DNA of 64,000 nucleotides from an uncultured Spirochaetota bacterium (GTDB taxonomy: Bacteria; Spirochaetota; Brevinematia; Brevinematales; JAOACQ01), in NCBI GenBank assembly GCA_963835575.1, contig CAWIGG010000004.1, positions 736,001 to 800,000 on the forward strand. The letters run 5' to 3'. Within the stretch, counting starts at the first letter, position 1. Each line of letters starts with the position of its first letter. The notes under the pieces are model-generated. The model saw only the letters and a program-made list of their open reading frames with translations. It searched no databases and had not been told where the DNA came from. The position numbers were made by a program, and so were the translations under genes. Shown here in pieces: positions 1 to 64,000 of the stretch.

Positions 1-2
1 CC

Positions 3-362
3 ACAACGCTCAGCGGAGGCGAAGCTCAGAGGATAAAACTTGCCAAGGAATTATCAAAAGTCGGCACCGGCAATACTCTCTATATCCTGGATGAACCGAC
101 AGTCGGCCTTCATTTTGACGATGTTAAAAAACTGATCCATGTACTTCAGTCCCTTGTGGATAAAGGGAATTCCGTGATCGTCATTGAGCATAATATGGAT
201 GTGATCAAGGTCGCGGACTGGATTATAGACCTCGGTCCCGAAGGAGGGGATAAAGGCGGAAGAATTGTTTTTGAGGGAAAGCCGGAAGATATTTTAAAAG
301 ATAAGAAGTCATATACGGGCCAATTTTTAAATAAGTATCTTGCTGAAATGAAAAAAAAATAG
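3..362 (+). CDS. uvrA: Excinuclease ABC subunit A, C-terminal part (truncated by window edge)
   Basis: Frame from nt 3 reads [17 protein letters not shown]...[12 protein letters not shown]...[27 protein letters not shown], the UvrA second ABC domain. Confidence 0.97.
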
Positions 363-503
363 GCTGATAATATTAATTGTAAAATATGTTAAATATATTT
401 CAAAAAAGTGTGGATTTTTAATTTGAAATAAAATATAATAAACTCACTTAAAAGATCCTCTTTGCAAAATCGTCATTTAAAAATTTGAGGGGAGATTTTG
501 CGT

Positions 504-1217
504 ATGAAGGGCTCTCAAAAGAGCATCCGTGAATCGTTTTATACTTTTTCTTTTTCTCCTTTTATGTTAACTCTGTTTAAAGAGGACATTAAGCGGATCA
601 TTGAAATCACGAAAAGCGATTTCCCAAAAGTCACAATCCAGATAGGCCAGTATACTCTGGAAAAAGAAATTAATGAGATATCGGATATTGAAGCCATCGC
701 GAAAAGCAATCAAAAGAAACTCAGGGAATATCACTGCCTGTATATATTGGTTCAGACTTCGCCTAAGGAAACAGAAAAACCGTATATGATCATAGATATT
801 TCGCCTTCCAGCTATAATTTGTTTATATCAGATTCGGAGGAAAAGAAATTAATTGCCCTCCATGCGAAAATAAAGGAAATAATGGTCAACAGAAATATAT
901 ACCGGTTTTTTAAAAACAAAATCATTAATATTTTTGTATTGATTTGTGATGTATTTTTTGTTCTTTATGTGCTTTTTTTAAAGGATATTATTGAAAAGCT
1001 GATAAATTTTCGGATTCCGGACACATTGTTTTTACTCGCGGCCCTGCTTGTGAATATAATCTTTATTGTGCCTCATGGGAAAAACAAGATTTATATTCAG
1101 GAGGAAAAGAAGGTCAGCGTATTTAAGAAAGACAGGGAAACGATCATGATCGGCGGCATCATCGCGGTGATCGGTATTATTCTTATATTTTCCATTTTAA
1201 AGTTATTCGGCATGTAA
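504..1217 (+). CDS. Hypothetical membrane protein (three C-terminal hydrophobic segments)
   Basis: ORF 498..1217; GAGGGG RBS upstream; ATG at 504 chosen, TTG at 498 possible. Confidence 0.7.
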   Translation: MKGSQKSIRESFYTFSFSPFMLTLFKEDIKRIIEITKSDFPKVTIQIGQYTLEKEINEISDIEAIAKSNQKKLREYHCLYILVQTSPKETEKPYMIIDISPSSYNLFISDSEEKKLIALHAKIKEIMVNRNIYRFFKNKIINIFVLICDVFFVLYVLFLKDIIEKLINFRIPDTLFLLAALLVNIIFIVPHGKNKIYIQEEKKVSVFKKDRETIMIGGIIAVIGIILIFSILKLFGM

Positions 1218-1222
1218 TATAA

Positions 1223-1386
1223 GGGCAGTTCCAAAAACCTTAAGTTTTTAGGAACTGCCCCGGTTATAAAAACTTTTTGGTTAATGTAAATGACGCTACT
1301 GCGTGGAGTTTGCAAAGCAAACTTAGCAGTTGCATGAATCAAAACAATGTCGGCAGTTCTAAAAATATGAGTTTTTAGAACTGCCC
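1223..1386 (+). repeat. Structured intergenic repeat, copy A (MITE/REPIN-like)
   Basis: Hairpins GGGCAGTTCCAAAAAC..GTTTTTAGGAACTGCCC (1223-1260) and GGCAGTTCTAAAAA..TTTTTAGAACTGCC (1352-1385) flank a core shared with 57553-57655; ATAA on both sides (1219-1222, 1387-1390). Confidence 0.85.
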
Positions 1387-1413
1387 ATAAGTTAAGGCGG
1401 GAGGGGATTAAAA

Positions 1414-3516
1414 ATGGAACAGCTTGTGAAGGATTTGGTCCAATCAAAGAAATCAATCAATCAAAGCGCTTTCGTTAAAAAGAGAGACGGAAGGATCACT
1501 GATTTTGACGCGTCCAAGATAGCATCCGCTGTTAATAAGGCTTTCGTGGCGACAGGTGAGGGCAATTATAATCAGGCCTGGGAAATCACGGCCATGATAG
1601 TCAGCAAGCTTGAAGAAAAGGTTGTTGAAATCGAGCATATCCAGGATATTGTTGAAGACACGCTGATGAACATGGGTTTTAGAAAAGCCGCAAAATCCTA
1701 CATTCTTTACCGCGCTAAAAGAAGCGAGCTCCGCAATATCAATAAAACCCTGAATGAAAGTTTAAATATGATCGAAGACTATGTGCATCTGCGGGACTGG
1801 AGGGTCAATGAAAACAGCAACATGAGCTATTCCCTGCAGGGCCTGAACTCGCATGTCTCTTCCACAATTACGGCTAATTACTGGCTGACTAAAATATATA
1901 CTCCCGATATCGGGGAGGCGCACCGCAGCGGCGCCGTTCATATCCATGACCTTGGTTCATTGTCGGCCTATTGCGTGGGCTGGGACCTGGAACAGCTTTT
2001 GATCCAGGGATTCGGCGGCGTCGTCGGCAAGGTGGAAAGCAAGCCAGCCAGGCATTTCCGCGCGGCGCTCGGACAGATCGTTAATTTCTTTTATACCCTC
2101 CAGGGCGAGGCGGCAGGAGCGCAGGCTTTTGCCAATATCGATACGCTCCTGGCGCCCTTTATCCGCCATGACAAGCTCAGTTATAATGAAGTCAAGCAGG
2201 CCATGCAGGAATTCGTCTTTAACCTCAATGTGCCGACGCGGACCGGCTTTCAGACTCCTTTTACAAACCTGACCTTTGACCTTGTCTGCCCTTCTTATTT
2301 CAGGGATAAGGGCGTGATCATCGGAGGGGAAATCCAGGACGAAACCTATTCGGAATTCAAGAAGGAAATGGAATATATCAATCAGGCGTTCGCGGAAGTG
2401 ATGCTGGAAGGCGACGCGAAAAACAGGCCCTTTACATTCCCGATCCCGACATATAATATCACTAAGAAATTTGACTGGGAAAACCCGGCTTATAATAAGA
2501 TCTGGGAAATGACGGCCAAGTACGGGACCCCCTATTTCAGTAATTTTATCAACTCGGATATGAGCGAGGAAGACACCAGAAGCATGTGCTGCCGGCTCAA
2601 ACTGGATAACCGGGAGGTCAGGGCCCAGCTGGACAAGATGGCTCAGAAGCATGGCGAAGAAACCGGGCAGGGAAAAAGAGGCGGGCTTTTTGCCGCGAAC
2701 CCGATGACCGGTTCCATCGGTGTTGTGACGATCAACCTGCCGCGGATAGCTTATTCGGCAAAATCCGAAGAAGAGTTTTTAGAATCCCTCCGCCAGATGA
2801 TGGTCCTCTCAAAAAATTCCCTGGAAATGAAAAGAAAAATGATCGAGGACCTGACTGACAGAGGGCTTTATCCTTATACGCGTATTTATCTTCAGGATAT
2901 TAAAAAAAGAAGCGGAAGATACTGGACAAACCATTTTTCAACAATAGGCATGATCGGTATGAATGAAGCGGTGATGAATTTTATTAAAAAGCCTTATCAT
3001 ACTGAAGAAGGCAGGAATTTTGGAATAAAGGTCCTGGATTTTATGCTCGAAGTCCTCGAGGGCTTTAAGCGCGAAACGGGGCATCTTTATAATCTTGAAG
3101 CCTCCCCGGCTGAAGGCGCGAGCTTCCGCCTGGCAAAGGCGGACAAAAAGAGTTTTCCGGAAATCATTTCTTCCGGTACGCAGGAAGCGCCTTATTATAC
3201 CAATTCCGTCCATCTGCCTGTCAACGCCACGGATGACATTTTTGAGCTTCTTGACCATCAGGACCCTCTTCAGGCTAAATTTACGGGAGGGACGGTCATC
3301 CATATCTTCCTGGGAGAAAAAGTGAAGAACCCGGCAGCTATCGCCGGTATGGTCAAGACTGTGGCGAGCCAGTATCATCTGCCTTATTTTTCAATAACGC
3401 CGACATTTTCCATTTGCCCTGTTCATGGCTACATAAACGGCGAACAATGGATCTGCCCGCTGCCGCATACGGATGAAGAATTGAAAAAATACGGGAAATA
3501 TATTGAAAGTATATAA
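1414..3516 (+). CDS. nrdD: Anaerobic (class III) ribonucleoside-triphosphate reductase, large subunit lacking the glycyl-radical C-terminus
   Basis: N-terminal ATP cone (KKRDGR..FDASKI), HIHDL, YCVGW, RSMCCRL finger loop, PAEG, YYTNS, SITPTFSICPVHGY. Confidence 0.95.
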   Translation: MEQLVKDLVQSKKSINQSAFVKKRDGRITDFDASKIASAVNKAFVATGEGNYNQAWEITAMIVSKLEEKVVEIEHIQDIVEDTLMNMGFRKAAKSYILYRAKRSELRNINKTLNESLNMIEDYVHLRDWRVNENSNMSYSLQGLNSHVSSTITANYWLTKIYTPDIGEAHRSGAVHIHDLGSLSAYCVGWDLEQLLIQGFGGVVGKVESKPARHFRAALGQIVNFFYTLQGEAAGAQAFANIDTLLAPFIRHDKLSYNEVKQAMQEFVFNLNVPTRTGFQTPFTNLTFDLVCPSYFRDKGVIIGGEIQDETYSEFKKEMEYINQAFAEVMLEGDAKNRPFTFPIPTYNITKKFDWENPAYNKIWEMTAKYGTPYFSNFINSDMSEEDTRSMCCRLKLDNREVRAQLDKMAQKHGEETGQGKRGGLFAANPMTGSIGVVTINLPRIAYSAKSEEEFLESLRQMMVLSKNSLEMKRKMIEDLTDRGLYPYTRIYLQDIKKRSGRYWTNHFSTIGMIGMNEAVMNFIKKPYHTEEGRNFGIKVLDFMLEVLEGFKRETGHLYNLEASPAEGASFRLAKADKKSFPEIISSGTQEAPYYTNSVHLPVNATDDIFELLDHQDPLQAKFTGGTVIHIFLGEKVKNPAAIAGMVKTVASQYHLPYFSITPTFSICPVHGYINGEQWICPLPHTDEELKKYGKYIESI

Positions 3517-3547
3517 TTTTACCGATGATTTGAGGGAGGGGTTTTTT

Positions 3548-3700
3548 ATGGAACAGAATGAAAATAAGCGTCTGGTGATTCCGACGGAAGTTTATTCCAG
3601 GATTGTGGGATATTACCGGCCGGTCCAGCATTGGAATGTGGGGAAACAGCAGGAATTTTCCGAACGGAATACTTATGAGGAAAAACTGATCGTTGAATAA
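3548..3700 (+). CDS. Stand-alone NrdD glycyl-radical domain (50 aa)
   Basis: MEQNENKRLVIPTEVYSRIVGYYRPVQHWNVGKQQEF carries the RxxGY glycyl-radical motif; own RBS GGGAGGGG at 3534-3541. Confidence 0.9.
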   Translation: MEQNENKRLVIPTEVYSRIVGYYRPVQHWNVGKQQEFSERNTYEEKLIVE

Positions 3701-3716
3701 TTGATGATATTAACCG

Positions 3717-4313
3717 ATGTTCAGGGGAATTCAGAAGACTTCGCTGATCGATTATCCTCCGTATATATCTTCGACTTTATTTACCGGCGGATGCAATTTC
3801 AGGTGTCCATGGTGCCATAACTGGGATCTGGTATTGCCTGAGCTTTATGAGAAATTACCGGTAATCAAAGAAGATGAAGTTAAAGACTATCTTGTTTCAA
3901 AAAAAGGCAAAATCCAGGGCGTCTGTGTGACAGGTGGGGAGCCGACCCTCTGGGGAGAAAGGCTGGCCGGTTTTTTTGACTGGTGCAGAAAGAACGGCTT
4001 TTTGACCAAGCTGGATACAAACGGTTACCTGCCGGATGTGCTGAAGGGATATATTGATAGGAATCTGCTGGATTTTATCGCCATGGATATTAAAAACACT
4101 TTTCCGAAATATAAAAAAACAACAGGAATGACTGAACTGGATATCAAAAGAATAAAGAAATCCATAAAGATTATTCAGGACAGCGGCGTCAGGCATCAAT
4201 TCCGGACAACCCTTGTCCCAGGGCTTGTTGAAGAAAATGAAATAAAAATAATTGAAGAAGACTTGGAAGAGGAAATATTATTCCAGGAATATCGGAATGA
4301 TAAAAATAGCTGA
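3717..4313 (+). CDS. nrdG: Anaerobic RNR activating enzyme (radical SAM)
   Basis: SLIDYP, GCNFRCPWCHN (CxxxCxxC), TGGEPT, KLDTNG; follows nrdD. Confidence 0.95.
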   Translation: MFRGIQKTSLIDYPPYISSTLFTGGCNFRCPWCHNWDLVLPELYEKLPVIKEDEVKDYLVSKKGKIQGVCVTGGEPTLWGERLAGFFDWCRKNGFLTKLDTNGYLPDVLKGYIDRNLLDFIAMDIKNTFPKYKKTTGMTELDIKRIKKSIKIIQDSGVRHQFRTTLVPGLVEENEIKIIEEDLEEEILFQEYRNDKNS

Positions 4314-4317
4314 TCTT

Positions 4318-4797
4318 TCACTTTAAATTCTTTTCATATTTTATCTGCGTCTGGAGCAGGTAATGTCTCAGGGCGTCATGAAGGGATTTGTCTTTAATTT
4401 CCTTCAGCGACTCATCGATTTTTTTCAGGATTTTCGGATCAATCTTCTTTGTATAGTCCTCATTTTCCGGTAATTCCAGATTTATATCGCCTATTTTAAA
4501 CCGGATTGTGTCAAAAAGGCTGGAAAATTTCGGATTATTGAAATAACGCTGTATGTTTGCCTTCATTTCGTCCTTATTCAGGCTGAGTTCCTGGATCCAG
4601 ATGGGGTCGTCTACAAAAACAGTCAATGTTTTATTATAGATATTTGCCGGCAGAGAATGGGACGCTATTCCTCCGCCGATAATGTCGGCCCAGTTTTTAC
4701 GGAGCAGAGCTGTAAAATAAAATTGATCAGGAATGGACTGCCTGATATAATTGCCGATCCCGGACTGAAGAAAATTGAGAGTATTATATTTTCTCAT
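4318..4797 (-). CDS. DUF721/DciA-family protein
   Basis: W..IIG..IA.HS.P....KTLTVFVDDPIWIQEL pattern typical of DUF721. Confidence 0.75.
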   Translation of the reverse strand: MRKYNTLNFLQSGIGNYIRQSIPDQFYFTALLRKNWADIIGGGIASHSLPANIYNKTLTVFVDDPIWIQELSLNKDEMKANIQRYFNNPKFSSLFDTIRFKIGDINLELPENEDYTKKIDPKILKKIDESLKEIKDKSLHDALRHYLLQTQIKYEKNLK

Positions 4798-4922
4798 ACG
4801 ATTTATTATAGCAGAAAAAGGACCATTATGGGAAATTTCCGTAATAACATGTTATTTAAAACGAACAGTTCATAAGCGTTGGTAAAAAACACTTGAAGTA
4901 CTACCTTTTTAAAAGGTTTTAT

Positions 4923-4967
4923 TATAGGGCAGTTTCAAAAACTTTAAGTTTTTGAAACTGCCCTATA
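4923..4967. repeat. Solo perfect palindrome of the GGGCAGTT..AACTGCCC hairpin family
   Basis: 22-bp arms TATAGGGCAGTTTCAAAAACTT / AAGTTTTTGAAACTGCCCTATA around 1 nt; same family as the hairpins at 1223, 1352 and 11550. Confidence 0.85.
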
Positions 4968-4999
4968 TAATATTTACCTTCAGAATGAGGAAAGGAAAA

Positions 5000-7519
5000 A
5001 TGTGGGAAACACTGGAAAGAGAAATACTGCCTTTTGTGGACAAACCCGCCCGGTATATCGGCGGGGAGCAGAATTCGGTTATTAAAGATCATCGCGGAAA
5101 GACTAGCGTCTGTTTGATCTATCCCGATGTGTATGAGATCGGTATTTCCAATATCGGGCTGAAAATCCTGTATCACATTTTAAATACTGAAAAAAACATT
5201 GTCTGCGAGAGGGCTTATGCTCCCTGGCCGGACATGGAAGAGAAGCTGAGGGAAAAGAAACTGCCGCTTTATTCGCTTGAGACAAAAAAGCCTCTTTCCG
5301 GATTCGATATTCTGGGTTTTACATTTCAGTATGAGCTTCTCTACACCAACTTTCTCAATATCCTGGATTTGTCGCAGATTCCGCTTTATGCGAAAGACAG
5401 GGGAGCTGTCCACCCTTTTATTATAGGCGGGGGGCCTGTTTCAGGCAACCTGGAGCCTGTTGCGCCTTTTCTTGACGCAATCTGCATCGGCGATGGGGAA
5501 AGCAGGGTTCTCTGCATCACTAAGGCTGTGACGGCAAGTAAAAAAAAAGGAAAATCAAGGATTGATATCCTCAAAGACCTGTCCCTGATCGATGGGGTTT
5601 ATGTGCCTCTTCTTTATGAGACGAAAGAGGAAAACGGGTTTATCATTCCGGTCGGGCCGAAAGTCAGAAGGTTCAGCGAACCCGAATTATCGGATAAGGC
5701 TTTTACCACGGCCCAAATCCTGCCGAACCTGCAGGCGGTCCAGGACAGGGCCGTCGTGGAGGTGGCGAGAGGATGCACGAGGGGCTGCCGCTTCTGCCAG
5801 GCCGGGATGCTGTACAGGCCCTTAAGGGAAAGAAGCGTTTCTTCAATATTAAAACTGACGCGGGAAATTATTAATAATACCGGATACCGCGAACTGTCGC
5901 TGATATCCCTTTCCATCAGCGATTACTCGGATTTGAATACATTGATCGAGGCTCTGGACAAACAGCTTTCCCCCCATGGGGTCTCTTTTTCCCTCCCGAG
6001 CCTGAGGATTGATTCTTTCAATCTGGAACTGGCCCAAAAGGTGAAGGAAATCAGGAAAAGCGGCCTGACTTTCGCTGTTGAAGGCGGGACCCAGATTCTG
6101 AGGGACGCCATCAATAAAAACGTTTCCGAGGATGAGCTGATAAAGGTCATCCAGATAGCGAAGAATCTTGGGTGGAGGAGCGTGAAGCTCTATTTTATGA
6201 TCGGGCTCTGTTCCATAGAAAAAGGCGCGGAAATTGAAGGCATTGCCCGGCTCGCTGAAAAAATAGATTCACTTGTGAAAGGAATTAAATTTACAATCAG
6301 CATTGCCCTGTTTATTCCGAAGGCGCACACACCTTTCCAGTGGAATGCTCAGATGAGAATGGAAGACGCCTCGGATGATTTTCATAATCTGATCAGAACA
6401 TTAAGATCAAAAAGAAATATCAATATCCGCTTTCATGAACCGGATATGAGCCATCTGGAGGGGATCTTTTCAAGAGGCGATAGAAGATTGGCGAAAGCCG
6501 TTGAGCTTGCTTTTCAAAAGGGCGCCAGGTTTGACGGATGGAGCGATCATTTTAATTACGGGAAATGGAAGGAAGCTTTTGAGGAAGCGGGGATCAATCC
6601 GGGTTTTTATCTTCAGGCAAAGGATCCCCAGAAATTATTGCCCTGGGAGCATATAGATTCCGGAATTACGAAAAAGTATTTATTAAAGGAAAGGGAAAAG
6701 TCCCTTCAGAATAAAACTACCGGAGACTGTCGTGACGCCTGCCATGATTTCTGCGGCAGCTGCGACTTCAGGAATATAAAGCCCAGGCCGGCTAAAAAAA
6801 GGGCGGGGGAAAAGATTAAGCTTGATAAAGGCTTTTTAAATAAAGTATTGATCGGGAATAGTTCCCGTTTTCTCTGCAGGTTTCTTTACAGCAAAACAGG
6901 GCTTATGAAGTACATCGGCCCCATCGATCTGGAGGAAATATTTGTACGGGCTTTCATCCGCGCGAATATTCCGGTGGTTTTCACAAAAGGATATAATCCG
7001 CATATCCGTGTGGAAATGGGCTGGGCGCTTCCCATCGGTTTTTCCAGTTTGTATGAAACGGCGGAGATAGAATTGGCGGGAGCAGTGAATGAAGTGAAAT
7101 TATTAAAAAAGCTCAATAAAGAATTGCCTTCCGGCCTGAAATTTATTAGATTTAAGGTGTTGAAAATGCCCGCCGCGAAACTCAGTAAAACCGGCAAGGA
7201 ACATTCAGTACAGTTTTCATTTAATAAAGCGGGGATTGAAGATAAGGTTTCAGAGGTGTTAAATTATCTCGGAGAATTTAAAAAAATCACTTCAAAAAAA
7301 GAAAAGGTGATTAATTTAAAGGAATATTTAACTCAATTTGAAATCAAAGAAAGCCGTGCTTATGTGACCTTTATACAGAAGGAAGGCGGGGCCAGGATTC
7401 AGGATTTCATTACAGCTTTAACGGGCTATGATACTCGCCGGGCCCTCATTCTGGATCCATGTGTGAAAAAGCGCTTTCTGATGGAAAATGGAAAACAAGT
7501 CCTGCTTTTTGATTTATAA
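5000..7519 (+). CDS. B12-binding-domain radical SAM protein (TIGR03960-like) fused to radical SAM-linked domain (TIGR03936-like)
   Basis: KPARYIGGE, YPDVYEIGISN, RGCTRGCRFCQAG; C-terminal FTKGYNPH..ALPIG; ATG 5000 after AGGAAAGG. Confidence 0.88.
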   Translation: MWETLEREILPFVDKPARYIGGEQNSVIKDHRGKTSVCLIYPDVYEIGISNIGLKILYHILNTEKNIVCERAYAPWPDMEEKLREKKLPLYSLETKKPLSGFDILGFTFQYELLYTNFLNILDLSQIPLYAKDRGAVHPFIIGGGPVSGNLEPVAPFLDAICIGDGESRVLCITKAVTASKKKGKSRIDILKDLSLIDGVYVPLLYETKEENGFIIPVGPKVRRFSEPELSDKAFTTAQILPNLQAVQDRAVVEVARGCTRGCRFCQAGMLYRPLRERSVSSILKLTREIINNTGYRELSLISLSISDYSDLNTLIEALDKQLSPHGVSFSLPSLRIDSFNLELAQKVKEIRKSGLTFAVEGGTQILRDAINKNVSEDELIKVIQIAKNLGWRSVKLYFMIGLCSIEKGAEIEGIARLAEKIDSLVKGIKFTISIALFIPKAHTPFQWNAQMRMEDASDDFHNLIRTLRSKRNINIRFHEPDMSHLEGIFSRGDRRLAKAVELAFQKGARFDGWSDHFNYGKWKEAFEEAGINPGFYLQAKDPQKLLPWEHIDSGITKKYLLKEREKSLQNKTTGDCRDACHDFCGSCDFRNIKPRPAKKRAGEKIKLDKGFLNKVLIGNSSRFLCRFLYSKTGLMKYIGPIDLEEIFVRAFIRANIPVVFTKGYNPHIRVEMGWALPIGFSSLYETAEIELAGAVNEVKLLKKLNKELPSGLKFIRFKVLKMPAAKLSKTGKEHSVQFSFNKAGIEDKVSEVLNYLGEFKKITSKKEKVINLKEYLTQFEIKESRAYVTFIQKEGGARIQDFITALTGYDTRRALILDPCVKKRFLMENGKQVLLFDL

Positions 7520-7832
7520 AAAATATGGGGATCATGAAGCTTTTAATCAAAAAATTATACCTTTTAAAAGAAAAATATCGTTTTTGTCAAATATTTTTCA
7601 AGAAATGGTAGGAATTTTGCCGATTTATCTGTATATTATATATCACAAGGGTGAGTTTTTAAAAATCCCGATAAAAGACACATAATAATAGATTTTGACT
7701 AATCTTTAAAGAGTTTATACATTTCAATCAATTCTTTCATTGCTCTTGCTTTTCCGAATAGTTGTTTGTGAAAGCGTGTCTATTATAGGGGTGGATAGTT
7801 TACCCTGTATTTTTAATAATGGAGAAAGCAAT

Positions 7833-9620
7833 TTGATACCACAGCATGTCATTGAGGATATCCTTAATAGAGTATCAATCATAGATGTTATCGGTAAATA
7901 CACGGATGTAAAAAAGAGCGGCAGGAATTATCTGGCGCTCTGTCCCTTTCATCAGGAAAAAACACCCTCGTTTTCCGTCAGTGAAGAAAAAGGCCTGTAT
8001 CATTGCTTCGGATGCGGCGCTTCGGGAAATTCCATTAAATTTCTGATGGATTACCAGAAACTAAGCTTTATGGAAGCCCTGCAGGAATTGGCGAAAATGG
8101 CGTCTATTGACCTGAATCAATTCTCGGGTGAAAAGGAATTTGCTTCCTCAAAGGAAAAGGAAACCCTGCTGAAAATCAATAAGGAGTCGATGCTTTTTTT
8201 TCATAATCTCCTGCTTGAATCGCCCGACGCTCAAAAAGCCAGGGAATATTTAAAGAAAAGAAAATTGACGCTTGAGATAATAAAAAATTACCGGCTTGGA
8301 TACGGCGGAAAAGAATGGAATTCCCTGACAAAGTATTTAATTGAAAAAGGGTACCGTGAAGAAGACGCCGTAAAAGCAGGGGTAGCATATTCGGGCAATA
8401 ACGGATTGTTTGACCGCTTTAAAGACAGGGTCATATTTCCGATTTTTGATAAAGAAGGCAATACCGCGGGTTTCGGCGGACGCATCCTGACAGAGGATAA
8501 ACAATCGGCAAAATATTTGAATACTCTTGAAAATCCGGCCTTTCATAAAGGCAGTCTTCTTTTTTCATTCAATTTCGCAAAGGATGAAATGGTTAAAAAG
8601 AAAGAAGCCCTCGTTGTTGAGGGTTATATGGATGTGATCGCGCTTTATCAAAACGGGATTAAGAACGCGGTGGCGCCGCTCGGGACTTCCCTTACTGAAA
8701 GCCAGCTGGCGATCATTAAAAGGTATGTTGACAGTGTCGTTTTTATTTTTGACGGCGACGAGGCGGGGATTAACGCCGCCAACAGAGCGCTTGATATTTC
8801 AGTGGCAATCGATTTGAACCAGGCTGTTGTCATTCTGCCGGGCAAAAAGGACCCCTATGATTTTGCCATGGAACACGGCGGAGAGGCTTTTAATCAATAT
8901 GTTCAAAGTAAAAAACTCGCGCCGATGGATTTTAAGCTGCGCTATTTTGCCAAAAAAATTGACGTGAAGGAAAACAAGGTAAAATTTGTGCTCTCGCTCT
9001 TTCCCTATATTATGCAGGTAAATAGTTCCATTATACGTGAAGGGTATATTAAAAAAATAGCGCAATTTATTGACGAGGATTATTCTGTGGTTTTATCGGA
9101 ATACCAGAGCTTTTTAAGGCATGATAAAAATACCGGAAGAATGATCCGCGAATCGAAGGACAAAGATATTTTATATAATAAAGTAGAATCGGAACTCATC
9201 AGCATGCTGATTGTGAACCCGCAGTCTGTCCTTAATCTTTCAGATATTATCAGTGAGGATATGTTTTTAAATATGGAATTAAGGCGGATTTATCATCAGA
9301 TTAACGAAAATCCGGATAGAAAACCGGGAGAACTCATAACGGAACTTAATAACAATGAAATAATTAATAAAATAGCGGAATATGCTCAGAAGGAAGAAAT
9401 CGCCAAAGTCGTCCTTTTAGAATTGGCCTATAATCTTAAAGTTCAATATATTGGCAGGGAATTGGCGAAAATAAATCAAATGGTTCAGCAGTATGATAAT
9501 GAGGCGAATGATACTGAAAAAAATAAATATCTGGTAATGCATAAAGATCTTAAGAACGAAGAATTTATTATGAGAGAAAAACTGAAGGACTGCAGAAAAG
9601 AACTGGAATTATCCGAATAG
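7833..9620 (+). CDS. dnaG: DNA primase
   Basis: CPFHQEKTPSF..YHCFGC zinc finger, FGGR, KYLN, VEGYMDV, FDGDEAG TOPRIM, KDP; TTG start after GGAG. Confidence 0.97.
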   Translation: MIPQHVIEDILNRVSIIDVIGKYTDVKKSGRNYLALCPFHQEKTPSFSVSEEKGLYHCFGCGASGNSIKFLMDYQKLSFMEALQELAKMASIDLNQFSGEKEFASSKEKETLLKINKESMLFFHNLLLESPDAQKAREYLKKRKLTLEIIKNYRLGYGGKEWNSLTKYLIEKGYREEDAVKAGVAYSGNNGLFDRFKDRVIFPIFDKEGNTAGFGGRILTEDKQSAKYLNTLENPAFHKGSLLFSFNFAKDEMVKKKEALVVEGYMDVIALYQNGIKNAVAPLGTSLTESQLAIIKRYVDSVVFIFDGDEAGINAANRALDISVAIDLNQAVVILPGKKDPYDFAMEHGGEAFNQYVQSKKLAPMDFKLRYFAKKIDVKENKVKFVLSLFPYIMQVNSSIIREGYIKKIAQFIDEDYSVVLSEYQSFLRHDKNTGRMIRESKDKDILYNKVESELISMLIVNPQSVLNLSDIISEDMFLNMELRRIYHQINENPDRKPGELITELNNNEIINKIAEYAQKEEIAKVVLLELAYNLKVQYIGRELAKINQMVQQYDNEANDTEKNKYLVMHKDLKNEEFIMREKLKDCRKELELSE

Positions 9621-9702
9621 TTTTACCGAAATATATATGCGGTATCCCCCGCACTAAGAAGTTTTAAAGGGAAAGAGTTGAAAAGAAAAGGAGAGATAGA
9701 TT

Positions 9703-11397
9703 ATGTACGACGATTTACTTGAAAATGAGGATGTGAACCGGCTTATAAAATACGGAAAAGAAAAAGGCATGCTGACTTATGATGAAATTCTGGACCGGCT
9801 GCCTGAATCGGTGATCACATCCCCGGAAGGCATTGATAACGTCCTTCGCTTACTGGAAGAAAATGAAGTGAATATAGCGGACGCGTTTCTTGAGGAATTT
9901 GATGAGTTTATTGAAGACTCATATGACGAAATCGATTCAATCATAATAGAAAGCGAGGACGAGCAGTCCGATAATCCGCTCAGGATCTATTTGAAGAAAA
10001 TAGGCAAGATCCCTCTTTTGGCCCAGCCGCAGGAAATTGAAATTGCTAAAAAAATCGAGGAAGGCCAGCTCAAGATCAACAGTTCCGTCTATGACGCGGG
10101 ATTTCTTGTGCCTGAAATCAATGAGATTATTGAGGACATACTGAAAGGAAAAGGCAAGCTTTATAATTTCTTTAATCTTCCTAAAATCTATAATATCACG
10201 GCAAAAGAAAGAAAGGAAAGAATGAAGATCATCGCCAAAGTAGCCAGCTATTTGAAGGATTTTTATAATGAAATGGAAAGAATAGATAAAGAATGGGAAA
10301 ACTCGGATGAAAAAGAAAAAGCGGAACTGAAGGAAGAAATCAGAAAAATCAGAAGAAAATTTGTTGACGATATCAAGACAATCGATATTAACCAGAAAAT
10401 CCTCCTGAATGCCGCTGAAAAATTGATTTATGTGGCGGAAGAGCTGGAAAAGACCCAGGAATATTTCAAGAAAGTAGAAGAGGTGAATAATCTCAGTGTT
10501 ACCGAGATATATAAACTTTCAAGACAGAACCAGGGTAATGAGTCATTAAAGAGTCTGGTCCAGGGCCTTAAGGAAAAAGAAGCGAAAATAAAAGAAATCG
10601 GGAATAATTACAAAGCTTCAATAAAGGAACTGATCCACTGGTCCCATGAGATCCGGGAAGGTAAGAATATTGTCGAGGAAAGGAAGAAAGAGCTGGTGCA
10701 GGCGAATCTCCGTCTTGTTGTCAGTATCGGAAAGCGTTATATCAACAGGGGCGTTCATCTTTTCGACCTGATCCAGGAAGGAAATATCGGTCTCATCCGA
10801 GCCGTGGAAAAATTTGAGTACAGGAAGGGATATAAGTTTTCCACGTACGCCACCTGGTGGATCCGTCAGGCCATAACCAGGTCGATTTCAGAACAGTCCA
10901 GGACCATCCGTGTCCCGATCCATATGATAGAGCAGATCAACAAGGTCAAAAAAGCCGAAATGGACCTCACTCAGGACCTGGGCAGGCTTCCTTCCGTCGA
11001 GGAAATATCCACCCGCGTGGGATGGGGAATTTCAAAGGTTAAAAATATCAAGAGCGTGGCAAATGACCCTGTATCGCTTGAAACCCCTGTGGGAAGGGAC
11101 GAGGATTCGGCGCTGGGTGATTTTATTGAGGACATCAAGGCGGCAAGCCCGCTGAATTCAACGATGAATAATATGCTCCGGGAAAAACTGGGCGAGATTA
11201 TCGACCAGCTGCCGCTCCGGGAGCAAAAAGTCCTGAGGATGCGTTTCGGATTGGAAGACGGTTATTCACATACATTGGAAGAAGTGGGATATCTCTTCCA
11301 GGTTACAAGGGAAAGGATCCGCCAGATTGAGGCGAAGGCGCTGAGAAAGCTTAGAAATCCGAAACGCGTGAAAGAATTAATGGATTTTATTGATTAG
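9703..11397 (+). CDS. rpoD: Primary RNA polymerase sigma factor
   Basis: Region 1.1, ANLRLVVSI, DLIQEGNIGL, KFSTYATWWIRQAI, TLEEVG..VTRERIRQIE; downstream of dnaG. Confidence 0.97.
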   Translation: MYDDLLENEDVNRLIKYGKEKGMLTYDEILDRLPESVITSPEGIDNVLRLLEENEVNIADAFLEEFDEFIEDSYDEIDSIIIESEDEQSDNPLRIYLKKIGKIPLLAQPQEIEIAKKIEEGQLKINSSVYDAGFLVPEINEIIEDILKGKGKLYNFFNLPKIYNITAKERKERMKIIAKVASYLKDFYNEMERIDKEWENSDEKEKAELKEEIRKIRRKFVDDIKTIDINQKILLNAAEKLIYVAEELEKTQEYFKKVEEVNNLSVTEIYKLSRQNQGNESLKSLVQGLKEKEAKIKEIGNNYKASIKELIHWSHEIREGKNIVEERKKELVQANLRLVVSIGKRYINRGVHLFDLIQEGNIGLIRAVEKFEYRKGYKFSTYATWWIRQAITRSISEQSRTIRVPIHMIEQINKVKKAEMDLTQDLGRLPSVEEISTRVGWGISKVKNIKSVANDPVSLETPVGRDEDSALGDFIEDIKAASPLNSTMNNMLREKLGEIIDQLPLREQKVLRMRFGLEDGYSHTLEEVGYLFQVTRERIRQIEAKALRKLRNPKRVKELMDFID

Positions 11398-11584
11398 AGG
11401 ACAAATCCAAAAACAAAATGTTTTTGGATTTGTCCCGATTGGAATAAACTTTTTGGGAATACAAAAGATGCTGTTCCTCACCATTTTGTCAGGGCAGCTC
11501 CAGTGGAACTCAGAAAATGGTGAGGGACTGCATGATTCGGAACAACATCGGCAGTTCCAAAAAATATGAGTTTTTAGAACTGCC
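11398..11584 (+). repeat. Structured intergenic repeat, copy B (apical module replaced)
   Basis: 5' hairpin GGACAAATCCAAAAAC..GTTTTTGGATTTGTCC (11399-11435); 3' hairpin 11550-11584 nearly identical to 1352-1385; central CCTCACCATTTT..AAAATGGTGAGG; TTAG on both sides. Confidence 0.8.
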
Positions 11585-11602
11585 TTAGAAATTAAAATTT
11601 TA

Positions 11603-11631
11603 TTGAAATATTAAGTGATTATTCTTATAAT
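11603..11631 (+). promoter_or_regulatory. Sigma70-type promoter for speD
   Basis: TTGAAA-N17-TATAAT. Confidence 0.7.
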
Positions 11632-11658
11632 TTTTCAGACGAAAAAAGGAGATAAGGA

Positions 11659-12522
11659 ATGGAAGTCAAACCATTAAAGAAACTCAGGCTTTATGGTTTT
11701 AATAATCTGACAAAGACGCTGAGCTTTAATATGTATGATATCTGCTATGCCAAGACAACCCAGCACAGGCACGCTTATATTGAGTATATCGACGAGGAAT
11801 ACAACGCAGAGAGGCTGACCAGTATTTTAAGCGATGTGGCCAATATTATCGGCGCCACGATTTTAAATGTCGCCAAGCAGGATTATGATCCTCTGGGCTC
11901 AAGCGTCACGATGCTTATTTCGGAAGAAAAAATGCACCTTGAGGATATTGCCGGCGTCGAAACAATGGAAGCCTATCAGCACTCTGTTGTCAGCCATCTG
12001 GATAAAAGCCATATTACTGTTCACACGTACCCGGAAAGCCATCCCGATAACGGCATTAGCACATTCAGGGCTGATATAGACGTCGGGACATGCGGAAAGA
12101 TTTCTCCGGTTAAAGCGCTTAATTATCTCATTCACAGTTTTGGACCGGATATTATCATTATGGATTACCGGGTAAGGGGTTTTACCCGTGATATAGACGG
12201 CAAAAAATTCTTTATTGACCACAAAATAAATTCCATTCAGAACTATATTTCGGAAGAGACGCTTGACAGTTATCATGCAGTCGATGTGAATGTCTATCAG
12301 GAAAACATTTTCCATACAAAAATGATCCTGAAGGAATTCGACCTCGATAATTATTTGTTCGGAACGGGGAAAAAAGAGCTTCTGCAGGGAGAGAAAAAAA
12401 GAATCAAACAGCGCTTGAAAAAAGAAATGTCGGAGATATTCTACGGCCGTAATATTCCGAAGCTTCCCAAGCTGAAGATGAATTCGAGCGACGGGATCGA
12501 TGATGAGGATACCCGCGATTGA
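11659..12522 (+). CDS. speD: S-adenosylmethionine decarboxylase proenzyme (E. coli-type)
   Basis: [29 protein letters not shown] (pyruvoyl self-cleavage site), [20 protein letters not shown]. Confidence 0.95.
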
Positions 12523-12626
12523 TACTGTTTCAGTTCATTCAGTGTAAATAATTATGAAAGAAAGTTTCAATTATGACAGCGGACACCTTTTGTAAAATCT
12601 AAAATAAATATATTTGAGAGGAAAAT

Positions 12627-13202
12627 ATGACAAAAAAGATTTGTACCTTATTAGCATGCATCGGCATTGTTTCGGTTCTCTTAGCCGGAGCCGGATACTC
12701 CGCGGAAAAAATAACGAAAAAGGGGAAAAAAATGAATCGTGTCGCAGTGTTTGAAACCTCGATGGGGAGCTTTAAAATTGAGCTTTTTGAAGACAAAGTC
12801 CCGCTCACGACTAAAAATTTTATTGATCTGGTCAACAAAGGATTTTATAACGGATTGACGTTTCACCGTGTCATTGATGAATTTATGATCCAGGGCGGCG
12901 ATCCGAGCGGTAACGGTACCGGCGGCCCCGGCTATACAATCAAGGACGAGTTTAACAAGGATCTAAAGCACAGCGGGCCGGGAATTCTATCCATGGCAAA
13001 CGCGGGTCCGAATACCGGCGGTTCACAGTTTTTTATAACTCTTGTGCCATGTCCCTGGCTGGATGGAAAACACGCCGTTTTCGGCAAGGTTATAGAAGGG
13101 ATGAAAGTTGTCAGCGCGATAGGAAAAGTTGAGACAGACCCGCAGAACAATATGCCCATCAAGCCTGTTGTGATAAAAAAGATCACAATAGAAGTTAAAT
13201 AA
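12627..13202 (+). CDS. Cyclophilin-type peptidyl-prolyl cis-trans isomerase with signal peptide
   Basis: [41 protein letters not shown]. Confidence 0.95.
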
Positions 13203-13230
13203 GATACCGGTGAAACTTGTTTGTAATTTA

Positions 13231-14361
13231 CTATAATAATTTAGCTTTTAAAGGCGCCCGGATGGGCGCCTTTAATGTATGCAGGTAATAATTAAGGATC
13301 TTCTTCTTTAAAATATCAATATTAATGTCATCCCTGGCGGAAATAAAAATGCTTTCGGGATTTAACAGACGGTATTCAAGTATTTTTTTTTCGGGAAGAA
13401 GGTCGATTTTATTAAAACAGTTCAGAACCGGTATTGCTGAAGCGCCTATTTCCGTGAGAGTGTTTTTTATAACCTCTTTTTTTTCGGTAAAATCATGGGT
13501 AGATATATCAATAATATGAATGAGCAGATCCGCCTGAAGAGTGTCTTCCAGGGTGGATTTGAAGCTTTCTATCAGGCCATGCGGAAGGTCCCGGATAAAA
13601 CCGACCGTGTCGGTAATAACCGCATATACAGGTTTATTGTCTCTATAACCGAGCCAGATCTTTCTTGTGGTTGTGTCCAGGGTTGCAAAAAGCTGGTCTT
13701 CAATGAGCACATCCGCTTTTGTCAGGCGTTTAAGTAATGAGGATTTTCCTGAGTTCGTATAGCCGACTATGGCGATTTTAAATTCATTACTGCTCCTGTT
13801 TTTCCTCTGCTCCTGTCTTTCCTTTTCCGCTTCTTTAAGTTTTTTTCTGATCAGATAGATTTTTCTCTGGATCAACCTTCTATCCAGCTCGAGCTGCTGC
13901 TCGCCGGGACCGCGGGTGCCTATTCCGCCCCCCAGCCTGGAAAGCCAGATGCCTTTTCCCGATATGCGGGGAAGCTCATAAGACAGCTGGGCCAGTTCGA
14001 CCTGCAGTTTGGAAATTTTTGTCCGGGCATGAAGCGCGAAAATATCCAGAATCAGTTCAGTCCTTGTAATTACTTTTAAATTCAGCTCTTTTTCAAGATT
14101 ACGGATCTGGGTAGGCGTCAGTTCGTGATTGAAGACGGCAAGCGTAACATTTTTGCCGGAATAAAATGATTTGATTTCTTCGACTTTTCCTTTACCGATA
14201 TAATATTTTGAATCTATATCTTTTCTTTGCTGGATGAGAGTATCGATAACTACAGCGCCCGCGGTTTTAGACAGCTCTTTTAACTCCTGAAGAGATTCGG
14301 ATAGTCTTTCATAAGAATCAAAAGGAAGCTGGACGCCGAGAAGAACGGCATTTTCTTTCAT
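13231..14361 (-). CDS. hflX: GTPase HflX
   Basis: GGGIGTRGPGE, GYTNSGKSSL, LFATLD, DTVGFI, NKID. Confidence 0.97.
   Translation of the reverse strand: MKENAVLLGVQLPFDSYERLSESLQELKELSKTAGAVVIDTLIQQRKDIDSKYYIGKGKVEEIKSFYSGKNVTLAVFNHELTPTQIRNLEKELNLKVITRTELILDIFALHARTKISKLQVELAQLSYELPRISGKGIWLSRLGGGIGTRGPGEQQLELDRRLIQRKIYLIRKKLKEAEKERQEQRKNRSSNEFKIAIVGYTNSGKSSLLKRLTKADVLIEDQLFATLDTTTRKIWLGYRDNKPVYAVITDTVGFIRDLPHGLIESFKSTLEDTLQADLLIHIIDISTHDFTEKKEVIKNTLTEIGASAIPVLNCFNKIDLLPEKKILEYRLLNPESIFISARDDINIDILKKKILNYYLHTLKAPIRAPLKAKLL
13248..13275. terminator. Hairpin downstream of the cyclophilin gene, inside the hflX 3' end
   Basis: TTAAAGGCGCCC-GGAT-GGGCGCCTTTAA. Confidence 0.6.
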
Positions 14362-14367
14362 ATTTTT

Positions 14368-16203
14368 TTATTCTTTTAATAATGTGATCAATTCTCTGAT
14401 TGAATTGAGAGATTCATGGCTCCTCATAAGGGCATTCAGATATTTAGGGTTTTTTAATCCGCCTATCGTACGGATATTCCGGATATATTTTGGAGGCTTT
14501 GTATCAATATCGTTATATAATTTTGTGATAATATCAGTGATAATTATAAAATTTGGGAAAAATTCCTCAAAAAGTTCCTTAGCTTTGGTGTTGGCATAAG
14601 CCACATTCCTTTCCAGAGTTTTCTTTATTTCTGCCGGATTAATGTCCTTTTTTGACATGAGATTGACGATCTTTTTCCCGGCGACTCCATCGGAATTCAT
14701 GTCAAAATTAAAATCCCGTATTTTTTCCTCAAATTTTTCCATAGTATAAAAAGTATCTGAAACTGTTTTCTGGAAATATTTCTCTATAAAGAGCCCGTTT
14801 GTTACCGTCAGGTTGAGAATACTTTTTATTGATTCATCATAGAGATTCATAAGAAAAGTATTGATGATGCCCAGGTGATAACAGTAGATAAAGCCGATTG
14901 TGTCCATTTCTTCTATTTTCTTTGATTGTTCAATGCTGTAAATACCGACCCATTTGATACTGGCGAATATTTTTTTTACTAATGATTCTATTTTTTTTAA
15001 TTTCTTTTCTTTTAAGATATATTTTGCTATAAAATCGGTTCTCTGATCAAAAGTATCCCAGTAAATCTTATAAAGGTCGTATCTGGTGTGAATGAATGCC
15101 GGCAGATAACCGGGGTCTTCCTTTATCAGCTGTAATAATAAGGTGAAATAATTTTTTGACAATATGTCTTTCAGACTGTCAAAACAAATTATCAGTTCAT
15201 TTTCCAATTTTTCAGCAGCGCTTATAGGTGCATCATTCTCCTTCTCAGTTTCTTCTGCATTTGCCGAGGGCACAGATAAAATAGAGAGATAATTAGCGAC
15301 ATCCGAAAGCGTTTTAAACACGAGCACATTATCCATGGATAAATCTATCTGGAGAAGGTTTTCTTCCAGTTGAGATAGATACGGCAGAAGCGCTTCGCCT
15401 GAAATATCATTAAAAGCCGGACTGATACCGGGGTTGAATTGAGAGTCAAATCTTTTGAAGAACTGAATGAAATCAAAATCGGTCAAATTTTTTATATAGA
15501 TCAGATTTGTATATATTTTATTGGCCGCTTCTATGGAAGTTTTTTCTATCATGGATAAATATTCATTTACGGAGCGCTTAACGGCATCTTCAGCCAGCCT
15601 CACGCTCTCAAAGTCCGCGATCACCCTGCTTATGCCCTGATAGGAAAACTTATTATCCACCTCCTTTGAGTTTATGTTCATGATTTTCTCGAAAAATATC
15701 TCAATGCCGGTTTTTTGTATCTGATCGGAGTTGTTCCAGGCGTCCTGATTATCAAGGGTTTTTTCTATAATTTTTTTTAAAGTCAGGATCTTGAGATAAA
15801 CGTCATGGATTTTATAAGCGAAATATTTGGTAATATGCTGAGTTGAGGGATTATAAACGGGCGGTTTATGCCTGTTGAGGTTTTTTTCAATAATTTTCAA
15901 GGCCTTATGAATTTTATAGTTTTCAACGCTTTGAATACCGAAAAGAGAGAGGAAAAAAACATAGACCATCTCAAAGAAATTCAGTTCAACCTGTATTTCT
16001 TTTTTCCCCGACGTTTTACCGGTTTTCGGGCTGATCGTTTCTGAGGCTTTTGATTCGGCTTCCTCCGGCGGAATTTTAGCGGCATTTTTCTGAATCCTCG
16101 CTTTTTCTTCTTCGCTCAGCTGAAGAGCCTTGGGATCGAAAACTTTGTCGTTAAAAACACCCTTCTTTTTAGCCTGATCGACGGAATACTGGTCGTAAGA
16201 CAT
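14368..16203 (-). CDS. Conserved hypothetical protein (DUF5312-like, spirochaete type)
   Basis: 611-aa helical ORF between the PSP1 gene and hflX; family assignment from recollection only. Confidence 0.6.
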   Translation of the reverse strand: MSYDQYSVDQAKKKGVFNDKVFDPKALQLSEEEKARIQKNAAKIPPEEAESKASETISPKTGKTSGKKEIQVELNFFEMVYVFFLSLFGIQSVENYKIHKALKIIEKNLNRHKPPVYNPSTQHITKYFAYKIHDVYLKILTLKKIIEKTLDNQDAWNNSDQIQKTGIEIFFEKIMNINSKEVDNKFSYQGISRVIADFESVRLAEDAVKRSVNEYLSMIEKTSIEAANKIYTNLIYIKNLTDFDFIQFFKRFDSQFNPGISPAFNDISGEALLPYLSQLEENLLQIDLSMDNVLVFKTLSDVANYLSILSVPSANAEETEKENDAPISAAEKLENELIICFDSLKDILSKNYFTLLLQLIKEDPGYLPAFIHTRYDLYKIYWDTFDQRTDFIAKYILKEKKLKKIESLVKKIFASIKWVGIYSIEQSKKIEEMDTIGFIYCYHLGIINTFLMNLYDESIKSILNLTVTNGLFIEKYFQKTVSDTFYTMEKFEEKIRDFNFDMNSDGVAGKKIVNLMSKKDINPAEIKKTLERNVAYANTKAKELFEEFFPNFIIITDIITKLYNDIDTKPPKYIRNIRTIGGLKNPKYLNALMRSHESLNSIRELITLLKE

Positions 16204-16206
16204 TTC

Positions 16207-17223
16207 TTACTTCCCTATTTGAATATTTTCCTTGTTAAGAGAATTATTTGAATTATTTTCTCCGGTTATTCTGTAAATTAAGACTCCCGCGGAATCTTTT
16301 TTCAAAAACTTCAAATTTTCAAGAGGGAATTTCTTTTGATGATGATTTTCATCCAGAACATAGACTTCTTTTTTTATCAGATTATGAGAAGCGACGGAAT
16401 AATTTTTTATTCCATCCATAACGATGGAGCCGATTTCCGGATATTCTTTCTTTTCCTCATAGTAAAACTGGGCCTCATAAGAAAGACAGCACATCAGCCT
16501 TCCGCATGCGCCTGTCAGCTTGCTTGAATTAACGACAAACCCCTGGTCTTTGGCCATTTTGAGGTAGATGGAATTAATATGGCAATTGGAGCGCAGGCAG
16601 CAGTTAACGATGCCGCAGACGCCGTAGCCGCCGAGTATTTTAGCGGCGTCCCTTACGCCGATCTGCCGCATTTCTATTCTTGTTTTAAATATACTGGCCA
16701 GCTTTTTTACCAGCTGACGGAAATCAATCCGGTTATCCGCCGTAAAATTAAAAATTATTTTCTTTTTCTGATAGAGGAAATGGACATTGATCAGCTTCAT
16801 TTCCAATTTTAAGTCGCAGATTTCCTTTTTTGCGGAACAAAAAGCTTTTTTTTCTTCCTCGCGGTAGGCCTGCCATGTTTTTAATTCTTCATCTGAGACT
16901 TCTTTGATAATATGAAAATTTTCAATTTGCAGATGATCAATTTCTACCGGGATATGCTCATCTTTAGTTTCCAGGATGGAAGTATCATCTATCTCAATAT
17001 CTTCAATATCGGTTTCATTATTATGTTCCTGGACAGGCTTTTTAATCAGAAACCGCTCCTGCGGGATTTCTTTTATAATGGAAGTGGCAATACCGATATC
17101 CTCGCCGAATTTTGTATTGATAAGATAGTGTTTATCAAGTGTTACAGCTATTCCTTCCGGTGTAACATAGGGAAGGACCATGTTGTCGAAATATGTCTTT
17201 ATATACGCCGCTCTATATATCAT
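16207..17223 (-). CDS. PSP1 domain / RicT(YaaT)-like Fe-S protein
   Basis: FTADNRIDFRQLVK, RIEMRQIGVRD, G.CG...CC, KLTGACGRLMCCLSYE; ATG 17223 after AGGAGA. Confidence 0.9.
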   Translation of the reverse strand: MIYRAAYIKTYFDNMVLPYVTPEGIAVTLDKHYLINTKFGEDIGIATSIIKEIPQERFLIKKPVQEHNNETDIEDIEIDDTSILETKDEHIPVEIDHLQIENFHIIKEVSDEELKTWQAYREEEKKAFCSAKKEICDLKLEMKLINVHFLYQKKKIIFNFTADNRIDFRQLVKKLASIFKTRIEMRQIGVRDAAKILGGYGVCGIVNCCLRSNCHINSIYLKMAKDQGFVVNSSKLTGACGRLMCCLSYEAQFYYEEKKEYPEIGSIVMDGIKNYSVASHNLIKKEVYVLDENHHQKKFPLENLKFLKKDSAGVLIYRITGENNSNNSLNKENIQIGK

Positions 17224-17331
17224 AATAAAATCTTCTCCTATAGATAATAAACTAATTACCCTTGTCCGATTCAATCCGGCGGAAGGAATAATAAAAACAA
17301 TTGACATTAATAAGACTTTTTTATTATTTAT

Positions 17332-19097
17332 GGCCCTGCTGAAAAAATTCAAACACAAGCATAGGGGATATTCCGGCAAATTTTCAACCGCACAAGGAAA
17401 AAGATTAAGAAATCAAAGGCCATGTCGGCGGCAGCCTTCGATTTATCAGCCAAATAGCCCCGATATCTCTTGAAATTAATCCCGATTCCCCTTAAAAGCA
17501 TGCGGGTTTTGACTTTTACCAGACCACGGAACAAAATCCTGCCGCTCAAATACTTTGGTTTCAATAAACTCATCAATCCTTCTACGGCAGGGCGTAGTCC
17601 CATCAGAAATTTTCCTGCATCCATACATATCAATTCCAAAAATTCATCCATCCATTCCCTTTTGGCGTCTATTACCAGCCGACTTTGCTTCTTGCCGACA
17701 CAGGCCAGACAATTTTCTTTCTTATCGCAGGCGGCACATTTTTTTACATCAAAATTCAATACCACGGAACCATCTTCATTTTCAATAATGCTATTCGGGA
17801 TTTCTCCCGCCGGACACATCCCATATTTGCCGGTTTTTGGGTCTGTATACTCAGAAAGTTTCGCTTTGTTTTTTATCCCTTCCAGATCGACGCCGCGTAT
17901 CGCGCTCATTACCAGTTGAACGTCTTCGCCGCTCTCATTCCGAAGGTCTTCAGAATTATAACCGCCATCGCTTATCGCTGTTTCAATATTCGTTTCCTTT
18001 TTTAAATTAGATAGTTGCCTGCGGAATAAATCCCCATCGTCAGCATTATTTGATGCGGTTTCTATGCTGGTAATCACCTGCATCGGATTTTGAGGGTCAC
18101 AGGTTTCAACCGCGTTCACCTTATACCCGACATACTGTTTTCCCCGCTTCTCCCGGTAGGTCGCGTCTTCGTCCACCGGCGACTGCATCGATGAGGCTTT
18201 GATTTCCCGCGGCAGCTTCAGCGTCACCTTGCCTTCTTTTTCTATCCGGCATTGTTCCCGCAAAAGTCTCATTGCCTGCCGGAAACTCTTTTGTTTCCTG
18301 ACTTTATTGTGAAACACGTTCTCTGTAATCAGCCCGAATATTTCCTCGCCAATTTCCACCGTTTTCGATTCGTAATTCTCCTTTTTCAGTCGATAACTGA
18401 ATCCGTCCTCATTTTGTTTTAGAAAATCCTTACATCTTTCACTTAAGGAAAATCCAGCATTGGAAACATCTTCCGCCATATTGGACAACACTTTATGAAA
18501 CAGCATAACCCGATTCAGCCGCTTGATATTGGCCCCAATCATTACAGAATCTGTCCTCTGCAGTCCGGTTTTGATCCCGACCTCTCCAATTAAAAGATCC
18601 CGAAACTCATCAAATATAACGTCAAAAAGCCCGTCCTGATTCTCCGCCACAGCGGCACGAAAATAGTATAACGTCCTGATCGACATCTGCTGCGCGTTGA
18701 TGTCTTCCAATCCCAGCGCGTATCGAAACGATAAATCATATCGATACCGCTCAAACAACTGTTCATCGGTCAGAGAGAATAGCTCTTTCATGATTTCCAG
18801 CCCGGCTAATATGTTGACCGGGAAATTACTCCTACCAAGTTTTGGGTCATATAGTGGAGCAAACTTCCGCTCATTTATTTTTGAGAAAACTTTCTGGTAA
18901 AAAAGCCCGGCCCAGCTTTCATTTAAACTTTCTCTCATTTCCTGGTTCATTTCATATCTTACCGGATATAAATCCTGTTCTATATGTCTCTGATTCAGCT
19001 TGAACATTTTGACCTCTCTCTGATTCATGTGCATATATTATAACGAGTTATGCAACTTTTGTACATGAATCGGTAGGATTGTTTTTGCAGTAGGGCC
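17332..19097 (-). mobile_element. Complete insertion sequence (IS1182/IS5-like), 1766 bp
   Basis: Terminal IRs GGCCCTGCTGAAAAAA / GGCCCTACTGCAAAAA (14 of 16 match); 6-bp direct repeat ATTTAT at 17326-17331 and 19098-19103. Confidence 0.9.
17349..19007 (-). CDS. DDE transposase
   Basis: N-terminal GR.NFPV..L.GL...K...LTDEQL..FRYALG; RTDS, DEDATYR.K, GYK, SDGGY, R.AVEG; Cys-rich insertion. Confidence 0.9.
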   Translation of the reverse strand: MFKLNQRHIEQDLYPVRYEMNQEMRESLNESWAGLFYQKVFSKINERKFAPLYDPKLGRSNFPVNILAGLEIMKELFSLTDEQLFERYRYDLSFRYALGLEDINAQQMSIRTLYYFRAAVAENQDGLFDVIFDEFRDLLIGEVGIKTGLQRTDSVMIGANIKRLNRVMLFHKVLSNMAEDVSNAGFSLSERCKDFLKQNEDGFSYRLKKENYESKTVEIGEEIFGLITENVFHNKVRKQKSFRQAMRLLREQCRIEKEGKVTLKLPREIKASSMQSPVDEDATYREKRGKQYVGYKVNAVETCDPQNPMQVITSIETASNNADDGDLFRRQLSNLKKETNIETAISDGGYNSEDLRNESGEDVQLVMSAIRGVDLEGIKNKAKLSEYTDPKTGKYGMCPAGEIPNSIIENEDGSVVLNFDVKKCAACDKKENCLACVGKKQSRLVIDAKREWMDEFLELICMDAGKFLMGLRPAVEGLMSLLKPKYLSGRILFRGLVKVKTRMLLRGIGINFKRYRGYLADKSKAAADMAFDFLIFFLVRLKICRNIPYACV

Positions 19098-19133
19098 ATT
19101 TATTATATAACTAATTTTTAAACAGTTCAATTA

Positions 19134-19161
19134 ATTATATGTTGAGAAACAGGGTTGTCAA
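19134..19161 (-). promoter_or_regulatory. Near-consensus sigma70 promoter on the minus strand pointing into the IS
   Basis: Minus strand TTGACA (19161-19156)-N16-TATAAT (19139-19134). Confidence 0.65.
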
Positions 19162-19280
19162 GTGTTTGGTATAACTTAATAGCAGATGGGGAATTGTATT
19201 TTTCTTTCATTATTATTAAAATATAACTTTCTTTGTTTATAGAGGCAATTAACTATATCGCAGGCTTAAAAGGCTGGTAT

Positions 19281-20018
19281 ATGGATATTAACGTTTTAAA
19301 TATTTATAATGTTTTACTTGAAAAACATGGTTATCAGAACTGGTGGCCGATTGTCAAAGGAGATGAATGCTTATATCTGAATGAATACAGAGAAAGGGAA
19401 AGAACAGAGGAAGAAATCCTGGAAATCATGGTGGGCACCATACTCACCCAGAATACCTCATGGGAAAATGTTAAAAAAGCCCTGATTCAGATAAAAGAAA
19501 ATGGAATTCTTAATATTAATTCGCTGAATAAGATCAAATTACCGCAATTGGCGGCACTTATTAAGACTTCGGGGTATTATAACCAGAAGGCAAAAAAAAT
19601 TAAAACTTTGATGCAGTTCATTAACGGCTCTTTAAAAGGCAATTTATTGGAATTAAAGAAGTATTCTCTAATTGAAGCCAGAAAAATGCTTTTATCCATA
19701 TGGGGTATCGGTCAGGAAACAGCGGATTCCATACTTCTTTATGGGTTTTATTACCCGGTTTTTGTCGTGGATGCTTATACTAAAAGAATATTTTCCAGAA
19801 TAGGGTCTTTTGATGAAAAAAGCTCTTATAATGCAGTACAGGAATATTTCCATAAAAATCTTCCTGCCGACCGTCTTATTTATCAGGAATACCATGCGCT
19901 ATTGGTAGAGGTGGGTAAACATGTCTGCAGAAAGAAGCGGAATTGCTTTATTTGCGGGCTTTCAGAGCTGTGCCGGACTGCAGGACAAAGTACAATTTCC
20001 GCACACAAATGCACTTAG
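19281..20018 (+). CDS. Endonuclease III-related HhH-GPD protein
   Basis: WWP, GTILTQNTSW.NV, GIGQETADSILLY, FVVDAYT.R, C-terminal 4-Cys Fe-S motif. Confidence 0.9.
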   Translation: MDINVLNIYNVLLEKHGYQNWWPIVKGDECLYLNEYRERERTEEEILEIMVGTILTQNTSWENVKKALIQIKENGILNINSLNKIKLPQLAALIKTSGYYNQKAKKIKTLMQFINGSLKGNLLELKKYSLIEARKMLLSIWGIGQETADSILLYGFYYPVFVVDAYTKRIFSRIGSFDEKSSYNAVQEYFHKNLPADRLIYQEYHALLVEVGKHVCRKKRNCFICGLSELCRTAGQSTISAHKCT

Positions 20019-20125
20019 TTATGCACATACTGCATTAGGCTGTTTTTCTTGAATTTTCTTGAGAATAGGTTATGATATTGTTGTTAAACTTTTGAGCATG
20101 TTAAATAAATAATGGGGAAGGAAAG

Positions 20126-21001
20126 GTGTTCTGCCGTTTGTGCGGAAGTGAAAATATCAGACAAAAGTATCAGATCAATAAATATAATCCGGAATTAGTT
20201 ATTTTTGAGTGTCAATCCTGCCGGTTCCTTTTTCAGGAACTGGATAAAAAAAAAGCTTATTCATTTTATGATCAGGGTTATTATGAAGGAAAAAACAACT
20301 ATTCATACATGGATGAAAGACAGGATGAGGAAGCCTGCCGGATTGTATGGAAAAAAAGATTTGAAAAATGGGAAAACTGGGATAAAACAAAAAGTCTTAA
20401 AAAGAATTATCTGGATGTCGGCTGTTCCTTCGGCGGTTTGATGAAGGCGGCGCAGGAAAAAGGATATAAAGCTTACGGCGTCGAAATCTCTGAATATTCC
20501 GGTGATTATGCGAAAAAGCGTTTCGGGAACAATGCCGTCCTGATCGGAAATATAGAAAATATTGCACTGCCGGAGGATTATTACTCAATTGTCAGCATGA
20601 TTGAGGTCATTGAGCATCTTTATGATCCCAAAAAGGCTGTACAGAATATTTATAATGCGATGAAAAATGGGGCTCTTTTGGTTGTGCAGACGGCGGATAT
20701 GGACGGTCTGCAGTCCAGGATTTATGGAAAAAAATATCATTATTACCTTCCCGGGCATCTTTCCTGCTTTTCCAGGGAAAATTTGACAAAGCTATTGCGT
20801 TCTGCCGGATTTTCGAGGATAAGGTTTTTCGGCGGTGTTGAGTTCGGGCTTCTTCCCAAATTGATGAAATCCGCGTATGGCTTTAAAAAATGGACGGATT
20901 ATCTGAAATGGTTTAAGATTTCCATGTATCATCTGATGAGCCGCATTGCGTGGGGAAGGATTCATTTAACCAGTTCTATGGTCATGACGGCGTGGAAATA
21001 A
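20126..21001 (+). CDS. Class I SAM-dependent methyltransferase with N-terminal Zn ribbon
   Basis: CRLC..CQSC, YLDVGCSFG, EVIEHL. Confidence 0.88.
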   Translation: MFCRLCGSENIRQKYQINKYNPELVIFECQSCRFLFQELDKKKAYSFYDQGYYEGKNNYSYMDERQDEEACRIVWKKRFEKWENWDKTKSLKKNYLDVGCSFGGLMKAAQEKGYKAYGVEISEYSGDYAKKRFGNNAVLIGNIENIALPEDYYSIVSMIEVIEHLYDPKKAVQNIYNAMKNGALLVVQTADMDGLQSRIYGKKYHYYLPGHLSCFSRENLTKLLRSAGFSRIRFFGGVEFGLLPKLMKSAYGFKKWTDYLKWFKISMYHLMSRIAWGRIHLTSSMVMTAWK

Positions 21002-21010
21002 AGAGGAATT

Positions 21011-21826
21011 ATGGAAACAGTTAAAAGAGGAATAGGGTTTTTGTATATCTCGCTGATCATCCATTTTTATATATTGTTAATAATCGGCATTACTGCGGAT
21101 AAGAATTTTCTTGATATGCTTCTGCATCCCTTAAAATATCAGAACAAAGAATCCGAACTTGAAAATGTGATCGTTGAAACAGAGACGGAATCAAAGGAAA
21201 AACCGGAGAAAGGCAAACTATCCGATAAGGCTAATATTAACAAGGCCTATAAAACAGGTGAAGAGAAATACAATTATTTTAATCCGGTTTTATCGCCGAA
21301 TAAGAGTAAGCCGGTGCCTCCGCAAAATCCTGTTAATGAAAAGAATAAAAATGATGAAAATGGAAAAGACGCAATCAGTATTGAGGATGTGAATCATCAG
21401 AAGCTTGCGCCTGCCGAAGCCAGCGATAACCGCACGTCGTTTTTTGACCCGGACAAACCGTTTGATGTAACGATGAATAATCAGGGCGACATATCGCTTG
21501 CCACGATTCCCGAGGAATTTGCATCCTATTTTTTGAATGTTCAGAAAAAAGTCGGCGAGAGCTGGATGAATTTCTTTCCGGTTTTTCAGTATTATCAGGG
21601 TATCATAAAAAGCGGCGAGGTCATTGTCCGCTTCTGGATTGATGAGAAGGGGAACCCCGTTAATCCGACTCTTATGAAATCGTACGGCTACCAAATTCTG
21701 GACGAGGCATGCGTCAATGCCATTCTTTATGCCAGAAATTTCGGACCTCTTCCCCAGGCCCTCCGGAAGAATAAATATATCAGCATTGAATTCAAGTTTA
21801 TCTATATGACAAAAGAAAAGGATTAA
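21011..21826 (+). CDS. TonB-family energy transducer
   Basis: N-terminal TM SLIIH, Pro/Lys linker, C-terminal GEVIVRFWID..G..LDEA..AI...FGPLP. Confidence 0.8.
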   Translation: METVKRGIGFLYISLIIHFYILLIIGITADKNFLDMLLHPLKYQNKESELENVIVETETESKEKPEKGKLSDKANINKAYKTGEEKYNYFNPVLSPNKSKPVPPQNPVNEKNKNDENGKDAISIEDVNHQKLAPAEASDNRTSFFDPDKPFDVTMNNQGDISLATIPEEFASYFLNVQKKVGESWMNFFPVFQYYQGIIKSGEVIVRFWIDEKGNPVNPTLMKSYGYQILDEACVNAILYARNFGPLPQALRKNKYISIEFKFIYMTKEKD

Positions 21827-21963
21827 CCCCCCGCGGAATTTGATTTTTTTCCCGATAAAATATAGAATACTCTTCTGTCTTTTCAAACAGCATGGACTTA
21901 TCCCGGCGTTCTATTTTCGAATAATGAACAGGTTTTTTAAAAAAACGACGAAAGGGGTTTTTT

Positions 21964-22899
21964 ATGATTACGGTCAAGGGGCTGAAAAAACACTATGGCG
22001 ATGTGAAAGCGGTGGATGGTATTGATTTTGAAATAAAAAAGGGTGAAATTGTAGGGCTTCTCGGCCCTAACGGCGCCGGAAAAACAACCACTCTCAGAAT
22101 GCTGACCGGTTATCTGACTCCAACCGCTGGAGATGTGACCATCGGTAAAAAGAATATATATGAAGGCATGACCGAAATTAAAAAGATTATCGGCTATCTG
22201 CCGGAATCCGCGCCGCTTTATTATGACATGGTCGCGTATGATTATTTAAAGTTTATCGCGCGCATTCAGGAAGTAAAAGAGGAAAAGATTGATACTAGAA
22301 TTGATTACGTTATTGATAAATGCGGATTGAATACTGTTATCGATAAAAAAATCGCCGAGCTTTCAAAAGGCTATAAGCAGAGGGTCGGCCTGGCCCATGC
22401 CATCATTCATGACCCGGAAATATTAATCCTGGATGAACCGACAAGCGGTCTTGACCCGAATCAGATCGTTGAAATCAGGGAGCTGATAAAAGAGCTCGGC
22501 CGTGAAAAAACGGTCATATTATCAACTCATATTTTGACCGAAGTTGAAGCTTCCTGCAGCAGGGTCATCATCATCAACAAGGGAAGTATCGTGGCGGATA
22601 GTTCGACAAAAAAATTGATGGCGGGCAGGAAAAGCTCCGACATCATTGTTATACAAATCAAAACTAAGGACACGAAAAAATCTATAATTGACCGTCTCAG
22701 TATTGACGGCATCAATAAAGTTGAGATCGGCGCTGATAGTAAAGGCGTAAAGGAAGTTTTAATTTACTCTGATTTTGGAAAAGACCCGAGAGAAGCTCTT
22801 TATCAGAAAATTAAAAAAAGCGATTGGACACTGCTGGAAATGAAAAAAGAAAAACAGACGCTGGAAAACATATTCCAGGATTTGACGAAGGAGGATTAA
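21964..22899 (+). CDS. ABC transporter ATP-binding protein (GldA-like)
   Basis: GPNGAGKTT, LSKGYKQRVG, ILDEPT, STH. Confidence 0.93.
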   Translation: MITVKGLKKHYGDVKAVDGIDFEIKKGEIVGLLGPNGAGKTTTLRMLTGYLTPTAGDVTIGKKNIYEGMTEIKKIIGYLPESAPLYYDMVAYDYLKFIARIQEVKEEKIDTRIDYVIDKCGLNTVIDKKIAELSKGYKQRVGLAHAIIHDPEILILDEPTSGLDPNQIVEIRELIKELGREKTVILSTHILTEVEASCSRVIIINKGSIVADSSTKKLMAGRKSSDIIVIQIKTKDTKKSIIDRLSIDGINKVEIGADSKGVKEVLIYSDFGKDPREALYQKIKKSDWTLLEMKKEKQTLENIFQDLTKED

Positions 22900-22900
22900 C

Positions 22901-23629
22901 ATGCAGGAAGGCATACTTAATTACAAAAAGATATGGATTTTATTTAAAAAGGAACTCCGGTTCTTTTTCTTTTCGCCTATTGCGTATATATTCATCTGTA
23001 TTTTTCTGGTACTTGTCGGATGGTTTTTCTTTTCCCGTTTCTTTCTCTATAATCAGGTGGAGATGAGAGGTTTTTTTGAGCTTCTTCCGATTTTTCTCGC
23101 TTTAATTATTCCAGCTATCACCATGGGACTTTTTTCCGAGGAGTTCAGCGTGGGTTCGTATGAAATGATCAGCACTACGTCCGTTACTTTGATGGATATC
23201 ATTCTGGGTAAGTTTCTGGCGGCCAGTACATTTATGCTGATAGCCCTGACGCCGACGCTGTTATACCCCATCAGCATTTCTTTTCTGGGGGAACTTGATA
23301 TCGGACCGGTCATTGGCGGGTATGTCGGTTCCGTGTTTTTAATCGGCGCCCTTACATCAATCGGAATATTCACTTCTTCCCTGACAAAGAACCAGATCGT
23401 TTCCCTTATTATCGCGCTGGCTATCTGCTTTTTCCTGTCTTTTATTCTGGGGTTTATGAAAAGCTTTGCCCCCGCCGCCATGGTCGGGATTATTGAATTT
23501 ATATCCGCTGATGCGCATTTTAATAATATAGCGAAAGGGGTCATTGACTGGCGTGATATTCTCTATTTTATATCAATCATTGTTATAGCGCTTTATTCAA
23601 CGAAGCTTGTGCTGGAACGCAGAAAGTAG
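22901..23629 (+). CDS. ABC transporter permease (GldF-like)
   Basis: KKELR.FF.SPIAY, six TM segments, TKNQIVS, GVID.RD. Confidence 0.88.
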   Translation: MQEGILNYKKIWILFKKELRFFFFSPIAYIFICIFLVLVGWFFFSRFFLYNQVEMRGFFELLPIFLALIIPAITMGLFSEEFSVGSYEMISTTSVTLMDIILGKFLAASTFMLIALTPTLLYPISISFLGELDIGPVIGGYVGSVFLIGALTSIGIFTSSLTKNQIVSLIIALAICFFLSFILGFMKSFAPAAMVGIIEFISADAHFNNIAKGVIDWRDILYFISIIVIALYSTKLVLERRK

Positions 23630-23651
23630 AAGCATTGAAGGAGAAATAAAT

Positions 23652-25757
23652 ATGAAAAGGAATTTACAGAAAAGCAGGATGGATCATCTGATCACATATC
23701 TGATTGTAATCGGCATCATTTTTTTATTGAATATTGTCTGTCTCCGGTTTTTTGTCAAGCTGGACCTGACGCGTGAGCAGGTATTTTCTCTTTCAAATCC
23801 CAGCAAAGCAATGATAAAAAAGCTGTCGGAGCCGATGACAGTCAAGGTCTTTTTTACTCCGGACCTTCCGGCGCCTTATAACAGCTATGAGCGGTATTTA
23901 AAGGATATTCTCGCTGAATATAAACTGAACAGCAGAAACAACAATTTCCGGTATGAGTTTGTCGACATGTCAAGGAATCCGGATGAACCTTCGGAATACG
24001 GCATATCTCCCGTTCAGATAAGGGTTGTGGATAAGGACCAGTTTCAGTCGAAAAAGGCTTTTGTCGGCATGGTATTTCTCCATGCGAATATGGTTGAAAG
24101 AATTCAGCAGATTACCACTGTGGATGGGCTGGAATACCGGATTACTTCCATAATACGGAAGATGATCAATAAAATTGACTGGCTGAGTGCCTTGAAAACA
24201 AATATACAGGTTGTCCTGATCGCTTCTTCTGATATTCCTCTTCAGGAAATCCCTCATTTGAATGATACAATCAAGGAAAAATTCGATTCTTTGAATTCAA
24301 AAATGATGGGCAAACTGGAATACCGTTATTATGATCCTGTCCGGGACAAGGAAGGGGAAGAATTGGCGAAAAAATACGGTTTTCAGAAAATATCCTGGAA
24401 GTCAATAGCGGACGAGCAGGGGAACTCGATACCATCCGGTTCCGGCTATGTTGGATTATTAATTAAATATGAAGACAAGTATAAAATAATAAATTTGCTG
24501 TCGGAAGGTTTACTTGGAAATTATTATCTTGAGAATCTTGACAGTCTTGAAGATACCATGCAGGGCGCTGTTGATAATTTGATCCGGGTGAACCCCAAAG
24601 TCGGCTATCTGTACGGCGACGGTGAACCGGAACCCTGGGATTATGGACGGGTAACAGGACAGGATAGCGGCGATGCGGTTTCCCGGTTTGCCGATTTTAT
24701 CAATCAGGATTATGAGTTTGAAACTGTTTCTTTAAAAGATGGAAAAATTCCCGATGATCTTTCGGCGCTTCTTATCGTTGAACCGCGGCTGCCTATGACA
24801 GAGTATGAGTTTTATCAGATAGATCAGTTTATCATGTCCGGAAAGCCTGTCGCTTTCTTTACCCCCGGCCTGTTCTATCCTCAGCCCGATGCTCAATCGA
24901 CGGGCGAGGTGCCTAAAGGATATAAATCTCTGGCAGGTATAGATAAACTTCTTGAGTATTACGGCATTAGAATTAATGATAACCTTATTCTTGACAAAGT
25001 TTCATATAAACAGCAAATGTCTCAGGATATGGGCGGAGGGGAATTGGCGATTCATTTTGCACCGATTATTGAACAGGAAAATATTTCTAAGAACAATATC
25101 ATTACAAAAAAGATCAAGGGAATGCTGGTTGTAAAAGCTTCATCTTTGGATCCGGTGGAAGATACGATAAAAAGTAATAATTTAATTTTTACGCCGCTTA
25201 TTAAAACATCAAAAGAATCCTGGGAAGCCGGTCCGGGAGTTTCGCTCCACCCTTATTTTCTGCAGCCCTCAATCGACACGAAATATTCACAATATACTCT
25301 GGCCGCGACTCTTGAGGGACGCTTTAAAAGCTATTTTGAAGGAAAAGAGATTCCTTCGGCTCCGCCAAGCACAAATAATACAAAATTAAAAATTAAATCA
25401 AATGTTTTAAGAGAAAAAACAGCCGATTTTCTTCCTGTATCGGATCATGGAAGGATTATTGTTCTTTCAGTTGCCGAAATGTTAAAAAACACTATAATGG
25501 ACGAGGAAGGTATCAGTCCTAACGCTATTTTTTCCAGGAATGTTGTTGACTGGCTTGTGGGTGATTCCGATCTGATCCAGATCAGAAATAAAGGCCTTTC
25601 CTATAATCCGCCCAGAAAAACATCGGATTTGGTAAAAAATATAGTCCGCTGGTCGGATTTGATTATCGCGCCGCTTTTGGTCGTTTTATTGGGATTCTTA
25701 TTGTGGAATCTTGACAGCGCGAGAAGAAAGAAAATTAAAGCTCTCTTTAATAAATAA
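23652..25757 (+). CDS. GldG-family ABC auxiliary protein
   Basis: DLT....FSLS, EY.ITS.I, N..F..N.VDWL, TM at both ends. Confidence 0.85.
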   Translation: MKRNLQKSRMDHLITYLIVIGIIFLLNIVCLRFFVKLDLTREQVFSLSNPSKAMIKKLSEPMTVKVFFTPDLPAPYNSYERYLKDILAEYKLNSRNNNFRYEFVDMSRNPDEPSEYGISPVQIRVVDKDQFQSKKAFVGMVFLHANMVERIQQITTVDGLEYRITSIIRKMINKIDWLSALKTNIQVVLIASSDIPLQEIPHLNDTIKEKFDSLNSKMMGKLEYRYYDPVRDKEGEELAKKYGFQKISWKSIADEQGNSIPSGSGYVGLLIKYEDKYKIINLLSEGLLGNYYLENLDSLEDTMQGAVDNLIRVNPKVGYLYGDGEPEPWDYGRVTGQDSGDAVSRFADFINQDYEFETVSLKDGKIPDDLSALLIVEPRLPMTEYEFYQIDQFIMSGKPVAFFTPGLFYPQPDAQSTGEVPKGYKSLAGIDKLLEYYGIRINDNLILDKVSYKQQMSQDMGGGELAIHFAPIIEQENISKNNIITKKIKGMLVVKASSLDPVEDTIKSNNLIFTPLIKTSKESWEAGPGVSLHPYFLQPSIDTKYSQYTLAATLEGRFKSYFEGKEIPSAPPSTNNTKLKIKSNVLREKTADFLPVSDHGRIIVLSVAEMLKNTIMDEEGISPNAIFSRNVVDWLVGDSDLIQIRNKGLSYNPPRKTSDLVKNIVRWSDLIIAPLLVVLLGFLLWNLDSARRKKIKALFNK

Positions 25758-25773
25758 AAGCCGGGGAGGAATT

Positions 25774-26700
25774 ATGAAAGTCCAGAAAAAATATATTGTT
25801 TTATTATCCATTCTCGGAATATTAGCGCTGATCTGGATCTTTTCCAGCTTTTTTCAGGAAAGGGTTTATGATGTACCGAACTTAAAGCCTGTACAGAATG
25901 TGACAGAAATTGAGCTCAGAAGAGGAACGGGGACAAACAGCATTCTTATTCTGACCAATAATAAATGGATGCTGGAGCCCGGCGGTTATAACGCGGATCA
26001 AGAGGCAGCGGATGAGATGATAAAACATCTGAAGGATTTTGCCCTGACTGATCTGGTATCCCGCAGCGGTGTCCTTGTGAATTATGGGCTGGATGAATCA
26101 AACCGTATTGAAATCATTATTAACGACGGCGGCAAAACCGTTCTCCATTTTTTTATGGGCAAAGCGAGTGCGACAATGCGGCATACCTATGTGCAGATGC
26201 CTGGCGATAAAAATATTTACCAGGCAAAGGGAAACTTTGATTATGCCTTCAATAAAGACGCGGATTCCCTGAAATCAAGAGAGATATTAAAACTTTCTAA
26301 AGAAGATATTATAGAAGTTGAGATAAACGAAAAAGGCCGGAAATTTGTATTAAGCAGGATTGAAAACAAAGAAACTGATACGAAAACAAACATTTCCGTA
26401 AACAAAACCATTGAATGGAAATCTTCCTGGAAAAATCCTCCGGATACGGATAAAGTTGACGCTTTTCTGCAGAAATTAACGCCGCTCACAGCGGCCGGTC
26501 TGGCTTCCGGAAAATTAGATGAAGCGGCCCCATATTTAAGGCTTATCAGGATCAGGACAAAAGCAGAGGAACTGACCATTTATATCATTAATCAGGAAAA
26601 AGATAAAAACTATATAGTGGGCGTCAAAGGCAACCCGTCCCTGTTTAAAATATCCGAAGCGCAGGGTAAAGATTTACTAAAAAATATTAATGAGCTATAA
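25774..26700 (+). CDS. DUF4340 domain protein
   Basis: N-terminal TM, YGLD motif; usual fourth gene after GldAFG-like genes. Confidence 0.75.
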   Translation: MKVQKKYIVLLSILGILALIWIFSSFFQERVYDVPNLKPVQNVTEIELRRGTGTNSILILTNNKWMLEPGGYNADQEAADEMIKHLKDFALTDLVSRSGVLVNYGLDESNRIEIIINDGGKTVLHFFMGKASATMRHTYVQMPGDKNIYQAKGNFDYAFNKDADSLKSREILKLSKEDIIEVEINEKGRKFVLSRIENKETDTKTNISVNKTIEWKSSWKNPPDTDKVDAFLQKLTPLTAAGLASGKLDEAAPYLRLIRIRTKAEELTIYIINQEKDKNYIVGVKGNPSLFKISEAQGKDLLKNINEL

Positions 26701-26799
26701 TAATAAAATAATATTTTTTTAAACAAAAAGGGAATAATTTTATATTCCGTTTTCCTCTGTCGATATAATATATCATTCCGGATTTGAAAGGAGAAAACG

Positions 26800-27219
26800 G
26801 TGGAAAACGAGGAAAGAATTGCCCTTATCCGAAGGGGTAATGAGCTTTTTAATCAGGGCGATTTTAAGAATTCGCTTAAGATATTTTTAGCGACTAATTA
26901 TAAAGACGGGATCATCCGTGTCGCTGATGTTCTATATTTTGATAAAAAAGATAAATTTAACGCCATCAAGCTTTACAAGAAGGCCGGGCATCAGAAGGTT
27001 ATTGATGAGTTTGCCGAAAGAGCGGCCCAGCTGATCCAGCTTCTGCTTGCTGAAGATAAGATAGCCCATGAAATAGTAGAGGGCATTTCCGGATCGATTG
27101 TTAAAGAATGGAAACCGGTGGTCATATCCAGCGAGGATCTTGCCAATATCGGGAAAGGGGTAAGTAATGATCATTCTGGAGGGGAAACAGGTCGTAGCGG
27201 AGGAAAAAAAGAGGATTAA
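26800..27219 (+). CDS. Hypothetical TPR-like protein
   Basis: ALIRRGNELFNQG helical repeat; AGGAG RBS, GTG start. Confidence 0.65.
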   Translation: MENEERIALIRRGNELFNQGDFKNSLKIFLATNYKDGIIRVADVLYFDKKDKFNAIKLYKKAGHQKVIDEFAERAAQLIQLLLAEDKIAHEIVEGISGSIVKEWKPVVISSEDLANIGKGVSNDHSGGETGRSGGKKED

Positions 27220-28027
27220 GGAAGAAGTCGAGAAACTTCCTTATCCAGTATCTCTTTCCGTTATTCTTGTGGGAGAGGACCCGGCCTCGCAGAGTTATGT
27301 CGCATCGAAGGAAAAAGCCTGTCTTGAACTGGGAATAAAGTCGCAGATTTTCAGACTGTCTGAAAAAACCTCCCGGCAGGACATTATCAAAAAAATCAAA
27401 GAGCTCAATTCTGATCCGGGCGTTAACGGCATTCTGGTGCAGATCCCTTTACCGGATCATCTTGAAGAAGAGCTTATCATTGAAACAATAGATCCGCTTA
27501 AAGATGTCGATTGCCTTCATCCCTATAATTTAGGCAGGCTTCTTGTCGGAAATCCGATCGTGGAGCCATGCACGCCGAAAGGCATAATCAGGATCCTGGA
27601 TTATTATAAAATTCCTCTTGAAGGCAAAAGGGCCGTTGTATTGGGCAGAAGCAATATAGTCGGCAAACCGGTTGCCGCGATGATGACTAAGAGAAACGCG
27701 ACGGTGACGGTCTGTCATTCTAAAACAAAAGAGATTGAAAAAATTACCCGCGAGGCGGATATTATTGTAGCCGCGATAGGCAGGCCTTTATTTTTAAAGA
27801 ATGATATGGTAAAAGAAGGCGCTGTCGTTATCGATGTGGGCATTAACCGTGTTGCCGACGCATCAAAACCGAAAGGATACCGTGTTGTCGGCGATGCCGA
27901 TTATGACGGACTGCTGGGAAAAGTCAGCGCTATTACGCCGGTGCCCGGCGGAATCGGCCTGATGACCGTGGCGATGCTGATGGATAATGTTGTGCAGTGG
28001 GCAAAGTACCAGAGGAATAAAAAGTAA
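27167..28027 (+). CDS. folD: Methylenetetrahydrofolate dehydrogenase/cyclohydrolase
   Basis: ILVGEDPAS.SY, KDVD, PCTP.G, GRSNIVGKP, ITPVPGG.G. Confidence 0.97.
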   Translation: MIILEGKQVVAEEKKRIKEEVEKLPYPVSLSVILVGEDPASQSYVASKEKACLELGIKSQIFRLSEKTSRQDIIKKIKELNSDPGVNGILVQIPLPDHLEEELIIETIDPLKDVDCLHPYNLGRLLVGNPIVEPCTPKGIIRILDYYKIPLEGKRAVVLGRSNIVGKPVAAMMTKRNATVTVCHSKTKEIEKITREADIIVAAIGRPLFLKNDMVKEGAVVIDVGINRVADASKPKGYRVVGDADYDGLLGKVSAITPVPGGIGLMTVAMLMDNVVQWAKYQRNKK

Positions 28028-28701
28028 TGAACGGGGTCCTATATGTCGTGGCGACACCCATCGGCAATCTGGGCGATATCACTCTCAGGGCATTAGAAGT
28101 CCTGAAAAGCGTTGATTCCATAGCCTGCGAGAATAAAGAAAGGCATATAAAGCTTTTGAATCATTACGGGATTAAAAAGCACCTGCTGGTTTATTCGCCG
28201 GCTAATGAAAAAAACAGCGCCAGGGGCATAGTCAAGCTTTTACTGGAAGGGAAAAGCATAGCCCTTGTCAGCGACGCCGGAATCCCGGCTTTGTCGGACC
28301 CGGGAGCTTTCGTGATTGAAGAGGCAAGAAATAACGGTATTAAGGTTATTCCGCTGCCCGGGGCTTCGGCCCTGACGACATTATTGGCGGCTTCAGGAAT
28401 ACCGGCCAAGAGGATCGTTTTTCTCGGTTTTCTGCCCAAGGCGGCCGGGAAGCAGGAGAAAGAACTTAAAGAATATAAGGGCTTTAACGGCGGTATTATT
28501 TTATTTACGCCGCAGTACCATATAAAAAAAATACTCTCTGTTGTTAATAAAATTTTCGGTAATGTCGAAATTATAATAGGGAGAGAGATGACAAAGCTCA
28601 ATGAAGAATATATTCATGGAAAAATAGAAGATATTATCGGGAAGGGCTTTGAGGAAAGAGGCGAATTTACACTTTTAATTAATAACAGAATAAAGAAATA
28701 A
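28027..28701 (+). CDS. rsmI: 16S rRNA (cytidine1402-2'-O)-methyltransferase
   Basis: LYVVATPIGNL.DIT.RAL, VSDAG.P.LSDPG, REMTK, GEFTL. Confidence 0.93.
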   Translation: MNGVLYVVATPIGNLGDITLRALEVLKSVDSIACENKERHIKLLNHYGIKKHLLVYSPANEKNSARGIVKLLLEGKSIALVSDAGIPALSDPGAFVIEEARNNGIKVIPLPGASALTTLLAASGIPAKRIVFLGFLPKAAGKQEKELKEYKGFNGGIILFTPQYHIKKILSVVNKIFGNVEIIIGREMTKLNEEYIHGKIEDIIGKGFEERGEFTLLINNRIKK

Positions 28702-28730
28702 AAATTAGTTTTTAAGAAGGGTTGTTTTTC

Positions 28731-28758
28731 TAAAGATTGTCCGGAAAAAGTCCGAAAA
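28731..28758 (+). promoter_or_regulatory. Possible sigma28 (FliA) promoter for flgM
   Basis: TAAA-N16-TCCGAAAA versus the TAAA-N15/16-GCCGATAA consensus. Confidence 0.45.
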
Positions 28759-28785
28759 TAAAACCGACTGATGAGGAGGTCCTTT

Positions 28786-29076
28786 ATGGAAATTCGTGGC
28801 ATTGATAATGTAAGGGGAATTGATAATAATTCTAAAATCAATAAGGTTGTCAAAAAGGACAGCGATGCCGCTCAAGTACAGGATTCAACTGAAATTTCCG
28901 TTGAAGCGAAACAGCTGGCGGAAGAGGCGAAAATACGCGAGACTATGGCCAGGGTTCCTGATGTTAGAGCAGACAAGGTACAGGAAGCAAAAGAGAAGCT
29001 GAAAAGCGGCGAGTATAATAAAGAAGAAGTTATCAATACCGTTGCTGAAAGGCTTATGAAGGTGCTTGGTTTATAA
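28786..29076 (+). CDS. flgM: Anti-sigma-28 factor
   Basis: DSTEISVEA..PDVRADKV..AK.KL..GEY; GGAGG RBS. Confidence 0.85.
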   Translation: MEIRGIDNVRGIDNNSKINKVVKKDSDAAQVQDSTEISVEAKQLAEEAKIRETMARVPDVRADKVQEAKEKLKSGEYNKEEVINTVAERLMKVLGL

Positions 29077-29111
29077 CCGGTAATTGATTAAATATTGAAG
29101 CTAATCTATTA

Positions 29112-29150
29112 TAAAAAAACAGCGGGCAAATAATGCCCGCTGTTTTTTTA
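29112..29150 (+). terminator. Intrinsic terminator after flgM
   Basis: AAAAAAACAGCGGGCA-AATAA-TGCCCGCTGTTTTTTT. Confidence 0.88.
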
Positions 29151-29218
29151 TTGCCTGAATAGATAAAAGACTCGTCCTGTGTTATAATGAATGGATATTT
29201 ATACGAACAGGATTTGAT

Positions 29219-30556
29219 ATGAAAAATGGTTTACCGGTTGTCGCGATAGTCGGCAGGCCGAATGTCGGCAAATCTTCTCTTTTTAACTTGCTCTTAGGAG
29301 AAAGGAAATCGATTGTCGATGAGGCTGAAGGCGTTACCAGAGATATTAATATGGGGATTGTTAAAACGCCCCGCACGGCTTTTAACCTGTATGATACGGC
29401 TGGTTATCTTGAAAAAGGCGATGATTTCAATAAGCTTGTCCAGGCAAAAATCAAGCAGGCAATACAGGACACGGAGCTTGTTTTATTTATGGTCGACGGA
29501 AGGAACCCGCACCCTTATGACGAAGAGATTGCCCGTTTTCTGCTTAAACAGGAAAAAAAGATAATCATTGTGGCGAATAAGCTTGACAACAGGGACATGG
29601 AAAGTATGGCCGATCAATTCTATCATCTGAACTTTCCTCAAATTGTTCCCTTTTCGGTACTGCATAAGCGGGGATACAATCAGATAATGGATTTAATAGA
29701 AGATACTATTGAAAAAGCGCCCATACCGGCTGAAAATATTGAAGAGATCCCTATTTCCATAGTCGGTAAACCGAATGTGGGCAAATCGCTCCTGCTCAAT
29801 AATCTTCTCGGTTATGATAGAAGCATTGTGTCTGATGTGCCTGGTACAACAAGGGATTCCCTCGATGATGTTTTTGCATATGAAGGCAAGACAATCAGAT
29901 TAATTGATACGGCGGGGCTCAGGCGGAAATCAAAAATAGAGGGCAGCATCGAGTATTTCAGCAATGTCCGTACGGCCCAGGCTGTTGAACAAAGCGAAGT
30001 TGTCATTCAGCTCCTGGACGCGGGAGAGCCGCTGTCCCAGCAGGACAGGAAAATCATAGAAATGGTTATAGCAAAAGGAAGGGGCCTGATCATAGCTTAT
30101 AATAAATGGGATTTATTGAAAATACAGAGCGATGAAAACTACCGCTTGATGGAAGATTTGAGAAAGCAGACTTATAAAGAGATCGGTGTTTATCATTATG
30201 TGCCGATCGAGTTCATTTCCGCCCTGGATAATTACCGGATACCCAAACTGCTTGAGACGGCGCTGAGGGTTTATCATGACTATCACTACCGCGTGCCGAC
30301 AGGGACTTTAAACGAATGGTTCCGGAGGGAGATTAAGGAAAGCAATGAAAAAAGGCCGATGTCCAACCTCAGGGTTTATTATTTGACGCAGACAAATACG
30401 GCGCCGCCGAAATTCGTTTTTTTTATTAACAAAAAAGAACATTTAAGGAAGGACTATCCCAGGCATATTGAAAATAAATTGAGAGAGGCTTTTGAATTTA
30501 CCGGCGTTCCGATGAAAATCATATTCAGGGAGAAAGATAAGGAAAAAAGTAAATAG
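29219..30556 (+). CDS. der: Ribosome biogenesis GTPase Der (EngA)
   Basis: Two G domains (GRPNVGKSS/DTAG/NKLD and GKPNVGKS/DTAG/NKWD) plus KH-like C-terminus. Confidence 0.97.
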   Translation: MKNGLPVVAIVGRPNVGKSSLFNLLLGERKSIVDEAEGVTRDINMGIVKTPRTAFNLYDTAGYLEKGDDFNKLVQAKIKQAIQDTELVLFMVDGRNPHPYDEEIARFLLKQEKKIIIVANKLDNRDMESMADQFYHLNFPQIVPFSVLHKRGYNQIMDLIEDTIEKAPIPAENIEEIPISIVGKPNVGKSLLLNNLLGYDRSIVSDVPGTTRDSLDDVFAYEGKTIRLIDTAGLRRKSKIEGSIEYFSNVRTAQAVEQSEVVIQLLDAGEPLSQQDRKIIEMVIAKGRGLIIAYNKWDLLKIQSDENYRLMEDLRKQTYKEIGVYHYVPIEFISALDNYRIPKLLETALRVYHDYHYRVPTGTLNEWFRREIKESNEKRPMSNLRVYYLTQTNTAPPKFVFFINKKEHLRKDYPRHIENKLREAFEFTGVPMKIIFREKDKEKSK

Positions 30557-30582
30557 TTATAATACTAATAAGGAGGACGGTT

Positions 30583-30777
30583 ATGGCGGTAAAAAAAGAG
30601 AAAGCAGCGGCCGTTAAAAAAAGCCCGGCAAGGCCTGATTTAAGCAAGTTTCTGAGCGAAGTACAGCAAAAGGCCTATGAAATCTATCTTGAGAGGCAGA
30701 AAACAGGGCAATCCGGCAATGAGATGTCGGACTGGCTGAAAGCTGAGAAAGAGATTAAAAACAGGTATAAAATTTAA
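30583..30777 (+). CDS. DUF2934 domain small protein
   Basis: AYEIYL.R...G....DWL.AE.E. Confidence 0.8.
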   Translation: MAVKKEKAAAVKKSPARPDLSKFLSEVQQKAYEIYLERQKTGQSGNEMSDWLKAEKEIKNRYKI

Positions 30778-30888
30778 TTATAATTGATCCATCGAAATCA
30801 GTTCTCTCAACAGCTGGTCTGGAAAATAGAGATTTTAAAAATTTCAAAAACTTAGATTAAATAAAACAATGGAAGTTATAAACAATAC

Positions 30889-30916
30889 TTGAAAATAGCG
30901 ATTACCGGTCTATAAT
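30889..30916 (+). promoter_or_regulatory. Sigma70-type promoter
   Basis: TTGAAA-N16-TATAAT upstream of the 1355-aa gene. Confidence 0.55.
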
Positions 30917-30957
30917 AATTCATATAGAATAGTAAATACAGTTCCTGGGGAGGAAAA

Positions 30958-33900
30958 ATGAAAAAAATATTTCTGTTAATCAGTATTTTGTTTATTATCA
31001 GCTTATCACAGTCTATAATCTTTTCTGCTAATCAGATTCCCGGTGTACAGGACAACTATATCGGTTACGGCGCGAAAGAATTGTCGCTGGGATATACCGG
31101 AATTTCTGAACTGGGCAGTATTGACGGCAATTCTTTTAATCCGGCGAGCCAGGCTGATGCCAGAAGGATGGCCAACAGCCTTATGATGGGCGGCTTCGGA
31201 AGCCGGAATTTTTTATTATCGGCCGGTTTTGTCTACCCGACGGATTTCGCTGTATTATCGATTAACGGCCTTTATATGGGGGATTCTTTCAGCAATGCGC
31301 TGGCATCTTTATTGGGAGTTCAAATCAACGCGGCCAAACCGATCACAGAGAATCTTTTTCTGGGTATAAGCCTGAAATATTTTTCGGGAGCTTCTACTTC
31401 ATCTTCGGATTGGCAGTTTGGCGGCGACCTGGGAATTATTTTAAAAGGGGAGCAGGGCGGGCAGGGTTTCGGTTTTTTTGATCCTTCCTACGGGCTTGTG
31501 TTGAAAAATCTTGGAAAGAATATCCAGCTCAATTCTTACGACCCTTTTCCGGCAATGGGCATAGGAGCCGGCGCGTCTTTTTATCCGATTAAATTTGATT
31601 TTTATCAAATGAGGCTCTCAGGCGATCTTGTTGTACCGTTTAATCCGTTTAATTTTGTATTAAATGTCGGCATGGAAAATATCTTGTTTGATTTCATCAA
31701 GATCAGGGCGGGATACGCTTTAAATACGCAGACAATCGGTGTTACGTCGATAGGCCCGCTTCTATGCGGAATAGCGTTTGCCGGTAAAATAGGGTATGAT
31801 GCGACTAATACAAATGCGGTCCAATTTAAAACAGCTTCCGGTAAATTGGATAATTCAACGGATGTGGAGATATCTTATTCTCTTCAGATGCAGAATTTTA
31901 ACGGAGTAAATGAACTGGCTCATTTTGTGAATGTCAGCGTGGCCTGGGGTTATTATGATACCCAGAAACCGGATGCTCAAATTCAGCCGGACGTGACATA
32001 TTTTTCCCCCAATTATGATGGTATTCAGGATGAAGTCCATTTGAACCTGAATATTAAGGACAACAAAATGGTGGACGGCTGGGAAGTCCAAATCCTGGAT
32101 AAAAATAATAAACTAGTTAAAACATTCAAAAGTATGGACAAACCTCAGCTCAGGACATTAACTGTTGAAAAATTGTTAACCCAGATTTTTTCAAGTAAAC
32201 AGCAGGTGGAGATACCAAAAGAGGTTGTCTGGAACGGACAGGATGAAAACGGCGTAAAAATGCCGGACGGAGAATATACATATGTCTTGAGGGCCTGGGA
32301 TGAGAACAATAACATTGCAGAAACGCAGCCCGGAAAAATTATCATTGATACGGTTGTGCCGAAAATAGAGCCTGTTTTGACTAATATCATATTTTCCCCT
32401 AATAATGACGGATCAAAAGATGAGCTTGTCATCAACATAAAAAGCTCTGATATCCAGACAGGCGATATCATTCAGGCCTTTATTCTGGACACAAAGAGCA
32501 ATGTCGTCCGGTCTTATGAATATAAGGATTCTGCGCCAGGGCAGATTATCTGGGACGGCAGGGATAATCAAACCAATCTTGCGCCTGAAGGCGAATACAG
32601 TTTTTATATCATAGCTCTGGATAAAGCGGGAAACAGAACGGAAAGAACTATTTCTGATATTCAATTGGTCACAAATTATCAGAAAGTAACTATCGATTCA
32701 AGTGATGCCGCCTTTTCACCAAATAACGATGGAATAAAAGATACTGTAACTTTTCATCAAAAAGCTTCTGACAGCAAAGGGCTCGAAAAATGGAGCCTTA
32801 AAATTTATGATGCTTCTTCCGATGTAGTCAAAGAATTTAACGGCGAAAAAAATCTTCCGGAAGAAATTGTGTGGGACGGCAGGGATAAAAAGAACGCTGT
32901 CCTGCCGGATGGTATTTATTCTTATGACCTTCAGCTCATTTTTGACAGCGGCAACCATCCCATAACTGAAAGAAAATCGGTAAGGATTGATACTACTCCG
33001 CCGGCGATTGTGATCAAACCGGAATACCTGTCTTTCTCGCCCAATAATGACGGGAAACAGGATACCATTACATTCTATAATACGATTGAAGGCGATGATG
33101 ACGATAATCTGGAAATAAAAATAATTGATTCCTCAGGCAACGCAGTATATTACAATTCATACAAAAAGAAGGATTTTCCGAAGGAATTTGTCTGGAACGG
33201 CCTGGATAAGGACCTGAAGCCGCTTCCCGAGGGAAAATATACCTATCTTGTAGAAGGAACGGACAGCGTTGGAAATAAAAACTCTAAAAAAATAGCTAAC
33301 ATTCTTTTAAAGACAGGGCTTGAGAAAGTGACTGTACAGAGCGATGTTTTCGCGTTTTCACCTAAGAGTAACGATGTAAATAAAGTCGTTTTTACTCCTA
33401 CCGTAACTTCAAAAGACGGAATTACAGAGTTTACATTCACGATCCGTGATGATAAGAATAATACGGTCAGGACATATAAAACAAATCAGTATATAAACCG
33501 TATTGAATGGGAAGGGAAGGATAATTACAGGAATTCAGTCAGGGACGGATTGTATTCGTACCAGCTGAAAGTTAAATATAATTACGGGGATGAACCTGTT
33601 TCTGCCGTAAAATATGTTAAAGTGGATACTAAAGCCCCGGAAATCACTCTGAAGGCCGATGATTCAATCTTTTCTCCCAATGGGGACGGAAATAAGGAAA
33701 CATTTATCATTCACCAGACCAATCTGGGAGAGCCCGGCGATTTATACGAGGCGAAGATCATGGACCCGAGCGGAAAAGCTGTCAAATCTTTCAAATGGCC
33801 TGGGACTATTCCTCCGGAATTGGTCTGGGACGGTCTGGATGATAAAGGAAGCCCTGTGGATGAAGGTATTTATAAATATGAAATTTCCGGAATCGACAGC

Positions 33901-35025
33901 GCTGATAATAGAACGGTAAAAACGATTGACAGGATCAAATTGGTGCGGAGCTTTGAAAGGCTTATTTTTACAAGCGATATCAAAGCATTCTCGCCGAACG
34001 GCGACGGGATTCTGGATGTTGTCAAATTCAATCAAACGCTCTCTTCAAGGGAAGACTTAATAGAATCCGCATTGACTGTTTATGATTCAACCGGCAACGG
34101 GATCAGGCGTTTTACCAATAAGACGAATCTGGAAAATGAAATCGCCTGGGACGGGAAAAATGACAGCGGGATAATACAGCCTGACGGTTATTATCTGGCC
34201 GAAATGAAATGCCGGTTTGCCAGCGGGAATTTGATCGGGTCGGTCATATCCAATATCCTGCTTGACAGGACGCCGCCGGCTTATAAGCTGACAATAAGTC
34301 CCGATCTGTTTACGCCGGACAACGACGGTGAAAACGATGTGCTCTTTATCAATCTGGAATTAAATGACATGGCCGGGATCAAAAACTGGGAAATGAATAT
34401 TTATAAAAAGCTGGATAACGGCGCGTACGGGCGGCTTTTCAAAAAGTTTTCAGGTTCTAAAGACACGAAACAGCTGATCCAGTGGGACGGATACAGCGAT
34501 GATAAACAGGACCTGGTGGAAGCCGTTCAGGATTATATACTGGAATTAAAGGCCGAGGATAATGTCGGTAACAAGCTTACAAACGTAATCAGGGAGATAC
34601 CTGTCGGCGTTCTTGTGGAAAAGACGCCTGAAGGCTTGAGGATCAGGGTGAGCAGTATCCAATTTGATTTTGATAAAGCGGACCTGGCCGGCAGCGGGCC
34701 GAAGAACCTGGATAAAGTCATTTATATCATCAGGAAGATCCTTTCCGACCCGAAGAAATACGGCATCACCGAGAATTACAGGATTGAGATCGGCGGTCAT
34801 ACCGATGATATCGGCACTGATGAATACAACGAAAAACTTTCGCAGAAGAGGGCTTATACGGTTTATAATTACCTTGTTGAAAAAGATGTCGATCCCAAAA
34901 TATTGACTTATGTCGGATATGGAAAGTCAAGGCCGTATAAAATCATTACAGCGGATATGTCAAAAGAAAAGAAAGAGGATTACCGTGCCCGGAATAGAAG
35001 GGTAGAGTTTTTTATCAGGAAGTAA
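30958..35025 (+). CDS. Large envelope protein: predicted N-terminal beta-barrel, eight FlgD-Ig/CHU_C-like repeats, C-terminal OmpA domain
   Basis: Signal peptide; eight F(S/T)P(N/K/D) motifs each followed by W(D/N/E)G; IQFDFDKA, GHTDDIG..YN.KLS..RA, NRRVEF. Confidence 0.88.
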   Translation: MKKIFLLISILFIISLSQSIIFSANQIPGVQDNYIGYGAKELSLGYTGISELGSIDGNSFNPASQADARRMANSLMMGGFGSRNFLLSAGFVYPTDFAVLSINGLYMGDSFSNALASLLGVQINAAKPITENLFLGISLKYFSGASTSSSDWQFGGDLGIILKGEQGGQGFGFFDPSYGLVLKNLGKNIQLNSYDPFPAMGIGAGASFYPIKFDFYQMRLSGDLVVPFNPFNFVLNVGMENILFDFIKIRAGYALNTQTIGVTSIGPLLCGIAFAGKIGYDATNTNAVQFKTASGKLDNSTDVEISYSLQMQNFNGVNELAHFVNVSVAWGYYDTQKPDAQIQPDVTYFSPNYDGIQDEVHLNLNIKDNKMVDGWEVQILDKNNKLVKTFKSMDKPQLRTLTVEKLLTQIFSSKQQVEIPKEVVWNGQDENGVKMPDGEYTYVLRAWDENNNIAETQPGKIIIDTVVPKIEPVLTNIIFSPNNDGSKDELVINIKSSDIQTGDIIQAFILDTKSNVVRSYEYKDSAPGQIIWDGRDNQTNLAPEGEYSFYIIALDKAGNRTERTISDIQLVTNYQKVTIDSSDAAFSPNNDGIKDTVTFHQKASDSKGLEKWSLKIYDASSDVVKEFNGEKNLPEEIVWDGRDKKNAVLPDGIYSYDLQLIFDSGNHPITERKSVRIDTTPPAIVIKPEYLSFSPNNDGKQDTITFYNTIEGDDDDNLEIKIIDSSGNAVYYNSYKKKDFPKEFVWNGLDKDLKPLPEGKYTYLVEGTDSVGNKNSKKIANILLKTGLEKVTVQSDVFAFSPKSNDVNKVVFTPTVTSKDGITEFTFTIRDDKNNTVRTYKTNQYINRIEWEGKDNYRNSVRDGLYSYQLKVKYNYGDEPVSAVKYVKVDTKAPEITLKADDSIFSPNGDGNKETFIIHQTNLGEPGDLYEAKIMDPSGKAVKSFKWPGTIPPELVWDGLDDKGSPVDEGIYKYEISGIDSADNRTVKTIDRIKLVRSFERLIFTSDIKAFSPNGDGILDVVKFNQTLSSREDLIESALTVYDSTGNGIRRFTNKTNLENEIAWDGKNDSGIIQPDGYYLAEMKCRFASGNLIGSVISNILLDRTPPAYKLTISPDLFTPDNDGENDVLFINLELNDMAGIKNWEMNIYKKLDNGAYGRLFKKFSGSKDTKQLIQWDGYSDDKQDLVEAVQDYILELKAEDNVGNKLTNVIREIPVGVLVEKTPEGLRIRVSSIQFDFDKADLAGSGPKNLDKVIYIIRKILSDPKKYGITENYRIEIGGHTDDIGTDEYNEKLSQKRAYTVYNYLVEKDVDPKILTYVGYGKSRPYKIITADMSKEKKEDYRARNRRVEFFIRK

Positions 35026-35036
35026 TGGATCATAAA

Positions 35037-35107
35037 AAACCCCCGCCCCTCACCTTTTTGTCCGGCCGCACCGGTGAAGCTGACAAAAAGGTGAGGGGCG
35101 GGGGTTT
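35037..35107. terminator. 26-bp perfect-stem hairpin between convergent genes, containing the CCCTCACC..GGTGAGGG module
   Basis: AAACCCCCGCCCCTCACCTTTTTGTC (35037-35062) / GACAAAAAGGTGAGGGGCGGGGGTTT (35082-35107). Confidence 0.75.
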
Positions 35108-35116
35108 GTATTTTTA

Positions 35117-35587
35117 TTAGAAATGAATTCTCATACCGAGACGGATATTAACCGCCAAAGATAAAGTTGGAACGAAATAAACGAGCGGTGCGACTTCGGC
35201 GAATATCTCAAACTTTTCAACAGGCCAGATTTGAAGTCCGATAGGAAGCCTGGCTCCGAAGGAAAATGCAGAACCCTGACCGCCTGTTGCAAAACCGACA
35301 AAACCGCCGATCCCAAGGTAATAATCAAGGGCCCCGCCCAGATGTGCATTGATAACCCAGTAATCGCAGCTGACCGAAATCATACCTGGATTCCCGAACA
35401 TCCATTCAGCGCCGAGAACAGGGAATTGGCCGAATTTTAAAGTCAGACCGAGGCCTGAGCCGAACTGGCCGGTACCGCTTCCTACTAAATTACCGTAAAT
35501 ACCGACTCCTGTCATGCTTGAGCCGGCAAAAAGACCGCCGGACGCGATCAAAAACACCAGACAAACCGCTAATCCTATTCTTTTCAT
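35117..35587 (-). CDS. Small outer-membrane beta-barrel protein (DUF3996-like)
   Basis: Signal peptide, amphipathic strands, GARLPIGL, EIFAEVAP, C-terminal F; TTGACA-N16-TAAAAT upstream (35650-35623). Confidence 0.75.
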   Translation of the reverse strand: MKRIGLAVCLVFLIASGGLFAGSSMTGVGIYGNLVGSGTGQFGSGLGLTLKFGQFPVLGAEWMFGNPGMISVSCDYWVINAHLGGALDYYLGIGGFVGFATGGQGSAFSFGARLPIGLQIWPVEKFEIFAEVAPLVYFVPTLSLAVNIRLGMRIHF

Positions 35588-35715
35588 TATTTCCCTCCAT
35601 TAATTTCGTCAATAAGGTTAATATTTTATAAGAAACAGTGTAAATGTCAAATAAATATAATAATTTAATATAAATAATTCCGGTTATTATTATTCACTCA
35701 CATTGATATATATTA

Positions 35716-36045
35716 TTAGTCTACAATGAATACTTTCGCGCCGTTTTCTGTACGGGCTTTATGAGCGTCGATATCATCCGCGACCTGGAAGCTCATTCCT
35801 TTTTTTAGTTCATATATTCTGCCGTCTTCAATTTCCATTGTAAAATCCCCTTCCAGTAAAAAAGCGACATGCCCTCTTTTGCACCAGTGGTCCGCTTTAT
35901 AGCCGGCGGAGTATTCAATATACCTCGCCCGGATATTGCCCTGTTCAAATGTTCTGGAAACAGCGCTGCCGCTTTCGCCTAGAATGGTCTGAGGGCTGAT
36001 TTTGCTCCAGTCTGTTATGGAAAAAGGAACATTTTCGATTTTCAT
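35716..36045 (-). CDS. DHCW-motif cupin-fold protein
   Basis: EYSAGYKADHWCKRGH, GMSFQV.D, GAKVFIVD. Confidence 0.9.
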   Translation of the reverse strand: MKIENVPFSITDWSKISPQTILGESGSAVSRTFEQGNIRARYIEYSAGYKADHWCKRGHVAFLLEGDFTMEIEDGRIYELKKGMSFQVADDIDAHKARTENGAKVFIVD

Positions 36046-36197
36046 TAATTGCTGCCTCCTTAAACCTTTTGTTTATATTTATCAGTTAGAGTTAGCTTTC
36101 AAGTGCTTATTTCTTGCAAGTCAAAAACCCTTAACACCGGCAGGAACAACCGGATTGATTAATTTTTAAATTTTAGAGACTGTCTTTGTTTTATTAA

Positions 36198-36740
36198 TCA
36201 GATATATTTTTTCCGGAGATCATCGACAAGTTTTATATATTTTTCATGGATCATTCGCCTGTCAAATTCCAGGAAATTATTAAGCATTGTATTAAGTTCT
36301 GTTTCATTAAAATATTTTTCTGTATTGGGAAAGAATATTTTATCTTCTTTCTGAATATGCCGGGGATAGAAGTCGATCAACCATTTCATATTTCTCAGAA
36401 TTTCATTAAAAACATCGTTTTTACCGTTAATATATTTTTCATTTGTCTCAATGATTTCTTTGACAGTATTTCGAGCTTCTTGATGTTCCCTGATTAAATC
36501 ATCCATCATTGCTTGATCATTCGCGGACAGGTCTTTTTTTTCAAGTTCTTTAAAAAGAATGTCCTCTTCTTTGCCATGATGTGTCCGATCGGCGTAAGTT
36601 TTTATGAAATCGACAGCGGTATTGATAAATACCGGGTCAATAATTCTGTTATTTTGCACTCTTTCTATTTCTTTTATAATTATCACAAGCATTTTTTCTA
36701 TCAGCCGGTGCTCGATCATAAGCTGGCCTCTTGGTTTCAT
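36198..36740 (-). CDS. Hemerythrin-domain protein
   Basis: LMIEHRLIE, DRTHHGKEEDILF, EH, HIQKEDKIFF; ATG 36740 after GGAGG. Confidence 0.9.
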   Translation of the reverse strand: MKPRGQLMIEHRLIEKMLVIIIKEIERVQNNRIIDPVFINTAVDFIKTYADRTHHGKEEDILFKELEKKDLSANDQAMMDDLIREHQEARNTVKEIIETNEKYINGKNDVFNEILRNMKWLIDFYPRHIQKEDKIFFPNTEKYFNETELNTMLNNFLEFDRRMIHEKYIKLVDDLRKKYI

Positions 36741-36756
36741 AAATACCTCCTGAGGT

Positions 36757-37317
36757 TTATTGGGTTTTTCCAGATAGAGAAAGCGTCTTATTAACCAGTT
36801 GTCTGAGCTGATCCTCAATTGTTTTATTATTAAGGAAGCCGTCTTTATCAAAGGCGCTTTCGGCCATGGTCACAAAAACCTGCGGCTGGGGAAGCGTAGT
36901 CAGGTTGACGGCGGTCAGAATCTGCCGGAGCTGAAACTGCCCCCTGATGGTGCCCATAGGTCCGGTGGAAGCGCCGAACAGCGCCGCTGTTTTGCCGTCG
37001 AACGGATTGAGTACTTTTCTTGAGACCCAGTCGATCGCGTTTTTCAAAGCGCCTGAGATCGAATAGTTGTATTCCGGGGAAGCAAAAAGAAAAACGTCGC
37101 TTTTCTGAACTTCCATAATTAATTTTTCCGCCCCTTCGGGAAAACCCAGTAAATGAATATCATAATTATAAAAGGGAAGATTTAATTCATTTAAATCGGC
37201 AATAGCCGTATCAGCGCCGGCTTCTCCGGCAAATCTTAATGCCAATTTTAAAAGCTTCATATTATAGGATTCTTTTCTCAGACTGCCGCAGATTCCCAGG
37301 ACCCTTAATTTTTTCAT
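36757..37317 (-). CDS. NADPH-dependent FMN reductase
   Basis: GSLRKESYN, SPEYNYSISGALKNAIDWVSR. Confidence 0.93.
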   Translation of the reverse strand: MKKLRVLGICGSLRKESYNMKLLKLALRFAGEAGADTAIADLNELNLPFYNYDIHLLGFPEGAEKLIMEVQKSDVFLFASPEYNYSISGALKNAIDWVSRKVLNPFDGKTAALFGASTGPMGTIRGQFQLRQILTAVNLTTLPQPQVFVTMAESAFDKDGFLNNKTIEDQLRQLVNKTLSLSGKTQ

Positions 37318-37736
37318 TCCAATCTCCTTCCCATTGATTTGACCTGGTCGAATTTAAAACCGTTTTTTATATAAAAATCGGTTACGCCTAAATTTGTGTC
37401 CCGGACCTGCAGGTTGACCTTCGGGCAGCCCAAACCTTTTAATTTATCGACGGCATAATTTAAAAGAAGCGAACCAGCGCCGCGCTTCTGAAATTCCGGG
37501 AGAATTCCCAGGTAGTTGATCCAGCCCCTGTGCCCGTCATATCCCGCCATAACGGTCCCGACAATTTTATCATTTAATTCACAGATGAAAAAAAGCTCCG
37601 GCTGGAATTCCATCTTTTTCTGTATGTCTTTTACCGGATCATTCTGCGGAGAAAGGAGACGGCATTTATCCCAGACTTCAATAACAGCTTCACGATCATC
37701 CGGCTTGTAATTTCTTATTTTAAAATCCTCATCCAT
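37314..37736 (-). CDS. GNAT acetyltransferase (YpeA-like)
   Basis: GTVMAGYDGHRGWINYL, GCPKVNLQVR. Confidence 0.9.
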   Translation of the reverse strand: MDEDFKIRNYKPDDREAVIEVWDKCRLLSPQNDPVKDIQKKMEFQPELFFICELNDKIVGTVMAGYDGHRGWINYLGILPEFQKRGAGSLLLNYAVDKLKGLGCPKVNLQVRDTNLGVTDFYIKNGFKFDQVKSMGRRLE

Positions 37737-37737
37737 A

Positions 37738-38226
37738 TTAATCAACCTCTTTTTTCATAAAACAGACAGTAAAAGGAAGATGCTGAAATTTCTTAATGCC
37801 GGTTTCAGTAAAGCCGTATTTGATGTACCAGTCTTTCAATCTTTTATTCTCATTCACAATCCCGATGGATACGATCCGGCCTTTATTATCTTTTATGATA
37901 TTAAAGGCATGGTCCATCAGCTCTCTGCCGTATCCTTTATGCCTGTATTCGGGCAATACGGACAGCCGTTCAATATAAAACATTTGATTATCGTCTTTAG
38001 ATTTTTCAACGGCAATACAGCCGATTAAAATATTTCCGTTAAATAATCCATAAAAGGATGTTCCTTTTAATATTGATTCTTTTACATTTTCAAAATCAAT
38101 ATAAGCAGGATTGGTCGGCGCGTTTTCCGGTGTGAAATGAAATTCATCCGCGACTGTTTTAAAAGAACTATTAATGACGCCGGTACAAATTTTAAGTTCT
38201 TGATCAGTATCTAATTTCTTAATCAT
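37738..38226 (-). CDS. GNAT acetyltransferase
   Basis: ERLSVLPEYRHKGYG, WY.KYGF. Confidence 0.9.
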   Translation of the reverse strand: MIKKLDTDQELKICTGVINSSFKTVADEFHFTPENAPTNPAYIDFENVKESILKGTSFYGLFNGNILIGCIAVEKSKDDNQMFYIERLSVLPEYRHKGYGRELMDHAFNIIKDNKGRIVSIGIVNENKRLKDWYIKYGFTETGIKKFQHLPFTVCFMKKEVD

Positions 38227-38303
38227 ATATATTAATCCGATAAATTCTAATACATGATCCTGCTAATTACAAATTATTATTTTGTATTCTGAAATGGATT
38301 TCA

Positions 38304-39032
38304 TTAGATTGATTTTTTTAGGACGTAAATTGTCCATGGCGCGATTCCGGTTTCGTTGACCCATTGATACAGTTCTTCTTCTTCTTTTCCCAGAGGTTTA
38401 TATGTTTTAACTGAATCCAATCCTGCTTTTTTGTAGACATCCAGATAATCTTTTTCGGGCCAGAAGATGTCCTCGACAGGCCTTTTATCCTCTACGTCTT
38501 TCATAATGATTCTAACTTTATCCCCGCATTTCGCCTTTTTATTCTCCGGAAAGTCATTCGTTGTAAAAGATGCCCATTCGTATAGATATATTTCAGGGGA
38601 TGATACCAGATTGATTATCCTTCCGCCGCTGTTCAATAAATTACCTAATTTATTGAACAATTCTATTTTTTCCTCCCACCCGGGAATATTGTCAAAGGTA
38701 AATGCTGAAAGTACTAGGTCATAAGCATTTTGCTCTAATCTGCTGAAATTGTTATTTTTAATTAGATGATATTCCCCGGCCGGATCAAGTTCCACCGCTT
38801 TTTTTATCATTTCTTCCGATATATCGATACCGGCAGTTTTAAATGAATGTTTTTCTAAAAACCTTGTGGATCGTCCTGTCCCGCACCCGAAGTCTACTGC
38901 GTTCCGGCCAAGGATGTGTGAGGATATGATCTGCGGCAGATCCCTGTATGCCAGATAATAAGTACCGGGAAATCCCAGTCTGGAGTAGGAATCGGCCCGT
39001 CTGATATCCTCCCATACATTATTAAATTCCAT
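38304..39032 (-). CDS. Class I SAM-dependent methyltransferase
   Basis: AVDFGCGTGRSTR, GIDIS; ATG 39032 after AGGAG. Confidence 0.88.
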   Translation of the reverse strand: MEFNNVWEDIRRADSYSRLGFPGTYYLAYRDLPQIISSHILGRNAVDFGCGTGRSTRFLEKHSFKTAGIDISEEMIKKAVELDPAGEYHLIKNNNFSRLEQNAYDLVLSAFTFDNIPGWEEKIELFNKLGNLLNSGGRIINLVSSPEIYLYEWASFTTNDFPENKKAKCGDKVRIIMKDVEDKRPVEDIFWPEKDYLDVYKKAGLDSVKTYKPLGKEEEELYQWVNETGIAPWTIYVLKKSI

Positions 39033-39066
39033 GTTATAATTCTCCTTTTTATGCTGTTGAATTATA

Positions 39067-39525
39067 TCAATCCAGTGTTTTGACGAAATTTGCAAAAGCG
39101 GTTCTCTCCGTAAATCCCTGTTTTTTATAAAAATCCCTTTTATATCCTTCCGATTCTTTCGGGTTATTGAGCATCATCCGGACGCAGTTCTTTTCTTTAG
39201 CAAACAGTTCTGCCTGTAAAAGCAGACATTTTCCTATGCCTTTTCCCCTCATGTTTTCTCCGATCAATAAATCGGAAACATATGTTTCCTTTCCTGCTAT
39301 CATTGGATAATGGATCAGATGAAAAATGATATATCCTGCAGCAGTGTCTTCAGAATTCAGATAGACAAGGATTCTTGTATTCTTTTGATGCAAAGCGTTG
39401 TGAAAAGCCAGGCTTATTTCCTTCTTTTTGGATTCATTAAAATCTGGATCGAGACTGCGTTTATAGCTGAATACAATATTGACAAGCGCGGGGATATTTT
39501 TCCTAACCAGTTTTCTGATTTTCAT
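39067..39525 (-). CDS. GNAT acetyltransferase
   Basis: RGKGIGK, FYKKQGF. Confidence 0.88.
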   Translation of the reverse strand: MKIRKLVRKNIPALVNIVFSYKRSLDPDFNESKKKEISLAFHNALHQKNTRILVYLNSEDTAAGYIIFHLIHYPMIAGKETYVSDLLIGENMRGKGIGKCLLLQAELFAKEKNCVRMMLNNPKESEGYKRDFYKKQGFTERTAFANFVKTLD

Positions 39526-39570
39526 TTATTTTTCCTCATTTTTAAAATATTATTATCAACATAATTTTAT

Positions 39571-40335
39571 TTACCATTTTTTCATCTTTTTCAGCATTTC
39601 CTCTAAACATTGAGGCAATATAAAATTCAGATAGGAGACACCCGCTTCGCTCGGGCCGCCCGGATGGGCAACCCTGCGGACCAGTTCCGCCGCATCGATC
39701 CGGTCCTGATCCTGAAGCATGATGGTGCCCAGGAATGTCTCCCGGACAATACGCCTGCAGATTTCCCGGTCGTAATTCCGGTGTTTTGAAAGCGTGTCGG
39801 CTATGAGTTCCATGATAGTTGCGTAGAGTGCCGGGCCGCAGCTGGATATGGCGGAGTAATAAGGCATGTCTTCAGGTCTTGTCTCATAAACATTTCCCGC
39901 CATGCTTAATAATTCAATGACGGCGGACCGGTCGGAAGCTTCCATCATCCGGGAAAAATTGATCAGAGTCACGCCTTTTCCGGCAGGCATATTGACATTG
40001 GGAAGCGTCTCTGCCCAGCGGTCAGTATAAGAATCCAGCGGTATTCCTGAAGTGCAGGTGACAATAATGGGCTTGAGCTTTTGTATTACAGCCTCGTTAT
40101 TTTTCAGGACCTCTGCAGCATCAGGCCCTTTTGTCCATAGAAAAATAATGCCGCAATGTTCAAAAATATCTTTTTCAGAATCGCAGAGCTTGATGCTCTT
40201 GACTTTTAAAGCCAGTTCTCTGGCTTTATCCTGATTCCGGCTATAACCGAATAGAACAATATCTTTTTTTGCCCGGTCAAGGCCGCGGGCCAGGGCCGAA
40301 CCGAGACGCCCCAATCCGATAATTCCTATTATCAT
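39571..40335 (-). CDS. Pyrroline-5-carboxylate reductase family protein
   Basis: IGIIGLGRLG, PN, SSCGPA, V.HPGG dimerisation-domain motif. Confidence 0.8.
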   Translation of the reverse strand: MIIGIIGLGRLGSALARGLDRAKKDIVLFGYSRNQDKARELALKVKSIKLCDSEKDIFEHCGIIFLWTKGPDAAEVLKNNEAVIQKLKPIIVTCTSGIPLDSYTDRWAETLPNVNMPAGKGVTLINFSRMMEASDRSAVIELLSMAGNVYETRPEDMPYYSAISSCGPALYATIMELIADTLSKHRNYDREICRRIVRETFLGTIMLQDQDRIDAAELVRRVAHPGGPSEAGVSYLNFILPQCLEEMLKKMKKW

Positions 40336-40345
40336 AAATTTCTCC

Positions 40346-41836
40346 TTAAACCAATTTATTATTTATTGAATATAATTCTTTTAAAGCAAGAGAAAGACGG
40401 CGGATCCCTTCCCGGATTTCATCTTCATTTAATTTGGACAGATTTAATCGCAGACAGCATTTCGGCGGCCTGCCGGTAAAATACTGATCGCCGGACGATG
40501 CCTTCACTCCATGTTTTAATAGAACAGGAATAACACTGTCCGCGCTTTGAACGATATTATTCATGACAAGCCAGATGAGGAATCCGCCCATCGGACGGTC
40601 CCATTGTATATCCGGCCGGTTGATTTCCTTTTCCATGGCTTCGAGAGCCGTTTTCATTCTCCTTTTAAAAACCCTGTTGGTTTTAATAAGATGCTGTTCA
40701 TAATACCCGCGTCTGCAGAATTCGTCCAGGGCCGCTTCCGACAGGATGTTTCCGCAAATGCTGGTGGTTTCCCTCAATTTCCCGATCCTCCGGATACATT
40801 CCTCCGGCGCTGCTATCCATCCAACCCGTAAACCAGGGGAAAGGATTTTTGAAAAAGTCCCGACATAGAGTACAATCCCATTCCTGTCCATGGATTTAAC
40901 AGGAAGCGTCACTTTTCCCCAGTATTTCATTTCTTCGTCAAAACCGTCCTCAATAATGGGGACATTATACTGCTCGCATAGCGCCAGCAGTTCCTCCCGG
41001 TGCTTCTGGGAAGTACTGATCCCCGTGGGGTTTTGAAAATCCGGAATAGTATAAAGAAAACCGATTGAACCTTCTTTCAGACGTTCATTCAGTATTTTCA
41101 GATCCAGCCCGTCAGTTTTCATGGGTACCGGTGAAGCGTCAATTTCATGGATTTTGAGCAGATTAAGGAATTTTGCATAAGTGGGGGATTCAACAGCCGC
41201 TTTTTTACCGGTTTTAGAAAAAATAAGACAGATGAGGTTAAGGGCTTCCTGAGCGCCGTTTGTTATGATGATCTCATCCGGAGTGACAGAGATGGAATGC
41301 TTTTTCAGCCGTTCGGCGATGCTTTCCCTCAGAGGATAATAGCCGTAAGGATGACCGTAGCTCAGGAGGGCGCTGTTATTTTTAGATAAAACACTCCGGA
41401 TACAGCGGGTAAAATCCTGAATGGGCATCAAACGCCTGTCAAAATCAATCAGATTAAAATCTATAATATCATCTTTTTTTTCAGGCTGAAAGGCTGGACC
41501 GAAATCCCCTATCAGGGAAGAATCATCCATTTCACTCAGAGATCTCCAGTCGAGACGGCTTTTTGAGGATTTTGATTCAATATCTGCAACTTTCTGACGG
41601 CGGCAAACTCTTGTGTAGGAGCCGGGAGAGCTTTTTAAATAACCCAGGGCAGTCAGTTCTTCATAAGCATTGGTCACCGTTGAACGGTTAATTCCCATTT
41701 TTTCGGCAAGGACACGGCTTGGCGGAAGTATTTCTCCAGCCAGGATTGCTCCTGAATCGATCAATTGTCTGATCCGGCCGATGATCTGCTGATAGACGGG
41801 AACAGGCGAATCCTTATTTATCGAAATTAACAGCAT
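40346..41836 (-). CDS. MocR/GntR-family PLP-dependent transcriptional regulator
   Basis: wHTH (PVYQQI, LPPSR.LA, RSTV..AY..L) plus aminotransferase domain (FQNPTG, GTFSKILSPGLRVGW). Confidence 0.93.
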   Translation of the reverse strand: MLLISINKDSPVPVYQQIIGRIRQLIDSGAILAGEILPPSRVLAEKMGINRSTVTNAYEELTALGYLKSSPGSYTRVCRRQKVADIESKSSKSRLDWRSLSEMDDSSLIGDFGPAFQPEKKDDIIDFNLIDFDRRLMPIQDFTRCIRSVLSKNNSALLSYGHPYGYYPLRESIAERLKKHSISVTPDEIIITNGAQEALNLICLIFSKTGKKAAVESPTYAKFLNLLKIHEIDASPVPMKTDGLDLKILNERLKEGSIGFLYTIPDFQNPTGISTSQKHREELLALCEQYNVPIIEDGFDEEMKYWGKVTLPVKSMDRNGIVLYVGTFSKILSPGLRVGWIAAPEECIRRIGKLRETTSICGNILSEAALDEFCRRGYYEQHLIKTNRVFKRRMKTALEAMEKEINRPDIQWDRPMGGFLIWLVMNNIVQSADSVIPVLLKHGVKASSGDQYFTGRPPKCCLRLNLSKLNEDEIREGIRRLSLALKELYSINNKLV

Positions 41837-42087
41837 TTTTCCTCCTGAGCATTCATGATAAGATAAAAAATGGACTTTGTAAACGGCCAATTTATTATTA
41901 TTATAAACCAGCCAATTATTGAAAATATTTTTTAATTTTGTAAATATTTATTTTAGCCGTATGATAAAAAATAATAAATCATTGATACAGGATATTACTT
42001 TATTTTTTTTACTTATTTGAATAAAATCTTTATATTTAATGAATCAGGAAATTCATGAATGTTGTTATAAAAAAAGAGGAGGCCTTT

Positions 42088-44193
42088 ATGCCTGTGATCG
42101 ATATAGAAAAAATAAAAAAAGCCGGCGATTACATCCGTTATCTGTCGCTTTTCTGTGTGGAAATGGCAAATTCCGGGCATCCTGGGCTTCCGCTGGGATG
42201 CGCCGATATCGGCGTTGTATTGTTCCGGTATATTTTAAAATATAATCCTGAAGTTCCGAATTGGCTTAACAGGGACAGGTTTTTTTTATCAGCCGGCCAT
42301 GGATCAATGCTGATCTATTCGCTCCTTCATTGCGCTGGATATGGAATTAAAATTTCAGATTTGACGCGATTCAGGCAGGCAGGGAGTATTACCGCGGGGC
42401 ACCCGGAATACTGTATCAGTAATGGAATAGAAGCGACGACCGGCCCGCTCGGTCAGGGATTTGCGAATGCCGTGGGAGCGGCAATTGAGGGGAAAATGCT
42501 CGCGGCCAGGTTTAATAAGGATAATTACCCGCTTTTTGATTATACAGTTTATACATTAATGGGAGACGGCTGTAATATGGAAGGAATCAGTTACGAAGCC
42601 GGATCGCTTGCTGGGCATCTCGGCTTGGATAACATTATAGCCATTTATGATTCTAATGATATCACCATTGACGGCTCAACAAAAATAAGTTTTACCGAGG
42701 ATGTCGGCAAAAGGTATGAGGCCCTCGGCTGGCATGTGGAAAAAACCGATGCCGGGCATATTGAGGATTTCTATCATAAAATAAATCAATTAAAAGATTT
42801 AAAGGGAAAGCCCAAGCTTATCATAGTAAAAACGAAAATCGGTGAAGGCCTGAATAAAGTCAAAGGAACGAAAAAGGCGCATGGCACACCGGCCGGCCCG
42901 GATGAAATTGCTTATTTTATTCAGAATTCCAGAATAAAAAAATTATTCCAGGATACTTACGGCACTGAAAATGTGGAAAATGCGCAGAAATTAATAGAGC
43001 TTTGCAGGAAGGATATTCTTGAAAAAAATCTTCCTTTTGAAAGCCCTGAAGACACAGCTTATATTCATGAAAGATCAGTTGAAAATCAAAAACAATATAA
43101 TGATTATAAGGTATTATTGAATAATTATAATAAATTGTTTCCCGAAAAGTATAAAGAACTGTCCGGATACCTTGATTTTCATATGCCTGCTGATTTAAAG
43201 GAAAAATTGCTTTTTTATAAAGAGGACAAGGCAGATGCGACCAGGAACATATCCGGAAGGATCCTGAATATCTGTGCTGAAGCTTTGCCGCAGATCGCGG
43301 GAGGAGCGGCGGATCTTGTTAAGTCCACAAAGGCTTTTATAAAATCATCCGGGTATATCAACCGGAATGATTTTAGCGGAAGGAATATCGCCTTCGGGAT
43401 AAGGGAGCATGCAATGGGCTCAATCTGCAACGGAATGGCTCTGAATAGAGTTCTTCTGCCGTTCAGCTCAACTTTCTTTACATTCTTTGATTATATGAAA
43501 CCCTCTGTACGGCTGGCCGCGATCATGAAAATCAAGCACCTTTTTGTTTTCAGCCATGATTCCATCTATGTCGGTGAAGACGGACCGACTCATCAGCCGA
43601 TTGAACAGCTTAATGCTTTAAGGCTTATTCCCGGCATTTTTGCGTTCCGTCCGGCAAATGATATTGAAACAGCTTTTTCTTACCTGTATTATTTAACCGA
43701 GACCGATGGGCCCGCGGCTATTATCTGCACAAGACAGAATGTATCAGAAAAGGTATTTCATCTTGAATTTGACCATAAGAAGCTTTATGATGACTTTAAA
43801 AAGGGCGCATATATCATTTATGAAAGCCCCGGCAATAATAAGCCTGAAATTATCCTGGGCGGGTCGGGTTCTGAAACAGGCCTTGCCTTGGAAGCGGCCG
43901 GACTTATTGAAAAAAGGGATGAAAAAAAAGTCCGCGTCATCAGCGTACCATGCCTTGAGCTTTTTAATAAAAGTGAAAATGACTATCGGGATCATCTGCT
44001 GGAAAACGGAAGCTTGCCTTTTGTATTTATAGAGGCCGCATCCCATCGGGGAGTGAATTTCTTCTATGGCAAAAACATTCATCTGATTGATATTGAAGAC
44101 TTTGGCTATTCCGGGCCTGCAAACAAGGTGGCTGAAATTTATGGTTTTACTCCGGAAACGGTTTATTCAAAAATCAAAAAGATGGGATTATAG
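42088..44193 (+). CDS. tkt: Transketolase
   Basis: SGHPG.PLG, RDRF.LSAGHGS, GDGCNMEG, FGIREHAM, GEDGPTHQP. Confidence 0.96.
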   Translation: MPVIDIEKIKKAGDYIRYLSLFCVEMANSGHPGLPLGCADIGVVLFRYILKYNPEVPNWLNRDRFFLSAGHGSMLIYSLLHCAGYGIKISDLTRFRQAGSITAGHPEYCISNGIEATTGPLGQGFANAVGAAIEGKMLAARFNKDNYPLFDYTVYTLMGDGCNMEGISYEAGSLAGHLGLDNIIAIYDSNDITIDGSTKISFTEDVGKRYEALGWHVEKTDAGHIEDFYHKINQLKDLKGKPKLIIVKTKIGEGLNKVKGTKKAHGTPAGPDEIAYFIQNSRIKKLFQDTYGTENVENAQKLIELCRKDILEKNLPFESPEDTAYIHERSVENQKQYNDYKVLLNNYNKLFPEKYKELSGYLDFHMPADLKEKLLFYKEDKADATRNISGRILNICAEALPQIAGGAADLVKSTKAFIKSSGYINRNDFSGRNIAFGIREHAMGSICNGMALNRVLLPFSSTFFTFFDYMKPSVRLAAIMKIKHLFVFSHDSIYVGEDGPTHQPIEQLNALRLIPGIFAFRPANDIETAFSYLYYLTETDGPAAIICTRQNVSEKVFHLEFDHKKLYDDFKKGAYIIYESPGNNKPEIILGGSGSETGLALEAAGLIEKRDEKKVRVISVPCLELFNKSENDYRDHLLENGSLPFVFIEAASHRGVNFFYGKNIHLIDIEDFGYSGPANKVAEIYGFTPETVYSKIKKMGL

Positions 44194-44206
44194 ATTTGAT
44201 TGAGTC

Positions 44207-44764
44207 TTGATATGTTCTTGTTTTAAAAGATGGAAATTAAATACTGCGAATTCTGCTTACAACGCGTATCTCAGGGAATTTCCTGACCATCAGAACGAAA
44301 CAGTTAAGGTTGATCTGCCTCTGCGCGGCATGGTTATCATAGGCGGGAATGACAATTTTATCGGCTTCGGGCAGGAAATTATTTTTCCGGTCGAAGGAAT
44401 TGTTGAAATAGTTGTAGTTGACATTGTAGACAAATCACCTCAGACCAATTATTCACTGGGCGATGCTAATTATATTTCCATAAGGGATGATAAAGGTTAT
44501 CATTGTCTTTTTATGCATAATAAAATGCGTTCGGCGCGCGTAAAACCCGGAGAGAGGGTGATGCCAGGCGATGTCCTGGCGGAGCTCAGAAATACCGGAA
44601 TGACATACATTCTTCATCTCCATTTCGGCATTTACGCGAAGGAATGGGTGCTGAGCGTTCCGGTGCGGTTTAAGAATTTCTATAAGATTAAAAAAGACGG
44701 CAGAAAAGTTAAAATTACCGAAGGTGTACCGGAACCCGGTGATATAATCGAATCGGTCCGTTAA
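44207..44764 (+). pseudogene. Probable truncated/degenerate M23-family peptidase
   Basis: GDANYI.I, VKPGERV..GD, LRNTG..HLHF; no clear RBS and no upstream HxxxD zinc motif visible. Confidence 0.5.
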
Positions 44765-45930
44765 TCATAAAATCTCTGTGTTAAAATATCGGAATATTTC
44801 TCCAATAATCCGGCTTTAGCAGCATAATGAAATATGGTATACCTCGGCCGGATTTCCATGGCATGGATGAGACTTTCTTTAAATAGTTTCCTGCCGATGC
44901 CGAGAGTTTTCGGGCTGTCCGCCGCTCCGGCGGCATTTAATAATTTCTGCAGATGTTCAGGCTCCGGCACATTCAGGCTTGTTATAAGATCATCAGAAAA
45001 TAAATGGTATAAAGCCGATATGACTACAGACGCGGCGCCTACGGAATTCCCATGCAGGGGATGTTCCCTTCCATGAGAAAGCGCGTCCATTTCCCAGTAA
45101 TGGGCCAGGTGGTGCTCGGCGCCTGATGCGGGACGTGAATTACCGGTCAGCCCCATGGCTACTCCCGTCAGGATCAAAGCCTCCAGCAATTGCTCTATTG
45201 CTTCTTCATCCCTTTTACCGATTTTTTCAGCGTTTGAAACACATTTGTCCAGGGCGTTTTTTACAAGCATCGCGCTTGTTTTACAGAAATATTCCTTATT
45301 GATCTCTCCCGACAATTGCCAGTCGGCCAATGCTGTAAACTTGCCGATGATATCCCCGAAGCCGGCCCGGATCATCTCCATTGGGGCATTCTTTATTATT
45401 TCCATATCGGCGATAGCGGCATATGGAAAAACAGCCTCAAATGTTTTTTTAAAGCCGCTGATGATCAGCGCTGATACCATGGACGCGTAGCCGTCCATTG
45501 AGGGAGCAGTACAGACTATTATGTAAGGAATGCCGAGTTTGAAGCTTAGAAAACGGGCCAGGTCGTTCAGAGTGCCTGAACCGACAGTTATAATCAATGA
45601 AATATCCGGCGTGATTTTGGCAAGCAGTCGTTCGACCGCTTTTTCATCCGGCACAAGAGGAGATGTTGTCTCAAAGACAAAAGAAGCAGTTTGGAAATCA
45701 TTTTTATTGAGAAGGTCCAGGATTTTATTTCCGCAGACTTTGAATGTATTGTTATCGGCCGTAAGGAAGACTTTTTTCTTTTTAAAATCTTTTAACAGAT
45801 TGAGGAGCTCGTTTTCGGGATTTGTCCCGATATATATCTTATTGATGCCGATGGAATGTTTTCTTCCGCAGGAGCAGTCAAAAGACAGGCCGGGCATATC
45901 TTCAATTTTTAAATTCAATATCTCATCCAT
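44761..45930 (-). CDS. sn-glycerol-1-phosphate dehydrogenase (AraM/EgsA family)
   Basis: CSCGRKH, GSGTLNDL, TAPSMDGYAS, GFGDIIGK, SRPASGAEHHLAH, LHG. Confidence 0.9.
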   Translation of the reverse strand: MDEILNLKIEDMPGLSFDCSCGRKHSIGINKIYIGTNPENELLNLLKDFKKKKVFLTADNNTFKVCGNKILDLLNKNDFQTASFVFETTSPLVPDEKAVERLLAKITPDISLIITVGSGTLNDLARFLSFKLGIPYIIVCTAPSMDGYASMVSALIISGFKKTFEAVFPYAAIADMEIIKNAPMEMIRAGFGDIIGKFTALADWQLSGEINKEYFCKTSAMLVKNALDKCVSNAEKIGKRDEEAIEQLLEALILTGVAMGLTGNSRPASGAEHHLAHYWEMDALSHGREHPLHGNSVGAASVVISALYHLFSDDLITSLNVPEPEHLQKLLNAAGAADSPKTLGIGRKLFKESLIHAMEIRPRYTIFHYAAKAGLLEKYSDILTQRFYD

Positions 45931-45951
45931 GCAAACCTCAATATTATTTTT

Positions 45952-47349
45952 TCACTGCCTTCCTACCGGTTTGATTTTTATGTCCTTTGCACCTTCAGCC
46001 AAAGCGGATTTTTCCATTTCCTTTTTTGAGAAATACCATGTGCAGAAAAGGACCAGCGCCATCACCGGTATGAAAGCGAGCGCGATGACATTGCCCGAAA
46101 AGGTCTTGTAAAGCCAGAAGCGGAGAGGGAGGCCGCCGTCCAGAAAGCTCGTGATCGTCCCGTTATATCCTGTAAATGTAAAATGCGCCTTTGCCGCCAG
46201 ATCGGTAAAGGTGACGGACATATAGGAAGCTATATAGAGCTGGGCTATGATCATCGGAATGCCGATAATGAAAGTCCGCACGATATTACCGTTTGTCGCG
46301 ACGACGATCATGACCACCATGGCCATCATGTTGGGCAGGTCGCCGATCGGGATGAACTTGATGCCGGGGAGCACAAAGGCAAGGATGAGAGCTATAGGCA
46401 TAAGAAGGAGCCCGCTCACGATAACGGCCGGATCGCCCATGATGACGGCGTTGTCAAGCCCCATATAAGTCTCGCCGATGGCTGGAAGCTTCTTCTTCAC
46501 GAATTCCTTCATGCCTTCGGAGATCGGTATCAGTCCGGACGTGAGTATTCCGCACATGGCCGGAAGGATCAGTATGACCGCCGATATCGAGAAGGCCAGC
46601 TCAAGGACATTTCTGACATCAAACCCCGCGCCGATCCCCAGCATAATACCGAGCACAAAGCCGATAACGATCGGCTCGCCGGCAAGTCCGAGCTTGTTTT
46701 TAAGCGAAACGGGATCGGCCTTGAGCTTATTGATGACAGGTATTTTATCAAGAATCGCGTTTCCGATGACTCCCGCCGGATAATAGCCGCCGACCGAAAG
46801 GGTGGTGATCGCGACACCCGGAAGCTTCGCGTACCGTTTGACATGCGGCGCGCCCCATTCGGCGATTTTCAGGACAATGACCTCGGCCGTAATGACCGCG
46901 GCTATTGTGATGTAAATATTGCCGGTGGCCGCGCTGACGAGCGCGCCGACCATCAGGAAGTGCCAGTAATTCCAGATATCGATATTCACGACTTTTGTCA
47001 GTTTGAAAAAGAGCATAAAGACATTGACGAGCATGATCACAAGAATCATGACCGGGGCCAGGCTGAAAGACCAGGCGATCGACGCAAGCGGCGGCCAGCC
47101 GACATCGAGCACGTTCATCGGCAGTCCGGTCCGCACGACAAGGGCCTTGACCGCGGGACCGATTTTGGACACAAAGAAATCAAAAGCAATGAAAATCCCG
47201 ATGAACCCGATCCCGATATTGAGGGCCGCCTTAACCGATGTCGAGAATTTAAGGCGGAAGACCATCGCGAAGATGAAGATAAAGACAGGCAGCATCACAT
47301 AAACTTTAAAACTGAAGATATAGGTAATGACGGTATTGACGGTTTGCAT
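45952..47349 (-). CDS. PTS galactitol-family IIC component (GatC-like)
   Basis: GIGFIGI, DVGWP, NIDIWNYWH, GLD.A...G.P, P.GDL. Confidence 0.9.
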   Translation of the reverse strand: MQTVNTVITYIFSFKVYVMLPVFIFIFAMVFRLKFSTSVKAALNIGIGFIGIFIAFDFFVSKIGPAVKALVVRTGLPMNVLDVGWPPLASIAWSFSLAPVMILVIMLVNVFMLFFKLTKVVNIDIWNYWHFLMVGALVSAATGNIYITIAAVITAEVIVLKIAEWGAPHVKRYAKLPGVAITTLSVGGYYPAGVIGNAILDKIPVINKLKADPVSLKNKLGLAGEPIVIGFVLGIMLGIGAGFDVRNVLELAFSISAVILILPAMCGILTSGLIPISEGMKEFVKKKLPAIGETYMGLDNAVIMGDPAVIVSGLLLMPIALILAFVLPGIKFIPIGDLPNMMAMVVMIVVATNGNIVRTFIIGIPMIIAQLYIASYMSVTFTDLAAKAHFTFTGYNGTITSFLDGGLPLRFWLYKTFSGNVIALAFIPVMALVLFCTWYFSKKEMEKSALAEGAKDIKIKPVGRQ

Positions 47350-47553
47350 GATGGTTTCCCTTGTTAATGATTAAATATCACTAAACAACAGAAGATTATT
47401 TTAGTGCAGGACCGGAATGTTTGCAAACTATCAACAGGCTTTATGATGTATTAAAAGTATTGAATCAATCATCGGCAAATTTATTGATGTTTTGTTTTTG
47501 AATTTAATTTTCGATATCATGGTTTGAGTATACAGAACCTGGAAAAATGATTA

Positions 47554-47598
47554 TCAATGGATCATATCGTCAAGATAATCATCATTTATCCGGGTCAT
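47554..47598 (-). pseudogene. Stub of a HEPN/DUF86 toxin gene
   Basis: ATGA overlap with the MNT stop; reads MTRINDDYLDDMIH then TGA TAA, resembling DUF86 N-termini. Confidence 0.5.
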
Positions 47599-47888
47599 AA
47601 AAACAGTACTTCTCGCATTATTTCCTTACCGATCCTGGGTTTCAGCGAGTTTTTCATGACCAGGTCTACTTTTAATCCTAATTTATCGGAGAGTTTATTC
47701 TCAAGACCGGCAAATTCAAGCAAGGTCGGCGTTTTATTAAAATCCACCAGAATATCGAGATCGCTTTTTTCCATTGCCTCGCCCCTGATATAAGAACCGA
47801 AGATGCCGATTTCATTAATATAATATTCTTTTTTTAAATCAGGTATTTCTTTCATCAATTCCGCTTTTATTTCTGATAAATTTTTCAT
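47595..47888 (-). CDS. Minimal nucleotidyltransferase (MNT) antitoxin
   Basis: IGIFGSYIRGE...SDLDILVDF, KVDLV. Confidence 0.92.
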   Translation of the reverse strand: MKNLSEIKAELMKEIPDLKKEYYINEIGIFGSYIRGEAMEKSDLDILVDFNKTPTLLEFAGLENKLSDKLGLKVDLVMKNSLKPRIGKEIMREVLFL

Positions 47889-48019
47889 AAAAAAGATCTC
47901 CTGACAAATATTATATTGTGTATTTTACCAGATAATACCGATTATGTAAAGTGTGATGCCTGCGTATTTCTTTTAATAAGTGAGAATGTATTGTATAATA
48001 TTAAAAGCGAGGGGGATTT

Positions 48020-48163
48020 ATGCCTTTAACGAAGCTTTTGAATTTTCTGTTCAGCAGAAGGACCAGCAGCAGCAACTCTAATCTTTCCATGTCGAACGAC
48101 TGGATGACACGGAACCAGATCAAGTTTAAGAGTAAAAGGAATGTCAGTCCGGTGAAAAGGTAG
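48020..48163 (+). CDS. Putative small protein (47 aa), below the ORF-track cutoff
   Basis: TATAAT at 47994-47999, RBS GAGGGGG, MPLTKLLNFLFSRRTSSSNSNLSMSNDWMTRNQIKFKSKRNVSPVKR-stop. Confidence 0.5.
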   Translation: MPLTKLLNFLFSRRTSSSNSNLSMSNDWMTRNQIKFKSKRNVSPVKR

Positions 48164-48180
48164 GGGGTGCCGGAGGTTTT

Positions 48181-48537
48181 GTTCACTTTTCTTTTGGCAG
48201 ACGTCCCAAAAGAAAAGTGAACCGAAAAGAAAAAGACTTTGAGGCCATTTCCATACGGAGCGATCGGATAGTATGGAGGTGTGTCATCCGGTTTTTATTC
48301 AAAACAATTCTTATTTAATAGCCTCCTTATATCGCTGTCCTTGCCCAGCACCACTTTGAGGACAGGCAATCAAAGTGGTGCTGGGTGTGGCTTTATGCGG
48401 CGGTTGCGGCATCCCTTCGATGCTCCCTCACCATTTTGTTGGTTTAATATTCTAAGCTTATCAAAATGGTGAGGGATTACTCAGGGCAAGCCTTGCCGCA
48501 AGCATTTAACTCTTTTCTATTATTATAAAATGGCCTC
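48181..48537. repeat. Composite multi-hairpin non-coding element next to the RAYT gene
   Basis: Stems 48181-48197/48206-48222, 48241-48250/48528-48537, 48344-48359/48370-48385, 48404-48411/48494-48501, 48424-48438/48462-48476. Confidence 0.75.
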
Positions 48538-48586
48538 GGGAACGGATGTTTTGTTGAACGATCCTGTTTTCTATATATAATATTCT

Positions 48587-49108
48587 TTAATTTTCCTCAT
48601 CAATATTCCAATTTGACGGATTGTTTAAAATATATTCCCGGTGATGATGCAAATCCTTTTCATCCCTGATGATATGATCGTGATATCTTGATTGCCAATA
48701 AAATTCGATTTTATTCAATACCGCCCATTTTTTCACGCCGATTTTGAATCCCCGGATTATTGAGGGAATGTTCATAGATTGCGGCCCGAATTTTCCGTTT
48801 GCGGTTGGTTTTTTTAATTGTAGAGACGCAAAATTTTGCGTCTCTACAATTATAATCCCATGTAAATGGTCCGGCATGACGACATATTCATCCAATACCG
48901 CAAACGGAAAATGTGCCGGGATTTCCCGCCAACATTTGTCCGCGTTTTTCCCCGTTTCCGATAATACCATTTTTCCATCCTTTATATGCCCGAAATACGG
49001 TTCACGGTTTTTTGTGCAGACCGTCAGGAAATAAATACCGGCCTTGGAATAATCCCATCCTTTCAACCGGGCGGACTCGACGCGGTATTTGTTATTGAAT
49101 AAGGTCAT
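48587..49108 (-). CDS. REP-associated tyrosine transposase-like HUH (Y1) protein
   Basis: RLKGWDYS..G.YFLTVCT, VVMPDHLHGII (HUH), WQSRYHDHIIR, EYILNNP. Confidence 0.92.
   Translation of the reverse strand: MTLFNNKYRVESARLKGWDYSKAGIYFLTVCTKNREPYFGHIKDGKMVLSETGKNADKCWREIPAHFPFAVLDEYVVMPDHLHGIIIVETQNFASLQLKKPTANGKFGPQSMNIPSIIRGFKIGVKKWAVLNKIEFYWQSRYHDHIIRDEKDLHHHREYILNNPSNWNIDEEN
48815..48852. repeat. Perfect 38-bp GTAG-type palindrome inside the RAYT coding sequence
   Basis: TAATTGTAGAGACGCAAAA-TTTTGCGTCTCTACAATTA, encoding VETQNFASLQ. Confidence 0.9.
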
Positions 49109-52100
49109 TTATCTCGTCCTTCAACAATCGCGATCTCTTCCTCCGTCAGCCCGTACAGCTCATAAACCATCCGGTCGATCTGCCTATCTGTCTTTTCTAT
49201 CTCTGCTTTCAATCCTGCCGTCTCCTTCCGGTGTTCCTCAAAATACTCCTTCCACTCGTCCTGGTCTTTAAGTGAGAGCCGGATTTTCTGCTTACGCAGT
49301 TCGTCCAGAAAGGCGGCGAAATCCATTGTGTAGAAATCTTCAAGATTCTGCGTGATTTTAATGGAACGGAAGTTGTCCCGAAGGCGCTGAAGAAAACGAT
49401 TAATAATTGAATGCAATCTTTTATGCATTTCTATCAATGAATTAGCTTTTTCAACATAAGGTTTTTGCTGAGATTTATTTGCTTTGAATATTGGTAATTT
49501 TCTTAATTCACTTAATGTAGTTTGTCTAAAATCATCTTTTGTTGCTATTGTAGATTGGTTTAAGTATAAGAAAGATAAAAGTTTGCTATTTATTAATGCC
49601 AATAAATAAAATATATGATAATTTTCATCTTTAATAATAAATGGATTCAAATCCTTTTTGACAATTAAATCTTGATTATAATAACAAGCCATAATTCTAT
49701 TTTGACGACTTATTATTCGTCTAATTAGGATTCTTTCATTTTTAATATAATATTTAATAATTGATTTATATGATCCCATATCAGTATGATTTATATCTTC
49801 AATAGCTATACTATATCTATAAACTTGCCCTTTCACTAAATATGGATATATATTCAGCCCTTTTTCATTAGTAACATGAAACATGTTACCAGCTAGCCCT
49901 TGAGTAGAATCAGTAATTTCTCCGAAGGAAATAAATTTACTATTTTTTGTTTTTGCTAAAATAATGTTTACATTCTTTTGAAGAATAATTTTGTAGTCTT
50001 CCCTATTTATAAAATTCAATTCTATTGTTTCATAATTTATCTTTTCTAGAGTATTAATATCTTTATTTTTTGGATATTGATAAATTTCATAATAATCCCG
50101 TGTTTTTGTTTTTCCAATTACATAGATACCTGTATCAACATATGCATCTTCAAAAACATTAAAAGGCAAATTTATTATTTTCTTTAATTGATGATTTGAG
50201 AGTAAATATTTTCTTAAATTCAAATAGTTTTCTCCAGTCTGCCATGTAATAGAAGAGATATAACCTAAATTTCCAAATTCGTGTAATAATTCAAGACCTT
50301 TTAAAATAAAAACAATGGAAGAATCATATTTTCTTTCTAAGAATATAAATTTATTTTTATAATAATCCTTTTCGTTATTATTCATTGATTCAATAGGAAT
50401 ATACGGCGGGTTTCCAATCACCACATCAAAGCCGCCTTCCGGGAATTCTTTTTCCCACTTAAAAGCCTTTTCCCCGGCGACGGCAGGGTCGTCTATGAGG
50501 GAGTTTCCGCACTTGATATTATTGTCGAGGTTGTCGAGCTTCTTCCCTTTATGGGCCGTCTTGAGCCAGAGCGAAAGCTTCGTGATCTCGACCGATTCGG
50601 AATTGATGTCCACACCGTAGAGGTTATTCTGAAGAATGCTTTTGTCGATTTCCTCGGGTTTGAAAAGGACCGTTTCACCTTTCTCATGAAGTTTCTTCAT
50701 CTCGTTATGGACCCGCTGATGCTCTTTCCAGAGGTAGTTGAAAGCGGCAATGAGAAACGCGCCGGAGCCGCACGCCGGGTCAAGAATTCTGATTTTCTTG
50801 AGGTAGTTCTCACGGTAATCCGTCAGAATAATTTCCTCACGGTTTTTAAGCTTGTCTTTTGGTGAATATTTTTTATCAAGCTCATCGAGTTTTTCCTTAA
50901 GCCACGCGCCGACCGTATTTTCAACGATATAGCGGGTGATATATTCAGGCGTGTAATAGACGCCTTCCTTCTTCCGCTTTGAGGGTGTTCCTTTTTTTCC
51001 GGCGGTTTCCTCACTTTTTTCAAAACTCGAGCGCATTTCCTCCAGGTCGGAAATGGACTGTTCGAAGATATGCCCCAGTATGTTGACATTCAGTTCGTTT
51101 TCATCGCCGAAGTCGTATTGCCTGCCGATGCCGGATATTTCCTCGAATAAAAAATTGCGGATTTTAAGGGCATCGAGATTGGTGTCTTCTTTAAACAGGC
51201 CGCCGTCGTAGCCATGCGGGATATCGAAATTTCCACCCCTGTCGATGGCGCGGAACAGGTTCTTGACCTTTTCCCAGATGGTAAAATCATTCCCCGAATA
51301 GTAAGCGCTCTTTTTTTCATCTTCAATAACGCGGGAAAGGATGTTGGACGGCAGTAAAAGGTTTCTTGAATCCTCGCAGAACCAGCAGAAGATGATCCTG
51401 TCGAGGAACTTCTGGACCAATGACAATAATTGATGTTTATTGTTATCAAATTCCCGGTTATTTTTCAATAATTCCGAGAATATTTTAGACCGGAGTTCTT
51501 TATAATGACTATAAAATTCTTTCTGGACTTTCTGCTCTTCCAGCCCCTGTCTGGACAGAATATCTTCGGAATAGGATTTCCCATCCCGGGCTAAAAGGTG
51601 TTCCGCTTTCAGTATATTGATAAATTTAAGCGTTTCGGTTTCTTCCGAAAGCGGCCTGTGCCGGAGCGTCTGATCATCAGGCACATTAAAATAAAACGTT
51701 TCGCATCTGGCTTTACCGGCCTGCTTAAAGTAAAGCCGGATTTCATTGAAATTTGTGACGATGCCCCATTTCGCTTCCGTATAATATTCCAGATAGTTCC
51801 AGCATTGATCAACCGGCGAATAACGGTCTTTCCGGCTGGAAGGCTTATCCAGGTCGTCGGAAGACTGGTCCTTAAATTCAACCAGGACCTGGGCTTTCTC
51901 GGCTTCCTTTGTAAAATAACCCAGAGCCATATCGGCTGAGCCGGAGCCTCCCCCGGCCCCGCCGCCTTTAACGGCAAATTCGCTTGTCAGCGTATAATTG
52001 AGGGAGTCTTTCCCTTTTCCATGATAACCGAGGATCTTTTCAAAAACGACTTCAATAAATTGATTGGCGTCACCTGTTTCTTTATCAATACCTTTGGTGA

Positions 52101-52245
52101 ATGTCCGGCAGTTTTTCTGCCAGTTTGAGATAAGGGATTTAATTTCTTTTAATCTATCGCCTGAAAGTCCCAGTTCATTCCTAAAATAGTCATTTTTTTT
52201 AAAGAAAGTTTCTGTAAACAACCTGTCCATTAATATTAACTCCAT
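49105..52245 (-). CDS. Type IIG (Eco57I-like) fused restriction endonuclease / N6-adenine methyltransferase
   Basis: N-terminal ADM..VEFK nuclease motif, GVYYTP, ILDPACGSGAFL, FDVVIGNPPY, TaqI_C-like target-recognition region. Confidence 0.92.
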   Translation of the reverse strand: MELILMDRLFTETFFKKNDYFRNELGLSGDRLKEIKSLISNWQKNCRTFTKGIDKETGDANQFIEVVFEKILGYHGKGKDSLNYTLTSEFAVKGGGAGGGSGSADMALGYFTKEAEKAQVLVEFKDQSSDDLDKPSSRKDRYSPVDQCWNYLEYYTEAKWGIVTNFNEIRLYFKQAGKARCETFYFNVPDDQTLRHRPLSEETETLKFINILKAEHLLARDGKSYSEDILSRQGLEEQKVQKEFYSHYKELRSKIFSELLKNNREFDNNKHQLLSLVQKFLDRIIFCWFCEDSRNLLLPSNILSRVIEDEKKSAYYSGNDFTIWEKVKNLFRAIDRGGNFDIPHGYDGGLFKEDTNLDALKIRNFLFEEISGIGRQYDFGDENELNVNILGHIFEQSISDLEEMRSSFEKSEETAGKKGTPSKRKKEGVYYTPEYITRYIVENTVGAWLKEKLDELDKKYSPKDKLKNREEIILTDYRENYLKKIRILDPACGSGAFLIAAFNYLWKEHQRVHNEMKKLHEKGETVLFKPEEIDKSILQNNLYGVDINSESVEITKLSLWLKTAHKGKKLDNLDNNIKCGNSLIDDPAVAGEKAFKWEKEFPEGGFDVVIGNPPYIPIESMNNNEKDYYKNKFIFLERKYDSSIVFILKGLELLHEFGNLGYISSITWQTGENYLNLRKYLLSNHQLKKIINLPFNVFEDAYVDTGIYVIGKTKTRDYYEIYQYPKNKDINTLEKINYETIELNFINREDYKIILQKNVNIILAKTKNSKFISFGEITDSTQGLAGNMFHVTNEKGLNIYPYLVKGQVYRYSIAIEDINHTDMGSYKSIIKYYIKNERILIRRIISRQNRIMACYYNQDLIVKKDLNPFIIKDENYHIFYLLALINSKLLSFLYLNQSTIATKDDFRQTTLSELRKLPIFKANKSQQKPYVEKANSLIEMHKRLHSIINRFLQRLRDNFRSIKITQNLEDFYTMDFAAFLDELRKQKIRLSLKDQDEWKEYFEEHRKETAGLKAEIEKTDRQIDRMVYELYGLTEEEIAIVEGRDK

Positions 52246-52321
52246 TAGAAACGCTTGATATATTATAACAAATGAATATTTTAAATCAAAACTTTTCTTT
52301 TTTTATTTATTATTTTTCTTC

Positions 52322-52355
52322 AATCCGTGCAAATCCGCTTCATCCGCGTCCATCC
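52322..52355. repeat. Short tandem repeat, about 10-bp period (ATCCG core)
   Basis: AATCCGTGCA AATCCGCTTC ATCCGCGTCC ATCC. Confidence 0.65.
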
Positions 52356-52384
52356 TGTGAACAATCGGATATTATAAAAAGCTA

Positions 52385-52452
52385 CCTCTTGCCATGCAAA
52401 AACACCCTCTTGTCATGTTTTAATATCTTTCGTAAAAAAAACGCTCTATAAT
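52385..52452 (+). promoter_or_regulatory. LytTR-type direct repeat plus -10 box
   Basis: CCTCTTGCCATG (52385-52396) and CCTCTTGTCATG (52406-52417), 21-bp period; TATAAT 52447-52452; no good -35. Confidence 0.7.
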
Positions 52453-52484
52453 TTTGGCGATTTTAAACAAAAGGAGGAAATTTT

Positions 52485-53228
52485 ATGTTTAAAATGATTG
52501 TTTACAGTTTAATTGGTTTGCTCTGCGCGGCCGGCGCGGCCTTTTCGACGGATTATAAGGAATGTTTTGACCTGGGTCTCTATTTTGGGAAAGAGCCCGC
52601 CGCTATTCATCAAAAAATAGATGAATACCAGGCAAAGCTGAAAAATGATTCAAAGGATTATTACGCGGACCTTGCGGTCGGTGTTTTGTATTCGGCCCTT
52701 TCAAGCCCCTTTGATAATCCGGAAGAGGGAGCCTCGAAAGAGGTTGTAGAGTACACTGAAAAGTTTTTGAAAATCGAGCCGGCCAACACTCTCGGCCTGA
52801 TTTACAACGGGCTCGGTCATTCCCTGATCTCCAGGGATTCATCGAATGTGATCGTCAAGGTTTTCGAGGTGAACAAGGCCTCGGATGTATTCGATCAGGC
52901 GGTAAAGCTTTCAAAGGGTGCGGAAAATGAATGGTATATCCGCTTTATGAGGGCCAACTTTTATGTCAACCTGCCGGATTTTTTCAACAAAATGAAAACC
53001 GCGGAAGAGGATTACCGTTTTGTGGAGACATATTATGCAGCCAATCCTTCAATCGAGACTTCCATGGTAGCGGCTTATTATTACCTGGGAGAAATGGAAA
53101 AAACAAAGGGAGATATTGATAAGGCCGTCAGCTACTGGAAAAAATCAACCGGACTGCAGAAAAAGCTGAAGACAAGTTTTCCCGAAGGGAAATATGCCCA
53201 GAAGAAACTGGATATTTATGAGGATTAA
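52485..53228 (+). CDS. Exported TPR-like protein
   Basis: Signal peptide; RFMRANFY..LP.FF; AYYYLGE..GD.DKA..YW. Confidence 0.8.
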   Translation: MFKMIVYSLIGLLCAAGAAFSTDYKECFDLGLYFGKEPAAIHQKIDEYQAKLKNDSKDYYADLAVGVLYSALSSPFDNPEEGASKEVVEYTEKFLKIEPANTLGLIYNGLGHSLISRDSSNVIVKVFEVNKASDVFDQAVKLSKGAENEWYIRFMRANFYVNLPDFFNKMKTAEEDYRFVETYYAANPSIETSMVAAYYYLGEMEKTKGDIDKAVSYWKKSTGLQKKLKTSFPEGKYAQKKLDIYED

Positions 53229-53229
53229 G

Positions 53230-53361
53230 ATTTTTCCTAAAACCTTCGGTTTTAGGAAAAATTACGGTTATAAAAGACTTTTGTTTTAAAAAGTCCGTAA
53301 ACACGTGGGCAACACGAAGTGTTGCTGGTGTTTACTTGACTCTACAAATAGTTTTTGACCG
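53230..53361 (+). repeat. Structured intergenic repeat, copy C (diverged sequence, conserved structure)
   Basis: Hairpin 53230-53262, then CGGTTATAAAA, then GTAAACAC-GTGG-GCAACAC-GAA-GTGTTGC-TG-GTGTTTAC. Confidence 0.78.
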
Positions 53362-53386
53362 GTAAGTTAATTTTAGGAGGTAATAT

Positions 53387-54352
53387 ATGGCCGAAGCATT
53401 AGTCCGGGATTATACCTTGAATGACAGGAAATACAACCTTATTATAGGGGGAATAATCTGGATCATTTTTATCGGTATGGGAATATTCTGGTTTTTAAAA
53501 ACCGGGAATAAATTCTTCCTTTTTGACTTGCCTTATATCGGTACGTCGATCGCGCTCGGAACAATCCTGGGCGCGGTCCTTCCGCGGAAAGCGGCGCATT
53601 ACGGCAGAAGAGTAACACAGCTCCTGGTCGGTCTTTACATGCTGGTCTATCTCGGTTTTTTCATAAAAGTGAATATGCAGATCGAATCCTTCTTTTTCTA
53701 TGTCCTGGCTGGGGCCCTCGGCGGCGCGATCATCCATTATCTCCCGGCCAAGCTCCTCGGGCCGGTTATTTTTAACCGGGGTTTCTGCGGCTGGGCATGC
53801 TGGACGGCGATGGTCCTGGATTTCCTTCCCTGGAAAACCCCGAAAACGGGCAGGATCAGAGGATTGGGAATAATCCGGTATATCCATTTCGGACTTTCTT
53901 TCGGGCTTGTGGCGGTCCTATTTATCGGCATGAAATATTTTTCCGGGAACGGGTATCTGAAGGATTTGATGTGGCTGGCGGTCGGGAACGCGCTTTATTA
54001 TTCAGCCGGGATACTTCTTGCCTTTGTCCTGAAAGATAACCGGGCTTTCTGTAAATATCTCTGTCCGGTACCGGTCCTGCAGAAAATAATGGGGCGGTTT
54101 TCAATCTTTAAAATCAGGATCAACCGGGAAAAATGCATTGACTGCGGCATCTGCGAAAAAAAATGCCCGATGAATATTAAGCTTCTTGAATATTCCCATG
54201 CCGGGAAGCGGGTCCTTTCCACGGAATGTCTTCTCTGCAATGTCTGCATCGATGCCTGCCCGAGAGATGCTGTCGGGATGTCGGCGGGTATTGACGCCGG
54301 TTTCCGGGAACATATCCAATACCAAAAGGTTTCCAGTACTAGGGGAGAATAA
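53387..54352 (+). CDS. 4Fe-4S binding membrane protein (NapH/YccM-like)
   Basis: RGFCGWACW, RAFCKYLCP, CIDCGICEKKCP, CLLCNVCIDACP. Confidence 0.9.
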   Translation: MAEALVRDYTLNDRKYNLIIGGIIWIIFIGMGIFWFLKTGNKFFLFDLPYIGTSIALGTILGAVLPRKAAHYGRRVTQLLVGLYMLVYLGFFIKVNMQIESFFFYVLAGALGGAIIHYLPAKLLGPVIFNRGFCGWACWTAMVLDFLPWKTPKTGRIRGLGIIRYIHFGLSFGLVAVLFIGMKYFSGNGYLKDLMWLAVGNALYYSAGILLAFVLKDNRAFCKYLCPVPVLQKIMGRFSIFKIRINREKCIDCGICEKKCPMNIKLLEYSHAGKRVLSTECLLCNVCIDACPRDAVGMSAGIDAGFREHIQYQKVSSTRGE

Positions 54353-54354
54353 TT

Positions 54355-55017
54355 ATGTTAATTGATATTCAGAACGTTTCCAAAACCTACCTGATGGAAA
54401 AAGTAAAACTGGAAGCGTTGAAAAATGTGGACCTGACCCTGAACAAAGGGGATTTTACCGCTTTGACCGGCCCTTCCGGCTCGGGAAAATCGACCCTGCT
54501 CCATATCATCGGCTGTATCGAGAACCCGACGGAAGGCGACGTGATCATCCATGACGAAAATGTTAAGAGGATGAATGACAGAAAGCTTTCCCTGTTCAGG
54601 AATGCCCATATCGGGTTTATTTTCCAGAGTTTTAACCTGATGTCAGTCCTGAATGTATATGAGAATGTGGAGTACCCGTTGATGATCCGCGGCGGGAAAG
54701 TGGACAGGGAGAAAGTGATTTCCATCATTGAATCTGTCGGATTGAAGGATTACATGAAGCACAGGCCGGATGAGCTTTCCGGCGGTCAGAGGCAGCGTGT
54801 GGCGATAGCGCGGGCGCTTGTCACGGACCCGGATATCATCATAGCGGACAAACCGACGGCGAACCTCGATTCAGGGACTGGGGACAGGATCATCGACCTG
54901 CTTCTTGAGCTGAACCGGAAGTCAAACACGGCCTTTCTTTTTTCCACACATAATGAGGCCGTGTCGAAGTACGCGAAGAAGATCGTTCACATCCTGGACG
55001 GAAGATTACAGAAATAG
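54355..55017 (+). CDS. ABC transporter ATP-binding protein (LolD/MacB-like)
   Basis: GPSGSGKST, LSGGQRQRVA, STH; Walker B reads IIADKPT. Confidence 0.92.
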   Translation: MLIDIQNVSKTYLMEKVKLEALKNVDLTLNKGDFTALTGPSGSGKSTLLHIIGCIENPTEGDVIIHDENVKRMNDRKLSLFRNAHIGFIFQSFNLMSVLNVYENVEYPLMIRGGKVDREKVISIIESVGLKDYMKHRPDELSGGQRQRVAIARALVTDPDIIIADKPTANLDSGTGDRIIDLLLELNRKSNTAFLFSTHNEAVSKYAKKIVHILDGRLQK

Positions 55018-55025
55018 GAGACGGT

Positions 55026-56255
55026 ATGTTTTATCTGAAAATAGGCCTGAGGAATATCATCAAGAATTTTAGGAAAACCCTTCTCACTCTCCTGACAATA
55101 AGCGTGGGAATGGCGGCGCTTGCTGTTTACAGCGGTTCCAACAATCACATGTTTCAAATGCTCAGGGATTATATCATACACAGCCAGACCGGGCATTTTC
55201 AGCTTTATAAAAAGGGATTTCCGCTGTATCAAAATGAATTTCCCTTCGACTATCTGATAGATAATTACAGGGATGTGCTGAAAGAGCTTTATAAAATCCC
55301 GGAAATAAAGTTTATCGCTCCCCGGCTGAAATTCAGCGGCCTGATATCAAGCGATAAAAAAAGCGCCATGGTGATGGGCCAGGGCGGCGATCCGGAAGCG
55401 GAAAAGCTGATGGAAAATGACCCGTTAAGCGCCGGAAATTTCCTTTCTCCGGATGATAAGTCAAATGATTCGATACTCGGCGAAGGGCTCATCAAAAAGC
55501 TTTCAGGCCGGATCGGGGATGATTTCACGCTGATGGCCGCCATGAAAGGGGGCGGGCTCAACGGGCTGGATATCACGGTCAAGGGAGTGAAAAAAGGCGG
55601 GGGTGAGAGTGATGTTCTCAGCAAAATGTTCCTTCTCGCGGGACTGGATAATATACAGAAGCTCCTGAATGTGCCGGATTCCGCGGACACGCTTATCGTT
55701 ATGCTTAAAGATAATAAATACATAAATAAAGTTGAGCCTGAAATCAGGGAGATCTGTTCACGGTTCGGGCTTGAATATAAAAAATGGGATGAGCTTGCTG
55801 TTTTCTACAGGAGCGTAAAGGCGATGTTCAATATGAATGAACTTGTCCTTACTTTTATTATTCTTTTTATCATCGTTTTCATCATCGCTAATACAATGAT
55901 CATGAACCTGATGGAAAGAATGAGGGAAATCGGCACCATCCGCGCCCTGGGAACCACAAAGGCAAAGGTCGCGAAGATCTTTCTGGGAGAAAGTTTTCTG
56001 CTTGGTTTGATAGGCGGCTTTTTCGGGATTTTAATGGGCTTCCTGGCCGGCGCCGTCATCAATATCAGCGGCGGTATCTATCATCCGCCTTCTGTTTATA
56101 ATCAATCGGCGTATTATACCTTGATCCGTCCGGAATTGTCCGGTATTCTGGGATACTGGCTTCTTTTTACGGCCGTATCCGCCGTTTCAGCGGTGCTGAC
56201 AATTATTAAGGCCAATAAGATCAGCGTTGCCGGCGCGCTGAGGTCCATTTCGTGA
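55026..56255 (+). CDS. FtsX/LolC/E-like ABC permease
   Basis: 1+3 TM topology with large periplasmic loop; ERMREIGTIRALG. Confidence 0.9.
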   Translation: MFYLKIGLRNIIKNFRKTLLTLLTISVGMAALAVYSGSNNHMFQMLRDYIIHSQTGHFQLYKKGFPLYQNEFPFDYLIDNYRDVLKELYKIPEIKFIAPRLKFSGLISSDKKSAMVMGQGGDPEAEKLMENDPLSAGNFLSPDDKSNDSILGEGLIKKLSGRIGDDFTLMAAMKGGGLNGLDITVKGVKKGGGESDVLSKMFLLAGLDNIQKLLNVPDSADTLIVMLKDNKYINKVEPEIREICSRFGLEYKKWDELAVFYRSVKAMFNMNELVLTFIILFIIVFIIANTMIMNLMERMREIGTIRALGTTKAKVAKIFLGESFLLGLIGGFFGILMGFLAGAVINISGGIYHPPSVYNQSAYYTLIRPELSGILGYWLLFTAVSAVSAVLTIIKANKISVAGALRSIS

Positions 56256-56286
56256 GCCGCCCAAAAAGATATTTGAGGAGAAAGAC

Positions 56287-57507
56287 ATGTTTTTTTTGAA
56301 ACTGGGGTTCAGGAATCTGATGAAAAACAGAAGAAGGACGCTTTTAACAATGTCGGCGGTCATTATCGGAATGGCGGCTTTGATCCTGGCGAACGGCTTT
56401 GTCAGATATTCCTTGTGGGGGCTCCGCGAATCGACGATCCAGGGCGGCGTCGGTCATTTTCAGATTTATAAAAAAGGCTTTAAGGAATTCGGGGAAGAAA
56501 AGCCGTATGATTATCTCATCACCGGCTATAAAAAAATCATGCGCGAACTGGCCGGGATACCGGGAATAAAATTGACTGCGCCCCGGCTGAATTTCCAGGG
56601 CATGATCTTCAGCGCTGAAAAAAGCACAGTCATTATGGGAATTTCGGGCCTTGATGAGGAAGAAAAGAAATTGATGTCGTTTTCAACACTGGAGAACAGC
56701 CGCTTTATTTCAGATGATAAACCATACGATATCGTGATAGGAGCGGGAGCGGCCAGGAACATCTCGGCGAAAATCGGGGACAGCGGTACCATCATGGTCG
56801 CGATGAAAGACGGGAGCATCAATGCGATTGATTTCAATATAGCCGGGATCATGCACAGCCAGCTCTCAGAGATGGAAAATGTTTACGCTCTGGCCGGCCT
56901 GGGAACGATACAGAAGCTCTTGAATACTCCGGATTCTATCGACACCCTGGCCGTTCTGCTTCAAAAAACGGAAGACATGGAAAAAATAGAGCCGCGGATC
57001 AGGGCCGTCTGTGATAAATACGGCCTGGAGTACCGGCGATGGGACCAGCTTGTTCCAATGTACGCCAGCGCGAAAGAGTTCTACGAATCGTCCATGCGTG
57101 TCGCGCTTATTGTCATATTCGCTATTGTAGTTCTTGCAGTGACGAACACGATGCTCATGGTCGTTTTTGAAAGGGTCCGGGAGATAGGGACGATCAGGTC
57201 CCTGGGGACAACGCGCTCAATGGTCCTGCAGCTGTTTATCTCTGAAAGCTTTATCCTGGGAGCGGCCGGCTCATTTTTCGGGATTATAGCAGGCATTATC
57301 CTGGCGCAAACTATCAACGGCCTGGGAGGGATCCCTCTTCCACCGCCTCCGGGCAATGCCCGTTCGTATCATGGCATGTTCAGCCTGGATTTCGCCGCTA
57401 TGCTCATGTATTATTTTATGTTTATTCTTGTTTCCGTAATAGCCTCGATCTATCCGGCATGGAAAGCCGCGCGGCTATCCATAGCGGACGCGCTCAGATG
57501 GATTTGA
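56287..57507 (+). CDS. FtsX/LolC/E-like ABC permease (paralogue of the previous gene)
   Basis: ERVREIGTIRSLG, YPA.KAARL; shares GHFQ.YKKGF, APRL.F with 55026..56255. Confidence 0.9.
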   Translation: MFFLKLGFRNLMKNRRRTLLTMSAVIIGMAALILANGFVRYSLWGLRESTIQGGVGHFQIYKKGFKEFGEEKPYDYLITGYKKIMRELAGIPGIKLTAPRLNFQGMIFSAEKSTVIMGISGLDEEEKKLMSFSTLENSRFISDDKPYDIVIGAGAARNISAKIGDSGTIMVAMKDGSINAIDFNIAGIMHSQLSEMENVYALAGLGTIQKLLNTPDSIDTLAVLLQKTEDMEKIEPRIRAVCDKYGLEYRRWDQLVPMYASAKEFYESSMRVALIVIFAIVVLAVTNTMLMVVFERVREIGTIRSLGTTRSMVLQLFISESFILGAAGSFFGIIAGIILAQTINGLGGIPLPPPPGNARSYHGMFSLDFAAMLMYYFMFILVSVIASIYPAWKAARLSIADALRWI

Positions 57508-57655
57508 GGTACAGATAGCCAAAAAACTTAAGGTTTTTGGCTATCTGTACCTGGTTATAAAGTATTTTTGTTTAATGAAAAAGACGCAACTGCGTGGAGT
57601 TCGCGAAGCGAACTTAGCAGCTGCAAAATTCAGAACAATGTAGTTCTAAAAATAT
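57507..57655 (+). repeat. Structured intergenic repeat, copy D
   Basis: 19-bp-arm hairpin 57507-57552; core GGTTATAAA..GACGCAACTGC-GTGG-AGTTCGC-GAA-GCGAACT-TA-GCAGCTGC..AACAATGT aligns with 1262-1350. Confidence 0.85.
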
Positions 57656-57669
57656 TCAGGAGGAAAAAT

Positions 57670-58410
57670 ATGAAGTATCTGTTCTACTGGATACCGCTGG
57701 TAATTCTTTTTAATAATCCCGGGTTCGGCATCACGGCCGGGGAGGTCCTGCAGAACGCCGACAAATGCCGGTCTGTCGGATTGAATTTTGAGTTCCGGCT
57801 TCAGATGGGGGATTATAAGAAGGGCGAACTGTCTGAAAAGAGTTTCCTGTACGGTTATGTCAAGGGCTATGATAAGTCGATGGTCGTCTTTAAGGAGCCT
57901 TCCAGCATGAAAGGAAGGAAAATACTGATGATCGGCGACGATATGTGGATCTTCATTCCCAACACAAAGCGCCCGGTGCGCCTGACGCCGTCCCAGCGGC
58001 TTTTCGGCCAGGCTTCAAACGGAGACGTGGCGAAAGTCAGGTTCTCTTACGATTATGCTGCGGCCCTGAATGGTACCGAAATGATTTCAGATATGACAAC
58101 TGATAGGGAATGCTACAGGCTTGGGTTGGAGGCTAAGAGGATTGGAGCCACTTATAATAAAATCGTTCTCTGGGTTGAAACAAAAACATTTTATCCTGTG
58201 AAGGCCGAGTATTTTGCCCTGAGCGGAAAGAAGTTGAAGACGGCGTACTACAGCGGAGCCAGGGAAATAGAAGGCAAAACCGTTGTGACAAAAACCGTCA
58301 TCTATGATGAGGTGATCAAGGATAACTTTACGGTCATGGAATACATTGAAATGAAAGAAATGGATGTGGAAGACAAGTACTTTAACAAAGAATTCCTGCA
58401 GAGGATGTAA
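57670..58410 (+). CDS. Outer-membrane lipoprotein-sorting (LolA-like) protein
   Basis: F.EP...KGRKILM..DDMWIFIP..KRPVR.TP.QRL.GQASNGD, SGKKLKT; ATG 57670 after AGGAGG. Confidence 0.88.
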   Translation: MKYLFYWIPLVILFNNPGFGITAGEVLQNADKCRSVGLNFEFRLQMGDYKKGELSEKSFLYGYVKGYDKSMVVFKEPSSMKGRKILMIGDDMWIFIPNTKRPVRLTPSQRLFGQASNGDVAKVRFSYDYAAALNGTEMISDMTTDRECYRLGLEAKRIGATYNKIVLWVETKTFYPVKAEYFALSGKKLKTAYYSGAREIEGKTVVTKTVIYDEVIKDNFTVMEYIEMKEMDVEDKYFNKEFLQRM

Positions 58411-58428
58411 ATAATACAAAAAAAGGAT

Positions 58429-59730
58429 ATGAATGTGAATAAAACAGTTCTTATCATTCTTATTTTTGCCGGTGTTTATACTTACGGGGCCGAAGGGGAT
58501 ATAGAGAGCCTGTATAACGCGAAGCTTTTTAACACGCAGAATTTTTATGTGTTTAAAAGCGCGCTTGACCCTGATTCTATACTGCCTGTCAGCGACGGGT
58601 ATTCCGGAATGATGAAATATTACCTGGACTCTCAAATCAAGGTAAAAGACCTTTCCTTTTACGCCGCGGATTACGGCTTTTTCCAGCTGATGAAAAGCGC
58701 CGTTTTAACCAACAAGATTGTTGAATTATTTTTATCTTATAAAATGGGCATTTGTTTTATTGACGCCGGAAAGAAAAAAATAACCCAGAGCGCCAGCTTT
58801 TTAAAATCGCCTATCGATTTTGTCCTGAATTCAACCAAAGACATTTCGAAAGACAGGGATTATAATCTCGAATTCGCCGAAGGCAAATTTATGGCTAATC
58901 TGGACCTGTTTTCCGACTTCGGTGTTTTCGGCATATGCTGCATTCCTGAAATGGATTTTACGAATGACGGAATAACCTATTTTTCCAGTCCTCAGGCGGA
59001 ACAGGAGGAATTCCGTTATTCCGTCAATCTGTCCGGCGTTGACGCGGGTCTGGCCGTTTCCCATGATAAATCATGGCAGGCGGGGGCGAATCTTTCCTTC
59101 ACGTTTCTGGAATTCTTTGAATTTCACGCGGAAGGGGCCTATCTGCAGAATAAGGATGTATTACGGATCCGGACCAATAGAATAATAATCGGCTATAATC
59201 CGGTCCTGATGGAAAATATCACAGCCGATCTATTAACGAATGTTGTTCAGACTGTAAATGACGCAACAGAATTCATTATCGGCGGAAGTTATAATAATGA
59301 ATATATCAACCTGATGATTGAATATTACTTTAACCCTTCCGGTTATAATTATGACGAATGGAAAGACATATTAAAAACCGCGAGGGATCAAAGGAAAAAG
59401 TATGATGGGGACAAAAGCGATATTTTCAATCAGATAAATCTGGGGACGCTTCAAAACCATATTTATTCCCCGGGAATTGCCGAACTCTGCGAGCATTATC
59501 TGATGATCAGGATCACAAACCCGCCTTCGGAAAAATCAGGCCTTTCCGCCGTTGCGCTCTTTAATCTGCAGGACCTGAGCGGGATTTTTATACCGGGCGT
59601 CTGTTATACCGGATGGGACCATCTTTCCTTGTCGGTAAACGCTTCCTTCTCTTTCGGCGATGATTACAGCGAGTTTAAACTGTTGGGGCAGGATTGGGCG
59701 GTCAGCCTGGAAGTGGAAATATTTTTATAG
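58429..59730 (+). CDS. Putative outer-membrane beta-barrel protein
   Basis: Signal peptide, amphipathic strands, EYYFN..GY, G..YSEF near the C-terminus. Confidence 0.7.
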   Translation: MNVNKTVLIILIFAGVYTYGAEGDIESLYNAKLFNTQNFYVFKSALDPDSILPVSDGYSGMMKYYLDSQIKVKDLSFYAADYGFFQLMKSAVLTNKIVELFLSYKMGICFIDAGKKKITQSASFLKSPIDFVLNSTKDISKDRDYNLEFAEGKFMANLDLFSDFGVFGICCIPEMDFTNDGITYFSSPQAEQEEFRYSVNLSGVDAGLAVSHDKSWQAGANLSFTFLEFFEFHAEGAYLQNKDVLRIRTNRIIIGYNPVLMENITADLLTNVVQTVNDATEFIIGGSYNNEYINLMIEYYFNPSGYNYDEWKDILKTARDQRKKYDGDKSDIFNQINLGTLQNHIYSPGIAELCEHYLMIRITNPPSEKSGLSAVALFNLQDLSGIFIPGVCYTGWDHLSLSVNASFSFGDDYSEFKLLGQDWAVSLEVEIFL

Positions 59731-59738
59731 GGGGTTTT

Positions 59739-60953
59739 ATGAAATATTTTATCATATTTTCAATTTTATTTATGTTTTCGAACCTCTGGTCCTTGACCAT
59801 CAATAAAATCAAAGTGATAGGAAATACCCATACAAAAACTGAGACGATACTGGCTTTTGTTCCGGAGCTGAGGGAAAAAAATGAATATACTGAAGAGGAG
59901 TTAAAAGCCATTGCTCTGAGAGGAAAGGAAAGGCTCAATCTGACAGGCTGGTTCTATAAAGCGGATATTTATATCGCGCCGTCAAAAGAGGGCGATGATT
60001 ATAAAAATATCATTATTGAAGTGGAGGAGGGTTTTTTGTACCGCTTCGGCGGCGGTCCTATTTACGGCATGTACGGTATGGACAATGTGTTCGGGAGCGG
60101 GGAATATTATTCGGCCCAGCTGGGCTGGAATGCCCAGTATATCGAGGCGGGAAGCCTGTTCCTGACAAAAAATCTGTTCTTTAAGGCTGGAATAGGTAAT
60201 TTGCCCGGCGGTTATTATTCCAATAACGGCGCTCAATATCAATGGACAGCCCTGCAGAATATCGGCGGAGAGCTTGAGGCCGGATACAGGATCAACTATG
60301 ACTTCAGCTTGAGTTTATTGAACAACATTAATATGCTCTATACAGAGGATTATTCCTCTCTAGTCAATTACTACAGCGCCGGAGCGAAGGCCCAAATTGA
60401 TGCGAGGTCCGATCTTTATTCTTCATCAAGAGGCCATTTTATGGAATTGAAATACAGCGCCGTTATTCCACTAAACACAGGATTGAAACCGTTCAGCCGG
60501 ATTGAACTGGATGTCAGAAAGTATTTTTCAATCATTCCTGTTTATAATAAACTAATCCTGGCTCTAAAATTCGGGGCGGGATATCAGGATGATGTTTCAC
60601 AGCCTGATTATTTAAAACTTCCATTAGCCGGGATCGACGGGATAAGGAATTTAAATATACCGGACCTGAACGGGAATGTCATAGTGGATGGAAAGGCCGA
60701 ATTGCGCTGGGATTTTTTTGAGACGGAGTTTTTCGGGATATTCAATACGGATTTTGAGGTCATGTCATTTTTCGATTCGGGGGAAGCGGTTAATGATTTC
60801 AATGGATTGTCCGGAGACAGGCTGCAATTTGCATTCGGCCTGGGATTGCGCGTTTTTTTTGAAGCGCCGGTTTATATTCCTCTCAGGCTGGAAATAGGCT
60901 GGGATAAAAACGGCAATAACTCCCTCTTTTTCAGTATGAGCGCGCCTTTTTAG
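59739..60953 (+). CDS. Omp85 (BamA/TamA)-family protein with a single POTRA domain
   Basis: INKIKVIGNTHTK...I POTRA start; FFDSG, GLGLR, PLRLE; C-terminal F. Confidence 0.8.
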   Translation: MKYFIIFSILFMFSNLWSLTINKIKVIGNTHTKTETILAFVPELREKNEYTEEELKAIALRGKERLNLTGWFYKADIYIAPSKEGDDYKNIIIEVEEGFLYRFGGGPIYGMYGMDNVFGSGEYYSAQLGWNAQYIEAGSLFLTKNLFFKAGIGNLPGGYYSNNGAQYQWTALQNIGGELEAGYRINYDFSLSLLNNINMLYTEDYSSLVNYYSAGAKAQIDARSDLYSSSRGHFMELKYSAVIPLNTGLKPFSRIELDVRKYFSIIPVYNKLILALKFGAGYQDDVSQPDYLKLPLAGIDGIRNLNIPDLNGNVIVDGKAELRWDFFETEFFGIFNTDFEVMSFFDSGEAVNDFNGLSGDRLQFAFGLGLRVFFEAPVYIPLRLEIGWDKNGNNSLFFSMSAPF

Positions 60954-61012
60954 AAAGAGAGAATTGTTTGGTTTTGTGTTATAATAGGTTCAAATATAAG
61001 GAGGAAAATAAA

Positions 61013-61588
61013 ATGACAGTTTTTGACATCATACTGATAATTGTTTCATTTTTATGGGTTTTATCGGAGGTAATTCTTAATATTTCCAGAAGGGTTAAAA
61101 ACGGCAGGAAAGACAAAATCAGTTTCCAGCTGATATTTGTGGTCATATCCGTCAGTGTGTGCATTGGAGTGTTTATTTATGTCTATTCGAGAATACATGA
61201 TTTGAGATGGTTATATCTGTCTAATATTTATATAAGCATTGCCGGATTAATCCTGATAATAACAGGGATTATAATAAGATGGACGGCCATACTGACCTTA
61301 AAGCGTTATTTCAGCGTTAATGTCACGATTATTGACGACCACAAGATCATCAAATCGGGAATGTATAAATGGATACGGCACCCGGCATATACGGGATCCT
61401 TGCTTTCAATTTTAGGGCTGGGTTTATCCTATTCCAACTGGCTGAGTTTGATTGTTATATTTATTCCTGTTTTAACAATATTTATTCTGAGGATAAAAGC
61501 GGAGGAAAAAGTATTAATGGAACATTTCGGTAAGGAATACAAAGAATACCGGAAAGAAACAAAATATTTGATACCCTTTGTTTTTTAA
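61013..61588 (+). CDS. Isoprenylcysteine carboxyl methyltransferase (ICMT/PEMT) family protein
   Basis: H.II.SGMYKWIRHPAYTG, RI..EE..L...FG.EY..Y. Confidence 0.9.
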   Translation: MTVFDIILIIVSFLWVLSEVILNISRRVKNGRKDKISFQLIFVVISVSVCIGVFIYVYSRIHDLRWLYLSNIYISIAGLILIITGIIIRWTAILTLKRYFSVNVTIIDDHKIIKSGMYKWIRHPAYTGSLLSILGLGLSYSNWLSLIVIFIPVLTIFILRIKAEEKVLMEHFGKEYKEYRKETKYLIPFVF

Positions 61589-61648
61589 AATTCATTGCTT
61601 AATTGCCGATAGATTACAAGTATCAGATTTTTTAAGGGCAATGAATAT

Positions 61649-62200
61649 ATGAAAGTAAAACTGCTGTGTTCTGAAGCTGTCGGCAGAGTGGCTGCGGAGC
61701 TTTTAAAATCCAGGGGCTTTGAGATTGACGATCATTCTTTATATTCTTTTATAGAAAGAGGCCTGCCCGTCCCCGATGAGGGCGTCCATATTTTGTTTGA
61801 CGGGAAAAACCTGAGCGACCTGCTGGACTTTCTGGACGGTTTCCTGAAGAACAGGGATTTAATAAAAGAAATGGATGTGATCATCGGCAGGAAAAAAGGC
61901 AATTACCAGCCGCTGGAAGTAAAATCCCTTTATTATTTCCAGGCGGACGGGAATACGATCTACTGCTATACGGAAAGCGATAAATTCGAGATCCAAAAAA
62001 AGCTTTATGAGATAGAAGAAGATCTGTCCCGGCAGGGGTTTACACGGATCAATAAATCGGTCATTATCAATATTATGCTGGTGAGCGAGATCATTCCCTG
62101 GTTCGGCGGGAGACTTTTATTGAAGCTGAAGAAAAAAAGCGAGGAGCTGGAAGTATCCAGGAATTATGTGAAAAGTTTTAAGGAATTTCTGGGATTATAG
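61649..62200 (+). CDS. LytTR-family transcriptional regulator lacking a canonical receiver domain
   Basis: YYFQAD, KKLYEIEE.L...GFTRINKS.IIN, LEVSRNYVKSFK.FLG. Confidence 0.9.
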   Translation: MKVKLLCSEAVGRVAAELLKSRGFEIDDHSLYSFIERGLPVPDEGVHILFDGKNLSDLLDFLDGFLKNRDLIKEMDVIIGRKKGNYQPLEVKSLYYFQADGNTIYCYTESDKFEIQKKLYEIEEDLSRQGFTRINKSVIINIMLVSEIIPWFGGRLLLKLKKKSEELEVSRNYVKSFKEFLGL

Positions 62201-62208
62201 AGGGTTTT

Positions 62209-62616
62209 ATGAAAAACTGGAAGGAAGCAGTAGTAACCATTTTCATTTCGGGCATTATCGGCGCCATGGTCGGTCTGCCGATTATTATTATAGAAACAAA
62301 AAGCGTTTTTAATTATTATTTACTTTTCAGCGCCATTGCCGGAATGGTCATCGGCATCCTGTCCAGATGGCTTTTTATGTTCTTTTACCGTAATCTGAAA
62401 GAAAACGCGTTTTTTGCTTTTACCGCCATTATAATTATCAACGGACTCTGTACTTTTCTGATAACATATCTCTTCGGCGTCAGAAATATTCTATATTATA
62501 TTTTTTTGATCGGAATTGCGCAATTGCTGGGAAACAGTTTCGCGTTTATGATGTACAGGTACAATATCAAACTTAATGAAAAACTAAAAGAAACCCAGGA
62601 AAAGTTCAAGGGATAA
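62209..62616 (+). CDS. Four-TM membrane protein (DUF3021-like LytTR partner)
   Basis: Four hydrophobic segments, C-terminal KLNEKLKE coiled tail, directly after the LytTR gene. Confidence 0.65.
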   Translation: MKNWKEAVVTIFISGIIGAMVGLPIIIIETKSVFNYYLLFSAIAGMVIGILSRWLFMFFYRNLKENAFFAFTAIIIINGLCTFLITYLFGVRNILYYIFLIGIAQLLGNSFAFMMYRYNIKLNEKLKETQEKFKG

Positions 62617-62697
62617 ATTACCCGGACAAAAATTCCATTTTAAACATAGGCACTTCAAAATTCAATTTATTTTTAAATTTTATTAATTATCATTGCT

Positions 62698-62726
62698 TTG
62701 ACACATTTATCCATAATAAATAAAAT
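62698..62726 (+). promoter_or_regulatory. Sigma70-type promoter
   Basis: TTGACA-N17-TAAAAT. Confidence 0.7.
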
Positions 62727-62765
62727 ATTTCAGCTTAATTATTAATACGTAATTTGGAGTTAATA

Positions 62766-63620
62766 ATGAAAAGAATTTTATTTATTCTGGCTGCCATTCA
62801 TTGCATCCCGGCTTTTATTTTTCCGGCCCCTGTCTATAACGGCTCGGAAGGTTATATAACGGCGCCTTCCGCTGAGGTATTGTCCAACGGCACCGTGTCC
62901 GCCGCCTTAAAATACACCTACATGGATACTTTTACCGGGGCCGTCAATATTGTACTATTGCCTGGTTTTGAAGCCGGCGCCGGCTGGGATGTCAATACAA
63001 GCCCTCAAAGTCCGGTCCTTGCGGGCGTCAAATACCAATTCCTTGATAATCCAGCGCTGGCCGTCGGCTTTACAGGTGAAATAAGCACGGGGCAGGGGCA
63101 GAATTATTATACCATCTATATTGCTCTGCAGGAAAAAATGCCCGGCTTTGACACCACGCTTTCCTTCGGCTATACGGTCGGGATGGAAACGCTTCTCAAT
63201 TTCTCCATAGGCTTTCAAAAAGAGCTCTTCATTCCCCAGTTCTGCCTGATCGGGGATTTTTCGAATTATCCCTATAAGTATTTTCCCGCCGTTTCCTATA
63301 ATAGTCCCGCGCGAGGAATAGTGAATCTTGGTCTGAGGCTCTATCCATTTTCCTTTTTATCGATTGATATAATAGGGCTGGATGTCATGGATGGCGAGAG
63401 GGATTTCGCGGCGGGGGTGAATTTTAGTTGGGATTTGTGGGGAGTGAGGGGAACAAAGGATAGCCACGCACAGAGAACACGGAGAGTGAGTTATTTAGAG
63501 GTATCCTATTATAGGTATTCGATGTCTGATGGTAATAGTACATTAGAATTAAACACGAAGAACACGAAGGACCACGAAGAAGGAATCGAACCGCGAATGC
63601 ACGCGAATAAACGCGAATGA
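62766..63620 (+). CDS. Putative outer-membrane beta-barrel (YjbH-like N-terminus) with a repeat-derived C-terminal tail
   Basis: Signal peptide, G..GYITAPSAEVL..G; barrel-like sequence ends near AGVNFSW, remainder reads through tandem repeats. Confidence 0.65.
   Translation: MKRILFILAAIHCIPAFIFPAPVYNGSEGYITAPSAEVLSNGTVSAALKYTYMDTFTGAVNIVLLPGFEAGAGWDVNTSPQSPVLAGVKYQFLDNPALAVGFTGEISTGQGQNYYTIYIALQEKMPGFDTTLSFGYTVGMETLLNFSIGFQKELFIPQFCLIGDFSNYPYKYFPAVSYNSPARGIVNLGLRLYPFSFLSIDIIGLDVMDGERDFAAGVNFSWDLWGVRGTKDSHAQRTRRVSYLEVSYYRYSMSDGNSTLELNTKNTKDHEEGIEPRMHANKRE
63552..63620 (+). repeat. Short tandem trimers, 9-10-bp period
   Basis: AACACGAAG AACACGAAG GACCACGAAG; CCGCGAATGC ACGCGAATAA ACGCGAATGA. 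Confidence 0.75.
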
Positions 63621-63671
63621 GGAACAACGGGGGACGGTGGGGAATTGTTGGGGAAATGAAGAAGCCACACT

Positions 63672-63770
63672 CAGACTGTGTGAAAAGTCGGTGTTTTGCA
63701 TCGTAATTCTATATTTTTCGTTCCGTAACTTCAATAAATACGTGGCGAAAAATAGTTTTCACACAGTCTG
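63672..63770. mobile_element. Putative MITE (99 bp)
   Basis: Perfect terminal IRs CAGACTGTGTGAAAA / TTTTCACACAGTCTG; ACT on both sides. Confidence 0.65.
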
Positions 63771-63789
63771 ACTGAGTGCTGAGCGGTTT

Positions 63790-63899
63790 CCTCGGTAGTA
63801 CTGCTGAAAGAAGAAGCGGTAAACTCGGGAACCGGGCGTTTCAATATCGAAAGCCCGGTCGCCGAGTTCACCGTTCCCTGCTTTGCCGCACTACCGAGG
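63790..63899. repeat. GC-rich nested stem-loop element
   Basis: CCTCGGTAGT/ACTACCGAGG enclosing CGGTAAACTCGG/CCGAGTTCACCG and ACCGGGC/GCCCGGT. Confidence 0.6.
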
Positions 63900-64000
63900 C
63901 GACCGGATCAGAAGAATTGATTTTAAGAAAAAAAGGAGAACAAGGCCGGACGCTGAGTAACCGCTGTTTTATAACACGGTCACTTCGATGCTTCGACCCG

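Follow-up and report, generated by a model that had tools for sequence, protein, structure and literature searches.

A window of 64,000 nucleotides from an uncultured member of the Spirochaetota (C4:736001-800000 of a 4.39-Mb, 94%-complete assembly, G000) contains four short non-coding elements of common layout, here called A to D. These raise the question of whether they are mobile DNA or a structured RNA family and, if they are mobile, which enzyme moves them. An earlier note, made from the letters of the window, had read them as non-autonomous mobile elements or structured RNAs under selection for shape, with either a RAYT nuclease or a DDE transposase that leaves 4-bp duplications as the possible mobiliser. 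Our analysis indicates that A-D are copies of a non-coding MITE with IS5-type ends and that an IS5-family DDE transposase, acting in trans, is the likely mover, a reading to which we assign a probability of roughly 0.85. The MITE family is new but of a well-known kind, and its hairpins show unusually exact mirrored changes.

Elements of the window

The coordinates, shared layout and linker first described for A-D are borne out by the sequence (Table 1). All four are real members of the family, to which the solo hairpin at 4927, overlooked before, is added as a fifth. In A, HP1 is followed by the linker GGTTATAAA, the rod and the 3' hairpin, and the ATAA/ATAA flanks noted earlier are present. 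The inner 7-bp stem of the apex is perfect (7/7) in A, C and D; in A it is formed by 1307-1313/1317-1323 around an AAA loop and is preceded by a GTGG bulge (1303-1306). The outer stem, described as 8 bp long, is complete in C only, with 7/8 pairs in A (T.T) and D (A.C). The duplication reported around B as TTAG/TTAG exists but is one base off, the terminal-repeat register giving TAGA/TAGA at 11395-11398 and 11586-11589. In C, neither a 3' hairpin nor a target duplication was seen.

Table 1. Positions of the elements, their parts and associated features in the window.
Feature	Position	Strand	Remarks
Left target-site duplication of A, ATAA	1219..1222	.	sequence
Element A, complete young MITE, 164 bp	1223..1386	+	terminal inverted repeats GGGCAGTTCYAAAAAC; 100% identical second copy at C4:940175-940338; site empty in 4/4 congeners
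A 5' hairpin (HP1), 38 nt: left terminal repeat and inner inverted copy	1223..1260	+	
A core apex	1295..1333	+	outer stem 1295-1302/1326-1333, 7/8 paired
A 3' hairpin (HP2): inner inverted copy and right terminal repeat	1352..1386	+	terminator-like on minus strand
Right target-site duplication of A, ATAA	1387..1390	.	sequence
Solo 37-bp hairpin, two back-to-back terminal repeats, TATA/TATA duplication	4927..4963	.	fold z = -9.5
Element B, older copy directly after rpoD-like stop	11399..11585	+	HP1 diverged with mirrored changes; site empty in 4/4 congeners
Secondary ~51-bp palindromic module CCCTCACC..GGTGAGGG, in the place of the apex in B	11475..11526	.	61 copies genome-wide
RAYT-like gene, 173 aa, judged not to be the mobiliser of the A-D family	48587..49108	-	NF047646 68.3 bits, cut-off 80
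GTAG-footed REP palindrome, in frame inside the RAYT-like gene, unrelated to A-D	48820..48847	.	20 copies genome-wide
Element C, old diverged copy: HP1 and rod	53230..53361	+	in training set of covariance model
Element D, old copy: HP1 lengthened in both arms, HP2 half lost	57507..57655	+	short spacer in likely orthologues

As for neighbouring genes, an anaerobic ribonucleotide reductase gene lies downstream of A, B is bordered by those of a sigma-70 factor and an AdoMet decarboxylase, and D by those of an FtsX-type permease and a LolA-like protein. An open frame from a TTG inside D (57568-57669) runs into the LolA-like gene and is a possible, if unsupported, N-terminal extension of it.

Ends, target duplications and empty sites

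A 16-bp inverted repeat is found at both ends of the element, the two ends of A agreeing at 15 of 16 positions. An inverted copy of the terminal repeat lies on its inner side, and this would allow each end to form a hairpin. Among 45 exact-ended elements, 38 are flanked by a 4-bp duplication (flank permutation: mean 6.0, maximum 15 in 10,000) and none by a duplication of 3, 5 or 6 bp. The targets are AT-rich, with TTAA in 17, ATAA in 10, TTAT in 6 and ATAT in 5 of 56 cases. Insertion probably takes place in AT-rich 4-mers of this kind (TTAA, ATAA, TTAT and others), which often contain or abut stop codons, and this may be why surviving copies are intergenic.

Empty orthologous sites, which the earlier note had suggested looking for, were found for both A and B. 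As judged by eye, the spacer before nrdD measures about 30-40 nt in all four congeners against 196 here, and that between rpoD and speD about 40-55 nt against 261. The permease-LolA spacer holding D is about 20-35 nt in the likely orthologues and 162 here, an orthology that is uncertain given the presence of paralogues. An orthologue of the gene downstream of C was not found in the four congeners with the query used. Every MITE feature examined is thus present, i.e. inverted repeats, a duplication of fixed length, short multicopy elements without a transposase, and empty sites. The ends and the duplications uphold the view of A-D as non-autonomous elements of a DDE transposase making 4-bp duplications, and allow it to be narrowed to the IS5 family.

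Size and range of the family

A search for further copies, also suggested earlier, showed the family to be far larger than chance would allow: the core HMM matched 71 loci in the genome and none in the reversed genome. Use of A-D as blastn queries gave 105 merged loci, and a scan for the end motif gave 116 terminal-repeat clusters, of which 17 measure 150-190 bp and 29 measure 191-215 bp. A further 42 do not exceed 45 bp, many of these being lone hairpins that belong to longer, diverged copies; the rest have other lengths. The elements measure 126-205 bp, are multicopy and encode no transposase. The 24 intact 204-bp copies have a mean identity of 94.7%, some being identical, which indicates that the family moved recently.

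Outside this genome, the covariance model matched none of 24 relatives (119 candidates scored per genome) and the apex pattern none of 400 other genomes; blastn detected end-hairpin matches only, in 3 of 40 relatives, and A had no blastn match among plasmids. Within the genomes searched, the full element thus appears confined to its source genome. The latter also harbours a sister family of about 120 bp whose ends are related; its members (C2:726917-727037, C4:316756-316876, C6:280069-280188 and others) have a single terminal hairpin and an AT-rich body unlike that of the MITE. It is very rich in IS elements, with some 230 repeated stretches of more than 500 bp (about 378 kb in total) and several families of 20-34 near-identical copies.

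The likely mobiliser

The genome contains an IS5-family element of 1283-1284 bp in 22 copies, 18 of which have 4-bp AT-rich duplications, with targets of the same spectrum as those of the MITE. Its transposase matches NF033581 at 269 bits (cut-off 140), and its nearest named relatives are IS1168/IS1169 (about 49% identity). The ends of A and of this resident element are alike at 13-14 of 16 bases. Those of IS5 relatives in a member of the same order (L206) and in a metagenome (L128) equal the ends of A at 16/16, and copies in a congener (G004) have a left end 15/16 like that of A. A survey of related transposases covered 104 loci, copies from the source genome and duplicates counted, of which 85 gave an end pair. 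Many right ends of these relatives, the resident one included, fold back as hairpins, so that hairpin ends are likely to be a habit of the family.

A long-range end search of the 94%-complete assembly found no autonomous element with exactly the ends of the MITE, and returned only the near-matching IS5 element and three chance pairings. The mover would therefore be a lost relative or else the resident IS5, which would have to tolerate 2-3 mismatches. Cross-mobilisation by the resident element, with 2-3 of 16 end positions differing, is what we infer from the ends; its transposase, or that of a lost closer relative, would bind the outer repeats. The interior of the MITE matched none of the IS5 interiors at the loci surveyed. 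An exact 16-mer scan of genome contigs gave at least 110 loci, and among the matches listed none encodes a relative of the resident IS5 transposase. The end motif also bounds unrelated elements of 110-238 bp with 4-bp duplications in several bacterial phyla (L019, L053, L062, L064, L068, L095, L103, L108, L118).

In a genome with more than 100 matches to DDE domains of many families, and with an IS1182-like gene in the window itself, the MITE might derive from another DDE family such as IS1182 or IS4. The ends of 11 other repeated IS families, whose end coordinates are approximate, match those of A at best at 7-11 of 16 positions, and the NF033581 element is the only one to pair MITE-type ends with a 4-bp duplication, so that such a derivation is scarcely credible. 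The gene in question (17349-19034, minus strand) encodes a 561-aa transposase matching NF033551 at 146 bits, below the cut-off of 270, and has about 12 copies in the genome. Mobilisation by a RAYT (HUH) nuclease, with GTGG at the foot of the apex as its guide, was proposed earlier on account of the RAYT-like gene of the window and of the GTGG found, in A, C and D, ahead of the inner stem; GNA loops in 8 of 18 aligned copies, and a copy of the apex module of B at 48425-48475, 112 nt downstream of the RAYT-like gene, also speak for it. Across the family, however, the GTGG foot is not constant: of the 71 cores, only 11 have GTGG as the four bases ahead of the inner stem, against 32 with ATAG, 4 with GAGG and 18 with others, and 6 are unassigned. 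HUH transposases typically make no 4-bp duplications, unlike the elements studied here. Moreover, the tetranucleotide is internal here; published REPs have a conserved tag at their terminus and lie beside RAYT genes (PMC3733652). Four of the five RAYT-like loci, that of the window included, carry a separate GTAG REP, none of whose 20 copies lies inside a terminal-repeat cluster, and no such cluster occurs within 1.5 kb of any of the five loci. A role of the RAYT in moving A-D is accordingly very unlikely, and an IS5-type transposase is retained as the likely mobiliser.

The GTAG REP at 48820-48847 is likely the cognate REP of the RAYT-like gene, whose product has no Pfam match and an NCBIfam match below cut-off. 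The RAYT could be linked to the secondary 51-bp module, or that module could have a separate history. An Eco57I/TaqI-like restriction-modification gene (49105-52245, minus strand) overlaps the start of the RAYT-like gene, and a small nucleotidyltransferase gene (47595-47888, minus strand) lies downstream of it.

Modular structure

The secondary palindrome seen in B offers an explanation for the modular look of the elements. By a rough regular-expression search, 15 of the 61 copies of CCCTCACC..GGTGAGGG lie in loops of terminal hairpins and 8, including that of B, in core rods; the other 38, left unassigned, are mostly at unrelated sites, with a few missed family cores. No parent element for the module was identified. 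Its middle is variable, it also occurs in the apices of unrelated terminator-like hairpins, and the window holds further copies at 35037-35107 and, as mentioned, near the RAYT-like gene. Other short palindromes and IS1182-type ends are likewise found inside hairpin loops. Small palindromes such as the 51-bp module would thus land in hairpin loops, and secondary insertion of this kind is likely to have produced the modular appearance. Three-level nesting, with IS1182-type ends inside a small palindrome inside an IS5-type hairpin loop, was observed at C6:202064-202226, C2:1670995-1671374 and C2:60361-60657 of G000 and in L024/L081; the nested ends belong to a short derivative in G000 and to a full IS in L024/L081.

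Given the inverted copy on the inner side of the terminal repeat, solo hairpins of 35-38 bp are likely to result from use of the inner end or from deletion between directly repeated arms. Solo hairpins with intact duplications, e.g. at C4:428293 and at 4927 in the window, fit both routes.

Position and orientation relative to genes

The earlier note had placed the start of all four elements within 0-5 nt of a stop codon. This holds for A, which begins 5 nt after a TAA; D and its stop codon share 1 nt. As a trait of the family the proximity fails, for the 5' end lies within 10 nt of a stop in only 16 of 71 copies, and the four copies of the window are a sample from this stop-adjacent tail. Older copies are stop-adjacent more often: among diverged or truncated copies, 10 of 23 have the 5' hairpin no more than 11 nt from a stop, as do 5 of the 36 canonical copies (Fisher p = 0.015; null 3.9%). 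In spacers between co-directional genes, elements point with transcription in a ratio of 31:12 (p = 0.005), against 8:8 for the IS5 control. Both p values are uncorrected for multiple looks, and the gene calls behind them are simple in-house ones (3,636 genes, 82.5% coding) in which small genes may be missed.

Covariation and its cause

Covariation, another check put forward in the earlier note, is pronounced. In 18 copies picked by hand from about 70, nested-insert copies and near-duplicates being left out, 88.3% of cells were paired against 78.7% after shuffling, 29 of 44 pairs had changed on both sides, none of 500 shuffles reached the observed covariation and slid controls gave 30-47%, figures that do not represent a probability since the structure was fitted to these same, mutually related copies. 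Counted in fixed register over 23 distinct HP1 arm pairs (1 skipped), the changes from consensus comprised 30 mirrored ones and 16 unpaired ones (2 G.T, 10 A.C, 4 other). The core stems held 223 Watson-Crick, 4 G.T, 4 A.C and 1 other pair, two mostly unpaired columns left out. On the forward strand of the element G.T is thus no commoner than A.C, and the G-U tolerance of a transcribed strand was not seen. In addition, D and the copy at C3:164223 have multi-base insertions in both arms.

The lack of any preference for G.T pairs, together with the insertions in both arms, points to copying between arms at the DNA level as the main cause of the mirrored changes. Template switching yields mirrored changes in one step (PMC8794818), and compensatory changes have been reported for the mobile repeat bcr1 (PMC3184786). 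Copying of one arm onto the other by template switching would most likely generate the mirrored changes of the stems; some old copies may now function as mRNA hairpins behind stop codons, and selection on these may have contributed.

Could A-D instead be a cis-regulatory or small RNA family under selection on RNA shape, with mobility incidental? The covarying pairs, the sense bias and the enrichment of old copies at stop codons would all fit such a family. Against it, Rfam at gathering thresholds has no match over the window, no homologue was detected in the relatives and genomes searched, the orthologous sites are empty, and the excess of G-U pairs is absent. On its own, the core of A and of D folds only weakly (z about -2.2), the predicted fold of A differs from the proposed rod, and the pairs counted belong to a structure derived from the same related sequences. 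The conserved structured RNA put forward at the outset is therefore a weak candidate, and we regard it as improbable. Selection for shape may still act, although the covariation can be accounted for without it.

On the preferred reading of A-D as MITEs, the orientation bias and the stop-codon enrichment of old copies still show pure neutrality to be insufficient. Old copies may plausibly be kept by selection as mRNA hairpins. More speculatively, we tentatively propose that old copies with the 5' hairpin head-on to stops in operons (rpoD-speD, permease-LolA) may now serve the host as mRNA-stabilising or processing hairpins, whose arms are re-perfected by template switching.

Comparison with known elements

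No description of this MITE family was found in searches of openly readable papers, the end motif as text included. Among autonomous elements, IS5-family IS of the NF033581 type (IS1168/IS1169 of Bacteroides, IS1194) share the 16-bp terminal-repeat pattern, the 4-bp AT-rich duplications and the intergenic dispersal. The MITE differs from them by the lack of a transposase, by both ends being full hairpins and by a rod core unmatched in the IS5 loci examined.

Several MITEs are comparable. MITEPsy1 of Pseudomonas syringae (100 nt, 6 copies) has been shown to transpose, makes a 4-nt duplication (CTAG or YTAA), and has ends close to those of the IS5-family element ISPsy2, its presumed mobiliser (PMC3189936). 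It resembles the window MITE in being short and non-coding, in its 4-nt duplication and in ends near those of an IS5-family element, whereas the present family numbers about 70 copies of 126-205 bp, in which hairpin ends and nested modules occur, and its mobility is predicted only. BrickBuilt and other IS5-type MITEs of Porphyromonas gingivalis are likewise modular and restricted to a species, with long stem-loops, IS5-like ends and no Rfam match; the end sequence of BrickBuilt is different, and it contains a 23-nt minisatellite (PMC4596501). Like the window MITE, Nezha shows empty and filled sites, and its best-matching parent IS is found only in another species, a precedent for a lost or absent mover here; bcr1 of Bacillus, a mobile repeat of about 155 bp, is similar in the compensatory changes that keep its stems. 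The ends of both differ from ours, and bcr1 has 5-bp repeats and shown transcription (PMC3184786). GTAG REPs and REPIN-RAYT systems (PMC3733652) share with A-D palindromic repeats near gene ends, and a RAYT-like gene is present in the window; the tetranucleotide of the MITE, however, varies and lies internally, and the RAYT is accompanied by a separate REP of its own.

As a family, these elements are ordinary selfish DNA, useful for annotation. They also call for caution, in that strong covariation among paralogous repeats can stem from arm copying at the DNA level rather than from a new structured RNA. If old copies are indeed re-perfected as proposed, perfect covariation within one genome would arise without the usual G-U intermediates, and the copies would be a ready-made series in which template-switch rates could be measured and the domestication of a transposon end followed. 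Should the co-option signal hold, the family would provide a clean example of transposon ends turned into operon mRNA hairpins.

Follow-up and report, generated by a model that had tools for sequence, protein, structure and literature searches.

The window, a stretch of 64,000 nucleotides from an uncultured Spirochaetota bacterium, holds the genes of a class III ribonucleotide reductase (RNR) on its plus strand. The first gene, nrdD (1414 to 3516, plus strand), is read as a 700-codon ORF whose product comprises an ATP cone, a catalytic barrel, an MCCR finger loop, a metal site and a tail, and which terminates in ...TPTFSICPVHGYINGEQWICPLPHTDEELKKYGKYIESI-TAA after the metal site. A small ORF of 50 codons (3548 to 3700, plus strand) begins at an ATG in another frame, 31 nt past the nrdD stop, reads ...TEVYSRIVGYYRPVQHWNVGKQQEF... 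and encodes the glycyl-radical loop together with the C-terminal tail of NrdD. It is followed by nrdG (3717 to 4313, plus strand), which encodes an NrdG2-type radical-SAM activase of 198 aa (TIGR02495, 166.6 bits; cut-off 131.15). With the stop codon at 3514-3516 and the loop on another ORF, the locus departs from the canonical single-chain NrdD architecture, and the PF13597 profile is divided cleanly between the two chains, with positions 1-527 matched by the large chain (596.6 bits) and 533-562 by the small chain (38.8 bits, above the cut-off of 26.2 bits). The Shine-Dalgarno site of nrdD (GGGAGGGG; 1399 to 1406, plus strand) forms a duplex of -11.2 kcal/mol with the 16S 3' end of the same genome, a value equalled by 11% of 174 background ORFs, and that of the small gene (GAGGGAGGGG; 3532 to 3541, plus strand) reaches -11.9 kcal/mol, equalled by 4% of them. 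The sequence agrees with the initial annotation, which had placed the NrdD stop at 3516 and, ahead of nrdG, a small ORF starting at ATG 3548 with its own ribosome-binding site, and had read the zinc site as CxxH..CxxxH rather than ending in CxxC. An NrdR box consensus gave 3 matches in the window against 4.2 expected, none of them near the operon, and promoter and terminator scans returned hits at chance level only. A tblastn search of the assembly (4.39 Mb, 94% complete) returned neither another nrdD nor another radical-loop gene, and an exact 26-mer spanning the nrdD stop had 0 matches in the metagenome collection. A class II NrdJ, which is oxygen-independent, is also present in the genome.

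The large chain carries the catalytic features of the family. It scored 991.7 bits against NF006126/PRK08270 (cut-off 548) and 506 bits against TIGR02487 (cut-off 326.35), contains an ATP-cone domain at residues 20-105 (1471 to 1728, plus strand; PF03477, 74.4 bits) and matched the solved structures 8p23, 4coi and 4u3e by sequence (E 6e-38 to 1.5e-37). Class III RNR chains were also the top Foldseek matches (E 2.4e-32) when the query was the model of a fused relative with 76% identity, and by these sequence matches and the relative's model the large chain is judged to form the ten-stranded class III RNR barrel. The double-cysteine motif M391-C392-C393-R394 (2584 to 2595, plus strand), invariant in 28/28 aligned split large chains, corresponds in the alignment to SCCR of T. 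maritima 4coi, and its cysteines are the likely thiyl-radical site. C187 and E562, likewise invariant in all 28, align with T. maritima motifs, and on this alignment we take E562 to be the catalytic Glu. In the account of PMC4493059, MCCR is the mark of group NrdDh4, and NrdD2 is recognized by a finger-loop Cys, a third Cys and an active-site Glu; in the large chain, thioredoxin-dependent (NrdD2) chemistry is indicated by the CC motif together with C187 and E562.

Toward its end the large chain deviates from the family. The residues C668-H671...C681-H685 (3415 to 3468, plus strand) likely bind a metal, presumably zinc, with the customary final Cys replaced by His, so that the canonical closure by a second CxxC is not found. 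C668, H671 and C681 are invariant in alignment A1. A first pair of the form CxxH is usual in the family by its consensus, and only the last ligand deviates. Among 194 NrdD rows, CxxxH occurred in 36 without the Gly loop (14 of these judged solely from the protein end) and in 3 with it; it is confined to the lineage of the window, while CxxC is kept in other split forms. After the metal site comes a clade-conserved, lineage-specific tail, residues 686-700 (3469 to 3513, plus strand), with a helix and then a likely strand: in the large chain folded alone it gave a helix at 687-693 with 694-700 below pLDDT 50, and the model of a fused relative shows a strand there. The RxxGY motif is absent from the 700-aa large chain, and one might suppose that this chain works alone with its radical on Gly694 of the tail (KKYGKY), the small gene being a vestige or a regulator. 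A YG/FG pair is indeed conserved in the tail across the clade, and phmmer aligned Gly694 with T. maritima Gly621, in the ragged terminal part of the alignment; however, the RxxG context is missing from the tail, as is the remaining segment of the Pfam radical loop, which is complete in the small gene, Gly694 comes after the predicted helix, and fused relatives retain the tail as well as the true loop. We consider this explanation very improbable.

The candidate for the radical site is instead Gly21 of the small chain (codon GGA, 3608 to 3610, plus strand), in the motif YSRIVGY. It is invariant in 25/25 aligned small chains, and profile homology to the NrdD radical loop makes it the likely radical glycine. 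The small gene is under purifying selection, with a median pN/pS of 0.09 and a maximum of 0.23 over a 35-codon core compared with 20 relatives. The peptide had no match among PDB sequences and none in PHROG at E 1e-4. PF01228, the PFL-type Gly_radical profile, had 0 matches in the genome, in a scan whose control was positive in 3/14, and the peptide matched PF13597 only; membership of the small chain in the GrcA/YfiD family was ruled out by the missing PF01228 match. The initial annotation had described the glycyl-radical domain as a gene of its own. The Gly loop and the tail are indeed separate, but the metal site stays on the large chain and, since the domain as defined in PMC11226230 includes the Zn site, the separate gene amounts to the Gly-loop-plus-tail half of it.

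The same arrangement recurs among the relatives. Close homologues are not all single-chain, as the split is present in 21 of the 23 same-order relatives having NrdD; a named scan found it in 7/7 Brevinematales/Spirochaetota loci, a set that overlaps these 23. The idea of a natively two-gene class III RNR, raised in the initial annotation together with the question of whether the modified metal site accompanies a separate ORF, is borne out by these split relatives and by the association of CxxxH with the split. A misassembly, or a pseudogene in decay whose role NrdJ has taken over, would be in keeping with the presence of the class II gene in the genome, but the break is shared by 4/4 same-genus and 10/11 same-family genomes with differing junction DNA, the small gene is under the selection described above and the catalytic motifs of the large chain are invariant, leaving this possibility with hardly any weight. 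It is equally far-fetched that both ORFs yield one polypeptide through programmed frameshifting, readthrough or RNA splicing. Frame offsets of 0, 1 and 2 were found in 6, 9 and 5 of 20 split loci, and the six in-frame loci, with a single stop between the ORFs, could be read in that way; against it are the use of all three offsets, spacers ranging from -8 to 1205 nt (17/20 of at most 48 nt) and the small gene's own Shine-Dalgarno site, with purine-rich sites also lying upstream of most relatives' small-gene starts. Moreover, an IS transposase separates the large and small genes in genome G006, the small gene lies downstream of nrdG at locus L018, and in G057 the small gene and nrdG are ~600 kb away from nrdD on one contig. 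Several genomes, G004, G018 and G022 among them, gave long open-frame values, yet showed in-frame stops on translation. Overall, the comparative data settle the two-gene layout, which we regard as confirmed at the level of sequence.

Across the phylum, 85 of the 99 spirochaete genomes with a detectable loop carry it only on frames of 50-235 aa, making the split the commoner state among spirochaete NrdDs detected with the profile used. Counted apart from the DNA-confirmed splits, 62 of 129 classifiable cluster representatives stop after the metal site without a Gly motif; these come with no DNA context and some may be truncated. The split has changed more than once. A single origin was rejected (p-AU 1.6e-72; 39 rows, with the group chosen after seeing the tree), the DNA-confirmed rows of the 194-row tree imply 7 changes between the split and fused states, and at least three lineages have apparently re-fused, so that the split seems dispensable in some lineages. 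In one apparent re-fusion, G010, the linker retains a Shine-Dalgarno site and an in-frame ATG, and placement of this genome outside the split clade was rejected (p-AU 0.001). Five f29 genomes retain the tail together with linkers; the TPTF motif and EVY are 63-138 residues apart in them, compared to 27 in ordinary NrdD. These apparent re-fusions would tie both pieces to one enzyme.

Modelling of the complex, which the initial annotation had proposed, gave a score of 0.82 for the large and small chains together, compared to 0.01 for the best control; this mark is reached by 116/157 solved pairs and 2/215 mismatched pairs, although the halves of split genes tend to pass through their likeness to solved single-chain structures. 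The runs agreed in at least 86% of contacts, with a partner pLDDT of at least 74. In the prediction, the peptide pairs through its residues 11-16 with two stretches of the large chain around the metal site, 664-668 and 677-681, and is also touched by tail residues 693-699. Tail residues 689-690 as well as 693-699 fall within the predicted small-chain interface, and the model has the tail (686-700) clasping that chain. No confident contact was predicted for the finger-loop cysteines C392/C393. The predicted interface also includes E567, aligned with P. copri Glu581, which is described in PMC11226230 as the partner of the Tyr that follows the radical Gly.

Taken together, the locus has two separate genes, conserved and under purifying selection, all NrdD motifs distributed between them and an adjoining activase, and we are highly confident that they form a two-chain enzyme. 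In class III RNRs, NrdG takes a hydrogen atom from the loop glycine once the loop is out of the barrel, the radical moves on to the finger-loop cysteine, and oxygen cuts the backbone at the radical glycine. In the proposed mechanism, NrdG would put the glycyl radical onto the 50-residue peptide, which would dock into the 700-residue catalytic chain; His685 would close the metal site inside the large chain, and the tail would substitute for the lost covalent link. Because the radical would sit on a non-covalent peptide, oxygen cleavage would fall in the small chain and the loss would be limited to 50 residues rather than 750, after which a fresh peptide, encoded by the host or by a phage, might reload the barrel. 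The initial annotation had supposed that oxygen exposure costs the enzyme a small subunit alone; replacement of the peptide afterwards is inferred, and given a two-chain enzyme we consider exchangeability more probable than not. On balance we lean toward the complete reading, of a class III RNR in two genes with a likely radical-bearing peptide that is predicted to dock and is likely exchangeable after the oxygen cut.

A serious contender, though one we find rather less likely, is that the two chains form a permanent complex, arising by near-neutral fission at a flexible hinge and later locked by the tail. Oxygen would then inactivate the complex in its entirety, just as it does single-chain NrdD, and phage and extra copies would be passengers, dosage boosters or decoys. 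In favor of it, the split has switched repeatedly in both directions, as judged from the rejected single origin, the 7 changes and the apparent re-fusions, and mobility of the domain is described for single-chain NrdD too (PMC11226230, PMC12662201). The predicted pairing of residues 11-16 would also outlast cleavage: since the most confident contacts are N-terminal to Gly21, a cleaved stub might stay bound and block reloading. The small-gene Shine-Dalgarno site is no stronger than that of nrdD (stronger at 6, weaker at 8 and tied at 1 of the 15 loci left after omission of 5/20 without a usable nrdD start), which with the single genomic copy gives no sign of surplus peptide; it exceeded that of nrdG in 17/17. 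As the genome also has class II NrdJ, the need for repair may be lower. Against a permanent complex, the split predominates in the phylum sample (85/99), and near-complete viral records have the peptide but no barrel, and most of them no radical-SAM gene.

The viral records were searched by Gly-loop patterns, to which motif-less copies are invisible. The loop was present and the barrel absent in 38/38 records tested, which had been chosen for lacking a nearby core; all 9 of the records at least 90% complete carry the peptide without the barrel, 7/9 of them without a radical-SAM match. One phage-encoded peptide, that of L069, has 76% identity over residues 11-47. A search of annotated phages gave 3 matching records, the first unannotated, the second a full-length NrdD and the third ANMV-1, in which a 144-codon ORF is annotated as NrdD and no large nrdD occurs in the 8 kb read. 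Short copies also recur within genomes, at least two being present in 14 of the 85 short-frame genomes, without clear enrichment in split hosts (14/85 versus 1 unconfirmed of 14). Three extra copies adjoin phage-like or conjugation genes and have the LVMPTEVY start in common with those of their hosts. The near-complete viral records suggest that a stand-alone peptide may act in trans on a host enzyme, and such viral copies point to a type of auxiliary gene that has gone unrecognised. A still broader reading, plausible though a little on the doubtful side, is that class III RNR is widespread as a two-chain enzyme with its glycyl radical on a consumable and exchangeable peptide of ~50 residues, that phages and conjugative elements bring this peptide by itself in order to reload or control the host barrel, and that the form arose several times with differing docking devices. 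In this lineage the devices would be the His-closed metal site and the clasp tail, and in other spirochaetes likely coiled coils.

A 2026 review (PMC13450708; likewise PMC8683613) treats it as still to be settled whether glycyl-radical enzymes beyond pyruvate formate-lyase (PFL) have spare-part proteins. The split NrdD offers a direct test of this, its peptide being small enough for synthesis, and, if exchange occurs, it would be the first spare-part system beyond PFL and one built into the enzyme architecture. The peptide would also be a minimal natural substrate of NrdG, useful for an activase-substrate structure; in PMC13450708, PFL-AE is given as the only activase structure. We did not find the split NrdD layout in the literature searched. 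In annotation, the large chains resemble truncated NrdD and the peptides are labelled hypothetical or plain NrdD, and sequences of <400 aa were excluded from one large RNR phylogeny (PMC9531940). One source lists a 66-aa member from the cultured thermophile Thermospira aquatica.

Compared with known systems, the split NrdD is a variant of class III RNR and not a canonical NrdD. Its closest relative is the single-chain double-cysteine NrdD with NrdG (PRK08270/NF006126; NrdDh4 and NrdD2 as presented in PMC4493059). All solved class III RNR entries found are single-chain, including T. maritima 4COI/4U3E, P. copri 8P23, S. thermophilus 9D3X and phage T4 1H78. In common with these it has the ATP cone, the barrel, the NxN flap (N134, N136), HxHD, YC 186-187, the CC finger loop, E562, the metal site, the RxxGY loop and an adjacent NrdG2; in contrast, its loop and C-terminal tail are encoded apart, in a gene for 50 aa, with the cut falling within the glycyl-radical domain, its last metal ligand is His, and the large chain finishes in a new helix-strand tail. 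GrcA/YfiD of E. coli and Y06I of phage T4 are likewise small stand-alone carriers of a radical glycine, serving PFL in trans, and phage-borne spare glycyl-radical copies are described in PMC8683613 and PMC13450708. The small chain, however, is a PF13597 C-terminus rather than PF01228, has 50 aa versus ~127, and is the enzyme's only radical loop, whereas GrcA backs up a full-length chain: GrcA is additional to its full-length partner, and here there is a single copy and a large chain without its own loop. Split class II NrdJa/NrdJb is also an RNR with its C-terminal part as a second chain, as outlined in PMC9669993. Phage RNRs in pieces (Aeh1 nrdA-a/b; intron- or intein-split nrdD) also have the catalytic subunit in more than one ORF, and the cases treated in PMC3653736 mostly involve homing endonucleases, introns, inteins or isolated fragmentations (phiAS4). 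Unlike these, the present split, whose 31-nt spacer holds no mobile element, has a fixed break before the Gly loop, usually no intervening element, and conservation across the phylum.

The large chain is encoded by nrdD (1414-3516, + strand), a 700-aa frame whose product exceeds the cut-offs of both NF006126/PRK08270 and TIGR02487 in profile searches. It is followed on the same strand by a 50-codon ORF (3548-3700) and by nrdG (3717-4313), which encodes an NrdG2-type activase by its match to TIGR02495. The initial annotation had described NrdD as ending at 3516, ahead of a separate 50-aa gene with its own ribosome-binding site, in another frame and before nrdG, and this was confirmed by the ORFs (nrdD stop and small-ORF start are 31 nt apart, in different frames), by the Shine-Dalgarno (SD) site of the small ORF (duplex energy of -11.9 kcal/mol with the 16S end of the same genome, reached by 4% of 174 background ORFs) and by PF13597, which was shared out without overlap over the large (positions 1-527) and small (533-562) frames. 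No second copy of either piece was found elsewhere in the source assembly (4.39 Mb, 7 contigs, 94% complete), which also encodes a class II NrdJ (L024:1252-3684, G000 C2) that is above the TIGR02504 cut-off and is the genome's sole PF02867 match. The closest named relatives were Brevinematales/Spirochaetota records, with 77-88% identity. The SD site of nrdG is nearly absent (mean -2.2 kcal/mol; weaker than that of the small gene in 17/17 loci), and in the window and its relatives nrdG and the small gene frequently touch or overlap, an arrangement that suggests their translation is coupled. A REP-like palindromic repeat of 34-36 nt (GGCAGTT...AACTGCC) occurs at 1224-1259, 1352-1385, 4928-4962 and 11550-11584; it has 76 matches in the genome, several paired about 126 nt apart, and one pair lies immediately upstream of nrdD. 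Downstream are a DciA-family gene (4318-4797, - strand) and a fused TIGR03960/TIGR03936 radical-SAM gene (4952-7519, + strand), and no connection of either neighbor to the RNR was seen.

The reality of the break was judged by comparison with relatives. NrdD was present in 34 of 60 relatives searched, and among the 23 same-order relatives that possess it the enzyme was split in 21, including 4/4 of the genus and 10/11 of the family; uniformly single-chain close homologues, which would have spoken against the initial annotation, were thus not what was found. The exceptions were genomes G010 and G016, the latter with an NrdD of a more distant type. Across 20 split loci (the window and 19 relatives) the spacer from nrdD to the small gene ranged from -8 to 1205 nt, the frame offset was 0, 1 and 2 in 6, 9 and 5 loci, and for the small gene the pN/pS over a 35-codon core was 0.02-0.23 (median 0.09, versus 20 relatives). 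The genes are also separable: an IS transposase lies between them in genome G006, nrdG precedes the small gene in a Synergistales locus, and in genome G057 some 600 kb of a single contig separate nrdD from the small gene and nrdG. Because the split is conserved, its spacers and frames vary, the pN/pS is purifying and the genes can be parted, assembly error, decay or recoding is very unlikely as the cause of the break. The earlier proposal of a natively two-part RNR is thus upheld, and the two-gene class III RNR is real, conserved and apparently undescribed.

The glycyl-radical domain of P. copri NrdD is made up of Zn site, Gly loop and tail (PMC11226230), and the window's gene break falls within this domain. 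The Zn site had been read as an unusual CxxH..CxxxH not ending in CxxC; the last ligand is indeed changed (CPLPH in place of CxxC), whereas the first pair, CxxH, is the norm in the family. In the 194-row NrdD set, CxxxH was found in 36 rows without the loop and in 3 rows with it; the rows with CxxC comprised 96 that are fused and 49 that are unfused. Since CxxxH rows are mostly loop-less and CxxC also occurs in unfused rows, the last-ligand His accompanies the split in the window's group, but the split does not require it. Other spirochaete splits (loci L031, L032, L043/L060 and L165) keep CxxC and carry charged, helical-looking extensions on both chains, a possible coiled coil on visual inspection; the small chains of L031 and L165 are longer, and the added region contains CxxCP and may be a redoxin domain. 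In genome G056 the large chain (L035) lacks the fourth metal ligand and a remote small gene (L059:1952-2122) begins MSKCGKETEVY, a start much like that of several viral peptides; the Cys of this peptide could complete the metal site in trans.

Complex prediction, a check proposed in the initial annotation, gave a score of 0.82 for large-chain residues 105-700 with the peptide and Zn, compared to 0.01 for the best of three controls, although split-gene halves tend to pass through likeness to solved single-chain NrdD. This mark was reached by 116/157 solved and 2/215 mismatched pairs, counts that apply only approximately to this complex; contact agreement across runs was at least 86% and partner pLDDT at least 74. 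The strongest predicted contacts joined peptide residues 11-16 to large-chain residues 664-668 and 677-681. The peptide was also in predicted contact with the tail (689-690 and 693-699), where likeness to solved structures is a less probable source of the prediction, and residues 694-700 showed a pLDDT below 50 in the large chain folded alone and a strand in the model of a fused relative. Predicted contacts at 565-568 included E567, aligned with P. copri Glu581, and the finger-loop cysteines C392/C393 were absent from the confidently predicted contacts. The genome encodes a thioredoxin-like ORF with WCGPC, and the NrdD2 group is presumably thioredoxin-dependent. NrdD2 is defined by a third Cys and a Glu, and the NrdDh4 group is marked by MCCR (PMC4493059).

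A small-chain profile matched 99 of 201 spirochaete genomes, each at least 90% complete. The loop was solely on 50-235-aa frames in 85 of the 99, the source genome among them, and on long NrdD frames in 14 (8 read at sequence level); the profile is biased to the subfamily of the window (the NrdD of G016, for instance, escaped it), so 85/99 is not a census. Outside spirochaetes, DNA-confirmed splits were present at loci of Nanoarchaeota/Woesearchaeota and of Synergistales, and at a Peribacteria locus a separate ORF carries the loop. At least 7992 proteins of 21-111 aa match the loop profile, contig-edge fragments among them, and 62 of 129 classifiable NrdD cluster representatives (of 150) stop after the metal site without the Gly motif, as judged from protein ends only. 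Many of the nearest representatives (P0040-P0189) are 800-1900 aa long with the match broken into 2-4 stretches, consistent with inteins.

Trees were built from 516 core columns (ATP cone, metal site and loop left out) and 194 rows, after 18 unclassifiable representatives and 9 duplicates had been dropped. The window fell within a 21-row clade (support 100) in which all but G010 are split. A single clade of all DNA-confirmed split forms was rejected (p-AU 1.6e-72), as was a placement of G010 outside its split neighbors (p-AU 0.001), both groups having been chosen post hoc from the tree. In the linker of the fused nrdD of G010 (L029:3245-3265), an in-frame ATG and a purine-rich SD remain at the position taken in its sisters by a stop, an SD and an ATG, so that both a full chain and a free peptide may be made. 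Five genomes of family f29 (L151-L155) are likewise fused, keep the tail with CxxxH and are nested between split rows (support 99/96 and 96/86); their acidic, low-complexity linkers are very variable in length (the TPTF-to-EVY stretch has 63-138 residues, versus 27), and their NrdD may be read as a tethered radical peptide. The incomplete G040 row (32% of its columns filled) was nested among loop-less CxxxH rows. Re-fusion is the simpler reading of these fused forms, the direction being set by parsimony on unrooted trees; the fusions show that the large and small pieces are parts of a single enzyme, and also that a lineage can abandon the split.

Two or more short loop copies were present in 14 of the 85 split spirochaete genomes, with no clear enrichment of extra copies in split hosts in this survey. 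In family f5, the extra copy of G015 adjoins a DNA methyltransferase and a tail-like gene, and those of G019 lie within a conjugation cluster between TraC- and TrbI-type genes (L056:1949-2125) and beside a YqaJ recombinase; all retain their hosts' LVMPTEVY start. Viral contigs gave 445 matching stretches, and the best 80 of the 445 comprised 26 fused (one row reassigned by hand from split), 5 split with the core nearby, 30 alone in the locus, 13 alone near an edge and 6 unclassified. A whole-record search of 38 of the 49 alone or unclassified records among these best 80 found only the C-terminal module in 38/38, including 9/9 that are at least 90% complete; of these nine, 4 have direct terminal repeats and 2 have any radical-SAM match. 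A viral peptide kept with neither barrel nor activase most probably has the host enzyme as its target, much as phage T4 Y06I acts on pyruvate formate-lyase (PFL; PMC8683613). In six viral contigs (L074, L078, L085, L089, L091, L095) the loop module is joined in one protein to a domain of about 110 aa that is rich in Cys (CANCLHC...C...C).

The two genes are conserved and all NrdD motifs are present between them. Activation requires the loop to exit the barrel (PMC12662201), and the polypeptide is cut by O2 at the radical glycine (PMC13450708). We lean slightly toward an exchangeable two-chain enzyme, in which the peptide would dock into the large chain, as modeled, and once cut by O2 would be released and replaced. 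Several observations count against release and replacement: the small-gene SD is not above that of nrdD (6 stronger, 8 weaker, 1 tied, n=15), the source genome has a single copy, the main predicted contacts lie N-terminal to Gly21, the likely radical glycine, re-fusions occur, split hosts are not clearly enriched in extra copies, and NrdJ is available as a fallback. A permanent two-chain complex is the less probable reading but a substantial one.

No description of a split NrdD, or of a spare part for NrdD, was found in full-text literature covering few subscription papers, so a passing mention is possible. Among split RNRs, the sources describe class II NrdJa/b, phage genes interrupted by an intron, intein or endonuclease, and one fragmented phage nrdD (PMC9669993, PMC9531940, PMC13450708, PMC4390871, PMC4493059, PMC11226230, PMC2795772, PMC8683613, PMC3653736, PMC12288474, PMC12662201, bioRxiv 10.1101/2022.04.23.489257). 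Some of the peptides are already annotated in databases merely as anaerobic ribonucleoside-triphosphate reductase. The two-gene form would work in the manner of NrdD. The likeness to GrcA/YfiD drawn in the initial annotation does not extend to family membership, since the peptide is the end of PF13597 and the genome has 0 matches to PF01228; as an arrangement, the two-gene RNR possibly resembles a built-in GrcA.
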